Shown: positions 1 through 53,983 of the stretch, piece after piece
How the letters are laid out: each line of letters begins with the position of its first letter
How positions within the stretch are numbered: the stretch's first letter is position 1
NCBI GenBank assembly: GCA_023334545.1
Contig: JAADVB010000118.1
Location: 1-53,983, forward strand
Origin: Salisapilia sapeloensis CBS 127946
Lineage: Eukaryota > Protista > Oomycota
Reading direction: 5' to 3'
DNA length: 53,983 nucleotides
Notes under the pieces: model-generated
What the model was told of the DNA's origin: nothing
Databases searched by the model: none
Seen by the model: the letters and a program-made list of their open reading frames with translations, nothing else
Position numbers and translations under genes: made by a program

Positions 1-1
1 C

Positions 2-523
2 AATAGCTCACTCAACGTCAGTAGCTACGTTTTGGCCAACTTCTTTGCAGCGCTACCAGGCATCTTCCTGATTGCACTGATATCATCTATACTGGTGGTC
101 TACTTGGCTGGATTAAATGCCTTTGGATGGTTCTTGCTGAACCTGTTCCTGTCGCTAGTTGCAGCTGAAAGTATGATGCATGTCATCGGCGCCGCTGTAC
201 CACACTACATCATTGGTATTGCCCTCGGAGCTGGCGTCTTTGGTATGTTCATGCTGTGTGAGGGCTTCATGGTGCCTCGAGAAGTGATCCCAGATTACTG
301 GATCTGGGGTTACTACCTTGCATTCCACTCGTACTCGTTCGAGTCGTTCGTGTACAAGCAGTTTGTGGACGAAGACTCGGTCATCGCGCAAGGCATTTTA
401 AATCGATTGGGCATGGAAGACGTCGATGTGCCTCGTGATATGGCATTGCTTGTAGTCTACGCTGTTGGATTCGAGCTCATCTTTGCTGCTATCCTGTACA
501 AATTCCACACTGGTAAGCGCTAA
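2..523 (+). CDS. ABC transporter G-family, C-terminal ABC2 membrane domain (5'-truncated by window edge)
   Basis: Frame is open from nt 2 (NSSLNVSSYVLANFFAALP). Several hydrophobic helices and an ABCG-type F(x)GFMVP...IPDYWIW segment. Stop TAA at 521-523. Confidence 0.88.
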   Translation, partial: NSSLNVSSYVLANFFAALPGIFLIALISSILVVYLAGLNAFGWFLLNLFLSLVAAESMMHVIGAAVPHYIIGIALGAGVFGMFMLCEGFMVPREVIPDYWIWGYYLAFHSYSFESFVYKQFVDEDSVIAQGILNRLGMEDVDVPRDMALLVVYAVGFELIFAAILYKFHTGKR

Positions 524-964
524 GTTGTAGTGTTACTTGCAAAGATAATACAACTACCATTGTCGATTACTTCGTCTTAAAATATTTAAAGTGAATCCTA
601 AACCACAGCATCATAATATCGTCTATTAACGAAACACTTCTACGTGAGCTTTCCATTATCCCAAAGCTCATATTTCGTGGGTATTTAAAATACGGCATGT
701 CAAACCTGCTGAAACTCAAGTGAATATGATATGTCTGATGTAAACAATATGGTCCAGCATTGCCCGCAATAATGAGATCTTCTAGACCGCACTGTCATTA
801 AATCGTCACTCTCTGGAGGCGGTCTATCTTGTTTATAACGAAGACGATTAAATGGCGAAAAGCGAGAATAAGCTATAGAAAAATGAGGTAGATCTTTCCT
901 AGGTTTGATACCACCTATTAGACACGTAAACGAACATTTTAAGTCTCAATGTCACTAATCCAGT

Positions 965-1011
965 CTTGCATAATAATTTATGCAAGCACGTATGCTTGAG
1001 CATTTAAGCAT
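965..1011. repeat. Two adjacent short inverted repeats (hairpin-forming)
   Basis: CTTGCATAA-TAAT-TTATGCAAG (965-986, perfect 9-bp stem) followed by ATGCTTGA-GCAT-TTAAGCAT (992-1011, 8-bp stem with 1 mismatch). Confidence 0.6.
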
Positions 1012-2486
1012 CTTTCAAAGACACTCTAACAAAGTAGTCGATTTCACCGCACCGTGGGGTAAAACACAAATATAAGTCATTTTCATGGCATCTACTGATT
1101 ACTCCAGAGATGAAACCATCCTTCTCAAATTGTTGCTATTATTCATAGGCGAAAGACAAGGCAAAAATCTCCATAGTACTTGGCTACTAATTGTAAATTG
1201 TACGCATGTGGTACCGTCACACATTTTTCGCACTAAGAAATCTTTATAGAAAGATCATATCCAATTCCGTACTGAAGCTGGGACAAACAATTGCAAGTAC
1301 ACCAAAGCCAAGGAAATGCGGTCATGGTAAAATGAAACTATCTTCAAAACACCATGTTAAAGCACATACGTTGTTGTCGAAGCAGATATTTGAAGCGGTT
1401 TTATTCTTCGGTCTCGATATTTATTCCCAACGGGTCGATCCTCGTATCAGCGGATAAGTAATCAAAAGCTGCTCTACGATTACCGAGAGAAAAAAGATTA
1501 GCTAGTGGACAGTCTTGAATAATTCATAGGATTCTTTTTAATGTCAATAGAGCTATTCATTTGTTGATTTCTTTAAAAGCTCAAATGTTTCAGGATAGCA
1601 CAAGTGACTACTGTATCCAGGAGCAGTTTGCTCCTTCCATCTTTAACGCGTTGCTTCTCTCCTCATAGTCAATGTTCGCCAACACGAAATACCGAGTTAT
1701 GTACGTTGATAGGAATTAGACCGTGAACTCACTTGGTATCTACTGCTTGACAAACCTCGCTCTTTCCAAGCTTGTTGATTCTCATGCATGTATAACAGGC
1801 ATATATTTACCCCATATTTATTAGATCGCTTTGAATGAGCTGGCTGTTATTTCCAATGAATCGGAGAGGTAAGCTTCTGGCAATCAATTACGAAATCAAT
1901 GCTTACTTTCATATTGACATTTACAGTTTCGTTTCGTCTACTACCTTATATTGGCTCTCTATACTAAAGACAGTTTTCTCCATATCGTAGAAACTGGAGA
2001 ATCTTATCTACTTCCTCACTTCACTACTGTCTGTGAATGGTTTGGTCGATGCCAATATATGCTCGGTAAATAAAGGAAGCTTATTTATTAAACACGATGT
2101 CTTGCTACCGAAAGTATGGTCATCTGCTTATACATATAATTCACGAATTAATAAGGGAGGATTATATAGAATAAGCAAGAAAATCGAATGGTATATCATC
2201 ATGTGTGTAAAACAATGCTTATGAAGTTGGCAGTACATTAAGAATCGTATCCCCATCAAGCTACACCCCCTCCGTCATCCCGACTTCCTCCTTATTCGTT
2301 TTTGACTTGCTCAATCACAAAAACAAAAAAATTCAATAAAATTTATGTTTTTCTCTTTGCTTTACTTACTTGCTTGCCAGTACGAAAGAACCCATCTTCG
2401 TTGAGCCAATCTGAATTATTGGTTCAACTTAATTCGTCCCATTTCATCATACTCATCCCTGTAGAGATTTATGTTAGAATACTTCC

Positions 2487-4616
2487 TTAGCATAGCGGAA
2501 TTTGATTGTCTTTGGCCGCTCGTGCCAGCTTAATTTTACTATCATCTGAATTCCGAACGACGCCATCAATTTGATAGGTACTGGGATCCACGTTAGCTTG
2601 GAAAACTGAGATATCAAAGTTTATCCAGGGGAAAATCGGACGAGTTTGGAATTTGCCGTTGTGAATATGGTAGTTTTGTTCCAAGTAGACGAAAGGTCGA
2701 ATGTACACCGAGTTTCCAAATCTATAACTCATCTGGTGTTGAGAGCGAATAAGAGCTTTAGCACGCAATGGGTCATCTGTAAAAACCTCAATTCCATTGC
2801 GCTCATAAGTCCTCCAAAACTTTGCAAGTGATATTTTCTTCTCCTTCTGGCGAAGGTAGAGCATAACAAATGCCTTCGCAAGTCCAAATAATAAAGAATA
2901 CAGGATACTGTATCCAATTACATTCACCAGAGGAGTGAAAAAGATTTTCATGACCTCACCGCTGTTAGATGCATCTCCATACCTGTACATGGTAAATTTC
3001 ATAATGTGAGTGAATAGACCGGGTAGTGTTGGCAAGTCATAGCGTGTGCCATCATGAGCTGCTTTCACCGTGCAAATGCCCATGAGGGCGCTGTAATTTG
3101 TCTCCACTGCTAGAAACGTTGCTGCCATAACCTCGAATGATGTGATAAACGTGATTTCTGTGAGCAAGGCGGCAAGTCGCTCATTCATCAAGACGACAGT
3201 GTAGCGCCATATGAAGTTGATAAATATGACGTTCACGGGCCATACGCGGAAGGTACTTAGAATGGCACTGATGACTTGGAACCAATCGTTGGACCAACTC
3301 AACACGTTTGAGTTTGGGCTGATATAAATCCAAGATAAAAAGGCATCAATAACGAGGAGCACACACAGCGTTTTGTTCCAGAAGGAGACGCTGCTGAGGT
3401 CAGTATACAGTAGCACTCGAGATAATTCGGAGTCTTTCTTCTTCTTGTTACTCGAACTCGTTCCTCCTTCACTAGCGTTAGTGTTGCTATATTCATGGGT
3501 TGACTTGTGAGTACTCTCGGCTGTGGAACGTGTCGCAGTAATCGTAGTAGCCGTACTTGAGGCTGACACTCCGTACGATTTGCGTTTGCGCAGGCCTAAA
3601 ATTAGTGGCCGCACAACGCCGTACGCGACTGTGCATGAATCACCAATGTTGATGTAGATGATCATAATTTCCAAGAACAGCATCAAATAGTACAGTTCAC
3701 CGGTCATTGCAATGTCTCCATCGATGAAGTGATAGATAGTAGTGTACTCAACTTCATCCGGCACTCGATTGTCGATTGTATAGCTAATAACAGTGCGCAG
3801 ATCACTTCGAATGAAAGAGTTACCAATGCGGAAGAAATCGGTATTTTGCCAGAACGAAATTGTTTCCGCCATTATCCATCGAAAGTAGACGCCCATGCGA
3901 GGATTAATGTTTATCTCAATAGCCTCGCTGTCAGTCGCGTCTGTCCAAATACAAAAGTACTCAGTCGATTGTGCTCGAACGACTATTTCTCCCTTGGACG
4001 GAAATTCTACCACTTCTGTACATAATGTGTGTTCCCAAAGATCTAAACGCGTCGCGAACTTATCAAAAAGTCTTCTCGACAGATTAGCAAGTTCTTCAGC
4101 ATCTTCATCTTTGATCATCGCTATAAGTTGGTTCAGAATTGCTCTCTCATGTATGCCCCACGTAGAGGCCATGAGCATCGATGTTTGTGGTTTAAAGGGC
4201 ATTGGGTGATGGATCGCATCGCCGATTAATCCAGCGGCCCAAATCAAGGCTTCAATATTGACTGAACCGATCATAAGTGCTTCAGGCTCCAGTGGATACC
4301 CCTCGATGAAACAATCCTTTCCATAAGCAGATAATTGGACGGGTCCGGCGAGTAGCATGGAGGGTATCAGCGTATTGCATCGCGTAGCAACTGCATTCCA
4401 CATGTTGGTGGGTTCATGTCTAGTATTGTTGTTTTGAATGAGTATATCGGTCAAGTTCCACTCCGATTGCTTCTCAACATTATTAAATGTGAAAGACATG
4501 CTTTTCGATGGGCCAGTCATCGCAATCTTGTAATACAGATCCTTAATATCCATAAAAGCAAGGAACGTCGCAAATAGGACCATCAAGATGACGCTGTTCC
4601 TCTTGTTAAGCGCCAT
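2487..4616 (-). CDS. Intronless multi-pass membrane protein of unknown function (N-terminal anchor, ~280-aa loop, ~5-6 further TM helices)
   Basis: 709-aa ATG-TAA ORF with clear hydrophobic segments and a Ser/Thr/Lys-rich loop. The layout resembles oomycete-specific transmembrane families. No catalytic motif recognised. Confidence 0.82.
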   Translation of the reverse strand: MALNKRNSVILMVLFATFLAFMDIKDLYYKIAMTGPSKSMSFTFNNVEKQSEWNLTDILIQNNNTRHEPTNMWNAVATRCNTLIPSMLLAGPVQLSAYGKDCFIEGYPLEPEALMIGSVNIEALIWAAGLIGDAIHHPMPFKPQTSMLMASTWGIHERAILNQLIAMIKDEDAEELANLSRRLFDKFATRLDLWEHTLCTEVVEFPSKGEIVVRAQSTEYFCIWTDATDSEAIEININPRMGVYFRWIMAETISFWQNTDFFRIGNSFIRSDLRTVISYTIDNRVPDEVEYTTIYHFIDGDIAMTGELYYLMLFLEIMIIYINIGDSCTVAYGVVRPLILGLRKRKSYGVSASSTATTITATRSTAESTHKSTHEYSNTNASEGGTSSSNKKKKDSELSRVLLYTDLSSVSFWNKTLCVLLVIDAFLSWIYISPNSNVLSWSNDWFQVISAILSTFRVWPVNVIFINFIWRYTVVLMNERLAALLTEITFITSFEVMAATFLAVETNYSALMGICTVKAAHDGTRYDLPTLPGLFTHIMKFTMYRYGDASNSGEVMKIFFTPLVNVIGYSILYSLLFGLAKAFVMLYLRQKEKKISLAKFWRTYERNGIEVFTDDPLRAKALIRSQHQMSYRFGNSVYIRPFVYLEQNYHIHNGKFQTRPIFPWINFDISVFQANVDPSTYQIDGVVRNSDDSKIKLARAAKDNQIPLC

Positions 4617-4703
4617 GCTTTTACTTTGGAGGAATCCGGAGTTATTTGAAGAGATCTATTCGGTCTAACGAGATAATTATAAAGTGAGGTAAAGTCGATA
4701 AAG

Positions 4704-4740
4704 AAAAGGGCTAGCCGTTTCAACGGGCTTAGACCCTTTT
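4704..4740. repeat. Imperfect 37-nt inverted repeat upstream of the membrane-protein gene
   Basis: AAAAGGGCTAGCCGTT-TC-AACGGGCTTAGACCCTTTT. The arms are reverse complements apart from three single-base bulges. Confidence 0.6.
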
Positions 4741-6124
4741 AGAATAACGACATGGGCATTTTAAGTCAACCTTGTGGCTTTTTGAGCTTCTAGTAAGTTC
4801 TTCCTTCCGTAACTTGGGATTGTGGCGGTGAAACTTCCACCGTAATTGCAATCATACTTGAAGCGGATTTCTGTAATCTGAGCTCGAGACTTTTCGGTAG
4901 ATATTCGCACGAAATGATTTCTATATTATTTAGTTTGTTATTGGCGTGCTCTGCATTCTTCCAGTCACATGCGCTTCGTGAAAGACCGAAAAGAATTACC
5001 TGCATATGAGTAAACAGACAAAGAGAGGATACTTCGGCGTCGTGTTGTAAGGTCACTGTCTCTAACCACTTGCAGTTGACTGGTATTGCCATCTCCTTGA
5101 TACACAAATAAATTCCCTCTCGAGGTTTAGTTCTGGACGGGTCTTACGAACACAAGAATCATATTTTGAATTGCTATGACTATGGACGCCTACTCTATCG
5201 AGCCACGGAAAGGAACAACTATCATAACAGATAGTTGATTCCTTAGGAACGCCCTTATCCTTTTTTTACGTGTTTCAGACCGTTTTCAAGCTATTTTTAC
5301 TTTTCGAATCGCTTTTCTCATGACATGGCACTGCTTTCTCAGTCCATCAAGAGAAATCCAAAGTTTAGTACTTGCACAAAAGTATTAGCCGTCTGTAGCT
5401 GCAGTAATCATCTCTACCCTGCCTAGTCATCGTGCGTCTCCAAGTTATACCCTTCCTATTATAAATTCAATAAAGCTCCACTTCTAGTAAACGTATCTTT
5501 AGTTCCTATAGAGCCCCGCAAAGTGCCTGCCTCTCACATTACATGCCCGAGCGTAGATATCATGTAAATTTCATCGACACATGATGGGCATAGTATACGT
5601 TTCTTGTAAATTTCATTACAGCAACTCTTGTCAATTCATAGATCGAAGGCGATTGCTTAAGTCCATAAGGTGTCTAGCTTATAAGTCCATTAAAAAGCAT
5701 AGTCAAGAATACCCTTGCCAGCAAGTCACACAGCGCTCCGATAAAGATGAGAAGAGAGAGATCCATTTGCTACTGTCTTGATCTCACCAGTCTCTCATCA
5801 TCTCTCGAGAAAGGAGACTCATTCAAATAAGAAGACTGTTCGCCCCTCTTTCTGTCAATCACAATGCCGAACGTGTCTTTAAAGTTATATTGGATTCATC
5901 ATAACCTTTCACTGTCCTCAAGGTATCCTTACAGGAACACTATTTATCCCACCAGCTAATCAAGTAGGAAAGATCGTTTCTCTCATTCGATGAAACAGAG
6001 CGATGCTTCGCCCACATTTTTTAACTTAAACGCGGCGCTTCACACCATTGAAAGCAAAAAATGTTTATGTATTGCATTGCGACCTGCAGTTTTTTTCATT
6101 TTCATTGTCATCACGCTTTCACAT

Positions 6125-7294
6125 TTAGGCTAAGACTCCAGCAGCTTGCAGTTCCCGATGGGTGGCAAAAGCATGCTTCTTCAAACGAGGGTCTTGGATG
6201 CTTTGCCATCCACGCGCCATACTCAGCACCTCCGCCGCGCCATCAGCTTGCGCCAATTCGCTCGCATACTGACCGCACAAGGCAGACACGACGTGCAGGC
6301 ACTCGCGCTGAGCCTCTGGATCCACATCTTCCCCCGCAGCAAACTTCACAACGAACTGCCAACCGTCCGACTTGATAAATGCATCTCGGCAGCTTGCATC
6401 TTCACATAAATTCCCCAACGCAACGCCAACAAGCGTGTTCACTGGTGACGCTGGGCGTTGGGTCGCCAGGCGTACGAGAATAGGCACAAGCGATGCCAAG
6501 TCTGCCTTGCTGTCCACTTGGGAAGCCAAGGAAATGGCGCCGAGAACCCCCTGCACTTGCGTATCGATCATAGATGCCGTCAGCAACGACTTGACAGGCT
6601 CCACGCCCTGAAGCGCGCTGACCTTTTGCACAGGCATCGTTGGCTTTGGTGCCGGACGCTTTACACCAGCAACTGTCGACTTGTCCGAAAGGAGCAGACT
6701 GCGCTTGAAAAAGAGCTTGAGCTCACCGTAAATGTGCATGAGCGCCGTGACGTCTCCTTCTCGACGCTGCACTTCTAGCGCAAACTCTTTCTTTGCACGG
6801 AAGAGAACGATGTGAAAGTTGACGCGCTGCAAGCCACGTCGATAATCGACTTTCCACTTGCATTTCGAAGCATCAAAAGTAAAATCCGTGTCGAGTTCGC
6901 ACAATTTGTGCCCGATAAGTGTCCCAATGCGTGCGACACTCTCTGCTTTCACATGGAAATGCGTGTGCTTCTCCAATCGAAAAGGTGATGGCGGAAGATC
7001 GCGCGGAGAAGCGCTCGCGTAGTTCGAAGTGTCCGTGCGCTGGCCAAAAGATGGCGTCGCATCCGCTTTCTTAGCGGCACCAAACGTAGTCGGGAGGTTG
7101 TCTGCGGGTAGATGAAACGCCCGGGCGCCGAATGGGGCCGGCGTTGCGCCACCTGCCGATAGCGTTCTCGCCATCGAGCGCTGTTCGATCACATCGGGTT
7201 CGTCATCGACATCCACGCGTCCAAAGTGGACCTTTTCCTCCCTATCTTCCGGCGTCGAGCGCCTCCGGGCCGATGCGTTGTCCTTTCGGTCCAT
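6125..7294 (-). CDS. Hypothetical protein with KA1-like domain and C-terminal ARM/HEAT-like helices
   Basis: 389-aa ATG-TAA ORF. KWKV...FHIVLFRAKKEFALEVQRREGDVTALMHIYGELK resembles the KA1/AMPK C-terminal pattern. Helical repeats follow (LVGVALGNLCED, QRECLHVVSALC). Confidence 0.78.
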   Translation of the reverse strand: MDRKDNASARRRSTPEDREEKVHFGRVDVDDEPDVIEQRSMARTLSAGGATPAPFGARAFHLPADNLPTTFGAAKKADATPSFGQRTDTSNYASASPRDLPPSPFRLEKHTHFHVKAESVARIGTLIGHKLCELDTDFTFDASKCKWKVDYRRGLQRVNFHIVLFRAKKEFALEVQRREGDVTALMHIYGELKLFFKRSLLLSDKSTVAGVKRPAPKPTMPVQKVSALQGVEPVKSLLTASMIDTQVQGVLGAISLASQVDSKADLASLVPILVRLATQRPASPVNTLVGVALGNLCEDASCRDAFIKSDGWQFVVKFAAGEDVDPEAQRECLHVVSALCGQYASELAQADGAAEVLSMARGWQSIQDPRLKKHAFATHRELQAAGVLA

Positions 7295-7748
7295 GCGTGC
7301 GTGTATCGATCTGTGGACTTGGTCGATCGTTAGGAAATGAGCTCCTGCGGCAGAAATTCGAGTCAGCAGGAACGTTCCGGGAGACGGTCTGTCTTGCGAG
7401 CAAGTGCTTTGACTGCAAGTTTGTAGGAGACGAGCGGCTGTTCAGGAACGTAGGGCCTAGGGCCGGCCAAGTCTGATCTTTTCATGCGACTTGTCCTCGA
7501 TCTTTGGCGTACTGAAAGACACGTAGCAATTATTGATTTGGAACAGCCATGGTCGAAACTTCGAATCGAGCGATTAGTGATGACGAGTAGAGCGAAATTA
7601 ATTGAAGTGTCTTGGCTATCGTTAGATGTGGTGAGGGACATGTAGTGACATGGATGGGAATGGGTTTGCGACGGAGTGGCTGCCGATCGCAGGTTTAACA
7701 CGAGATACGGTCGTGGATGGTAATTTGAGTGTACACCTAAGATTATAT

Positions 7749-10125
7749 CTACCACCGTACTACAGACGCCTTTAAAAGGTGGATTCTGCATGGACAAACG
7801 AAATCCGGGATGGAATAGAGCGCTAGGAACTCAGACCGAGGTCTTCCAAGTGTTACATGAACGTTCTTCCGGTCCATAAGCGGGATTCGATCTTCCCCTT
7901 CATTCCTTCTGCTTGTCCCGAACACATCGTAGGGATTCATATCTGATGGTCACCACAAGTGCAGGCGCAATGCAAATAGGTGTGCAGATCCAACTGGTTA
8001 CAATTGAATTTTCTTCATTGATGACTTTCACTTGAACATTTTCTAAAGGAATAGGCAGCTTTATCAAAGATCTATCCGACTGTCTGTGGCAGCCACAAAT
8101 TCTTGGAAGAGGTAGTAGAGAGCAGGAAAGAGGTACGAAACGGACGGAATTTGGAAAGCAAAAGTGCTAAATGAACTCGTTTGGACCAAGTCAAATTATT
8201 TCGGCGAAGAAATTTGGATACGCAAGAATGCAGCAAGAAGGTGACTAACGTAGGTAATTGAAAGAACGTGGTTGTTGAAACTACTTCTCATTCGTGAAAT
8301 GTTCCTTCTGCAATTAAAGTTTTAAAGAGACTGTATGGCATTCGCATTCAATTTGTTCGTCTTCATATACCGCATGCTTCCTATGGATGGATACTGGTAT
8401 CTTCCAGATTGGATATGTGACAAGAAAGAAGGCGGAACTAAAAGTATCGTGGCGCATAGAACCTTACGAAACCGACGTTAACTGTATGGCAAGCCGATAG
8501 ATATTCGGTCAAATCGTCGCCTACAGCTTGAGAATGAGACTATTATCTGAATGGCATTGTCGCATAGGCCATTAAACCATACGCAGTGCTTCGCGTCTGC
8601 ATCCCCTAAGAAGGATCTGTGTATGCCATATCGGAAAAGTTCTTTTCAATATCAGTTAGTTCGTCTGTAGCCTCAGCGCCGACCTTATCTGCACCAACTT
8701 TATCGAGCTTATACGCAATGTCTATGCCAAGAATCCGCTGATTATCTCGTTTTTTATCGGTCGGTAGTTTACCTGGAAGCGGTAATGCGTCAGCACTCTT
8801 CTCATGGTATCGTACCATCTGAACCTGCCATTCTTCTTGGCTCTAGTGATTTAGTTGGACGCCACCCATCCTACCTGTTGGCCTATGAAGATAAATCGGG
8901 CTCAGTGTAGCTTTTTAATGATCACACGTTCAAGTGCATAGGTCTTAAAAGATATTTCGACTATGAGAGGACGGATCTTCATTACAACTTTGGATACAAG
9001 TGGGATGACACTTCCGGTAGCTAGTTCTTTGCTGTCAACAATCTTCGGTTCTCTATGTAAATGTGCAAGAGCCAAGTTCATCCTTGTGTACAATATGTAG
9101 TAGACAGCGTCAATAAGCGGTATGGTAACCTCGCGGGTTTCTTTCGTATGCAGTCGACCGTTCTGTATATATTGTGTTTCCTACGATGCTGTGGTTTGGA
9201 TACACGTACAATGTGGTCGGAAGATTGCTACAGATCCTCCCGCGTTGTCAGCTCGAAAGAAAACCTGATACGGTAAAACATTCCAACGAAAGCTCCGAGG
9301 AATCAAAAGCAAATACTTACTGGCATATTAGACCATGTAAGGTACCTTCAGCCGGAGTAATCAGCTTCCATGGAATGCCAAGGACAAGTCGTTTGGACTT
9401 AATGAAGCTAGGAAAGACTTCTAGTTAAATCTTGATGTACATCTTGACGCTACGAGTTCAACATCGTAACAGGCGTAGCATTCGAGGAAACTGTAAGCAT
9501 CCCATAGCAAAAGGCAATGGAGTATTGAATAGTTTATAATTATCCATCAACTAGGTCTTTAAATAAATCTCGCATTTACTTTTCTTTATGAAATATTCTA
9601 TTATCTCCAAGTGAGCGAAGCTTCTGGGTTGTTGATACACTCCATTGAATTTATTGCTTCGTAGTATCATTATTTCTTCGAGTGAAGAGAATTCTAAACT
9701 TGCTCATAGCTTGCTGTACGTCAAATTCGACGATGAGTAAAACGCTCGCTATCGACTTATATGAGCGCGGCGCATCTATTAATCATGCACTTGGGTACGT
9801 GCTTTGACATTTTATTTCTCTACTTAAAATACCGCTCATTCACTTCACCGAATGGCATGAAATTACCAGCGATCCTTCTTACATTTCGAATCGCTTGGCT
9901 CGCACGTAATTGTATATCGATCACTGGAGCTTTACAAGACCACTCAATAGTGCTAGATTTTAATGACCACTGCATCTCGGGATAGATTAGATTATAAAAT
10001 AGCCAAGTCGGGCGGTGCACCACTGAGTAGGCCTCTCCATGGAAACGGGCTGCTGCTGTATCACACAGTACTTGAATTATCCAGCTCTTCCCACTTTCAT
10101 TCCAGTCTATTTCACAGCATCCCAA
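7749..10125 (-). pseudogene. Possible decayed gene or element: scattered minus-strand coding-like fragments
   Basis: Short minus-strand ORFs at 7749-7940, 8606-8818, 8902-9180 and 9820-10125, a GTAAGT donor near 9320, and interspersed stops. No family recognised. Confidence 0.25.
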
Positions 10126-10777
10126 GTGCGTGTACTGTTGCTCTACTAATTCCGACTTATGTGCTCTATTTAGAAGCCTACACGCGAATCAATTAAGTGC
10201 AGAAGCAGCACACATTTCCCCAACTTTTACGTGCCTGAGCACAAGACTAGCTAAGTCTATTGATGTATCATTTGCACTCTCCTCTAGCAAGTAATACCTG
10301 TCCTATAAACTTTATTTGCCCAAATTTCCATTGGAAATTCGTTGTGTACGAAATAAATATGTAATGTTTTCTCAATCTTTCTTTCTAGAAGAGGCGAAAG
10401 TCATCACTGAGCAGGTGACTTGAATTCTCTTGCCCTGGCTTTGCCCAAGACGTCCTTGCTCTGTCGCACGCGCACCCTGATCTGAAAGCTCCCCCAGTTT
10501 TTACACTCGAGGAGATTTACGGTATGCACATCCAATCATCGACAGTGTCCGACGCTCGATATTTATCTCGGATTCGGATTACACTAAAAAATGAAATACT
10601 GAAGCTGCCTTTAATCTCCTCTAGCTGTAACACATATTTGTACATGAATGGAGAATAGGCATCGAAAAGGTTTGTACGTCTCGAGAGGCTACTCGCGATC
10701 GATAAACTATGCCAACGGCCACCAGTGCTTCGATGCACCCATTTCCATATTTCTGACATCTCAGCGCTTTTCTAGTA

Positions 10778-10828
10778 CCTTCCAAGTTGCCATGCTACTG
10801 CCTTCCAACTTGTCATGCTACATGCCTT
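10778..10828. repeat. Degenerate tandem duplication, 23-24-nt unit x2 plus partial
   Basis: CCTTCCAAGTTGCCATGCTACTG / CCTTCCAACTTGTCATGCTACATG / CCTT. Confidence 0.65.
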
Positions 10829-11341
10829 GGTGTCTTGGCCAAAATGACGCTGCCGACATCGAAGAAGACGAAGAAACGGACCAGCCTATGGCACGTTCCG
10901 AAATTTCGATCGCATCATCCACTATCTCGCACATCGTTCGATCGATACCGAGCTACTAGTACACGAAAGTCTAGCGTAGAACTAATAAACATGAAAGTAG
11001 ACGATGAATATGCATGCACACTTGACGTAAGTTGTCTGCTTCTATCTCAACCCGTAAGTAGCACTTCGATCCATCTGTGTCGCTTCCTCTTGACTTCACT
11101 GGTTGCAAGTGCCGTCGAAAGGCAGAGAGCACGAGTCGAGTGCATGGAATAATTTTCAGTGGCTCGAGTTGTCGATCGAGTATCTAGAAGACCACTAGAC
11201 CGAACGAACTAGACGCCACATCTTTACACGCGAGCATCTTCCGCGTCTATCTCTACCCGGCTTCTCTCGTCGACCACCAATCACTTGATTAAAGTATACT
11301 AAGACTGAACCTTCGATTCCATTTGCACAAATCTCTTGAAA

Positions 11342-13162
11342 ATGGGGAAGAACGAACAACCGGAGGAAAGTCCGAGGTCGAGAGAAGAGTCGTCGCCAGA
11401 AACTGGGACGGTCGTCATGCCAGCCAACCTCCAGGACGATGGCCTCACTGCATCGGAAGAACCAGCATTAGGCGTAGCTCTAGACACTGGCAATTATAAA
11501 GCCTTATTGGACCGGTATAAACGCGCTTCATCGCATTCCGACCCTGAAAACCCGGCAGATGAAAATAAAAGCAGCAAGAACATGGAGAATCAACAGGACG
11601 ATACGACTGTCAAGGGCATGCCGCTTGAAACTGGCAACTACCAGTCGCTCATCCGCTCGGCCATGATGCGCAGTAGCATGCCGAATGCCAGTCGAGACTC
11701 GTCGTCCAGCATGCACCGACCGTCGGACATTTACGAACTACCTGGTAACGCACGAGCAAAGGAACATCGAGCACGCGGATACAGCGCTCTGCGACAAGGA
11801 CAGTATCGCCAGCACGACCGACGAAGTAGTCTGGCGTCGTCCGAAACGGACCGCAATAGCTGTTTGAATAAACCTCGTGTCTCGTGCTTTGATAGGCGTA
11901 GTTCCAGTGCAGCCATCGTGCCGTCCACAGGCTGGATTAGCGTCCAGCACCCGACATTCCGGACGTGGCAGCGGCGGTATGCAGAGCTCGCGGGCGTCGA
12001 GTTTAAGTACTGCAAGGCACCAGGGAAAAAGCCCAAGGGTTTCGGCGTCGTCGAGTCCTTCGAGTCGACAGAAGACGCTCCGTTCGGGCTCAACCTCTTC
12101 TTCGCTGCAGGTGATCAGCTGCAGATCAGCTGCGAGAACGAACAGGAGCGAGCAGAGTGGCTCGAAGCGTTTGAACGAGCGATTGAACGGACGCAAAACC
12201 AGTCGAGCCACTCCAAGACGTCGTACACGCTCACGGCATCCGACCAGCATGAAGGCTACTTGCACATGCAAGACGGCAATGGCTGGCGGATCCTCTACTT
12301 TATCATCCGTCCTGAAGGCAAGTTGGAATGGAAGAAGAACGACACGATCCGCTCCGGCATCATCCGCTCCGTCTCCTTTGCAGACGTACGGGAGAACGCT
12401 CTCGCGATCCAACTAGACGCCGGACGATCGCTCTTTGTCTGTACAGACACGTACGACGAACAGATGATGTGGTACGCTGCACTAGCTGCGGCAGCAGGGA
12501 ATAACGATCGCGTTTCACACGCACACTCCTCCGTCAAAGCGTGCTACGTCCAGACCGCTCGAGCGAACCACTCTGGCTGGCTGCTCAAGCAGACGGGGCT
12601 CTTCAAGTCGTGGAAACGCTTCTTTTTCACACTGCACGGCATCGAGCTCGCGCTAGCGAAAGACACGAACTCGCCGGCCGTCGTCGCCGACAAAGTGGCA
12701 GGCGTCGAGCAACTGAACACCAAGACGAATGGGCTACAAGTGCGATTGAAAAGCGGTCGCGAGTGGCGACTAGCAGCAGACAGCTATGAGACTGCGAAGC
12801 ACTGGCGGATGCTCCTGGCAAACGCCTGCCGTCGTGGAGAGCACTCGAGCATTAAGAAGTACATTGCCGGGAGGAAGAGGAAGGGACTGCCGCCAGTGTA
12901 TGGCGGTTGGCTCACGCGATCGGAGAAAAACGTGTCGAAGCGTAGGAGGTTTTACGTGGTCGATGGAGACACTGTCGGCGTCGCGGATGACGTCGACCAT
13001 CAGCTTACGCGCATTGGCAAGGTAGCGGACGTGGGTGCGTCCATGGATTTAAACTGCGGCATTGTCGTGACGTTTTCAAGTGGAGAGAAACTCAAGGCAG
13101 CGGCGGACTCGATCGAGTCGTTTAAGGCCTGGTACGAGTGCTTGCATGCTTCAGCAGCGTAA
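11342..13162 (+). CDS. Protein with four tandem PH domains and a disordered N-terminus
   Basis: Four PH-like units: TGWISVQ..TWQRRYAEL..WLEAFE; EGYLHMQ..WRILYFII..WYAALA; SGWLLKQTGLFKSWKRFFFTL..HWRMLL; GGWLTRSEK..RRRFYVV..AWYECL. First ATG at 11342, stop TAA. Confidence 0.9.
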   Translation: MGKNEQPEESPRSREESSPETGTVVMPANLQDDGLTASEEPALGVALDTGNYKALLDRYKRASSHSDPENPADENKSSKNMENQQDDTTVKGMPLETGNYQSLIRSAMMRSSMPNASRDSSSSMHRPSDIYELPGNARAKEHRARGYSALRQGQYRQHDRRSSLASSETDRNSCLNKPRVSCFDRRSSSAAIVPSTGWISVQHPTFRTWQRRYAELAGVEFKYCKAPGKKPKGFGVVESFESTEDAPFGLNLFFAAGDQLQISCENEQERAEWLEAFERAIERTQNQSSHSKTSYTLTASDQHEGYLHMQDGNGWRILYFIIRPEGKLEWKKNDTIRSGIIRSVSFADVRENALAIQLDAGRSLFVCTDTYDEQMMWYAALAAAAGNNDRVSHAHSSVKACYVQTARANHSGWLLKQTGLFKSWKRFFFTLHGIELALAKDTNSPAVVADKVAGVEQLNTKTNGLQVRLKSGREWRLAADSYETAKHWRMLLANACRRGEHSSIKKYIAGRKRKGLPPVYGGWLTRSEKNVSKRRRFYVVDGDTVGVADDVDHQLTRIGKVADVGASMDLNCGIVVTFSSGEKLKAAADSIESFKAWYECLHASAA

Positions 13163-13271
13163 GCAGAGAGAGAGATAGGTTTCTACACCTGTCGTAGCAA
13201 GCAGACCTGTCCTAAGTTAATATTATTTTTCATCTTGTGCATGCAAATCGATTTGTTTTGTACGTTTAAAT

Positions 13272-14938
13272 CTACTTGGTCGTGGAGAGACGACGGAAAG
13301 CGTCGATCACGACAAGGATCGTGTCTTCTGGTGCGAGGTCGAGAGACTTGAACTCTCCCAGCGCGACGCGAGCAGATACTTCGATCATTTCGGCGAAAGC
13401 GACGACTTGATCTTGTACATGAGGTACTTCTTGATTACCACTAAAGCATTGTTCCATTGCCTACAGTCCGATGTTAGAAAAGATAGTAGAGGAAGGAAGC
13501 TGTATGCTACGTTAGAGAATGCTGTGTCATGAGTAACCGTCTCTTCCGAGCAGAAGAGTCCTGCGTCGTACAACATGCACTTTAGTCCGTCTCCATGGAG
13601 GAGCTGGTCGTTGGTATTGGCATAGCAGCGATATAGCTTCTGTAACTTGGCAAATGCACCTTGGACGGCCGATAGCGTCACCTAGTCAGATATGAATCAG
13701 CTATAGATGAAAGAACCGACTAGGAAGAATGTACGTCGTGATGTGTATGGTCCCGGAATGGTCCACTTGTGAGCTTTTCCACCGTTCCAGCCACTTTGTC
13801 AGTTAGAATGTTGTCTAGTGCTTTATGCAACGTGCTTTGACTGTCACGAGCGATCTCTTGCGCCATTGGTATTGCTGAACTTAACAGGACATGGATGAAA
13901 CCTGCACGAGTAAGCGTCGGTCCGTACTTAGAGGCTGCTTTATCTTGAACGAAAGCTGGGTTGTCAGTGCAGTCGAGAACAAGCTTGTGCAGATGACTAG
14001 CATCCTTTCGAAAGTGCTGCAATCCACATTCATGCGCGAAGTGCACAAATGCAGTTTCATCCATACTAACGGCATCCATGTCAACTCCACTTGCACCGAT
14101 CGTGTAGTGATGATAAATAGTGCAAAGGGTCTGGAAATGGTCTTGGAGGAGAGATTGGATTGTTTCCTGGCCTTCATCACCAGGCTCTTGAAGCTCCTGA
14201 GGTAGGATCGCGAAGAGGTCGAGACGCTTCCAGTCATATAGGAAAGCAGCTTCAAGTTCCATCTCGGTTTGAGGCTGGGTAGAAGTGACTTTTTGATAAT
14301 ACTCTTCGCGTGCGTAGCTGACCAGATCTTCCATTGCAGGAGTATCGACTGCGGAATGCGACTCTGTATCCTTCGCTTGCTTCGCGTCGTTGGTACTCAT
14401 CTTACGATGACGAATGGCAGGCGATGCCGTCTTACTGTCAGCTTCATTACCGACCAAAGCGTCATCTTCATGTGCTAGATTGAATGCAAGTTTAGTCCAA
14501 GGACTCCACATCGGATTTCCAATCTCATTCACAGGCACTTCTTGCTATCGTCAAAGATAATTGTCAATAAAATAGTTCTGAAGCTGTACGCTACAATTTT
14601 ACCTGTAGAGTAACTTGAATGACTTCATTGTCACGACAGCAGTCCACAATTGTCTTCGTCGGAGGCAGCTCTTGCCCATTGACCTGCCATTATAGTAAGT
14701 CAGCACGAGGAACATGGTACAAGAGTTCCAAAACTACTAAGCATACAGCTTTCGAGACGGAAGCAGGTATAAAGAAGCCTCGTTTAATATGTGCATCTTC
14801 CCTCGTTCTACAACGACCATGAGGAGCCACTTGCGCATATCGCTGGGCAACTACAAGTCCAAGCCATTTGATATTTTGCTTGCCTTCTCCACATGGCACA
14901 TTCAATTCTAGACCATGCACACGAGCTTTCAACTTCAT
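13272..14938 (-). CDS. 5-exon protein with Par3/HAL N-terminal-like domain and EF-hand-like helical region
   Basis: GT-AG exon model keeps frame: exon 1 14938-14747, exon 2 14683-14603, exon 3 from 14544, two further exons, stop TAG at 13272. N-terminus MKLKARVHGLELNVPCGEGKQNIKWLGLVVAQRY. Confidence 0.78.
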
Positions 14939-15046
14939 TGTCCGACACTGTTCCTAGAATAATTTATCGGCATCTAGTACTTCATGAAACCTTCAAGCTA
15001 TTTTTAAAAGTATTCAAAGTAGATATTGTTCAGTTTTATATCCATT

Positions 15047-16399
15047 CTAGTAGTCCAAAGACTTGCTCTCCATGTGTCGACCAGCGAACTTGCACGGTCG
15101 AGAAGCCAAATCTCGCTTCTGGCAACAGCTCCATTGATATCCTTCCAACGGATAATGGCGAGCGACGAAGCGACCGGGGTGGTAGGAACAAGCAAGAGAT
15201 GAGTTCGACTTATTCGTGAACGTCTCATTGCAATTCTTGCACCGACGTGGCTTATGCAGCGTTTCCATTTCCCGCATAATCTCCGCTCGATCCTTTGCAC
15301 GCTGCTTCTCTCTCGAGTACTCGTCTTTCTTCGACCTGTTCACGTATTCCTTTTGCGTGTCCAAAAGCTGCTGTTGCAAGTTCGAGATCTTGCGCTCAAG
15401 TGTATGCACTCGGTCCCTGGATGTCGAATCAGTTTTGTTCAAAGTCTTTAGCTCTGCTTTCTTCATCCTCAGGGATTCATCCTTGCGCTCAATATCCTTC
15501 TCACGCTCAATAACTTCATCTTGCAACTGGGTAACACTCGATGTAAGATCCTCAATCTTTTCCGTGCATTTGGTAACTTCGCGGCGTAGTCGAGCATTGC
15601 TATCACGAAGCTCATCGATCGTCCGATCCTTCTGTCGGAGCTTCGACTGCGTCGTCTCAATCTCAAGATCCAAAGCGTGAATACGATAGCTCGCGTTCTT
15701 TGTCTCGGACTTTAGACTTTCATACTCTTTAGACATACCTTCGTGCTTCTTCAGTTCCGATAGAGCAGATCTATTTTGTCCCCGAGCAGACTCCCACGCA
15801 GACTCGACAGCCTCCAATCGGATCTCAAGACTCTTGCACTCGTCCGTCTTGTCAGACAGCGCTTCTTCTACATATGCAACTTTTCTTTTCAGCTTCTGCT
15901 GTTTCTCCTTGAGCTCCAAAATGGCATTCTCACGCTCAATACTGACGACTTCGAGTTCCCGAATCGTCTCCTTTTGCCTCGCAGCCCGCTTCTGAGCATC
16001 TTCCAGCTCTTTCAAGATGTCCAAACGCTTTTCATTGTCTCCTTTCATGTTCGAAATTTGATCGGACAAGAAAGCATTCTCACGTTCGAGCGTCGACACT
16101 CGATCGCACTCGCGCTCGTACCTCTTGAGCGCTTGCTCGAGCTTTGTCATGGCAGCTATCTTCTCTTTGTGCTCATACTTGCGGTTGGCAGTCTCCTTGC
16201 TGATCGTGTCTTCAGCAGTATCCTTGTACCGCTGGAGCACTCGCAGTTCACCGGACATCTTAGCCTTCTCAAGCCGCAGCTCTTGATGTTCCGTCAGAAG
16301 GCGTTGGTACTGATCCTCCATGCCTCGAGCCTTGCGTTTCCACATCTCCTCTGTCACATTCCATGGTTTCTTGGACCACTTATCAGCGACGTCTGGCAT
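15047..16399 (-). CDS. Long coiled-coil protein with C-terminal CHORD/Btk-like zinc finger
   Basis: 450-aa ORF rich in E/K/R/L heptads, ending in CKNC..CSYHPG..WSCC..C..H. Confidence 0.83.
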   Translation of the reverse strand: MPDVADKWSKKPWNVTEEMWKRKARGMEDQYQRLLTEHQELRLEKAKMSGELRVLQRYKDTAEDTISKETANRKYEHKEKIAAMTKLEQALKRYERECDRVSTLERENAFLSDQISNMKGDNEKRLDILKELEDAQKRAARQKETIRELEVVSIERENAILELKEKQQKLKRKVAYVEEALSDKTDECKSLEIRLEAVESAWESARGQNRSALSELKKHEGMSKEYESLKSETKNASYRIHALDLEIETTQSKLRQKDRTIDELRDSNARLRREVTKCTEKIEDLTSSVTQLQDEVIEREKDIERKDESLRMKKAELKTLNKTDSTSRDRVHTLERKISNLQQQLLDTQKEYVNRSKKDEYSREKQRAKDRAEIMREMETLHKPRRCKNCNETFTNKSNSSLACSYHPGRFVARHYPLEGYQWSCCQKRDLASRPCKFAGRHMESKSLDY

Positions 16400-16832
16400 G
16401 ACGAAGAGGAAGGAGAAAACGTTAAGAAGCTGGAAAGTGAGTTAAGAATAGGACTTGACTCCTTGAAAGCACAATGTGGAATGCCACTGTTCGGTCGAAA
16501 GTTACTCGATCCTCCAATCCTTCGCGTCTTAGCTTGTCATTGAAGTGTTTTATAATTAGCCATCTCCGATGCTATTTTCAGCGCGCATCATGTCGAGCGC
16601 GTTTATTTTCAGCTCCAAGTGTCCAAGCAGATCCACATCTCTTCAAGATACACTTGAAGTGTCTGCTCGTGCGCAAATTGTTTGAAAACCATGTTGGTTT
16701 CGATCGACAACTACAGTAACGTATGATCGTCGTGAGTTCAGTCGTAAGAAACAACGATTGAACGCAACATCGATGGAGATGACCAGGTAACCAGGTATCA
16801 CAATTCAATCCGTCCGAGAGAATCGATATACC

Positions 16833-17270
16833 ATGCCCGGAGTCATGCGTTCGTTTGGCAAGTTCTTCCAGAAAGACAAGGATCGAAGTCGGCGTCAAAC
16901 AGTCCCAAACGACTCGGATGCGTCAGGACGAGCGAGCGCAGGAGCTACACAACAGTCGACGACAGGCACAGTTCGATCAGCGAGTCCCGGGTCGGAACAA
17001 ATCTCTTCCCGATCAAAGCATACAGGGAAAATGGACGGTTCGAAGAGCAGCACAGGTGCAGCGTATGAACCGTGTGAGTTCTATCTCTTCTGTGGGACTG
17101 AAAAGACGGAGGACTTCGTGCCACGCGCATCAGACGTCGACGACATCGACTACTCTTCCCTCCGTCTATCTCTCAAGCAGCAGTACCCTGTCTTCTTCAC
17201 GCCATCCAGCTCCGAGCCCAATCTCCGCTCGAGCGTCATCGCGACGGATCCGGAGGAGTATGACATTTAA
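16833..17270 (+). CDS. Small hypothetical protein (145 aa)
   Basis: ATG-TAA ORF that fills the gap between a divergent and a convergent neighbour. Low-complexity N-half and a structured-looking C-half (PCEFYLFCG..DIDYSSLRLSLKQQYPVFF). Confidence 0.6.
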   Translation: MPGVMRSFGKFFQKDKDRSRRQTVPNDSDASGRASAGATQQSTTGTVRSASPGSEQISSRSKHTGKMDGSKSSTGAAYEPCEFYLFCGTEKTEDFVPRASDVDDIDYSSLRLSLKQQYPVFFTPSSSEPNLRSSVIATDPEEYDI

Positions 17271-17355
17271 GACCACGTACATTAAGTCGATACAGGTAGG
17301 TGCATGCAACTAAACGTAAAGTAAACGAAGAATTGGCATCGTTCAACACAGCGTA

Positions 17356-19157
17356 TTAGTCATCCTCGAGCTCACTCAGTGCCGGCATCTCTCGTCCAGC
17401 ATGGACTTGCGCCTCTTGCTCTGGCGCTTCTTCCTCTTCATCCGACGGATCGGACCCTTCTTCCAGCCACTCATGGAAACTCTCGATCCGTTCCTTCTCC
17501 TCTTCCTTACTCTCTCGATACGTGTAGTCCGTGCCGTCCCAAAACGCGCATTCGAGCTTCCGGCCGGCAAAGAACCGACCGTGCATCACGTCGACGCACG
17601 TTGCGGCGCTGCCACTAGACGCGAATTTGATGATCACGATGCCGTCCGGATGTTTGTTAAATACAGTGACCTTCTCCACCGCTCCGATCTTGACGCACTC
17701 TGCCTGAATATCCTGCTCTAGCTCCTGCTCAAAGCCAGGTTCTAGCATTTCAATCATGAATACACATCCTCTTCCTTTCGCTAGATCATTCAGCTACCTT
17801 GCATCTCTTCCGGCGTGAACATGTGCTTCAGCACGACGATACGCAAGCCTAGTCGGTCGTCATCTTCTCCTTCATTCCACGACAGAGCCTACACACGTAC
17901 CATAAGCATCACATCGAGGCAGGAAGAGTATAAAACTTACTTTTTCCTGCGCCATTTTCTTAATCTTCGCGCGAGGATCTAGTTTCTGCTTCTTCCGTGG
18001 CTCCGACACGTCCTTCTTCGGCTCAAAGACAGCTCGAGAGACGTCAATAACCCAATCTGGTCGGAAAGGAGACTTGTCCAAGAGGTCTACAGCTAGTTGG
18101 ACGGATGCTTCTTTCAAGTAACAGATCGATGCGTCTCCCTATAGTCTGTTAGTGCTATCTCTCCCTTCTCTCACATGAAAGACGTACGTTTAATCCACCA
18201 AAGTCCTTGTTCTCATATAGTTTGATACGCGGCTCACCAGTGTTCAAGTCTGACTGAATCAAACCACACTTGCTAAAGTACTCTTGCACCTCCTCGACAG
18301 TTGTGTCGAGAGGAAGACCGTTGACGTAGATCCACGTTTTGCTGCCTTCCTTGAGCTTTTTCTGCTTCCGAGCTTGCTTCTTCTTCCGTTTCCTTCGCTC
18401 CTTCTCCTCATCGTCCTTATCGGACTGGAGAGGAGGAGCTGGAGTCGATGAGATGTCGGTTGGATTTGGAGTAGCGGCTCCATCCTTTGATGTGTCGTCC
18501 GCAGCTTCCCGTAGACTGTCCAAGTCATGCTGAATTTTTTCTTCCGGTGTCATCCACCGCTTAGATTCTACGTCTAACACGTACTTCTTACCATCCTCTG
18601 CTTCGATGGCAGTAGGAGCAGTGTCTTGCTGAGGATAGACCTGGTCGGCAGCATCCACATTGCTCGCCTCCTCCAACTGTTCCTCCCGACTGACATCTTC
18701 GTTCGCTTCACGAAGAAATTCTTTTAGAAACGGAATCTCATCTAGACACATACTTAGCCATGTCGCTTAAATAAAATATACTTTATAGAAATGTACTCAT
18801 GGGTGTCCAATTGGTCACTTGTTCATTCCAGACTAGTGTCATGCCATCGATCTCACCATCGATAAACAATTGTACGAGTTCTTTCGTCTTAATAGGGCCT
18901 TTCCGAATAGCCTCCTTGGTCTCTGGATCTACCTCGTTCGATACGTAGTACCAATAGGCAAACCATCCTTGACAATACGATTGGAACGCATCGACGCTAT
19001 GGAGAGGCTGCCATTTGTCCATGCTCTTGGTCCATACATGTGTCTGTGGCTGGAGAATACCACGTCGAAGAAGTCTTTTTATAATGGGCATTCGAAGTGG
19101 ACCCTTTTGTCCACCACTTACGCTATCGACGTACATCCAAGTGCGTTCTTCCTCCAT
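17356..19157 (-). CDS. HTATSF1: Tat-SF1/Cus2 U2 snRNP splicing factor with two N-terminal GYF_2-like domains (5 exons)
   Basis: RRM1 (TWIYVNGLP..YFSKCGLI..IKLY..GDASICY) and UHM-type RRM2 (IVVLKHMF..ECVKIGAVEKV..HPDGIVIIKF..MHGRFFAGRKLE..WDG). Two GP..W..W GYF_2-like repeats. Four GT-AG introns, the first at 18742-18796. Confidence 0.9.
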
Positions 19158-19227
19158 GATGCCTTTAAATTCGATTTCGATGCTTTCGTGTCTTTTGCAT
19201 ACATAAATCAAGATAAAAGTTGCAAAT
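19158..19227. promoter_or_regulatory. Putative bidirectional promoter region (70 bp between divergent start codons)
   Basis: Tat-SF1 ATG at 19157 (-) and MOCS2B ATG at 19228 (+). The interval is AT-rich. The call is positional only. Confidence 0.55.
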
Positions 19228-19733
19228 ATGCACCAGACGATCGTCGATGTGACCTACGAGGAGCTCCACCTCGAGTATGCGTACAATGCAGTGAAGGATC
19301 CGAGTGCCGGAGCTGTCGCCAGCTTTGTAGGCACCACGCGCGATAACTTTAATGGTATACACTGCACTAGGTCAACTTTAGTAGATGTTATACATATTGG
19401 AATGCAGGCAAGAAGGTCATTCGACTCGAATACGAGGCATATGAAAGCATGGCCAAGTCCGAGATGCACAAGATCTGTGATCAGATGAGAGAAAAGTGGC
19501 CTGCGATCGTCGGAATTGCAATGCTCCATCGTCTCGGTGTCGTCGAGGTCGAGGAGGCGAGTGTTGTCATCGCTGTGTCGTCTCCACATCGAAAGGATGC
19601 TATCGATGCTTGTGAATTTGCGATTGATACAGTCAAAACGACTGTACCGATTTGGAAAAAGGAAATGTATGAAGGTGACGATAGTGTATGGAAAGAGAAC
19701 GCTGAATGGAAAGCTAGCGAAAATATGCAGTAA
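19228..19733 (+). CDS. MOCS2: Molybdopterin synthase catalytic subunit (MoaE), 2 exons
   Basis: [52 protein letters not shown]. Intron 19355-19407. Confidence 0.95.
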
Positions 19734-19749
19734 CTATTACGAAGCAAAG

Positions 19750-20177
19750 TTATTTGAGTCCCTTCTTCCGGTTCGAGTACATTCGGACAAACTTGGACTT
19801 CTTCTTCTTCCCGGCAGTAGGTTTCTTCACCTGAACGCTCGAAACTGTTTTCGTCTCGCTGTCAGCGTCCTCCTTGGTCGCGACTTCCGTCACCATGTGT
19901 CCAGACTCATCTTCTACCTCCATCGTCGCATTCTCTTTATTCGCCACTGGTTTGGCATTTATCCTTTCCTTCAGGCTCTCCAACGATGAGCCACCTAGAA
20001 GCATCATAAGTCATCATTCCTACTATCTCCAGTACACTCCATACCTTGCTTCTCAAGCGCTTTCTTCAAATTCTCTTGAATCGTCGCCTCCTGCTTTTCC
20101 ACATGAGGCTTCCCGACGCGCTGGGCAAGTTCAGCACGGAACTTGCGCTTAATCTTCGACCGTAAGCTCTTGGCCAT
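19750..20177 (-). CDS. LLP homolog / LAPS18-like small basic protein, 2 exons
   Basis: N-terminus MAKSLRSKIKRKFRAE matches the MAKSLRSK start of the LLP family. One GT-AG intron joins to the 19750-20007 ORF. Lys-rich tail. Confidence 0.7.
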
Positions 20178-20347
20178 CCTGATATGCTATGACCAGGACT
20201 ATTGTTGGTTCGCACGCCTCTTACTTGATTGGATAAAAATACAAGCGGCACATAACGGGTACATGAGATTTTTGAAGTTGAGACCATCTGGCAGAAGTTG
20301 AGACGACCTCGGAGGAGTTAGTAGACGATTTGAGGCAGAAGGAAGGC
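20178..20347. promoter_or_regulatory. Putative bidirectional promoter region (170 bp)
   Basis: Lies between the divergent LLP-like (20177) and BCKDHA (20348) start codons. The call is positional only. Confidence 0.45.
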
Positions 20348-21994
20348 ATGAAGACAGCAATGGTTGGTATGAGAGCTCTACGCTCGAGTTTGAATGTGGC
20401 CAAGAGGCAGACGTTCTCCACTGGGTCTCTTGGTATGGTAATTTAGGACGATGGCATGGGAATGGTTCTTATGATTCTGTTAACAGGTCATTTCCCTGGC
20501 ACGGACGTCCCGCTGCAGCCTGTGTTGGAGATTCGAGACCCACACCAAGATGCTCGTATCCCGTGCTTTCGAAGTATGTTTATACAATGCTTACACATTA
20601 ATAAGAATAATATTAATAGCGCAATTCGTAGTTCTGAATGAAGAAGGAGGGATTGTGGATGGAGCTGAGGACCCTGGACTTGACCAAGACACTTGCTATT
20701 CCATGTACGAGAACATGATCCGACTGAACGTACGTACATTGTGCTAAAAGAATTCTTAACATGCATTAAATCGACTTTACGATCCATAGACGATGGATAA
20801 CATCTTCTACGACGCCCAACGCCAGGTACTATTCCACGCATCCTCTACCTCTTTACCTATACTCAAACCTCTCTAGGGTCGTATTTCATTCTACATGACT
20901 TCCTTTGGTGAAGAAGCGCTCCAGTTCGGCAGTGCCATGAGCCTTCGCAGCAGTACGTTCGCTACATTCGCTACCACATCCTCCTTTAAGTCGTACCTAT
21001 CGTAGAGGACATGGTCTTCGCTCAATACCGTGAGCCGGGTGTCCTCATGTGGCGTGGCTTCACCCTCCAAGAGTTTGCCGACCAGTGCTTTAGCAATGTC
21101 GATGGACACGGCAAGGGACGGCAGATGCCAGTGCACTACGGTTCTGCCAAGCTCAACTACCAGACCATCTCGTCTCCGCTCGCGACACAAATCCCACAGG
21201 CCGTGGGTGCAGCCTATGCATACAAGATCGCGCAGGAAGACCGGATATCCGTATGCTACTTTGGTGAAGGAGCTGCGAGCGAAGGCGACTTCCACGCTGC
21301 GCTCAACTTTGCTGCCACGAAAGATTGTCCGATCCTCTTTATTTGTCGTAACAACAAGTTCGCCATCAGTACACCGATCCTGGACCAGTTCCGAGGCGAC
21401 GGAATTGCTTCCAGAGGCGCTGGGTACGGCATCCCGGTGCTTCGAGTTGATGGCAATGACTTCCTAGCGATGAAAGTCGCGACGGAGAAGGCGAGAGAGT
21501 ACATTGTGCAGGAAGGCAGACCGGTGCTGCTGGAAGCCATGTCCTATCGTGTAGGCCACCACTCGACGTCGGATGACTCGACGAGATACCGTGAAGTTGC
21601 CGAGATTAAGCAGTGGAAAGAGACATGTGATCCGATCGAACGGACGAAGAGATACTTGATCGTATGTCGTAAGAAGACGATGTGGAAACTTGGATACTAA
21701 CGTGTTGATATGATAGAACAAGGGATGGTTGACGGAGGAGCAGGACCAGAACTTGCGTGACCAAGAGCGTATGAACGTGTTGACGGTGCTGCAGAAAGCA
21801 GAAACCAAGGGAGATCCGTCGTTAAACACGCTCTTTGATGACGTGTATGACAAGAAGCCAGCGAGTCTACAGGTGCTTTCTTTTCTCTCGCCTGGTTCTA
21901 TCGTAAGCTGATGCAAGTGATGATATAGGCACAAGAGCAAGAGGTTCATGAGCACGTGGCCAAGTACCCAGAACATTACCAAGGAAGACACTAA
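20348..21994 (+). CDS. BCKDHA: Branched-chain 2-oxo acid dehydrogenase E1 alpha, mitochondrial (8 exons)
   Basis: [45 protein letters not shown] motif [28 protein letters not shown]. Seven GT-AG introns. Presequence-like N-terminus. Confidence 0.97.
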
Positions 21995-22037
21995 TACACG
22001 TGACAAATTGTTTCTGCTATAAGCCACATCTACTTTG

Positions 22038-23904
22038 CTACTTGCTCACTCGATTCGTTGTCTGGATTTCCATCTTGTTAGTCTTGGAGAAGAGAGCGAT
22101 GATGTCGATTCGCCGTTTGGCATCAGCTAGTAAGTGCCGCACACGATCTCGTTCATCCATCGACAGAGCGACTTGCTTGGAGAAAATGACTGCTGTTGGG
22201 AGTGATAAGACGTTGAACCTCTCTACATCCGAACAGGACTCCGCTAGCATCCGCACCACCATCGTCGCTTCTTCAGTTGCATCTAAGGGAGAGACGTAGT
22301 GCTGCGCGACTTGCTCTCCAAGTATCTTGACGACATCTTGCAATGCTGATGGAAAGACAAAGCCAGTGATCTCGCACCTATTCATGCCAACTAAGACATA
22401 CACATAGTCTATAGCAATCATCTTTCCTACCGAAAGTGTTCTTCCTCATCGCTTGAAGCCATTCTACCTATGGACAGCACGTCCAGTTGTTGTAAGCTTG
22501 CATTCATGAACGGATGTCGAGTGAAGATCTGCGGCACGTCGTGGTTGGATGGAGCTACAGGCGACTTCATTCAGTACAGAGACGATGAACTAGCTAGAGG
22601 ACGACATACGCTTTCGATTTAATAAGAACTCGTAGAGGCCGTGGACGGCAGCATGGCCTCGAAAGTAGAGTAGGGAGTTGGGACCGTGGACTTGAGGCTG
22701 ATGGGAGGAAGACGTCGTCGTCCCGAGCTCCACCAGCTCTTTCTCGAGTGTCTGCAAGTCGTTCATGGCGTTTCGATGGCTAAAGCTTGCGTCGAAAGGA
22801 ACAGTGAACGGCACGTTTAGCTGCTGTAATGCCTTGCGGACGTGTGCATTCGACTGAGACATCACGGCACATGTCTGGAAAGCATCGTCTTGCGTAGTGT
22901 CCTCCTTTATGTCTCCTGTCGTGCTGTCATCATGGAGACGAACGATGGACTGTCGAGATGCATGTACTGGGTTCTGATAGAAGCAAATAGTGTACTCGTT
23001 GGAACGAATGTAAAACATAGATCCACAAGTCAACTTTCGAAAGCACATATAAGCATCGTGGAAGGACTCTTGCCAGGTCTGGAATCGCTGTGATAGGTAC
23101 GCTTGTGTCTCTTTACTCTGCCCTTTCGACCGCTCCCGATGTGAAGACGTGTTCGATAGGACAGATGGAGGAAGTGGGGAGCTTGGATGCATGTAGTAAT
23201 GTAGTGCTCGCTGCCATCGAACGTCGGGAGGAAGTATCTGAGAAGAGATGAGTACGTTGATATGCTTAAGTACTGAAATACGTACAGCGTTGTCAGCAGT
23301 GGAAGCGAAGGACGCCAAGGCTCGCTTCCGGCTTTGTACTCTACATTCAAAAGCTACAGATACGCACACCTCGTGATAGGAATGATGGAATGTACGTTGG
23401 ACGGGAGAATGGTAGTTGAAAAGAGGACACAATCACGAGTCTCTTCTTGGGCGTCAAGTCCAATGGTACATCCTCCACCTAGCATCACAATTATATGAGT
23501 CACCTGCAATCACACAAGATATCAAAATACACTACTTGGAAGGTAGATGGCATGTCCCGAGTTCGCTGATGGTTCGTCTTCTGTCGCTTCTTCCCAATCG
23601 CCGAGCGATTATAAAAAGACGACAGCTTGGAGAATGCTGTGGTTGCATCTCCGTCAGTCCTCTTTGCCACTTTCTCATTGTTTTTCAGCACTTCAGGCTC
23701 TTGTTCTCGCTCGACAGTAGCTAGTTCTTTGGTTCCATCCACTTCCGCCACTGCCCCCGCCTGCTGCTCTTTTGCTGCTCGTCGTTGTTTCTACTACCAC
23801 AACACTTGAGTCCACGTCCTACAACCAAGTCATTGCATGCTTACCTTGAGCTCTGAAGGTCGCAAGCGTCGAGACTTGCCCGATGCAGCACTCGTCTCCG
23901 TCAT
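22038..23904 (-). CDS. DONSON: DONSON (downstream neighbour of SON) replisome factor, 7 exons
   Basis: Spliced product contains PLDLTPKKRLVIVSS..PF, WQRALHYYMHP, WQESF..AY..FR..FY, LQQLNVPFTVP, SLLYFRG..VHGLYEFLLN, DVPQIF..PFMNASL, EITGFVFP. These match DONSON blocks as I recall them. Confidence 0.85.
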
Positions 23905-24299
23905 GGTTCTAATTAAAGAGACTGTGAGCCACAAATATTGTATCCATTTCATGACTGATGGATCCAAGTGAAGCAGCAGCAGGCTTTACGTCGCCTACGT
24001 CGGCTACAGCAGTCTTCTACCAGTACACATGTAGGATAGAGTTATTGCTTCTAGAGCAGTATGGTGCATGTACAATTTACAGCTATCGTTAAAGGTATCT
24101 AGAAAGCGAGCTAAAGTCGAATGAAACGAATGAGCGTTGGTATTAGCACGTCTAAAGCACTACTACACGACGTTAATGGAGTGTAAACTAGCTCATGGTA
24201 GTACACGGAGTAGTCAATAGTATCTTGTCCTTTGCCAATATCTATCAGTATCCAATCGTCACTCTTCTTCCCATTAACTTCAACGTATTCGATTGCAAG

Positions 24300-25232
24300 A
24301 TGACCAAGTCGCATGGGCATGCCAAGTCCAAAGCGCGTAAGACGGCACGGAAGGAAAAAGACAAGAAGCCGACAGATCGAGCTGCAAAGAAGAAGCACAT
24401 ACAAGAGCTAGCTCAAGCAGGGAAATGGAAGCAGGTCGGTCAAGGCTCTTTCTATCTCCATGTCATGCACTGCAATGATGAGCATCCACCATGCTTGTAG
24501 ATCAAGAGTATCTACGGCGACAAGATGGTCCAGAAAGCTAAAGACTGTACGATCTTCTCCAATACACACCTCTTTCTTTATCTACCTTTACTCGTACAGA
24601 CGTAAGCAAGCTCCGAGAGATGCATTCGCCTCAAACGCTCGCCCGGCAGATTCTCCAGCAGAACGGCTACGGCGATTCTCCATCAGCACAGAACGAATCC
24701 ACCCAAGTAAAACAAGAGGCTAGTCCAGAGCCGTTAACATCGCAGCAACGAAGACAGATCGAGGCGAAGCGAGCAGAGGCAGTAGCCAAGCAAAAGCATA
24801 AGCAAGAGCAGGCACAGATCGAACGCAAGCGACTGGAAGCCTTGGAAAAGCGACGAAGACTACAGGAAGAGCGACGTCAACAAGGTGCCACCTACTTATC
24901 CTACACTAGATACCTACTTTCTACATCTTCCTACAGCACATGCCAAAGCAGCTCAGCTACAAGCAGAGCTCGAGGCTTCAGCGCAAGTCCTGCAGTGGGA
25001 AGAGACCCACATGCATCCGCCTCGAGCTGTCACGCCTGACACGACAGGTCCCAAGCCGAAACGCCAGCGTCCATCTCCCAGCCACATCCACGAAACAACG
25101 CGTAAGCTCCGCCCACTTGCGTGCAAATGCATTTACTTGCAAGACATCCAACCTAACCTATCCTACGTAGCTCCATCTCCATCCACGCCCTTCATGTACG
25201 CTTCTCTCTCATGTCTCGACCACGTCTATTAA
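24300..25232 (+). CDS. Orphan basic/coiled-coil protein with two RPA32C-binding-like helices (4-5 exons)
   Basis: GT-AG model joins ORF pieces 24300-24435, ~24500-24545, ~24600-24885 and ~24938-25232 in frame. Motifs LTSQQRRQIEAKRAEAVAKQK and QAQIERKRLEALEKRRR. Confidence 0.68.
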
Positions 25233-25367
25233 CTCGTTCGTCAGTGAGCAGCATGCACGTCATGTCGAGACATCTTTGCACCCGTCCGTCTTAGACTTGG
25301 TGTCACTCGTGCTCTCGTAATCCGTCCATCCTACGAATCCAATCGCTCCATTCTTTCCTACTCTTCT

Positions 25368-27980
25368 CTATTCATACTTTCGACAGACAGGATCTGCATA
25401 CACGAGGTGTGTCTCCCATAGCACCAAGTCCTCTTCATCGACAGAATACGGCAACGCGACACCGACGCTATTAAAGTTCTTCGCGCCATCGTACTCGGCA
25501 TTCACGTACTTGTCTTTCTCGAGCAGCAATTCATGCCAGAGCGAACGCGTCGGACTCGCCTTCTCACTCTGCGTCCGCTCTCGCTCGCAATTGTACAAGA
25601 AGGAACCGAAGCGACCGGAGAAAACGTGTTCGTACAAGGCCGCCAAGAGCACTTCACTGAACTCAAACGCCCATGGCTGCTGCCTCCACACTTGCCACAC
25701 GGCATCGAGCCACTGAATGAAGACTGGAGACTGCTCCTCGAGCTCCTGCTGCCCAGGCCGCTCACCTTGTGCGTACCGGAAGCGGAAGAGATGACCGAAG
25801 GAACACCACTCCTTCTCGATCAGCAAGAGTAGACCTTCGATAGTACGATAGTGCGGGTCGAGCAAGAGCTGCACGAGTGTCGTCAGCTGCGGCGTGCGGT
25901 CCCACCCGTCCGAGCAATGCACGAGCACGGGCTCGCCATTGCCAAGCCATCGACAGACATCGTCTGCCGCCGTCAATATCCTTCCGACGTGCAAAAACCA
26001 GAGCGTCTGGCGCAACTGCGTCCCCCAGAGCTCTCCAAACCGCACTTGTCCAGGTTGACACACGAGCGACAGTGCTGTATAGGCATTCCGGACGGCGTGG
26101 ATGTTTGCAATCTCTCCAAAATGGAGTTCCGTATGATCATAGTTCCGAACGTCTTCCGTCCCTTTGCCTTGCGCAGCATTCGCCGTCGCAGCCATCTGAC
26201 TACGCGCGTCAAAGAAATGTAGACGCGCGTCTTGCTGGAGTAAACGAATGAGCTTCTGATCTGCCTCTGCGACGAAGCCACTGAGCCCAGCACACGGCTG
26301 TGCGCATCGAGCTAAGAGTGCTTTTGACTGCGGATGTCGCCACACGACTGCAGGGATACGTCGCGAACTGCGATACTCACTCACTTGATACAGCTCTTCG
26401 TCTGACAAGCCAGACGGGACGACAAAGGTAGATGGGTACGTAGGAAAGAGGTTATAGTCCGCATTATCCACGAGACGCAGGAAATGCGAATCATCCAAGA
26501 CACCCGTACGCTTATAATCTTCCTCCGGATGGAAGAAAGGGTACGTCGGTGTCTCTAATGCGTCGTCGATATTCGTTTTCAATAAAAGAGACTGGTAGTG
26601 CAGATGGGCAAAGAGGTACTTTGGGCCGGCGTATAATTCCCAGACATATTGGAGAAACGAGTAGCACGTGACTTCATCTCGAAATGCAATCGAGACACGA
26701 AGTAGCGTCTTGCATTCGATCGTCGCGACGTGAGGTGCAATGGTCGAGCTGTCGATCGATAGAATCGAAGCAATTGGCACTTCAATCGCATCCTGTGCAC
26801 TTGACGACACCCATATCACGCGATAGTTACTCAATACCAACCTACCGTCAATACTAAAGTGCGGCGCAGCACCCAAGACCATCTCTCCCACGAGATTCGT
26901 CACTTGTCCGACGCCTCGGAACGCGCCGCGAACGGTATGTGTACCAAGACCGAGCATGCCCATGCCAAAGCCTTTCGCGAGACCCAAGACGCCTCCACTC
27001 GCGCCTTCATACGTCTGATTCACGAGTCCCGCGGCACCTTTTAAAAACGCATTCCCGACGCTTGTGGACGCTCGGAAGAGTCCTCGACCAAGTGATCGAG
27101 TCGGGTGCGTCGAATCTCGTGTGAAGCAGTTGGCTGTCTGCACCTTGTGTCCTGCAGCACCCAAGGACGTGTAGGAACGAGGTGGTTTGCCTAGTACATC
27201 CTCCTCCTCCTGACTCGACTCGTACATATCATCCGAAGTAGTTAGAGGCACAGACTCCATGTCGTCCTTGTAAAAGATAATGTAGGAAGCATCGTCGGCA
27301 CGCAGGAGGATCGATTCGCCCGAGAGAGGGTAGATATCTCCCACCAAAGGCTGCGATTCATCCGTACTCCCGACTACACGCAGCTTCGGAGCGAAGCCTA
27401 GACTCATACTCCTACCAGTCTTGCTACTACATCTATTCAATTCGCTACGAATGTCGCCGTTGGACGACCGACGAGCGTCGCTGTAGTCGTTGTGGGGAGA
27501 CACGAGCGCGTACTGTTGTAGTTGGAAAGGATCTTCTTCATAGATAGGATAGAACGTTGCGTTCGGCGTCGTCGATGCCTTGGGTGTCTCGAACGAGCCA
27601 GTTAAGGCGCCTTGCGACTCGGACAGACTAAAATCTTCAAAGTCGCCCAAGTCGGAGAAACTACTCGACGCCTTCCGGACTTGGTGGTAGGACGAGGCCG
27701 TGCTCGGAGGCGCTGCGTCCATGGGAGAGATGGTCGCTGCGTCTAGATCAAAGTCTAGGCCGAGCGTGAGACTCGACGCGCTGTCTGCATGCGCCCGAGC
27801 GGCTTCGATCGGACAGAGTTCTCCGACGGAACCGTTGCTACTAGAAGACGTCGGCGACATGATATCGTCCTGCTTGCGCTCCGACGTCGAGCTCTGTTCA
27901 TTCTCCTGTTCCTTCTCCTCTTCATCCGTGAGGAAGATGCCTGCTTCCAACGACGGCAGTTCGTCCGAGTACGCTGCCAT
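25368..27980 (-). CDS. Myotubularin-family phosphoinositide 3-phosphatase with GRAM/PH-like domain
   Basis: Intact catalytic loop LVHCSDGWDRT, plus TYPS, RSSRRIP, RCAQP, KEWCSFGH.F, SPVFIQWLD, QQPWAFEF, SGRFGSFL. Most plausible start is MAAYSD at 27980. Intronless. Confidence 0.95.
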   Translation of the reverse strand: MAAYSDELPSLEAGIFLTDEEEKEQENEQSSTSERKQDDIMSPTSSSSNGSVGELCPIEAARAHADSASSLTLGLDFDLDAATISPMDAAPPSTASSYHQVRKASSSFSDLGDFEDFSLSESQGALTGSFETPKASTTPNATFYPIYEEDPFQLQQYALVSPHNDYSDARRSSNGDIRSELNRCSSKTGRSMSLGFAPKLRVVGSTDESQPLVGDIYPLSGESILLRADDASYIIFYKDDMESVPLTTSDDMYESSQEEEDVLGKPPRSYTSLGAAGHKVQTANCFTRDSTHPTRSLGRGLFRASTSVGNAFLKGAAGLVNQTYEGASGGVLGLAKGFGMGMLGLGTHTVRGAFRGVGQVTNLVGEMVLGAAPHFSIDGRLVLSNYRVIWVSSSAQDAIEVPIASILSIDSSTIAPHVATIECKTLLRVSIAFRDEVTCYSFLQYVWELYAGPKYLFAHLHYQSLLLKTNIDDALETPTYPFFHPEEDYKRTGVLDDSHFLRLVDNADYNLFPTYPSTFVVPSGLSDEELYQVSEYRSSRRIPAVVWRHPQSKALLARCAQPCAGLSGFVAEADQKLIRLLQQDARLHFFDARSQMAATANAAQGKGTEDVRNYDHTELHFGEIANIHAVRNAYTALSLVCQPGQVRFGELWGTQLRQTLWFLHVGRILTAADDVCRWLGNGEPVLVHCSDGWDRTPQLTTLVQLLLDPHYRTIEGLLLLIEKEWCSFGHLFRFRYAQGERPGQQELEEQSPVFIQWLDAVWQVWRQQPWAFEFSEVLLAALYEHVFSGRFGSFLYNCERERTQSEKASPTRSLWHELLLEKDKYVNAEYDGAKNFNSVGVALPYSVDEEDLVLWETHLVYADPVCRKYE

Positions 27981-28273
27981 CCTACGCGTGATTCTGTCGA
28001 TACGGAAGTGTCTTTCAGATCGTCTGATTGTCAATTTCTTTTTCCGAAGATGTAACAAGTGCCGAGTGCACTCGTGAGGAAGAGACTAGTAGATCAAGTG
28101 ATAAAATCAAGCCCCGTGCGTCGGTTCTCCACTTGGCAGCCTTGGTACTCCTTTTTTTAGCTCCGTTCGATTCGAAATTTCCACCACATACAAAAACCAA
28201 GTATACACGAAACTTCAAGAGAAAGGAACAGATCAGGCTGAAGCCATGGGAGGACAAATGTAGCTACTTTCGA

Positions 28274-31200
28274 TTACTGAACGAGATCCTGTGTACTCTT
28301 GCCACGCATTTGCATCGCATCGACTTTACGAGAAATTGTCGATCGCTCACTGAATGCTGTCATTGGCAGGGCTTGGTCCGGATAATTAAAGGCAAATCCG
28401 AAATCTGGATCGGAAAGTTAGATCGATCAAGTGATCGAGACGAAATGATACGTACATGGTTTTGACTTGATCGGACTGGCAGGTGCTGATGACATCCCAC
28501 GAGTCTCACTTCGATGGCTCACAGGGTCGATGGCAACGGCATTCGACTTGATGCCCCGAATGCCTCGCTCGCGAAGGATGTCCACGGGCTTTGGAAAGTA
28601 GTTCGTCGACACACTAGGAACATCATTCAGACACTCGGAAACGAATAAGATAGTAATCGACACACTATTTCACCACGACGTCATAGATGTTCGCAGCCGA
28701 TGGCACAAGCAGAAGAGACAGCCAGAAGTAGGGACTAGGTAGTAGAAGCAATGAATCAATGGAATCGGACAGTAGGCCTTGCTTCGTACCTTTGTAGTAG
28801 TAGCAGAGACACTTCTCCAAGTTCATCACCTAGTGTAGGTACGAACGGGAAGATGAGCGTAAAGATGAAGAAGAGCAAGATACTAAATGTCATTGTCGCC
28901 GTGTGAACGGATGTCCAGAGCCCAGTCTCGAGCATGACCTTGAGATTCGCCGTGAAGAGCAAGGCGGAATACAATAGCGAAGTCTGTAGGTAGAAAGCTT
29001 CGCTGAACGCAGTCAGTTCTTCCGTCGCAGACATGACCATCACGTTGCACACGATCGCATGTACCGCAGCATTCCACATCCAGATAATGAACTTGCGCAG
29101 ATTGAACTCCTTGTTTCGCTGGCCGATCGTGTAGAGTTTCGGATACTGAACGACTTGATCCGGCGCAACGTCCTGGTCAAAGACACCGACTGCGATGATC
29201 GGTAGTGCCAGAAAAAAATTCCATCCTGCCATGATAAAGCTCTCAAATAGACTCGTGCCGGACTGGCCGTTGAAAAAGTTAAAGTAGAATAAAGATGTTA
29301 CGAGCATTGCATTCTTGTAGAACGAGTACAAGATCACTTTCGATATCCGTTTGTAGTTCGATCGACCGTGGACGAGTAGCAATCGACCCAAGAAACGGAA
29401 TTGAGCGATTGCATAGTCACTCGCGTTCACAGCTTGTACGCCTTCCTGACCAGAGATACCGATGCCGACGTGGGCAGACTGGATCATATTCACGTCATTC
29501 GCTCCGTCTCCAATAGCTAGCGTGATAGCTGTACGAGGTGAGTTGTACCGCACAAGCTGAACGAGATCTGCTTTCTGTGCCGGAGATACTCGACACGCGA
29601 TGAATGCCCGGCAGACACTGCCAATGCACAAGAGCTGGGCAGACAACTTCTTTGCGAGCCCTTCTGTCTCACACGTCATCTTGGCTTTTGGAGGGAAAAT
29701 GTGGACGAGAGATTTGCCGTCACATACGAGAGCGAGACGCGTGGACACGGACCTTTCGAGCATGTGTCGCTGGACGTCCTCTCGAGAGTAGATCTTGTGG
29801 ATCTGGTCAGCAAGTTTACCTACGTCTTCCTGGTTGATCACTAGTATCGTCATTTGGTCGTCGATCAGTCGACACGCATGACCAATGTTAATCGCAGTTT
29901 CTTCCTTGTCGCCAGTGAGCATCCATATGCGAATACCTGCCCGCGAGAGATCCGAAATGGTCCTTGGTACACCTTCCTGTAACTTATCTTCGATGGCAGT
30001 CGCACCAGCAACCGTCATATCCGTCTCGATCATCTCTGCGATGGCCGCTAAATACCGATCGCGGTTATCCAAAGCTGTCAACGCTTCTTGATATAGCTTA
30101 TTCCATGTCAAATACTCACTCTCACCAATCCAACGGTAAGCTAGCACAAGCGTCCGCAGCCCTTCGCGAGCAAATTGATTCAACGAGGCATTCAAGTTCT
30201 TGTTCTGATCACTATCTTTGCAGCGTTGCAGCATTACATTGTCTGCTCCTTTGCAAAAGAGCCAATACTGGTTGTCTTGACTCTGAACGACGACGGACAT
30301 GCGCTTCCGGGTCGAGTTAAACTCGTTCACATTTAAAACCATATAGCTCCGCACGTCGGATGCCCCACTCTTCTTCTTGACTTCAACAGCTACTGAAGGA
30401 GCCGGTGTCATATATTCGTATCCTAGACACTTGGCAGCTTTCACAAGGGCTTCTTCGTCCGGAGACGAAGCTCGATACTCGATCGTACCGTCCTTGGCAC
30501 TAGTTTCCGGTATCACTGTGTGGCATACGGACAGTATCGTCAGGAACATGTCGATAGCGAGTGCTTGGTCACTCATCGGGTCCTTATCCAAAATATCGAT
30601 CAGTCGAGGATCGTCAAAGTGGATCGTCGGATCGAAGTTTATCTGCGCCTCAACTGGGTGATATTTCTTTTCGTCATCAGCATCATCTTCGTCGCCTTCT
30701 TCCTCTCTTTTTGGATGCCTCAGCTGCGCCACTGCACGTCCAATTTCAGTCGTACCAAAGCCATAGGAAACACCACCAATAAAGCATTTGCGAAATTCCA
30801 TTTGATTCCGAGTAAGCGTTCCGGTCTTGTCTGTGAAAATGTACGCGACTTGTCCGAGCTCTTCATTGAGGTCCGATGTACGAACTATCGCGTTCTTATC
30901 TTCATACATCATCTCATCGTCTGTAGCAATGAACTTGGCTTGGATCACACGGACAATGTCCAGTGACACGTACAACGAGATCGGCACAAGGTTGTTGTAC
31001 AGAATGAGAAAAGTAAAGAAAGAGACGATATCTTGCACTGCATCTTCGTCCGACATGATCGAGCCGAGGTACCAAACGCCATGTAAGTGGCTCGACTTCC
31101 AGCCGACGTAGAGGGCGGTGCTTATAAAGCACAAAATAGTTTGGATTGAGAAGACGACGAGTACGCAGCTATTCGCCATCTTTGCGACGTTGCTCTGCTT

Positions 31201-32098
31201 GGAAGGTGTACTCCGAGCATTTTGCATCAACTTGGTTTCGACGCCAGTAAAGACGACGAGACCGTAGATGTACGAGCAAGCACGCAGACTGCAACCTCGC
31301 AGAATGATATTCGAAGGTCCTACGGGAGCAGAAGTTTGCTCATTATCGCCACTTTCCTGCAAGTCAAGTCGGCCGGTAAACGTGTACAGTCGATTGTTCG
31401 GCTGCTCGTACTTGATCACACCTCGAATCTGGGCTACTGCTCGAGCATGCGCTTCCTCGTCACGAGGTGGATCACTAAGTGGACGGTGGCCGATTCGTGA
31501 CGAAACTTGTTCGATAGCACACCTGCGCTTCAAGTTTGTTTCGCCATCAAGGTTACACGTTTCCACGAAGCACTTGCCTTCCTCCTCTGAGCTCGAGAGG
31601 ATTGCAATGTCCGCTGGAGCTTCATCTCGATCGGCCATGCGAAGGATGTCTCCAACCTGCAGCTCTCGCCACTTTTTACAAATCAATTCACCTCGACTAC
31701 TTAGCACGTAGCATTTGCGTCCATTCTGGATCCGATCGTCTTCGTGTCGCCTCTTGTCTTCCATTCCTTGCTTAATCATCGAGACAAAGAGGACGATGGC
31801 GAGTGGACCAGCAGTTGTGTACTTGTTCGTTGGTGACCATGGCGTTCCGATCTGCAGGACGGAGATGAAGAAGAAGTAGACATTAGCGACTACTCGAAAG
31901 AATTCGAAGAGTATTTTAGGCAAGAAGCTAGTGCGGTCAAGTTAGATAGAGCAGCAGACAGTCGTAAGGAGAATAATACGTGATCGGAGAGTACTTGGCC
32001 GTGGAAATGTCGTTCGTGCTGTACTTGTGCCGCTTCCGAATAGACTCATTCTCTACTTCATCGTTTATGTAGACGACGCGAGCATTGTCTTCCGCCAT
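28274..32098 (-). CDS. P4-type ATPase (phospholipid flippase), 5 exons
   Basis: ETCNLDGETNLK, VPISLYVS, DKTGTLT phosphorylation site, KGAD, TAIEDKLQEGVP, LTGDK.ETA, GDGANDV. Exon 1 starts at 32098. Three 3' introns lead to a tail with GFAF and stop at 28274. Confidence 0.97.
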
Positions 32099-32291
32099 TT
32101 TCCCATCTTTCTCCATTAGAACTGATCTAAGCGTACGCGAAACACCACGTCCCAACGCAATCGAAATGGCTCTACTGTAGTTATTTAAAGCAAGGACTCG
32201 AGTAACAGCTAGCACGGATGAAACGGTTGGCTTTTCATTTAGAAACCACGAAAAAAATCTCTCTAGCTCCCGACTACGATCTACCACGGAG

Positions 32292-32825
32292 CTACAAATC
32301 CTTCTTGGACGCACCAGCAGAAACGTCGTTGATCTCACTAGCGTTTTGCTCGGCAACGCTAATGGAACGCATCATAAATCGGTCTGCGATCCAACAAATG
32401 ACAAAGTAGATGGCACCGAATGGCAGTTGATCAGCTAAAAGGTCTCCGTTATGGCGAGGGAAGCCCATAACGCGAGAGTACAACGAATTCAGTATCCACG
32501 CGGACTGGAGCAATGCGAGTACGAACGATACTTTGAACATGAGCAACGGCTTGAAACTGCGTTGGACGAATAGAGCAGTGCAGGCGGCAATAAGCGCCGA
32601 AAGGACTTCGAAAATTGCTTCAAACTGTAGTCCAAACGCACTATGATGCATACGGTACAGCATGACGGCGCTCACGAGGCTCACAAAGAATGCCATTTTG
32701 CCCAAGAACGACTTCCACATGTTGTTAAAGTAGATGGTCTTGACATAATGGCGTTGCACCTCTTGCTGCAAGCCTTGCTGCTCGACAATAACCTGGTCTC
32801 CTCCCCCTGCGTGCTTTCGTGCCAT
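32292..32825 (-). CDS. Small multi-pass membrane protein of unknown function
   Basis: ATG (MARKHAGG) at 32825 to TAG, with about four hydrophobic helices. Confidence 0.72.
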   Translation of the reverse strand: MARKHAGGGDQVIVEQQGLQQEVQRHYVKTIYFNNMWKSFLGKMAFFVSLVSAVMLYRMHHSAFGLQFEAIFEVLSALIAACTALFVQRSFKPLLMFKVSFVLALLQSAWILNSLYSRVMGFPRHNGDLLADQLPFGAIYFVICWIADRFMMRSISVAEQNASEINDVSAGASKKDL

Positions 32826-33405
32826 CCTTTTGATACGTCTACGACCGCCACTTGACTCGAACAAAGTATGCGTTGCGTCTACTGATTATAATCAGCTTAA
32901 TTTTGTCTTTGTATTCATGTATCCACCTATCTTTCATTTCGTCCAAAGTAGGCATAATACGACAATCTTTTTACATACGCTCCTTTGCCAATGCATACAT
33001 ACAGCCAACACAGTTCAACAGACAATTAGGTTGGCTACTACTTAATAGTGACATTTAAGCCGTTTTTGTTGAGCGGATAATCGGGTATTAAGTTAGTTAG
33101 GTACAATAGGCATAATGTGAGCAAAGATGTACAAACTGTAGTAAGAGTCAATGCTTCAGTCTGTGGCGGTTCGCCCTATTTTACGCCACTATTTACCTTT
33201 CTAGGCCTAACACGTACATCGTCCGTTCCTATGTCATGCTTTGGCAAGGCCTAGTGTTGAGCGTATCGTGGTGGGTCGGAAGTCCTTCAGGTTGAAGTTG
33301 CATTCGCTTTACTTGCGCTATTGAGCTCTTCGCCATTTTAGTGGGACATAATATATTGCGAGTCACAAATGTCACCCAATTATTTCGTCCACCACTGTAC
33401 TGCGC

Positions 33406-33849
33406 ATGTTCCGAAATAATAGAGAAGAGCTAAATAGCGCAAGCGAAGAGCTCACTGAGTCTTTCGCACGCTTTTTCAAATGTGCACATTTCGAGTACCA
33501 GGCATGCCTCAGAGTCTTCTCGAAGATCCTTTATTCCTGATTGCATCAAAGACGAAGACAGAGATAGACTAAGAATAGGAATTCGCATCTCCATCGGTAG
33601 TACAGAACACTCGCTTATGCATCCGATATAGTGGGAGAAATGTTTATTGAAGTGCTACGTCAGGTTTCCATAACATGTAGTTACTCCGGAGTGGCAATTC
33701 TCAACGAACACAGAGGTGACTCGGTTCGAGTATCAAGAATAAAGTTGCAAAAGGCGAATCCTAATCATGTCGAATCAGTATTCAGTGCGAACACAGCGTT
33801 TCTTGTCCAAGCAGTGAATAATTGTATAGCTAAAGTACGATCCGTCTGA
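33406..33849 (+). pseudogene. Possible small spliced gene or gene relic
   Basis: Coding-like piece MFRNNREELNSASEELTESFARFFKCAHFEYQ and an open stretch at 33601-33849 after an AG. I could not join them with a canonical GT donor. Confidence 0.2.
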
Positions 33850-33992
33850 TGCCCTAGGGTATCTTTCCACTATCCTCGATCCTACTCGTACAATCCGTGT
33901 GTCACGTCTTTCCCTGACTAGTTAAGCAACTTGTGAAAGCGAAAGAAGTATGATTTGTATTGTTTAATCGGATAGGAAGCTGGTGTGGAAGA

Positions 33993-36264
33993 CTACATAG
34001 GGCTGTGCCACACCTCTTCGCACTGGTAGGCCTTGGGCGTCAGCTGGATGACCTTGTGCAGCGGAATGTTGATCGTTGGGCACTCGGCTGGACTCTTGTT
34101 CGTTAAGTACGCGTACAAGACCCTAAGGATCGCCTGGTGGGCGATGATCAGCACCGGCTGGTCCATTCGCATGAGCTCTGTGATCACCGGCTCTAGGCGA
34201 TGGATGACGTCCTGATACGACTCCCCACGCGGATACCGATAGTAGAGCTTATTGTTCTTCCTCGCAACATACTCCTCTGGCATATCCTCCGCCACCTGCT
34301 CGTATGTCAGTCCGTCGCAGATCCCGGCATCGATCTCGTCCAGCTGCTTCCACTTGACGACCGACCGGCCCCTCGCAGCAATGCGCTCGACTGTCATGCC
34401 CGTCCGGAGCATCGTCGACGTCCACACCGCGAGCTCCGTGTCCGGTGCAGGGTAGTACGCGTCGATGAATCTATCCAGCTGCATGGCGTACTGGATGCCA
34501 AGTGGACTCAAGGGCGCGTCTCCTCCGATACGCTTCTGCGTATTGTACATGCTCTCGCCGTGTCGGCTGAGCCATATTGGTCGAGGACGCAGCTGTAGAT
34601 TCGCCATCAAGAACATGATGCGCGACTGGAGGTAGCCGTACACCTGGTTGCAAAAGATCTGGCGGCCAACGTCCATGACTTTAATGAACGGCACGTCCTC
34701 CTTCTTACTACTCAGCGGCTCGTAGACGCTCTCGTACTGAAGGATGCGCTTGCTATAGTCCTTGGCAGCCTGCTCCATCGTCTGCGCCGCATAGTCCTCC
34801 GAGTGGAGCTTCATCTCGTTGATCGAAGACGCAATGAGCTCTGGCGCGTCACAAATGCTTTCGATGAACATGACCGCACACTTAAAGCGCGCTTGGACCT
34901 CCTGTCGCAGCATCTCCCGACGCTCTTGCGTCGCATTCGTAGCGTCGTACACGACGCAGTCGCATTCATCCTGCTCCAACGCCGCGATGGAGTCCTTGAG
35001 GCAGTGCATCGCCAACTCCGATCGTATCTCCTGCGACTCTTTATTCAGCGGATTCCAGAACTCATGATTGACGTTCGACCCCAAGAGCTGTCGACGGTAC
35101 TCTCCCGTGCTAAAGACCTTGGCCTGGTGCCCCATCCAGGTCAAGTGCCTCGCGAGAATATTCCCGATGAACGTCTTGCCACGACCTGGGAGACCGACGA
35201 GGAAGATGATCAGCTTACCACTGCGTCGAGCAGTGGCTGTCGTGCCTTCGTTCGGGACGGTCATGAGAGACCGGTGGCCGCCTTGCTCTGCTCGCTGACT
35301 ATGCTCCTGCGTACGCAGGTCGCCGCCAAAGTGCTGCGTCGTGGCGGCTAAGAGCACGGAGCTTGAGGCTCGAGGCGACGCACGAGAGTTGCTGTACTTG
35401 TCCTGAGATAAAGACGTCTGCACACTCGGCGCCGGGATGCCACTCGAGGCGCCAGTGCTCATGTTGGTCGCACTCGCCTTCTTCACGAGCGACTCTTCAC
35501 TCCGAGAGCGCAGGAGACCGCTGCTGGAGCGACGTCGAGCGCCGTGTTGGCTGCCTTCGGACGTATCGACGTCAAGGCCGTACTCTGCGTCCCCTGCTGG
35601 CTCCTTTGGCGACCTCAGCGGCGTCACTGGCGTGCTGACTTCGACTTCGGTGACGTTTTCTAAAGATAAGGACGCAAGAGGCGGCGAACGCTTGTTCACT
35701 TGCCTCGTACGCGAAGGAGACTTCTTCTCGAGCACAGCCAAGAGCTCATCTGTCGCCGTCGGATTCATGACCGGGAGACCGTGCTCACTGTCGCGAAGCA
35801 TCGTGCGCGTCGGACGCTGCTCCTGTGCATCATCCGCCATGGACACCACGGTTAAAAAGTTGTTCAGATTGCCATACTCATCCGGTGCGAACGTGATCTC
35901 CGGGTCGTACTTCCACGCGCCGTCGATGCAGAACTTGAAAAAGTGGGTGCCAGGAGGCAGATACAGACGCACGCTATGCGTCACGCCCTCGTCTCCATCT
36001 GACGTCTCGAGCGTAATCTGAGATCCCCAACTAGTAGGCTCGACATTAGATCTAGGGATACTAGTAGATACGAGGAGAGTACTTGTTAAAGGAGCCCGTG
36101 AGGCCGACGGTCGTGCCGCTCTGGTGCCACTCGAAGCGCACTGGGAAGCGATCTGGTCCGGCAGATAAAAAGTCCTCTGTCGCCGTCTGGCCAGTCACCT
36201 GCTCTCGTATCATGTCCGCGGCAGCTCGCGTCGCCTCCGTCGAGTTGGGCGCCGAGGAGCTCAT
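33993..36264 (-). CDS. 6-phosphofructo-2-kinase/fructose-2,6-bisphosphatase with N-terminal CBM48/AMPK-beta-like carbohydrate-binding module (2 exons)
   Basis: Kinase P-loop VGLPGRGKT, YDATN, phosphatase LSRHGES and RYPRGESY. N-terminal VRFEW..VGLTGSFNNW..L..G.H.FKFCIDGAWKYDP..DEYGNLNNFL. One intron at ~36031-36082. Confidence 0.95.
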
Positions 36265-36398
36265 TCGTATCGACTCGAGTCGCGTGCGGTCGACGTCGAG
36301 CTCTGGATCTCGTTTTATTACGTCCTTTTCACCGCATCTTCCACAAAACCAGCGACACGACACGTACACCTCATAGCGCCCGCGATCCGCCTCGTATC
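36265..36398. promoter_or_regulatory. Putative bidirectional promoter region (134 bp)
   Basis: Lies between the divergent PFK2/FBPase2 (36264) and AP-4 mu (36399) start codons. The call is positional only. Confidence 0.45.
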
Positions 36399-37736
36399 AT
36401 GTCGTCCATCTCGCAGTTCTACATCCTATCGACGAGGGGAGATACCATCATCTTCAGTGACTTCCGAGGCGACGTCGACGGCTCCTCCGCCGAAGTCTTC
36501 TTCCGCAAAGTCAAGTTCTGGGAAAGTGGCGATGCGCCCCCGAGCTTTAACGTCGACGGCGTCAACTACCTCTTCGTTAAGAAGAACGGACTCTACTTTG
36601 TCGCAACCACGAGGTTCAACGTCAGTCCCTCCTACATTTTAGAACTGCTATCGAGGCTCTGCCGCGTCTTTAAAGACTACTGCGGGGTGCTGTCGGAAGA
36701 AACGCTACGGAAAAACTTTATCTTGTGCTACGAGCTCCTGGATGAAACGCTAGACTACGGATATGCGCAGGACACGAGTACAGAGGGACTGAAAGTCCAC
36801 GTACACAACGAAGCCGTCTTGGTCGGAGACGCCGTGGCCGCCAAAGGCAAGCCTGGCGCCAAGTTCATCAACCGGAACTCGAACATCAAGGCTGCTTCGG
36901 CCGTCAAGAAGCCCGTTTCAACCGGCCACGGGAAGAAGCAGGACGAGAACGAGCTCTTCTGCGACATCCTCGAGCGCCTCAATGTCGTCTTCAGCAGCGG
37001 CGGCCAGATGCTCAACGCGTCCATCGAAGGCCGGATTCAGCTCAAGAGCTACTTGAGCGGCAACCCAGAGCTCCGCCTAGCGCTCAACGAAGACCTCGTC
37101 ATCGGCGGAGGCAACGGACCGAGGGCGTATGGACAAGTAGTGCTCGACGACTGCAACTTCCACGACTGCGTCCAGCTCGATGAGTTCGAGCGTGACCGTG
37201 TGCTCATCTTCCAACCGCCCGACGGAGAGTTCACCGTCACCAACTACCGCATCACAGGAGACTTCCGCGCGCCCTTCCGCATCTTTCCGTACGTCGAGGA
37301 GCTGTCTCCAACGAAAATCGAAATGGTCCTCAAGATCCGAGCGGACATGCCAGAGAACAACTACGGCGCCAACGTCATCATCCGCTTTCCCGTCCCGCAG
37401 TCTACCGTCTCGGTGTCCTGTGACATCGGGAAGAACGCGGCGGGCCAGTTGGCAGAGTATCGAGAGAACGAGAGCCAAGTGCGTTGGGCAATCAAACGCT
37501 TCTCCGGCGGCTCGGAACTGACGCTGCGTGCCAAGATCACGCTCGGCAGTCCGTCGCCCCATGTGCGCCGGGAAATCGGCCCCGTGAGCATGAACTTTGA
37601 GATCCCCATGTACAACACGTCGAGCCTCCAAGTGCGCTACTTGCGCATCCCGGAGCACGCGCGCCATCCCAACTACCAGTACAAGCGCTGGGTGCGCTAC
37701 GTGACGCAAAGCAGCTCGTACATTTGCCGCATCTAA
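36399..37736 (+). CDS. AP4M1: AP-4 adaptor complex subunit mu
   Basis: ISQFYILSTRGDTII..FFRKVKFW..PP.FNVDGVNY..NVSPS..LEL..KDYCGVLSEE.LRKNF. Mu-homology domain NELFCDILERL, FQPPDGEF, RWVRYVT. Confidence 0.95.
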   Translation: MSSISQFYILSTRGDTIIFSDFRGDVDGSSAEVFFRKVKFWESGDAPPSFNVDGVNYLFVKKNGLYFVATTRFNVSPSYILELLSRLCRVFKDYCGVLSEETLRKNFILCYELLDETLDYGYAQDTSTEGLKVHVHNEAVLVGDAVAAKGKPGAKFINRNSNIKAASAVKKPVSTGHGKKQDENELFCDILERLNVVFSSGGQMLNASIEGRIQLKSYLSGNPELRLALNEDLVIGGGNGPRAYGQVVLDDCNFHDCVQLDEFERDRVLIFQPPDGEFTVTNYRITGDFRAPFRIFPYVEELSPTKIEMVLKIRADMPENNYGANVIIRFPVPQSTVSVSCDIGKNAAGQLAEYRENESQVRWAIKRFSGGSELTLRAKITLGSPSPHVRREIGPVSMNFEIPMYNTSSLQVRYLRIPEHARHPNYQYKRWVRYVTQSSSYICRI

Positions 37737-37788
37737 GTCCAATTTCTTTCGTTTTGCCATCTTTTCTTTATTCTCTTTTCTTTTCTCC

Positions 37789-38409
37789 CTACGCCATCGA
37801 CGAGGCATGCGTCGTCAAGTCCGTCAGGATGTCGCACAGACGCTTGTGGTTGTGGACGCGAGACGCGTACCGGTCTTCCGTCAGCTTGAGCCGGTCCTTG
37901 TTCGGCTGGTAGCGAGGGCCGGCGAGCTGCTTGACCACGTCCTTCTGGGCGGAAGACAGACCGACGAAGCACGACATAGGCACGTGCATGATCACCTTGG
38001 TGTCGAAAGTCGTCTTGTCTTCAATGTACAGTCGATCGTCAAAGTCCTCCAGGTTGTAGTTCATCTCGAGCTCGATCGCCGATCCGTCGAACGACGAGTG
38101 GATCTGTTGCTGCCACGAGTCGTCCAAGAGCATCGTGAAGTCGTGGAAGATCTCGAGCTTTTCCACCTCGTGCTTCATCGCGTCGTCAAAGTTGGACGGA
38201 AAGTCTTCGTCCCAGTACGCCGGGTTCTCAAACGTCTCGACTTCACGCTTCTCCGCCTCTGGCTGTGCAAACGAGAACAGTTTCAAACCGCTCTTCTCGT
38301 CATCCTGCTGCTGCTGCTGCGTGACGTCCACTACTGGTTCCGTTGGTCGAGTCGAAAAAGCACGCACACAACGCTTGCTTGAGCGCTTGGCGACCTGAGC
38401 CAGCATCAT
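37789..38409 (-). CDS. Mitochondrial small-subunit ribosomal protein mS35 (MRP-S28/Rsm24 domain)
   Basis: Presequence-like N-terminus. KVIMHVPM..LS..QK..V.QLAGPRY..LKLTEDRY..N..L..IL.DL matches the mS35 core. Confidence 0.8.
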   Translation of the reverse strand: MMLAQVAKRSSKRCVRAFSTRPTEPVVDVTQQQQQDDEKSGLKLFSFAQPEAEKREVETFENPAYWDEDFPSNFDDAMKHEVEKLEIFHDFTMLLDDSWQQQIHSSFDGSAIELEMNYNLEDFDDRLYIEDKTTFDTKVIMHVPMSCFVGLSSAQKDVVKQLAGPRYQPNKDRLKLTEDRYASRVHNHKRLCDILTDLTTHASSMA

Positions 38410-38788
38410 CCTCTCTATTGATGGCTTGCAATGCTTCTTGTTTCTAACGGTTATCTTTCAACATAACACCCGAACACTTGGCCACATTGCATTACAATTT
38501 AGCACACGAAAAAGACTGTACACGGAGGTAGGTACATAGTATATTCAAGGTTAGAGCGGATGGTGTACAAGCTGCGGATTGAAGGGTCGAGTCCAAGTTA
38601 CCAGTAACATGTCATCATGCCTATCCGGGCTTGTCGGGGCTACAATATAGTAGCTGTTCTGCTTCTGGATGGCCTGGAGAAGCCCAAGCATGACCATGGG
38701 CAGATAAGCAGTTAATGCTTATTGACTAGCCCACAACATTCCTGGGGAGGGTGACGGAAAGAGACAAAGCTAGAAGACTGTAAATATC

Positions 38789-40471
38789 TTGCGTAGGACA
38801 GTGTATCTTCATACATTTCCTTACTTCTCTCGTTTATCTCCATCTATCTCGTTCCGAGACTCTTCCGCTAGCCTTCACTCTTCCATCATACCGTCTCGCA
38901 AGAAACTTGCCCAAGAGCACCAGTTAGAGCAACACAAATCAAACTGCTTCACTCAGAAGCATGAGAGAGTGGCGAGCGAAAATGTGACGGTCATGGCAGG
39001 CAATATCAAGCAGATTATTCGCAAAGACGGATGGAGGTCAGACAGTGTTGATGCTGCATCTCTTCAGCGTATCCTTAGAAATCTCTCCACCGTCAAAGTG
39101 AGCACTACTCTACTCAAAGAGACGCGGTTGGGCAAGATGGTGCACAAGGCTGGGAAGCACCGAGATGAAATCGTGCAAGGCTACAGCTTCAGCATAGAAA
39201 GAAAGTGGCAGCAGGAGTTCGGCTTTATGTCAAAGCAGTCTCCGTCCAACTCACTACCTTCCTCCATTCCATCGCATGGTACCAGTTACAGCCAAGGAAC
39301 CAACTAAAAGAGAACAGGCAGAAGCTCAGGCTCAAGTACGATGAAGAGCGAGATAAAAAGGCTGCTAGGAAGCTCCAGTATCTAGAAAATCCGAGGGTAA
39401 AAGTTAAGAAGCCAGCGAAAGTCTTGGTAAAGGTTGGGTTGATGATGTCGAAATGGAGCAGAAGTGCGGGTGGGAGAGTATCGGCGGGCGCCTCACGGAC
39501 ATTGACTTCCATGCCAACTAGTAATCAGAAGATAGACCCTCGTGATAGATACCTTTGTAGCATCGACATATTTGCTTCATTGATCCTATGGCAATGGTAG
39601 GATGTTCGTGGAGAACCATGCTCGACGAAAGCCAATCCTCCAGTGTGCTCGTCAAGACGTTTTAGAAGGCAAAGACTTATCCAAAAATCGATGTCCCGAC
39701 AGTCATCGAGCGATGCTGACGAAACGATCTCCTCGCTTATGTTATACAGCAGAGCTAGAGGGAGCACCGACTGCATCCGGGTGCGAAGTTGCACCAGAAG
39801 GTCCGTCCAAGTGCAATGCGTCACCGCCAGCTCCATTCAAAGGCAGTTCGATAAAGTCCAAGAAGAGTGCTTCGTACACAAGAGGACAGCGCGAGGTCGT
39901 AAAGTGGCTGCGCACTCTGTCGATGGACTTGAGTGAGCACGCGTCTACGTTCTTTAACAACGGCTTCGAATCGATGGAGGTTTTTTGGACAATCGAAAAG
40001 TCCGATCTGTCGCCGATGGTTCCCAAGATGGGATACTGCCGATTGATCCAGCAGGGTTTAAACGATTTAAAGAAGCGAAAAGCAAGCGCTAAGAAGAATG
40101 TGAAATCAAGCGTGTCAGAGCCATCGAAGCAAAAGCGGAAGTCGAATACCGTGAAGAGTGCGAAGCATAGCGTATCAGAGCCTCAAAAGCGGAAGCGGAT
40201 TAACTATGACTTGTACGGAGAGTTCGAGAGCGACGATACTTTCGTGGTGGACGACTTGGACGAAAGATACCAACCGGGTGCGGCCACAAAGATGATTCAG
40301 AAGGGCCGTAGGATGCCTACGTACGACTCGTAAGATTTGAGTGATATGGAAGCTTCGTTTGCGGACATTCAGAGAGAAGAGGTCAAGAGCTCGAAAGTGG
40401 GTGAGTTGGAAGATTACCAGAAAGAGATACGGAACAAGAGGTTGGCCAAGAGAAAGAAGGCTTATGCCTAG
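38789..40471 (+). pseudogene. Disabled TFIIS-N/LW + SAM + SPT2-C chromatin protein gene
   Basis: TFIIS-N-like LRNLSTVKVSTTLLKETRLGKMV..H..KW, SAM-like VVKWLRTL..F..GF..DL..MG..I..GL, and SPT2-like DDTFVVDD..YDS*DLSDMEASFADIQREE..S..GELED. Broken by a frame change near 39300, a break near 39590-39600 and an in-frame TAA at 40331-40333. Confidence 0.72.
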
Positions 40472-41616
40472 GATTATTTAATTTCGCGTAAGATCATCCA
40501 TTAAGATTTATGAATCCAAGTCACCTACTTCTTCCTTATCTAGTTTATCCTTACAGTCTTGACTAGTCGACTATGGCGAGGGTGCCGATTAATATGGCGT
40601 CTGAACCTCGTGTGATGAAGTTGATGATATCAGTGATGAATATCGAAGTGGAAGTAGCAACGCTCGTTCGTGTCTAGTACGCTGTAGACCTACTTATCTC
40701 TATAGACTTCCGAATGTAGAAGGGATTTAAGTCGACGAAGAGATTGCTCAATCAGAGATGACTGCCCAGGGGACAAAGAGTAGATACTTGGATTTGCAAG
40801 TAGTGCATAGTAGATACGGGCGGAGGTAGATGTGAAATGAACGACTCACAGATTGTAGCAGGCAAATAGTGTGCGGTGAGAAAGCATCGTAGTATTTAAC
40901 ATTGCATCTGCCAAGGTAAATAAAGTAAATGGAAGTGGAATGAATACTACAATCGCGACTAAAGCCGAGGAAGATGAGGGGGACTACCACCAGATATTTG
41001 CAAATGTTCACACATAGCAATTTGGGTATTTTTTTCCAGTTTTATGTGTTTTTCACCTTCATTCACGTTTTCCAACCAAACAGCACCAAGACGAGCATCA
41101 TGGTCTCTATCCATGACCAATCTATGCTTTATAAGGCCCTGTGCAATAGCAATATAGGTAGAGAATGCAACGGAAGAGCGGTGGATGTGTCTAGTTTCTA
41201 AGAGAACGAAGGAGCTGTATTGGAGACAGAAGGCGATGGGACCAGTGGACCCACGAGCGACACTCGAAAGGGGCCGTCTATTAATTATGCTAGCGCTCTT
41301 CAAGACAAGAGCACCGGGATCACGGGATCCATGATCAGTCCAGAAGGAGGTGAAGGTATTCACATCGCGGCGTGTGGACATGGTCGTCCATGGCCATCAA
41401 TCCGTTTCTACGTACGACTCGTCCGAGAGATATCAAACGCTGTTTCTCATCTCTTGCTAGTCGCATCCATCCTCTTCATTCACATTCTCTCCTTGCTACG
41501 TACTACTCCTGCGTCTCGAGGCTCGTAGACGACAGGAATAAGCTGTAGCTACATGTCTTGCTACAAATACAAATTGCATACTTTATCCAAGTCAAATTAT
41601 TTTTACATTGTACGAC

Positions 41617-42337
41617 ATGAGTGCCCTGCCACCGACGCAGGCGACGCAGTGTCCGTTGCTATCGGACCAGCAGCACTTGATCGACGCTCTTGGGTACGTC
41701 GACACCGAGTACAATGACCCGAGCGTCCAGCGCCAAGTCCAACAGCAGATCCGAGCGGAAATGACGCGCTTCCAGCCACCGGCGGACCAGTACCTCGGCT
41801 TTTTGCCCGACTACGCGCCTACTTTTGTCGACCATCCTCTTCTCCAACGTGAATACGAGCGCGTAAGTGCCGGCCAAGCTCTGGACGCAATTGACACGAG
41901 TCGGTACAATGGTCTACCTCCTCCTAACGAAGCTGCAGACCAAGTGGAGGCGTGGGAAAAAGCTCTCAACGACCTCCGCATGAGCGTCGAGCATGATCAC
42001 AACCAGTATTTTATCTTATATAAATAGGAAGAGAATGAGTACTAAGGTATGTATTTGTAGAGTGCTGAATTTGGAACTGCTGCAGGCTTACGGGAGTCGG
42101 CGTTGGAAGGTCCGGAACGCCTTGCTGGATGGGCTCGTGAGTCGGTCCAAGCAGCTCGTATCGAGTACGCAAGAAGCTTGTGACAGCATCAACCTTAAGC
42201 GGAAGCGAGACCAGGAGTTGAACGCGAGCAAGATGGCCGAGTATCAAAGCAAAGTCGACGAGCTCCTTGTGAAGAACCAACAGATACAGGCTGCTTGCCT
42301 CCGCGTCGGGACGTCCAAAGCACGAAAGACCGAGTGA
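41617..42337 (+). CDS. BCAS2: Pre-mRNA splicing factor SPF27 (Prp19 complex), 2 exons
   Basis: IDALGYVD..V...I..EM, IDTSRY..P, AW..A, H..QVLNLELL.AYG...W, IN.KRK..Q. Intron 42006-42060. Confidence 0.92.
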
Positions 42338-42442
42338 AAGGAGTAACACATTGAGCGTTCCGATTCTTTCTTCCATCTAATTCCTAAGCATTTTCCGCCT
42401 CCGTTCCAAAATGTACAAAAAGGTACTCGACCAGAGCAAAGC

Positions 42443-44487
42443 CTAGACCGCCGCCCCACTTGCAGCCGTCCCTGGCACCGGCGTCTCGGCACTCGACCCA
42501 GATGCAGTCGTCGTATCCTTTGTCGTAGAGCTGGTCGTATCCTTGGTCGTAGAGCTGGTCGTGCTAGCTTCCGTCGAAGCTTGAGTAGACCCCGCCTGGT
42601 CGTCGGTACTGCCGCTGTCGTCTCCTCCCGAGACTGTAGACTTGAAGCACGGAATGATGCCGTTGCCCTTGAGCTTCTTGAGCCCCTTGGCGTAGTCCTT
42701 ATTGTAGTCCTCCCACTTGTCCGTAGCGTAGAGTCCAAAGTGCCACGGATCATCTGGGTTGTACTTGTCGTTAAAGTCGTACTCGCCGTCGGGGTTGAGC
42801 GCCCAGGAGAAGCCTCCTGTCATGTTGTGCTTGTCGGCGTACTCGATCAGGATGTCGATGACTCTCGTACTCGTCTTGCCCTTGAGCAACTCTGCTTCGC
42901 CGTAGATGCCGCCGAACTCGCCGTAGAAGGTCGGGATGCCTGACGAGGCCATCGTGTCTCCGAACGCCTTGTCCAGCACCGCTTCGACAGCCGACTTGAG
43001 CAGAGCAGAGCCCTCGTCCGTGTCTGGGAACTCTGTGACCTCGACGCTTCCGTCGGAGTTGGACTTTTGCTTTTCGAAAAAGTAGGCCGTCGGGTAGACG
43101 CTCGGGGAGTAAAAGTGCGGCGCGAAGACAACCTTGTCCGGGATGTCGAGCTTGATCGGGTTGAGAGAAGCGTTCTGGAGACTGGCGCCGTACCAGTCGT
43201 TGTAGGTGGCGTTCTTGCCGTTGATCTCGGCCGTCTCGTCCGTCGCGTAGAGGCCTTCGACGACGATGAGCCAGTTGGGGCAGATGCCGAGGATGGCGTT
43301 CCCGATCTCCTCCACGGCCCGCGGCCAGTTCTTGTCTTTGTCGCAGTACGAGTCGTCGTCGTCTGCCGGCCAGCAGCCGCCCACGGGCTCGTTCTTGATG
43401 TCGAGGCCGATGATGTTGTACTGCAAGTCGTTGCACAGCTCCGTCGCGAGCGTCTTGTACATCTTGAGCATCTTCTTGAACGGGTACTTTTTCGTGTACC
43501 ACAGATGCTCGGACGTGTCTTCCTTGAACTCGGGGTCGATCTTGTGGATGTCCAGCAAGACGGCGATCTGCTGCTTGGCGAGGCCTTGGACGATCACTCG
43601 GATCATGTCCATGTACGAGTTCACGTTCAGGTCTCTCGCGGCAGGGGACACAAAGTCCTTGGTGTCTGGCTTGGAGTTCTCGATGATCATCTTGGCGTTC
43701 AGAGGCAGGCGGACGGCGTTGATGTCCATCTTGGCGAGCTTCTTGGCGAGCGTGTCCAGGTCCGTCTGGCCCATGGCGAGGCCGTGTGGCACGCCCTCCT
43801 TGTTCTCCATGCCGCTCCAGTTGATGCCAGTGAAGTGGACCTCGTGCTTTTCATTCTTGTCGCCGCCAGTCGCGTAGAGCTTGCCTTCGTCCGTCACGTA
43901 GTTTGGCAAGGTGCAGATTTTAATCGGAATCGACGTATGGTTGGCCCCTCGTCCTGATAGCGGCCCTAGAATCTCTTCCGAAAGCTCCACCTGCTCCTGC
44001 GTGTCCTCGTACTTTTCAACCGCAAAGTACGTGATGGCACTCAGAGCCGCCGCCGAGATGAGCAGCAGGAGCAGCGCACCTGGCCACACGACCTTGCGGC
44101 CAGAGTACGAGTGCTTGGTCGCAGCACCGGGATGGTCGTCTTCTCCCAAGGCGCCGATCGTGATATCCTGATGCCCGCCCTGAGTCGCCACGACGGTCGC
44201 TCGCCCCGTGGCCGTGGGTCGCATGAGCCCCGAGTCAGCTCCTGCGCTATCCATGTACCCTCCATACTCGTCCGTGTCCTTCCAGACGGTGCCTCCATTC
44301 CCAGGAGACGCCGGCGGAGGCATATTGGTCGAAGCAGAGGAGCGTCGAGAGGGTGAGTCGACGAACATGTCGAAAGGAGGAATAGTGGATTCGAAGCTCT
44401 CGTCAGCGCTGGCTTTTGATAGGCTTCCAAAGACATACAAACGATAGGATAGACATACTCGACTCTAGTCACTGCATCTAGTACCAT
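42443..44487 (-). CDS. Type II membrane-anchored GH5 endo-beta-glucanase (cellulase-like)
   Basis: FTGINWSGME, NAVRLPL, VLLDIH, acid/base DIKNEP, VFAPHFY, nucleophile GEFGG, FSWALNP. Single TM helix near residue 130. A probable 29-nt first exon (MVLDAVTRV, from 44487) and a 50-nt GT-AG intron. Confidence 0.92.
42510..42562. repeat. 24-nt coding tandem repeat (TTKDTTSS x2) in the GH5 Ser/Thr tail
   Basis: GTCGTATCCTTTGTCGTAGAGCTG / GTCGTATCCTTGGTCGTAGAGCTG / GTCGT. Confidence 0.85.
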
Positions 44488-44534
44488 CCGACACGATACA
44501 ACACATGCTCCATGTCCTGTCCATTTGCCTAGAT

Positions 44535-46061
44535 TTACCTACGTCGATAGAAAACGACGCCACAAGTACTCGTAGGCTCGACACCAACGCTGTCACAAGT
44601 ATAGAGTCCGTTCGGCAGGGCGAGAGGACCCACAGGGACGCGGACGTACGCAGCGTGTCTCGGCACGGGCCACAGATAGTCTTGATACAGCTGGCGCTCA
44701 AGTGCCACGTCCTCCTTGCCATCCGCCCACTGGCCTCGGGAGAGGAAGCTCACGCACGCGAGCGGCTCCTGGGCATGGACAAGAGCCAGCGTAGACGCGT
44801 AGTTGGATGCGAACGCTTCTCGACTTTCGACGCACAGGACGCCATAGTCGTCCTCCTCCCAGAAAGGTTCCATGGCGAATATCCGGTCGTTCAAGACGCT
44901 GATCGAGTGCAGTCGACGGACACTCGACATGTCCTCTCTCAGCCCTACGTCCGGCTCGGATAGTCCATCCAAGGCGTCTCGAGATGGAGACGTGTACAGA
45001 CTCAGGACGTCGTCCTCTCCTACCTCGTCCATCGACGCCAGCAGCTCCGAGATACGCACGACACGATCGCCGTCTCGACCCTCGATCTTAACACTCGTGT
45101 AGACGCTGCAGAGACTAGGAGCCAGAGGGTCGATCACAGTCGAGTCGTAGCTCTGCATCACGGGAGACAGCGTCTGGAAGCCGCATGCAGACCAGGCGTG
45201 AGCTCCAATCGCGCCTTGGAAGCTTAGTAGGACATTCGCGCTCGACTCGACCTCCTTCACACGACCGCCTCGGCGCTTGACGTAGATGCAGCCGCCTTGC
45301 TCTACGTGGGAAGCCACGCACCCGACGACGTTCTTGGAGCCCCACGACCGGACGACTCCCACCAGCTCCTTGGCACTCGTGGCGTTCATACTAAACGCCA
45401 TGAAGAAAGGGTCATAAAGGGCACGAGAGAGAGGACACGGTGGGACGTCCTCCTTGCCTTGTCCCATCCACCTCAGCTCCTTCCGATCCAACGTCGTCAC
45501 ACAGACCTCTGTCTCCGGAAGACAGGCCACGGTCACCGACATGCGGTGCTGGACGCGAGACTGGCGGAAGAAGCCTTCCTGCACCTCTGCATCTTTATCC
45601 TCCCCATCCGCCACCTCCTCTACTCTGTACGCCACGACGGTCGTAGCACGAGAGATCAAGTGGTGGTCCACGAGGGTCGCCAAGGCAGTGTGGAAATCGT
45701 CTTCTCGAACTGCTCTCGGCGGCGTCGACAGCGTCACAAGCACCCACGTCGGCTCGAAGCGAGGTTGGAGCGTATAAATGCATTCCGCCAGTCTGCTAAA
45801 GATCTCGGCGTGGGATCCGTCCAGTACGCGCTGCTTCCACTCGAAATGCTGCTGCTGAGCGTCGTGCACGACCTGCCGCCAGTGTCGGCATACTTGGCCC
45901 ATGGACTTGGTGTCCACCCATGTTAAATAGGACAGCCAGGAGGACGTGATGTCTGTAGGTAGAGACGGAGGTGGAGGTCCGTGCTGCTTCCTACCTGGCC
46001 CTGGAGCAGGCCGACGGCGCCGCGGAGCTCGGGCCTTTCGTCCCATTTTCCAAGTGTCCAT
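44535..46061 (-). CDS. F-box protein with divergent FIST-like domains (FBXO22-like architecture)
   Basis: F-box LPTDITSSWLSYL..KSMGQVCRHWRQVV. VVGCVAS (FIST-N-like). C-terminal CVSFLSRG..E...Y...WPVP..AY...PVGP..TCGVVF resembles FIST-C. Confidence 0.72.
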   Translation of the reverse strand: MDTWKMGRKARAPRRRRPAPGPGRKQHGPPPPSLPTDITSSWLSYLTWVDTKSMGQVCRHWRQVVHDAQQQHFEWKQRVLDGSHAEIFSRLAECIYTLQPRFEPTWVLVTLSTPPRAVREDDFHTALATLVDHHLISRATTVVAYRVEEVADGEDKDAEVQEGFFRQSRVQHRMSVTVACLPETEVCVTTLDRKELRWMGQGKEDVPPCPLSRALYDPFFMAFSMNATSAKELVGVVRSWGSKNVVGCVASHVEQGGCIYVKRRGGRVKEVESSANVLLSFQGAIGAHAWSACGFQTLSPVMQSYDSTVIDPLAPSLCSVYTSVKIEGRDGDRVVRISELLASMDEVGEDDVLSLYTSPSRDALDGLSEPDVGLREDMSSVRRLHSISVLNDRIFAMEPFWEEDDYGVLCVESREAFASNYASTLALVHAQEPLACVSFLSRGQWADGKEDVALERQLYQDYLWPVPRHAAYVRVPVGPLALPNGLYTCDSVGVEPTSTCGVVFYRRR

Positions 46062-47202
46062 GCATTGGGTTGTAGAGGTGTTTATAGAAATGTAGAGGTA
46101 TATAGAGACAAGGGATTGGTGGAGATGGACGAATCAAATGGTAGGCTTTGGCGCCAAAGTCGGGATCGTGTCCGCGAGGGAGAGCTGGAGCATCAGTCCG
46201 AGGATAGTCTCGGAGTCGAGTTGCTTCCTGTGACACTAGGTACTTTGGGTGCACGATGGTACGATTCGCGTGTGCAAGCGGTATGGATGTGTCTTGGAAA
46301 TGGGTTGACAGGTATTGTAGAGCTTGTAGCAAGTGATGAGCATTCAACCTCAAGTGGACATATGGTCGTGTGCAATTCGCAAGCAAGTTTTATAGCTCCC
46401 TCACCACATATCTTTGGCCTTGTCAAAGGATCGAATGTACTACGTTGGGCAATTCATTTGATTGAAAGGCTGATACCATGTTTTATGTATCGTTTTCTGT
46501 GCGCTGAAGCAAGCGGGACGAAATTCTAGATCAAGAGTGAAAGTGCATTGCAATCCCGTAACTGGAAAATGCCAGTCATTAATTTCAGCTTTCATGACAG
46601 TTGCCAACTATTAAACACAAAAGGATACTTTCAACTTCAAACTCTGCTTTGGGCATTTACTTGACTTTTCCACCTTTACAGTATTTATCTGCATATTTTG
46701 CTTCTCGGCGTCTTGCTCATAGCTAAATGCATGCGCTTGAAAAGTTTCTCATCTATTCTATTCTCCACCTTTCTCGCCAAACTCGAGACGATCAATCGTC
46801 CCAGGCCCAGCGACCAAGACACCATACACTAAACAGAGAAACATCTAGACACATTTAAAAGGTCAGTCCACTCGAGCAAACAAATTAATTGGCTTTACGC
46901 GACTCGTAACCGTGATAAGACAACACGAGTACCACATGATTTGACTTTACATGCGATCCAAGTACGCTTACCAACAAGCCTCATCCATCCTTTGAAATGC
47001 TACGAATAGCCTACCTGCCATAATGGACGAACGATTATTAACACCACGCTCAATCGAGACTTGAGAAACGTCTTGCTACATAAAGGTACAAACCATCGGA
47101 ATGACTTGGGACGCTGTACCACTCCTCCACGATGGCATTCTGTAGAGAATACTCCTGTCAAGTGTTCTTGGCCATTTCCATCCGAGGAGCTACGTCCCAA
47201 GT

Positions 47203-47908
47203 ATGATTCGACGCGCAGTGCAATCCACAGCTCGCTATGGTCTATCCAGCCAACGCAGTCGGTCGCTACACACCTCTCCCATCCGTATGTCCCAATTAGA
47301 CATGTTAAACAAGAGATGAGCTAGTCCTAATCGACTGGCATTCCGTAGTGATGCACTTGGACTTTTCCAAATTCGCCGACAAGCCCACGTACGTACTCTA
47401 CTAACATGCCATTTGCACACGTCTCAGCTTTGCAATGACTGGCAACTAGTGTCAATATCAACTTTCGTCGTCGCGATGGAAGTATTACGCCAGTACAGGC
47501 CAAGGTCGGCATGTCACTCCTCGACGTCGGCCAGGCCAACAATCTCGAGATGGAAGGTAGTGCCTCTCTGCTCGACTACTAGGTTGTCTCTCAACAAGTG
47601 CATATAGGTGCATGTGAAGCGTCCATTGCGTGCTCGACGTGCCACGTGATTCTGGAAGACGAGCTGTTTGACTCGTTGGAAGAAGCCATCGAGGACGAAG
47701 AGGACATGCTTGACCTCGCCTTTGGACTCACCAGCACGTACGTCCTATCTTTGCACTCGATAGTATGCACAAGTAACGAACCCTGGATCGTAGATCTCGC
47801 CTCGGGTGCCAAGTGATCGTGGACGAGAGCTTCGAAGGCACGACGGTGACACTCCCGCAGGCCACGCGCAACTTTTACGTGGACGGCCACGTCCCAGCGC
47901 CGCACTAG
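47203..47908 (+). CDS. Mitochondrial adrenodoxin-type [2Fe-2S] ferredoxin (5 exons)
   Basis: GACEASIACSTCHVI (C-X5-C-X2-C), EEDMLDLAFGLT.TSRLGCQ, TRNFYVDGHVP.PH. Four GT-AG introns. Presequence-like N-terminus. Confidence 0.95.
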
Positions 47909-48005
47909 CTCATTGACAAACACGAGTGCTTTCTGCCGATATCATTTAAAAGGCTTATATTCCATTTCCATTTCCTTGACTCGAACACCAAACTAGATCT
48001 GTCTC

Positions 48006-50261
48006 TTACTTTGTACTTGATACACCCGCCTCCGCCTCCTCACTCTTTCCTTCATTACCCTCCGCCACCAGATGCGTCGCACTGCAGACGAACTCGACGG
48101 CCGCATGGACGCAGTAGACGTAGTACGACTCTTCCCCCTTGACGTTGAGGTTGTGGATGGCAAAGTTCTCGATCAGATGCAGCTGCGCGTGCAGGAGCGG
48201 CAAGTGGGCGTGCAGCAACACGTAAGCTAAGAGAGGGAAGAAGGTGTCGACTGGGATCTGGATGGTGCCCAGCACACGCGCCGCCTCCTGATGGAGCGCC
48301 GTGACGCCTCGCATGAGCTCCTCCAGCAGGTCGCACGGCACGACGCTCTCCATGCCACTGAACGCGTCGATGGACTGGAGCAAGTAGACTCTGTAGGATC
48401 CCTTGGGTTTCGACGTCACGAGCTCCGACCGGAGCTTCATCGCGAGGTCGGAGGAAAGTCCTAGCTGCTCGAAGGACACACCTCGCAGCTCCTGCGCCTT
48501 CTTCCTCCAATTTTTGTCCTTCCGAAGACAGTCGCGCAGAGCTCGTTGGCTGAAGCAGAGGCAAGCGACTCGGGAGAAGACCGAGCGCTGGACGAATACA
48601 TAGAGGCTCTTGGCCGAGTCGGAGGAGACGTCAAACTCCCTCCGGATGCGTCTCGTCAGTCTCTGGACAAACTCTAGAATGAACTCCGGTCGAGGATCCT
48701 GCGCCCACCGAGGAGCTCTCGTCTTGGTCAGGTCGACGTTCGGACGGAGCTCCGGGACGGATGTTGAGCGCATGCGGGAAGATGGGAGGCTCCATTGGGA
48801 CAGGAGGCGCGAGAGCGGACTGGCGTCGAAGGGTCGCTGGCTGGAAGAGGACGAAGTGGAGGATACGTCGTCGTCCTTGTCGAGGGGCTCCTGGACGGCC
48901 GACGCGACGTCTCTGGACATGCGGTGGACCCACTGGGCCAAGCGTCCGTTGGACTTGGCCAAGACGATGTTCTCAAAATGCGCCTGGGCAACGTCCCACC
49001 ATTCTGGTTCGGCCATGGCGTCTCCGAATTCATTGTAAAACTCTTCTCCAGACAAAACCTGTAATATCTTACCTACCTGAGACTCCGACTCTAGTCCGCT
49101 GCGCTTGGCCTGCACCAGTCGGTACCAGGACGCAGCCTCTAGAAGAGTGGCGAGCATAGCACTGCGCACTCGAGGAGACTCGAGGCAGCCTGCGCCGTGC
49201 TGACTCTGTTGTACCTGCCGAGCTGTCTTCCGCTGCTCCTGGATCGTCTCCAGCGCCTGCACCTGTCGAGACAAAAAGGTGTACTTGAGGTCGGCCTGGA
49301 GCATGTCCTTGGCCGAGTCGAACGAGTCCAGCTGCCGCTCCGTCAGTTCTAAATCCGGATTGTGGGCTGTGACGATCTGGAGGATGCCTCGGACATGTCG
49401 TCGGTGGCGCTGCAGCTGGTTCAGAGCTCGGTTGTGCGTCATGACCGAGAGCTGGTCGAGCAGAAGCGACAGACCGTCTCCGCTGCCTCCCTCGGCCTCT
49501 CCTTCCTCCGCACGTCCTCCGCACAAGAGAGAAGAGAGGAGAGCGTTAGACGAGGCACAGGACGGAGGGATGCGCCTCCGGAGCGCTAGATTAGCCTGGT
49601 CTCGCTGCCGGTCGATCTGGTCGTCGATGTCTTCAAGCGCGAGAAAGAGCTTTCCTCGGAGCTTGTCTGGAGCAGAGGTCGCGTCGGACCCATCGGACGC
49701 GTCGTCACTCGTGTCCTGGACGACGGCTGGGGACGACAGAGGGTACTTGGAGGCAGCGTCCACGACCGGCACAAAGTCCTCCTGCCGGATCTGACGCAGA
49801 CGGTTCCACGCCTCCGTGCCGGACTCGGGTCGGTGGTACCCGACGTTTGCGCTGTGTCTGGAGAGTCGAGTCGGGTGGCTATGAGATGTCATGAGGTCAT
49901 GCCGAGAGGTGTCGTCGATGGACCTCGTCCGCCGGCGGGACCAGGTCACGTCGGTCGGAAGCGTCGCGACGGGGGCCGAGTGTCCTAGCCACGACGGGCG
50001 AGCGTACTCCTCGTTGTCGTCACTCGTGTCTGTGGAAAAGGACGAGTCGAGCTTCTCTCTGGACACTCTAGACGCCATGCACGTCGCCGACGTCTGCGCG
50101 AGTGTCGTCGTTTCGAGCGTGTTGGTCGGGGAGGTCATGACGTCGGCGAACGAGTCGCGTCTGGCCTGCGTCGGAGGGCGTCCGTAGAAGTCGTGTATGA
50201 TCGGGTGTGCCTGCCAGTCGGGCGAGATCCAGACACTGGGCGCCCCGACGTCCGTCTTCAT
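48006..50261 (-). CDS. VPS9-domain protein (putative Rab5-family GEF)
   Basis: C-terminal [35 protein letters not shown]...HAAVEF. Start is placed at MKTDVG (50261) because the ORF extension to 50627 is antisense to the Ras gene exons. Confidence 0.85.
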
Positions 50262-50378
50262 CGAGCGGAGAAGAGTCTGGCGCTCGAGGAGGTGTGTACC
50301 GTGTGCGTACCATCGTAGTGCCCATTCGACCGTCCGTCGCGCCACGCTGGTCCAGCCCTCGCCCGTCTTCCCTCCGCC
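50262..50378. promoter_or_regulatory. Putative bidirectional promoter region (117 bp)
   Basis: Lies between the inferred VPS9 start (50261) and the KHA-Ras start (50379). The call is positional only. Confidence 0.4.
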
Positions 50379-51306
50379 ATGCCGTCGGACAAGCGCATCT
50401 TCATCTACAAGAACGAGGCTGGGGCCGAAGGAAAGGTACTTGTCGTATGCTAGAACAGAATCACTCGGTTCCTCACGCGAGACGCAGGTCCTGACGATTC
50501 GGCCCAAGGACACGCTCCTACGCATTCGAAAGTCGGCCGGCAAGAAGCTCGGCGTCAAGCCCAAAAAGCTCTTCCTCACCACCGGCGCAGAGGTCGTGAG
50601 CATCGACGAGCTCCAGAACGACGACACGCTCTACGTGTCCCAGGGAGAGCCCTTCTACAAGAAGAACGCAGGTTTGGCGGCCCATGCGTCAATGCACCTG
50701 TCCATCCTCGGCTCCGGCGGCGTCGGCAAGAGCGCCATCACGCTCCGGTTCGTCCGAGACACCTTTGTCAAGGACTGGGACCCGACCATCGAAGACGCAT
50801 ACCGCAAGTCCATCCAGGTCGACGACCGGACCACGACGCTCGAGATTCTCGACACGGCCGGACAAGACGTACCCTTTCACAGACCTCTAGCCACGAGCAT
50901 GCTCTAGACTAACGCCATCCGATAGGACTTTGAATCCCTTAGGGCCCAGTGGATGATGGACAAGGACGGATACGTCTTCGTCTACAGCATGGACTCTCGC
51001 CTGTCGCTCCACGAGCTCCAGTCCTTCTTCGAGCTCCACTTGCAGATCAACGAGACGCGGCGGCCGATGCCACCAGTCATCCTCGTTGCCAACAAGAAGG
51101 ACGTCGTGGAGCAGAACCCGACCAAGTGCCAGGTGAGCACGGAGGAGGGGCGGAGGGTGGCCCAGTCGTACAACGCCAGGTACATCGAGACGAGTGCCCT
51201 CACTGGCGCCAACGTCTCGGCCGTCTTCGAGACCTTTGTGCGGGAAGCCAGGCGGAAGCAGACGACCGCGCCGTCCTCCAAGAAGAACAACTGCGCCATC
51301 CTCTAG
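50379..51306 (+). CDS. Ras-subfamily small GTPase with N-terminal KHA/DCX-like ubiquitin-fold domain (3 exons)
   Basis: G1 GSGGVGKS, effector loop [10 protein letters not shown]3 DTAGQ, G4 NKKD, G5 ETSA, CaaX CAIL. Exon 1 [19 protein letters not shown], first intron 50436-50487, second intron after DTAGQD. Confidence 0.93.
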
Positions 51307-51406
51307 CTCCTCCCCTTCCTCTTGTCCATACACCTCTCTTTGCCTTATTAGACGCCACCAACACAAGTGATCAAATGCCCATTCCTACTTTCATTCTTCC
51401 TTTTCC

Positions 51407-52886
51407 ATGTCTACCATCTCTTCTCCGCAACTCCACGCCCTTCGCGCTCACATCAGAGCCCACGTACACGCCTCCACACACGCTCCGGACGCTAACGCAC
51501 AGGACGCCGTCGCGCGAATCCAGTCCGTATTCGACTGCACCGTCCGGAACGGCGAGAACCAGTCAGCCGTCCTGCTCGCGCCGGCGGACGCACCTACGCA
51601 GTCCGTCGTCGCCCATGCGCTTCGAGGTCTCCAGCGTCATGCGCGCCCGTTCCTCCACGTCTATCTCAATGGAGCGATTCTCCAGAGCGAGATTGAGGCG
51701 TTCAAAGAGATCATCGCGCAGCTGACGCAGGACGACGCCATCACGCTGCCTGTACATGTGCTATCATACTTTTATCCGTTCCTAAAGCTCATGCATCCTG
51801 CACGCTAGAGACTGTCCTATTGGAAAATGTACGAGTACCTCAAGCAGGTGCTAGCAGACAAGGCCAGGGAGAACGTCCCTGTCATCGTCATTCTCGACGG
51901 ACTCGAGAAATTCGCGAGCGCTGGCACGTCCAAGCAGCTTTTGCTCTACAACCTCCTCGACTGGCTTCAGGTAGCTCTTTTGCACTCCCATTCATCCTTG
52001 TGCGACTACTCATAGCTCCACAATAGACGACGGACGTCCAACTTGGTGTGCTCGGCATCACTCCCGACTACAATATCGTCTCCCACTTGGAAAAGCGCGT
52101 GCGGTCGAGGTATGTTGTACGCTTATCCTATCAATTGCTGCATCTTCTTTCCTCTTGTGCCATAAACGTAGATTCTCCAGCCTACAAGTAGTCCTCGATC
52201 GACCATCCTTGCCCCAGGTGAAGCACCTCATGCAGCAAACTCTCCGTCTATCGTCCATGGACTCCGCTTCAGACTTACCACAAGAATACGTCGAGACCTT
52301 TGACCAGAACGTTCGAGAGCAACTAGAGGCAAAAGAAGGACCGTTGCATGACATGATCGCGCTAGAGTACGATATCGGCAGAGGCCAGCAGTTCTTCCTC
52401 ACCCTCGCTGCTGCTGCCTCCTACCAACTGTCGCCAGAGGAACCTCAGCTCACTCTTGATCACTGGAAAAAGGCTTTCCAACTGCTGGACCAAGACCACG
52501 AACTCGCTTCCATTCGACTCGTCCATGATGACGCTCTTGCGCTTCTAATCGGCATGCGACACCTTGAAAAGGACCAGCACGCGGTCTATACTCTAGAGAT
52601 GGTGTACGACAAGTGGCGGAGGTTCTACGACAGTCGAGAGATTGAAGACCAGATGCCCACGAGATCCGAAGCGCATCGAGCGCTCCAGCACTTGCTACAG
52701 CTGCATCTCGTTCGGGATGCTGGAGACGCCTTCCGACTTGGACACACTGCCAGTGGCGAGGCACTCTCTCCAGAGTTTCGAGCCGTTCAGCTCAACATGG
52801 ACCCACGTAGGCTAGATGAGCTCATCGCCAACGGTAGTGTAATATGCACGACGACTCTGCGGGAATGGGCGGTGAACGGGGTGTAG
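51407..52886 (+). CDS. ORC4: Origin recognition complex subunit 4 (4 exons)
   Basis: TVRNGENQS, VYLNG, IVILD, KQLLLYNLLD, VLGIT, LEKRVRSRFS and a winged-helix-like C-terminus. Three GT-AG introns. Confidence 0.9.
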
Positions 52887-53983
52887 GAAGTAGTCTGTAC
52901 CGATTCTCTCGTATCTAGTATGCAGATCAAGACTTGTAAAGCTGCAAATGATAGTTCTACCATCAGAGCTACATCGTTCATGTCAATGGTGTCGATCACA
53001 TTCTTTCGTACGCAACTATGAATTTGCGTTCTAGTTTTCATTCCAAGCCAACCCATATACCATTCCGGACTAGGCTATATTGCTTCTTTACCTAGAGCTT
53101 ACAAGTAGCTTTTATCCATACATGGATATCAAAATCATCACTTTTTGATGGCTCGCTTTCATGTGACTAAACAAGAGATTACAATGAATTCAGATAGGTT
53201 TTATCGTGTATCTACATGTAGCTGGTGGTGAATTGGATGCGAATTTTATTATAGTCCAGTATGAACTGAAGGCGTCGATAATGGTACGTTAGCGCAGAGC
53301 TCTATTCCGGCAACAAGCTGAACAATGATACCGCATGCAACGTCATTTACAATTGTAACTCTTATCTTTGGATGGCGTATTGGAAATACGCCCTGTATCC
53401 AACGCGACATCAGATTGCACCGGGAAGCACCGAACAAAAAAAAAGACACACGAAAAGACGAGCTCTCTCCACCTCAGCATTAACTTGAATCTGAATAAGT
53501 TAGTTTTGTCGGCTATCTACGCTCGACGTCGAGCTCGGCAACAAAATCCCACCCCATCCCAGCAGGAACACGTATTGAATACCAACAATACTATTTAGAA
53601 CATACAAGTTGATGGAAAGTAAGTATCAGATTCGGCTTCAAGGTATCAGTTACGGCGAAGTCATGCGCATTGAGTTTGAAGCACACCCTGCTATTGAAAA
53701 TCAACTACCAATTGCCATTCAAAAAGACATACATCCGGCATCTCCCAACAAATTTTAGGTAAGAAGTGTAGCAGAGTTCTCAAGCATCCACTATTCAGTA
53801 CTAGACGTCTAGATCTTCCAATCACGCAGTGAAAACAAATACAGCACCGACTCCGACGCCATAGGCGTTACACTTGCAGAGCAACCTAAAGGTTTTTGCT
53901 TCAGCGTATTCATCATGGTGCTACAGATACAAAATTTACTCCAGCTTTACCAACGAAAGCTAGATAGCACAGACAGTCTATCG

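Follow-up and report, generated by a model that had tools for sequence, protein, structure and literature searches.

A Ras-subfamily GTPase with an N-terminal KHA domain in Salisapilia sapeloensis, one member of a stramenopile-wide family

Ras is the textbook single-domain switch. In the DNA analysed here, a gene for a Ras-type GTPase begins with an additional domain, which raises the questions of whether both domains truly belong to one protein, to which family the additional domain belongs, and what it could contribute to a small GTPase. The window is a stretch of 53,983 nucleotides (positions 1-53,983 of contig JAADVB010000118.1, assembly GCA_023334545.1) from Salisapilia sapeloensis CBS 127946. 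At positions 50379-51306 of the plus strand, it carries a gene of three exons with a product of 272 amino acids. From the N-terminus on, this protein has a beta-grasp domain (~75 aa), a flexible linker (~11 aa), and a Ras-subfamily G domain that is complete and terminates in CAIL (Table 1). The identity and architecture of this gene as a KHA-Ras are held with very high confidence.

The splicing of the gene was derived from the GT..AG borders of the introns, the in-frame stops inside them, and exact agreement with the orthologues. The short exon 1 aligns with the N-termini of 24 orthologues and is 83% identical to two Pythium proteins (P0004 and P0012), and the exon junctions GK/VL and QD/DF are free of gaps against 24 orthologous proteins. 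The N-terminal peptide pattern quoted in the original prediction occurs in the sequence, and the spliced gene model that contains it is clean. Exons 1-3 were searched one by one, and the full-length analyses were carried out on the Saprolegnia diclina orthologue (P0016) and on alignments of database proteins. A scan for bacterial-type promoters and terminators gave nothing, and its model is inapplicable to a eukaryotic gene. Residue positions in the G domain come from alignments with Rap2A and with the Ras chain 5wdr of the PDB, and subtracting 84 converts them to H-Ras numbers.

Table 1. Features of the KHA-Ras gene and of its upstream neighbour, in positions of the window.
Feature	Position	Strand	Description	Basis
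VPS9-domain gene	48006..50261	-	Rab5-family GEF type, ~751 aa	Pfam VPS9 1.3e-11
Intergenic stretch	50262..50378	.	117 bp separating the start codons of VPS9 (-) and KHA-Ras (+), which diverge	
Exon 1	50379..50435	+	Met1-Lys19, first KHA beta-strand	translation
Intron 1	50436..50487	+	52 nt, GT..AG, phase 0	in-frame stop if retained
Exon 2	50488..50868	+	127 aa	translation
Exon 2, first part	50488..50661	+	remaining KHA/DCX-type beta-grasp domain, residues 20-77	Pfam, fold of orthologue
Linker	50662..50694	+	residues 78-88, ~11 aa	sequence and length vary across the family
Exon 2, second part	50695..50868	+	G domain from beta1 to switch II, residues 89-146	Pfam Ras, PDB matches
P-loop GSGGVGKS	50710-50733	+		alignment
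Trp116 at the Tyr32 position	50776-50778	+		alignment
DTAGQ, Gln61 equivalent	50863-50865 (Gln)	+		alignment
Intron 2	50869..50925	+	57 nt, GT..AG, splits QD/DF	in-frame stop
Exon 3	50926..51306	+	126 aa and TAG	translation
Exon 3, first part	50926..51252	+	remaining G domain, residues 147-255	Pfam Ras, PDB matches
NKKD	51091-51102	+		alignment
SAL	51193-51201	+		alignment
Hypervariable tail	51253..51306	+	Lys-Lys, CaaX box CAIL, stop TAG	translation
CaaX box CAIL	51292-51303	+		translation

The fusion of KHA and Ras is genuine and not an annotation artefact, as shown by several lines of evidence. A small KHA gene and a separate Ras gene that appear fused would be the alternative, to which we assign a negligible probability. 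Exon 2 (50488-50868) is one open stretch that codes for KHA from residue 20 onward, the linker, and G1-G3, and in S. diclina the orthologue is encoded by one ORF of 819 nt that has no intron. Moreover, complete transcriptome ORFs (MMETSP) from Paraphysomonas, Mucochytrium, and Aplanochytrium contain the same N-terminal region together with Ras, and KHA is recorded by Pfam for the Paraphysomonas ORF (P0056). With exon 2 as the query, a word search gave 789 relatives; most of the top ones are ~270 aa long and have the same set of domains, and hundreds of such database proteins share the architecture. Both tandem paralogues of S. diclina also retain the KHA domain, with dN/dS values of 0.27 for KHA and 0.18 for the G domain. 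The conservation of the KHA domain in oomycetes, labyrinthulomycetes, and a chrysophyte, and its retention in both of these paralogues, indicate that it is functional.

By sequence, the N-terminal domain belongs to the KHA family. Exon 2 alone, a fragment which lacks the 19 aa of exon 1, was matched by Pfam KHA (PF11834 / PS51490) with an E-value of 2.3e-6 and 28.0 bits against the cut-off of 29.6, and by Pfam Ubiquitin_DCDC1 with 3.4e-7 and 31.2 bits against 30.4. Complete orthologue domains exceed this KHA cut-off (P0016 scores 35.9 bits, against 29.6), and KHA matched 20 of the 23 family members, with a best E-value of 2e-13. Among the same 23 proteins, Ubiquitin_DCDC1 matched 19, DCX2_DCDC1 13, and DCX 5 (the last at E<0.01). 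The gathering score of DCX proper (PF03607) was not reached by residues 1-76 of P0016 (19.0 vs 22 bits), and there was no Pfam match to DCX in the window exons. Neither RA nor RBD was matched by Pfam in the window exons or in the orthologue domains. Searches of the genome for the RA and DCX families returned no match, and the controls of these searches gave none either, so no absence is claimed. In a comparison of the KHA-domain profile with PDB sequences, the KHA regions of KAT3, KAT1, AKT5, and AKT1 were found at 6e-4 to 0.03 and doublecortin at 0.024. The domain is present in a single copy per protein, with no tandem pair, and its net charge is basic (+3 to +5).

By predicted fold, the same domain is placed in the DCX/CIDE-like branch of the beta-grasp domains. 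Modelled with AF2, the orthologue domain folds as a beta-beta-alpha-beta-beta grasp (pLDDT 88). Among the best 50 of each search, the closest solved structures were the DCX domains of human doublecortin, DCLK, and Toxoplasma TgDCX, which superpose with a Foldseek TM of 0.82-0.90 and a VIA-align Z of 10-12.6 (rmsd 1.3-1.6 A over 75-76 of 76 residues). The CIDE-N domains come next (Z ~10), followed by ubiquitin-like proteins (Z ~9), and RBD and RA domains were missing among these best 50 structural neighbours. In the Atlas, the models nearest to the orthologue domain include KHA-BTB-pentapeptide proteins of the KCTD9 type (TM 0.88, rmsd 1.0 A over 72 residues), and DCDC1/2-type proteins as well as plant K+ channels, the latter at TM 0.75-0.81, are also found among the Atlas neighbours. 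A feature search of the ESM Atlas with P0016 gave generic small GTPases only, with scores <0.9, and was uninformative. A KHA/DCX-like N-terminal domain had been predicted, and this description agrees with the data in that orthologues pass the Pfam KHA cut-off, the profile matches plant channels, and the fold matches DCX and KCTD9-type domains. Of the two profiles proposed for checking it, KHA was positive in the complete orthologue domains and DCX remained below its gathering score.

The domain appears to be loosely tethered to the G domain, because the linker has a low pLDDT and a variable length and because the full-length AF2 model of the orthologue reaches a pTM of only 0.65 vs a pLDDT of 87.6. 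Within this model, residues 78-82 of the linker have a pLDDT <50. The length of the linker differs by up to ~30 residues between family members, and its mean pairwise identity is 35%, compared to 48% for KHA and 67% for the G domain.

The GTPase part was described in the original prediction as complete, from G1 to G5 with the Gln61 equivalent and CAIL, and the alignment to Rap2A and 5wdr bears this out. Pfam Ras (PF00071, gathering cut-off 21.6 bits) matched exon 2 with 2.1e-17 and 63.6 bits, and exon 3 with 1.3e-18 and 67.6 bits. Like the KHA and Ubiquitin_DCDC1 matches of exon 2, these lie far beyond chance. The best PDB matches of exon 2 were Rap2A, Rap1B, R-Ras2, and H/K/N-Ras at ~1e-17, and those of exon 3 were Ras, Rit1, M-Ras, and Ral. 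The nucleotide-binding and catalytic motifs are all intact, including Gly12, Gly13, Lys16, Ser17, Thr35, Asp57, Gly60, Gln61, NKxD, and SA-. In the P-loop, Gly12 and Gly13 are retained and Ala11 is changed to Ser. The effector loop is of the Ras/Rap type, WDPTIEDAY, with Trp for the Tyr32 of YDPTIEDSY, and QDDF, which is interrupted by intron 2, replaces QEEY. Both substitutions had been read correctly from the window, and they are hallmarks of the whole family rather than peculiarities of this gene: Trp32 and QDDF are near-invariant in the alignment of 24 orthologues. The equivalent of Lys147 is Leu in the window protein, and Lys was found at this position in none of the aligned orthologues. 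A CaaX box with Leu at the X position predicts geranylgeranylation, and this modification is therefore predicted for CAIL; a C-x-I-L tail is common to most aligned orthologues. Most of them also have a Gly-Gln-Glu motif just before beta1, which the window protein lacks.

The window gene is one member of a stramenopile-wide KHA-Ras family that is already catalogued in databases. The phyletic distribution, which the original prediction had asked about, covers oomycetes (Phytophthora, Peronosclerospora, Plasmopara, Pythium, Globisporangium, Albugo, Saprolegnia, Achlya, Thraustotheca, and Aphanomyces), the labyrinthulomycetes Hondaea, Mucochytrium, and Aplanochytrium, and one chrysophyte, Paraphysomonas. 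One further entry, KAH9261289.1, bears the species name Batrachochytrium salamandrivorans. Under this name, a published note flags a different SAR-type protein, likewise with a KAH92... accession, as "unconfirmed" (PMC12077222), and for this reason KAH9261289.1 was not counted as a fungal occurrence. A word search with the KHA region alone returned 16 candidates, all of them KHA-Ras, and was uninformative on other architectures. The window protein itself is a new sequence: in the word search no protein was >66% identical to exon 2, and for exon 3 the highest identity is 83%, with Plasmopara. The claim of a distinct signalling design does not stand as a property of this locus, as the architecture is conserved across stramenopiles and is annotated automatically, several members being labelled "KHA domain-containing protein" in UniProt, and "Ras-like protein" being a further label in public databases. 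The oligomerisation, microtubule binding, or channel binding proposed along with this design are candidate functions of the domain. No paper describing or testing the KHA-Ras fusion was found in full-text literature searches. Overall, what the original prediction observed is confirmed, and its interpretation is partly supported.

The genome (22.4 Mb in 1365 contigs) contains one KHA match only. A canonical Ras lies on another contig (G000:C1033) and has Tyr32, QEEY, SAK, and CSIL, and the Ras regulators of the genome comprise three RasGEF loci of the CDC25 type and two RasGAP loci. Its PH-VPS9-like-ANK-RasGEF proteins are candidate GEFs for KHA-Ras. Upstream of KHA-Ras, a divergent VPS9-domain gene was found, whose start at 50261 was set by homology to the VPS9 of Pythium oligandrum and whose product shares 40% identity, along its entire length, with the protein of the neighbouring gene in Pythium. 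The 117-bp gap that separates VPS9 from KHA-Ras presumably serves as a bidirectional promoter. The order Fer2 - VPS9 (minus) - KHA-Ras (plus) also occurs in P. oligandrum and Plasmopara halstedii. An ancient linkage to VPS9 was considered and rejected: the adjacency is missing at the KHA-Ras loci of Saprolegnia and Aphanomyces, and the neighbour in Hondaea is a different paralogue. This Hondaea VPS9 gene lies 6 kb from the orthologue and has, by eye, a PX-type-looking N-terminal region. Among the seven VPS9 loci here and two oomycete loci, its sole match is the paralogue L025, and not the VPS9 of the window.

We propose, with slightly better than even confidence, that the best overall explanation of KHA-Ras is a prenylated Ras switch with a loosely tethered KHA domain as an interaction module. 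The protein would be geranylgeranylated and membrane-anchored, and its GDP/GTP cycle would be controlled by the RasGEFs (CDC25 type) and RasGAPs of the genome. The family switch residues Trp32 and Asp62-Asp63-Phe64 may direct it to regulators or effectors other than those of the canonical Ras paralogue. The KHA domain would act as a loosely tethered protein-protein module that docks a partner or scaffold or associates homotypically, and in this way it would place or cluster the switch and not directly alter the GTP chemistry.

Such an adaptor or clustering role of the KHA domain, by partner docking or self-association, is put forward tentatively, as a possibility that falls somewhat short of even. 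Plant KHA regions were linked to the assembly and clustering of channels by earlier yeast two-hybrid studies. The CIDE-N domains, which were counted in favour of clustering, are structurally close to the KHA domain and represent relatives of its fold that oligomerise. In plant channels the function of KHA has been called "unclear", and the domain is unresolved in cryo-EM maps (PMC12318183). Tubulin binding fits at least as well, given the basic net charge of the domain and the fact that the solved structures nearest to it are DCX domains, which bind microtubules. It is also conceivable, although improbable, that KHA-Ras is the first member of the Ras subfamily able to position or assemble itself, either through head-to-tail self-association as in CIDE-N domains, which would build Ras clusters on membranes, or through direct binding to tubulin. 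It would mean that stramenopiles have a spatially hard-wired Ras pathway apart from canonical Ras, and that a self-positioning Ras is possibly tied to endosomal Rab5-type signalling via the VPS9 gene that shares its promoter region.

As an alternative, KHA-Ras could be a cytoskeleton-anchored Ras whose DCX-fold domain binds tubulin or microtubules, for example the cortical or flagellar-root microtubules of zoospores. Among solved structures its fold is nearest to the N-DC and C-DC domains of doublecortin and DCLK, which bind microtubules, and to TgDCX of the Toxoplasma conoid, which binds tubulin. A basic domain is what would be expected for acidic tubulin surfaces, and the oomycetes and other taxa named here are known to form flagellated cells at some stage. 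However, KHA is the best-scoring family and DCX proper stays below its cut-off, there is one domain only, in place of the tandem pair of classical doublecortin proteins, the KHA-bearing KCTD9 and plant channels are without known microtubule binding, and a geranylgeranyl anchor puts the protein on membranes. We consider anchoring to the cytoskeleton unlikely.

The Ras-binding domains known so far are all beta-grasp folds. A further alternative is regulation in cis, in which the N-terminal domain folds onto its own switch regions as a pseudo-effector or autoinhibitor and is freed by activation or by a partner. The RBD and RA domains have a beta-grasp fold in common (PMC1949818), the unusual switch residues Trp32 and Asp62-Asp63-Phe64 are co-conserved in the family and lacking in the canonical Ras paralogue, and most aligned orthologues have the Gly-Gln-Glu motif before beta1. 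Nevertheless, the low-confidence linker and the pTM of the full-length AF2 model suggest no confidently docked pair, the linker varies widely in length, the best 50 of each structural search include DCX, CIDE, and UBL but not RBD or RA, and the window protein is without the Gly-Gln-Glu motif. The probability of regulation in cis is rated as low, a little below that of cytoskeletal anchoring. Far less probable is an integral ubiquitin-like signal that controls the turnover or sorting of the GTPase, perhaps at endosomes together with the VPS9 neighbour. Ubiquitin-like proteins are structural neighbours at Z ~9, and the divergent 117-bp promoter region shared with VPS9 is kept in arrangement in Pythium and Plasmopara. 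But ubiquitin and UBL superpose clearly more weakly than DCX and KHA (TM 0.65 vs 0.82-0.90), no ubiquitin-family Pfam model was matched, the VPS9 adjacency is missing in Saprolegniales, and the Hondaea VPS9 is a different paralogue. The prenylated switch with its KHA interaction module is our preferred reading.

The interest lies in the family rather than in the locus, and for the window the result is mainly the correct annotation of one more member. A lineage with plant and animal pathogens (Phytophthora, Plasmopara, Pythium, Aphanomyces, and Saprolegnia) keeps a second Ras with KHA under purifying selection. Solving the role of KHA-Ras would give a function to KHA, a domain whose role in plant K+ channels and KCTD9 also awaits an explanation, and would inform on the spatial organisation of Ras signalling outside animals and fungi.

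In comparison with known proteins, the same architecture is found in the stramenopile KHA-Ras proteins SDRG_03111 of Saprolegnia diclina, Poli38472_011389 of Pythium oligandrum, and H257_09417 of Aphanomyces astaci. They share with the window protein a length of 267-282 aa, Trp32, QDDF, the WMMDKDGY motif, and the C-x-I-L tail, with 60-65% identity in exon 2 and 69-83% in exon 3. On the other hand, the window protein has a divergent linker, and its gene has two introns whereas the Saprolegnia gene has none. Canonical Ras and Rap proteins (H/K/N-Ras, Rap1/2, R-Ras2, and M-Ras), among them the canonical Ras of this genome, have in common with KHA-Ras G1-G5, the Gln61 equivalent, the DPTIED-Y core, and the CaaX box. 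KHA-Ras differs from them by the extra N-terminal domain, Trp for Tyr32, Asp-Asp-Phe for Glu-Glu-Tyr at 62-64, and Leu for Lys147, and it has a short insertion after NKKD, of six residues in the alignment to the PDB Ras 5wdr. RhoBTB (Rho with BTB) and the EF-hand Rabs are small GTPases with built-in accessory domains as well. The principle of a switch joined to an interaction module is the same in these proteins, but they belong to other subfamilies, and their accessory domains have another fold and are non-homologous. The fold of the DCX domains (DCX, DCLK, DCDC1/2, and TgDCX) is shared, although the KHA-Ras domain is below the DCX gathering score and is present in a single copy. The KHA domains of KCTD9 and of the channels belong to the same sequence family (at the Pfam cut-off in orthologues), and their models superpose with a TM of 0.75-0.88. 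KHA is N-terminal in KCTD9/FIP2 and C-terminal in the plant Shaker K+ channels AKT1, KAT1, KAT3, AKT5, and GORK, and its partner is a BTB-pentapeptide protein in the former and an ion channel in the latter, whereas it is a small GTPase here. Furthermore, the KHA domain of KHA-Ras is net basic, while plant KHA was described as acidic (PMC12318183).

The KHA-Ras gene stands in a block with the Fer2 and VPS9 genes that the window has in common with locus L018 of Pythium oligandrum and locus L019 of Plasmopara halstedii, and exon 3 identity is 79-83%. This microsynteny, together with the exon 3 identity, places the organism closer to the Pythium/Peronospora lineage than to the Saprolegniales. An open frame of 873 codons (window 48006-50627, minus strand) runs antisense to KHA-Ras exons 1-2. 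It exceeds the actual VPS9 gene in length, as homology puts the VPS9 start at the ATG at 50261. The start codons of KHA-Ras and VPS9 are 117 bp apart, which is the entire divergent intergenic region. The G+C content of the KHA-Ras gene is 60% vs 50% for the whole window, along which it climbs from 44% to 54%. In oomycetes, highly expressed genes are often marked by high GC3.

Coordinates of KHA-Ras, its neighbours and related genes (G000, S. sapeloensis assembly; C, its contigs; L, loci)
Feature	Location	Strand	Description
Adrenodoxin-type Fer2 gene	window 47598-47816	+	conserved block
VPS9 gene	window 48006-50261	-	conserved block
KHA-Ras	window 50379-51306	+	conserved block
ORC4	window 51407 onward	+	downstream of KHA-Ras, observed for the window locus only
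Canonical single-domain Ras gene	G000:C1033, about 12.0-12.9 kb (L011:1407-2273)		at least 4 exons
RasGEF gene	G000:C415 (L030:883-4863)		long protein, PH - VPS9-like - ankyrin repeats - RasGEF, one ORF
RasGEF gene	G000:C592 (L031:34-4248)		long protein, PH - VPS9-like - ankyrin repeats - RasGEF, one ORF
KHA-Ras tandem duplicates, Saprolegnia diclina	L017:8001-8819 and L017:9233-10042

Both S. diclina tandem copies retain the KHA domain, and two KHA-Ras copies lie on one contig in Thraustotheca clavata (P0007, P0015) and likewise in Aphanomyces stellatus (P0019, P0020). A KHA-Ras-like protein (P0086, locus L022) also occurs in a record labelled Batrachochytrium salamandrivorans (GCA_021556665.1), where its gene is surrounded by a dense gene array, most of it without a Pfam match. 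Another SAR-specific protein under this species name was called unconfirmed (PMC12077222). The Batrachochytrium record may contain contamination or bear the wrong label.

Two of the three RasGEF genes of the S. sapeloensis genome share the PH, VPS9-like, ankyrin and RasGEF arrangement. Their VPS9-like regions score 23.1 bits (C415) and 20.3 bits (C592), both below the cut-off of 27, and a Rab5-GEF/Ras-GEF hybrid architecture is possible for these proteins. A RasGAP gene lies ~20 kb from the RasGEF gene on C415. The canonical Ras on C1033 carries Tyr32, QEEY, SAK, a polybasic tail and CSIL; S. sapeloensis therefore has a classical Ras in addition to KHA-Ras.
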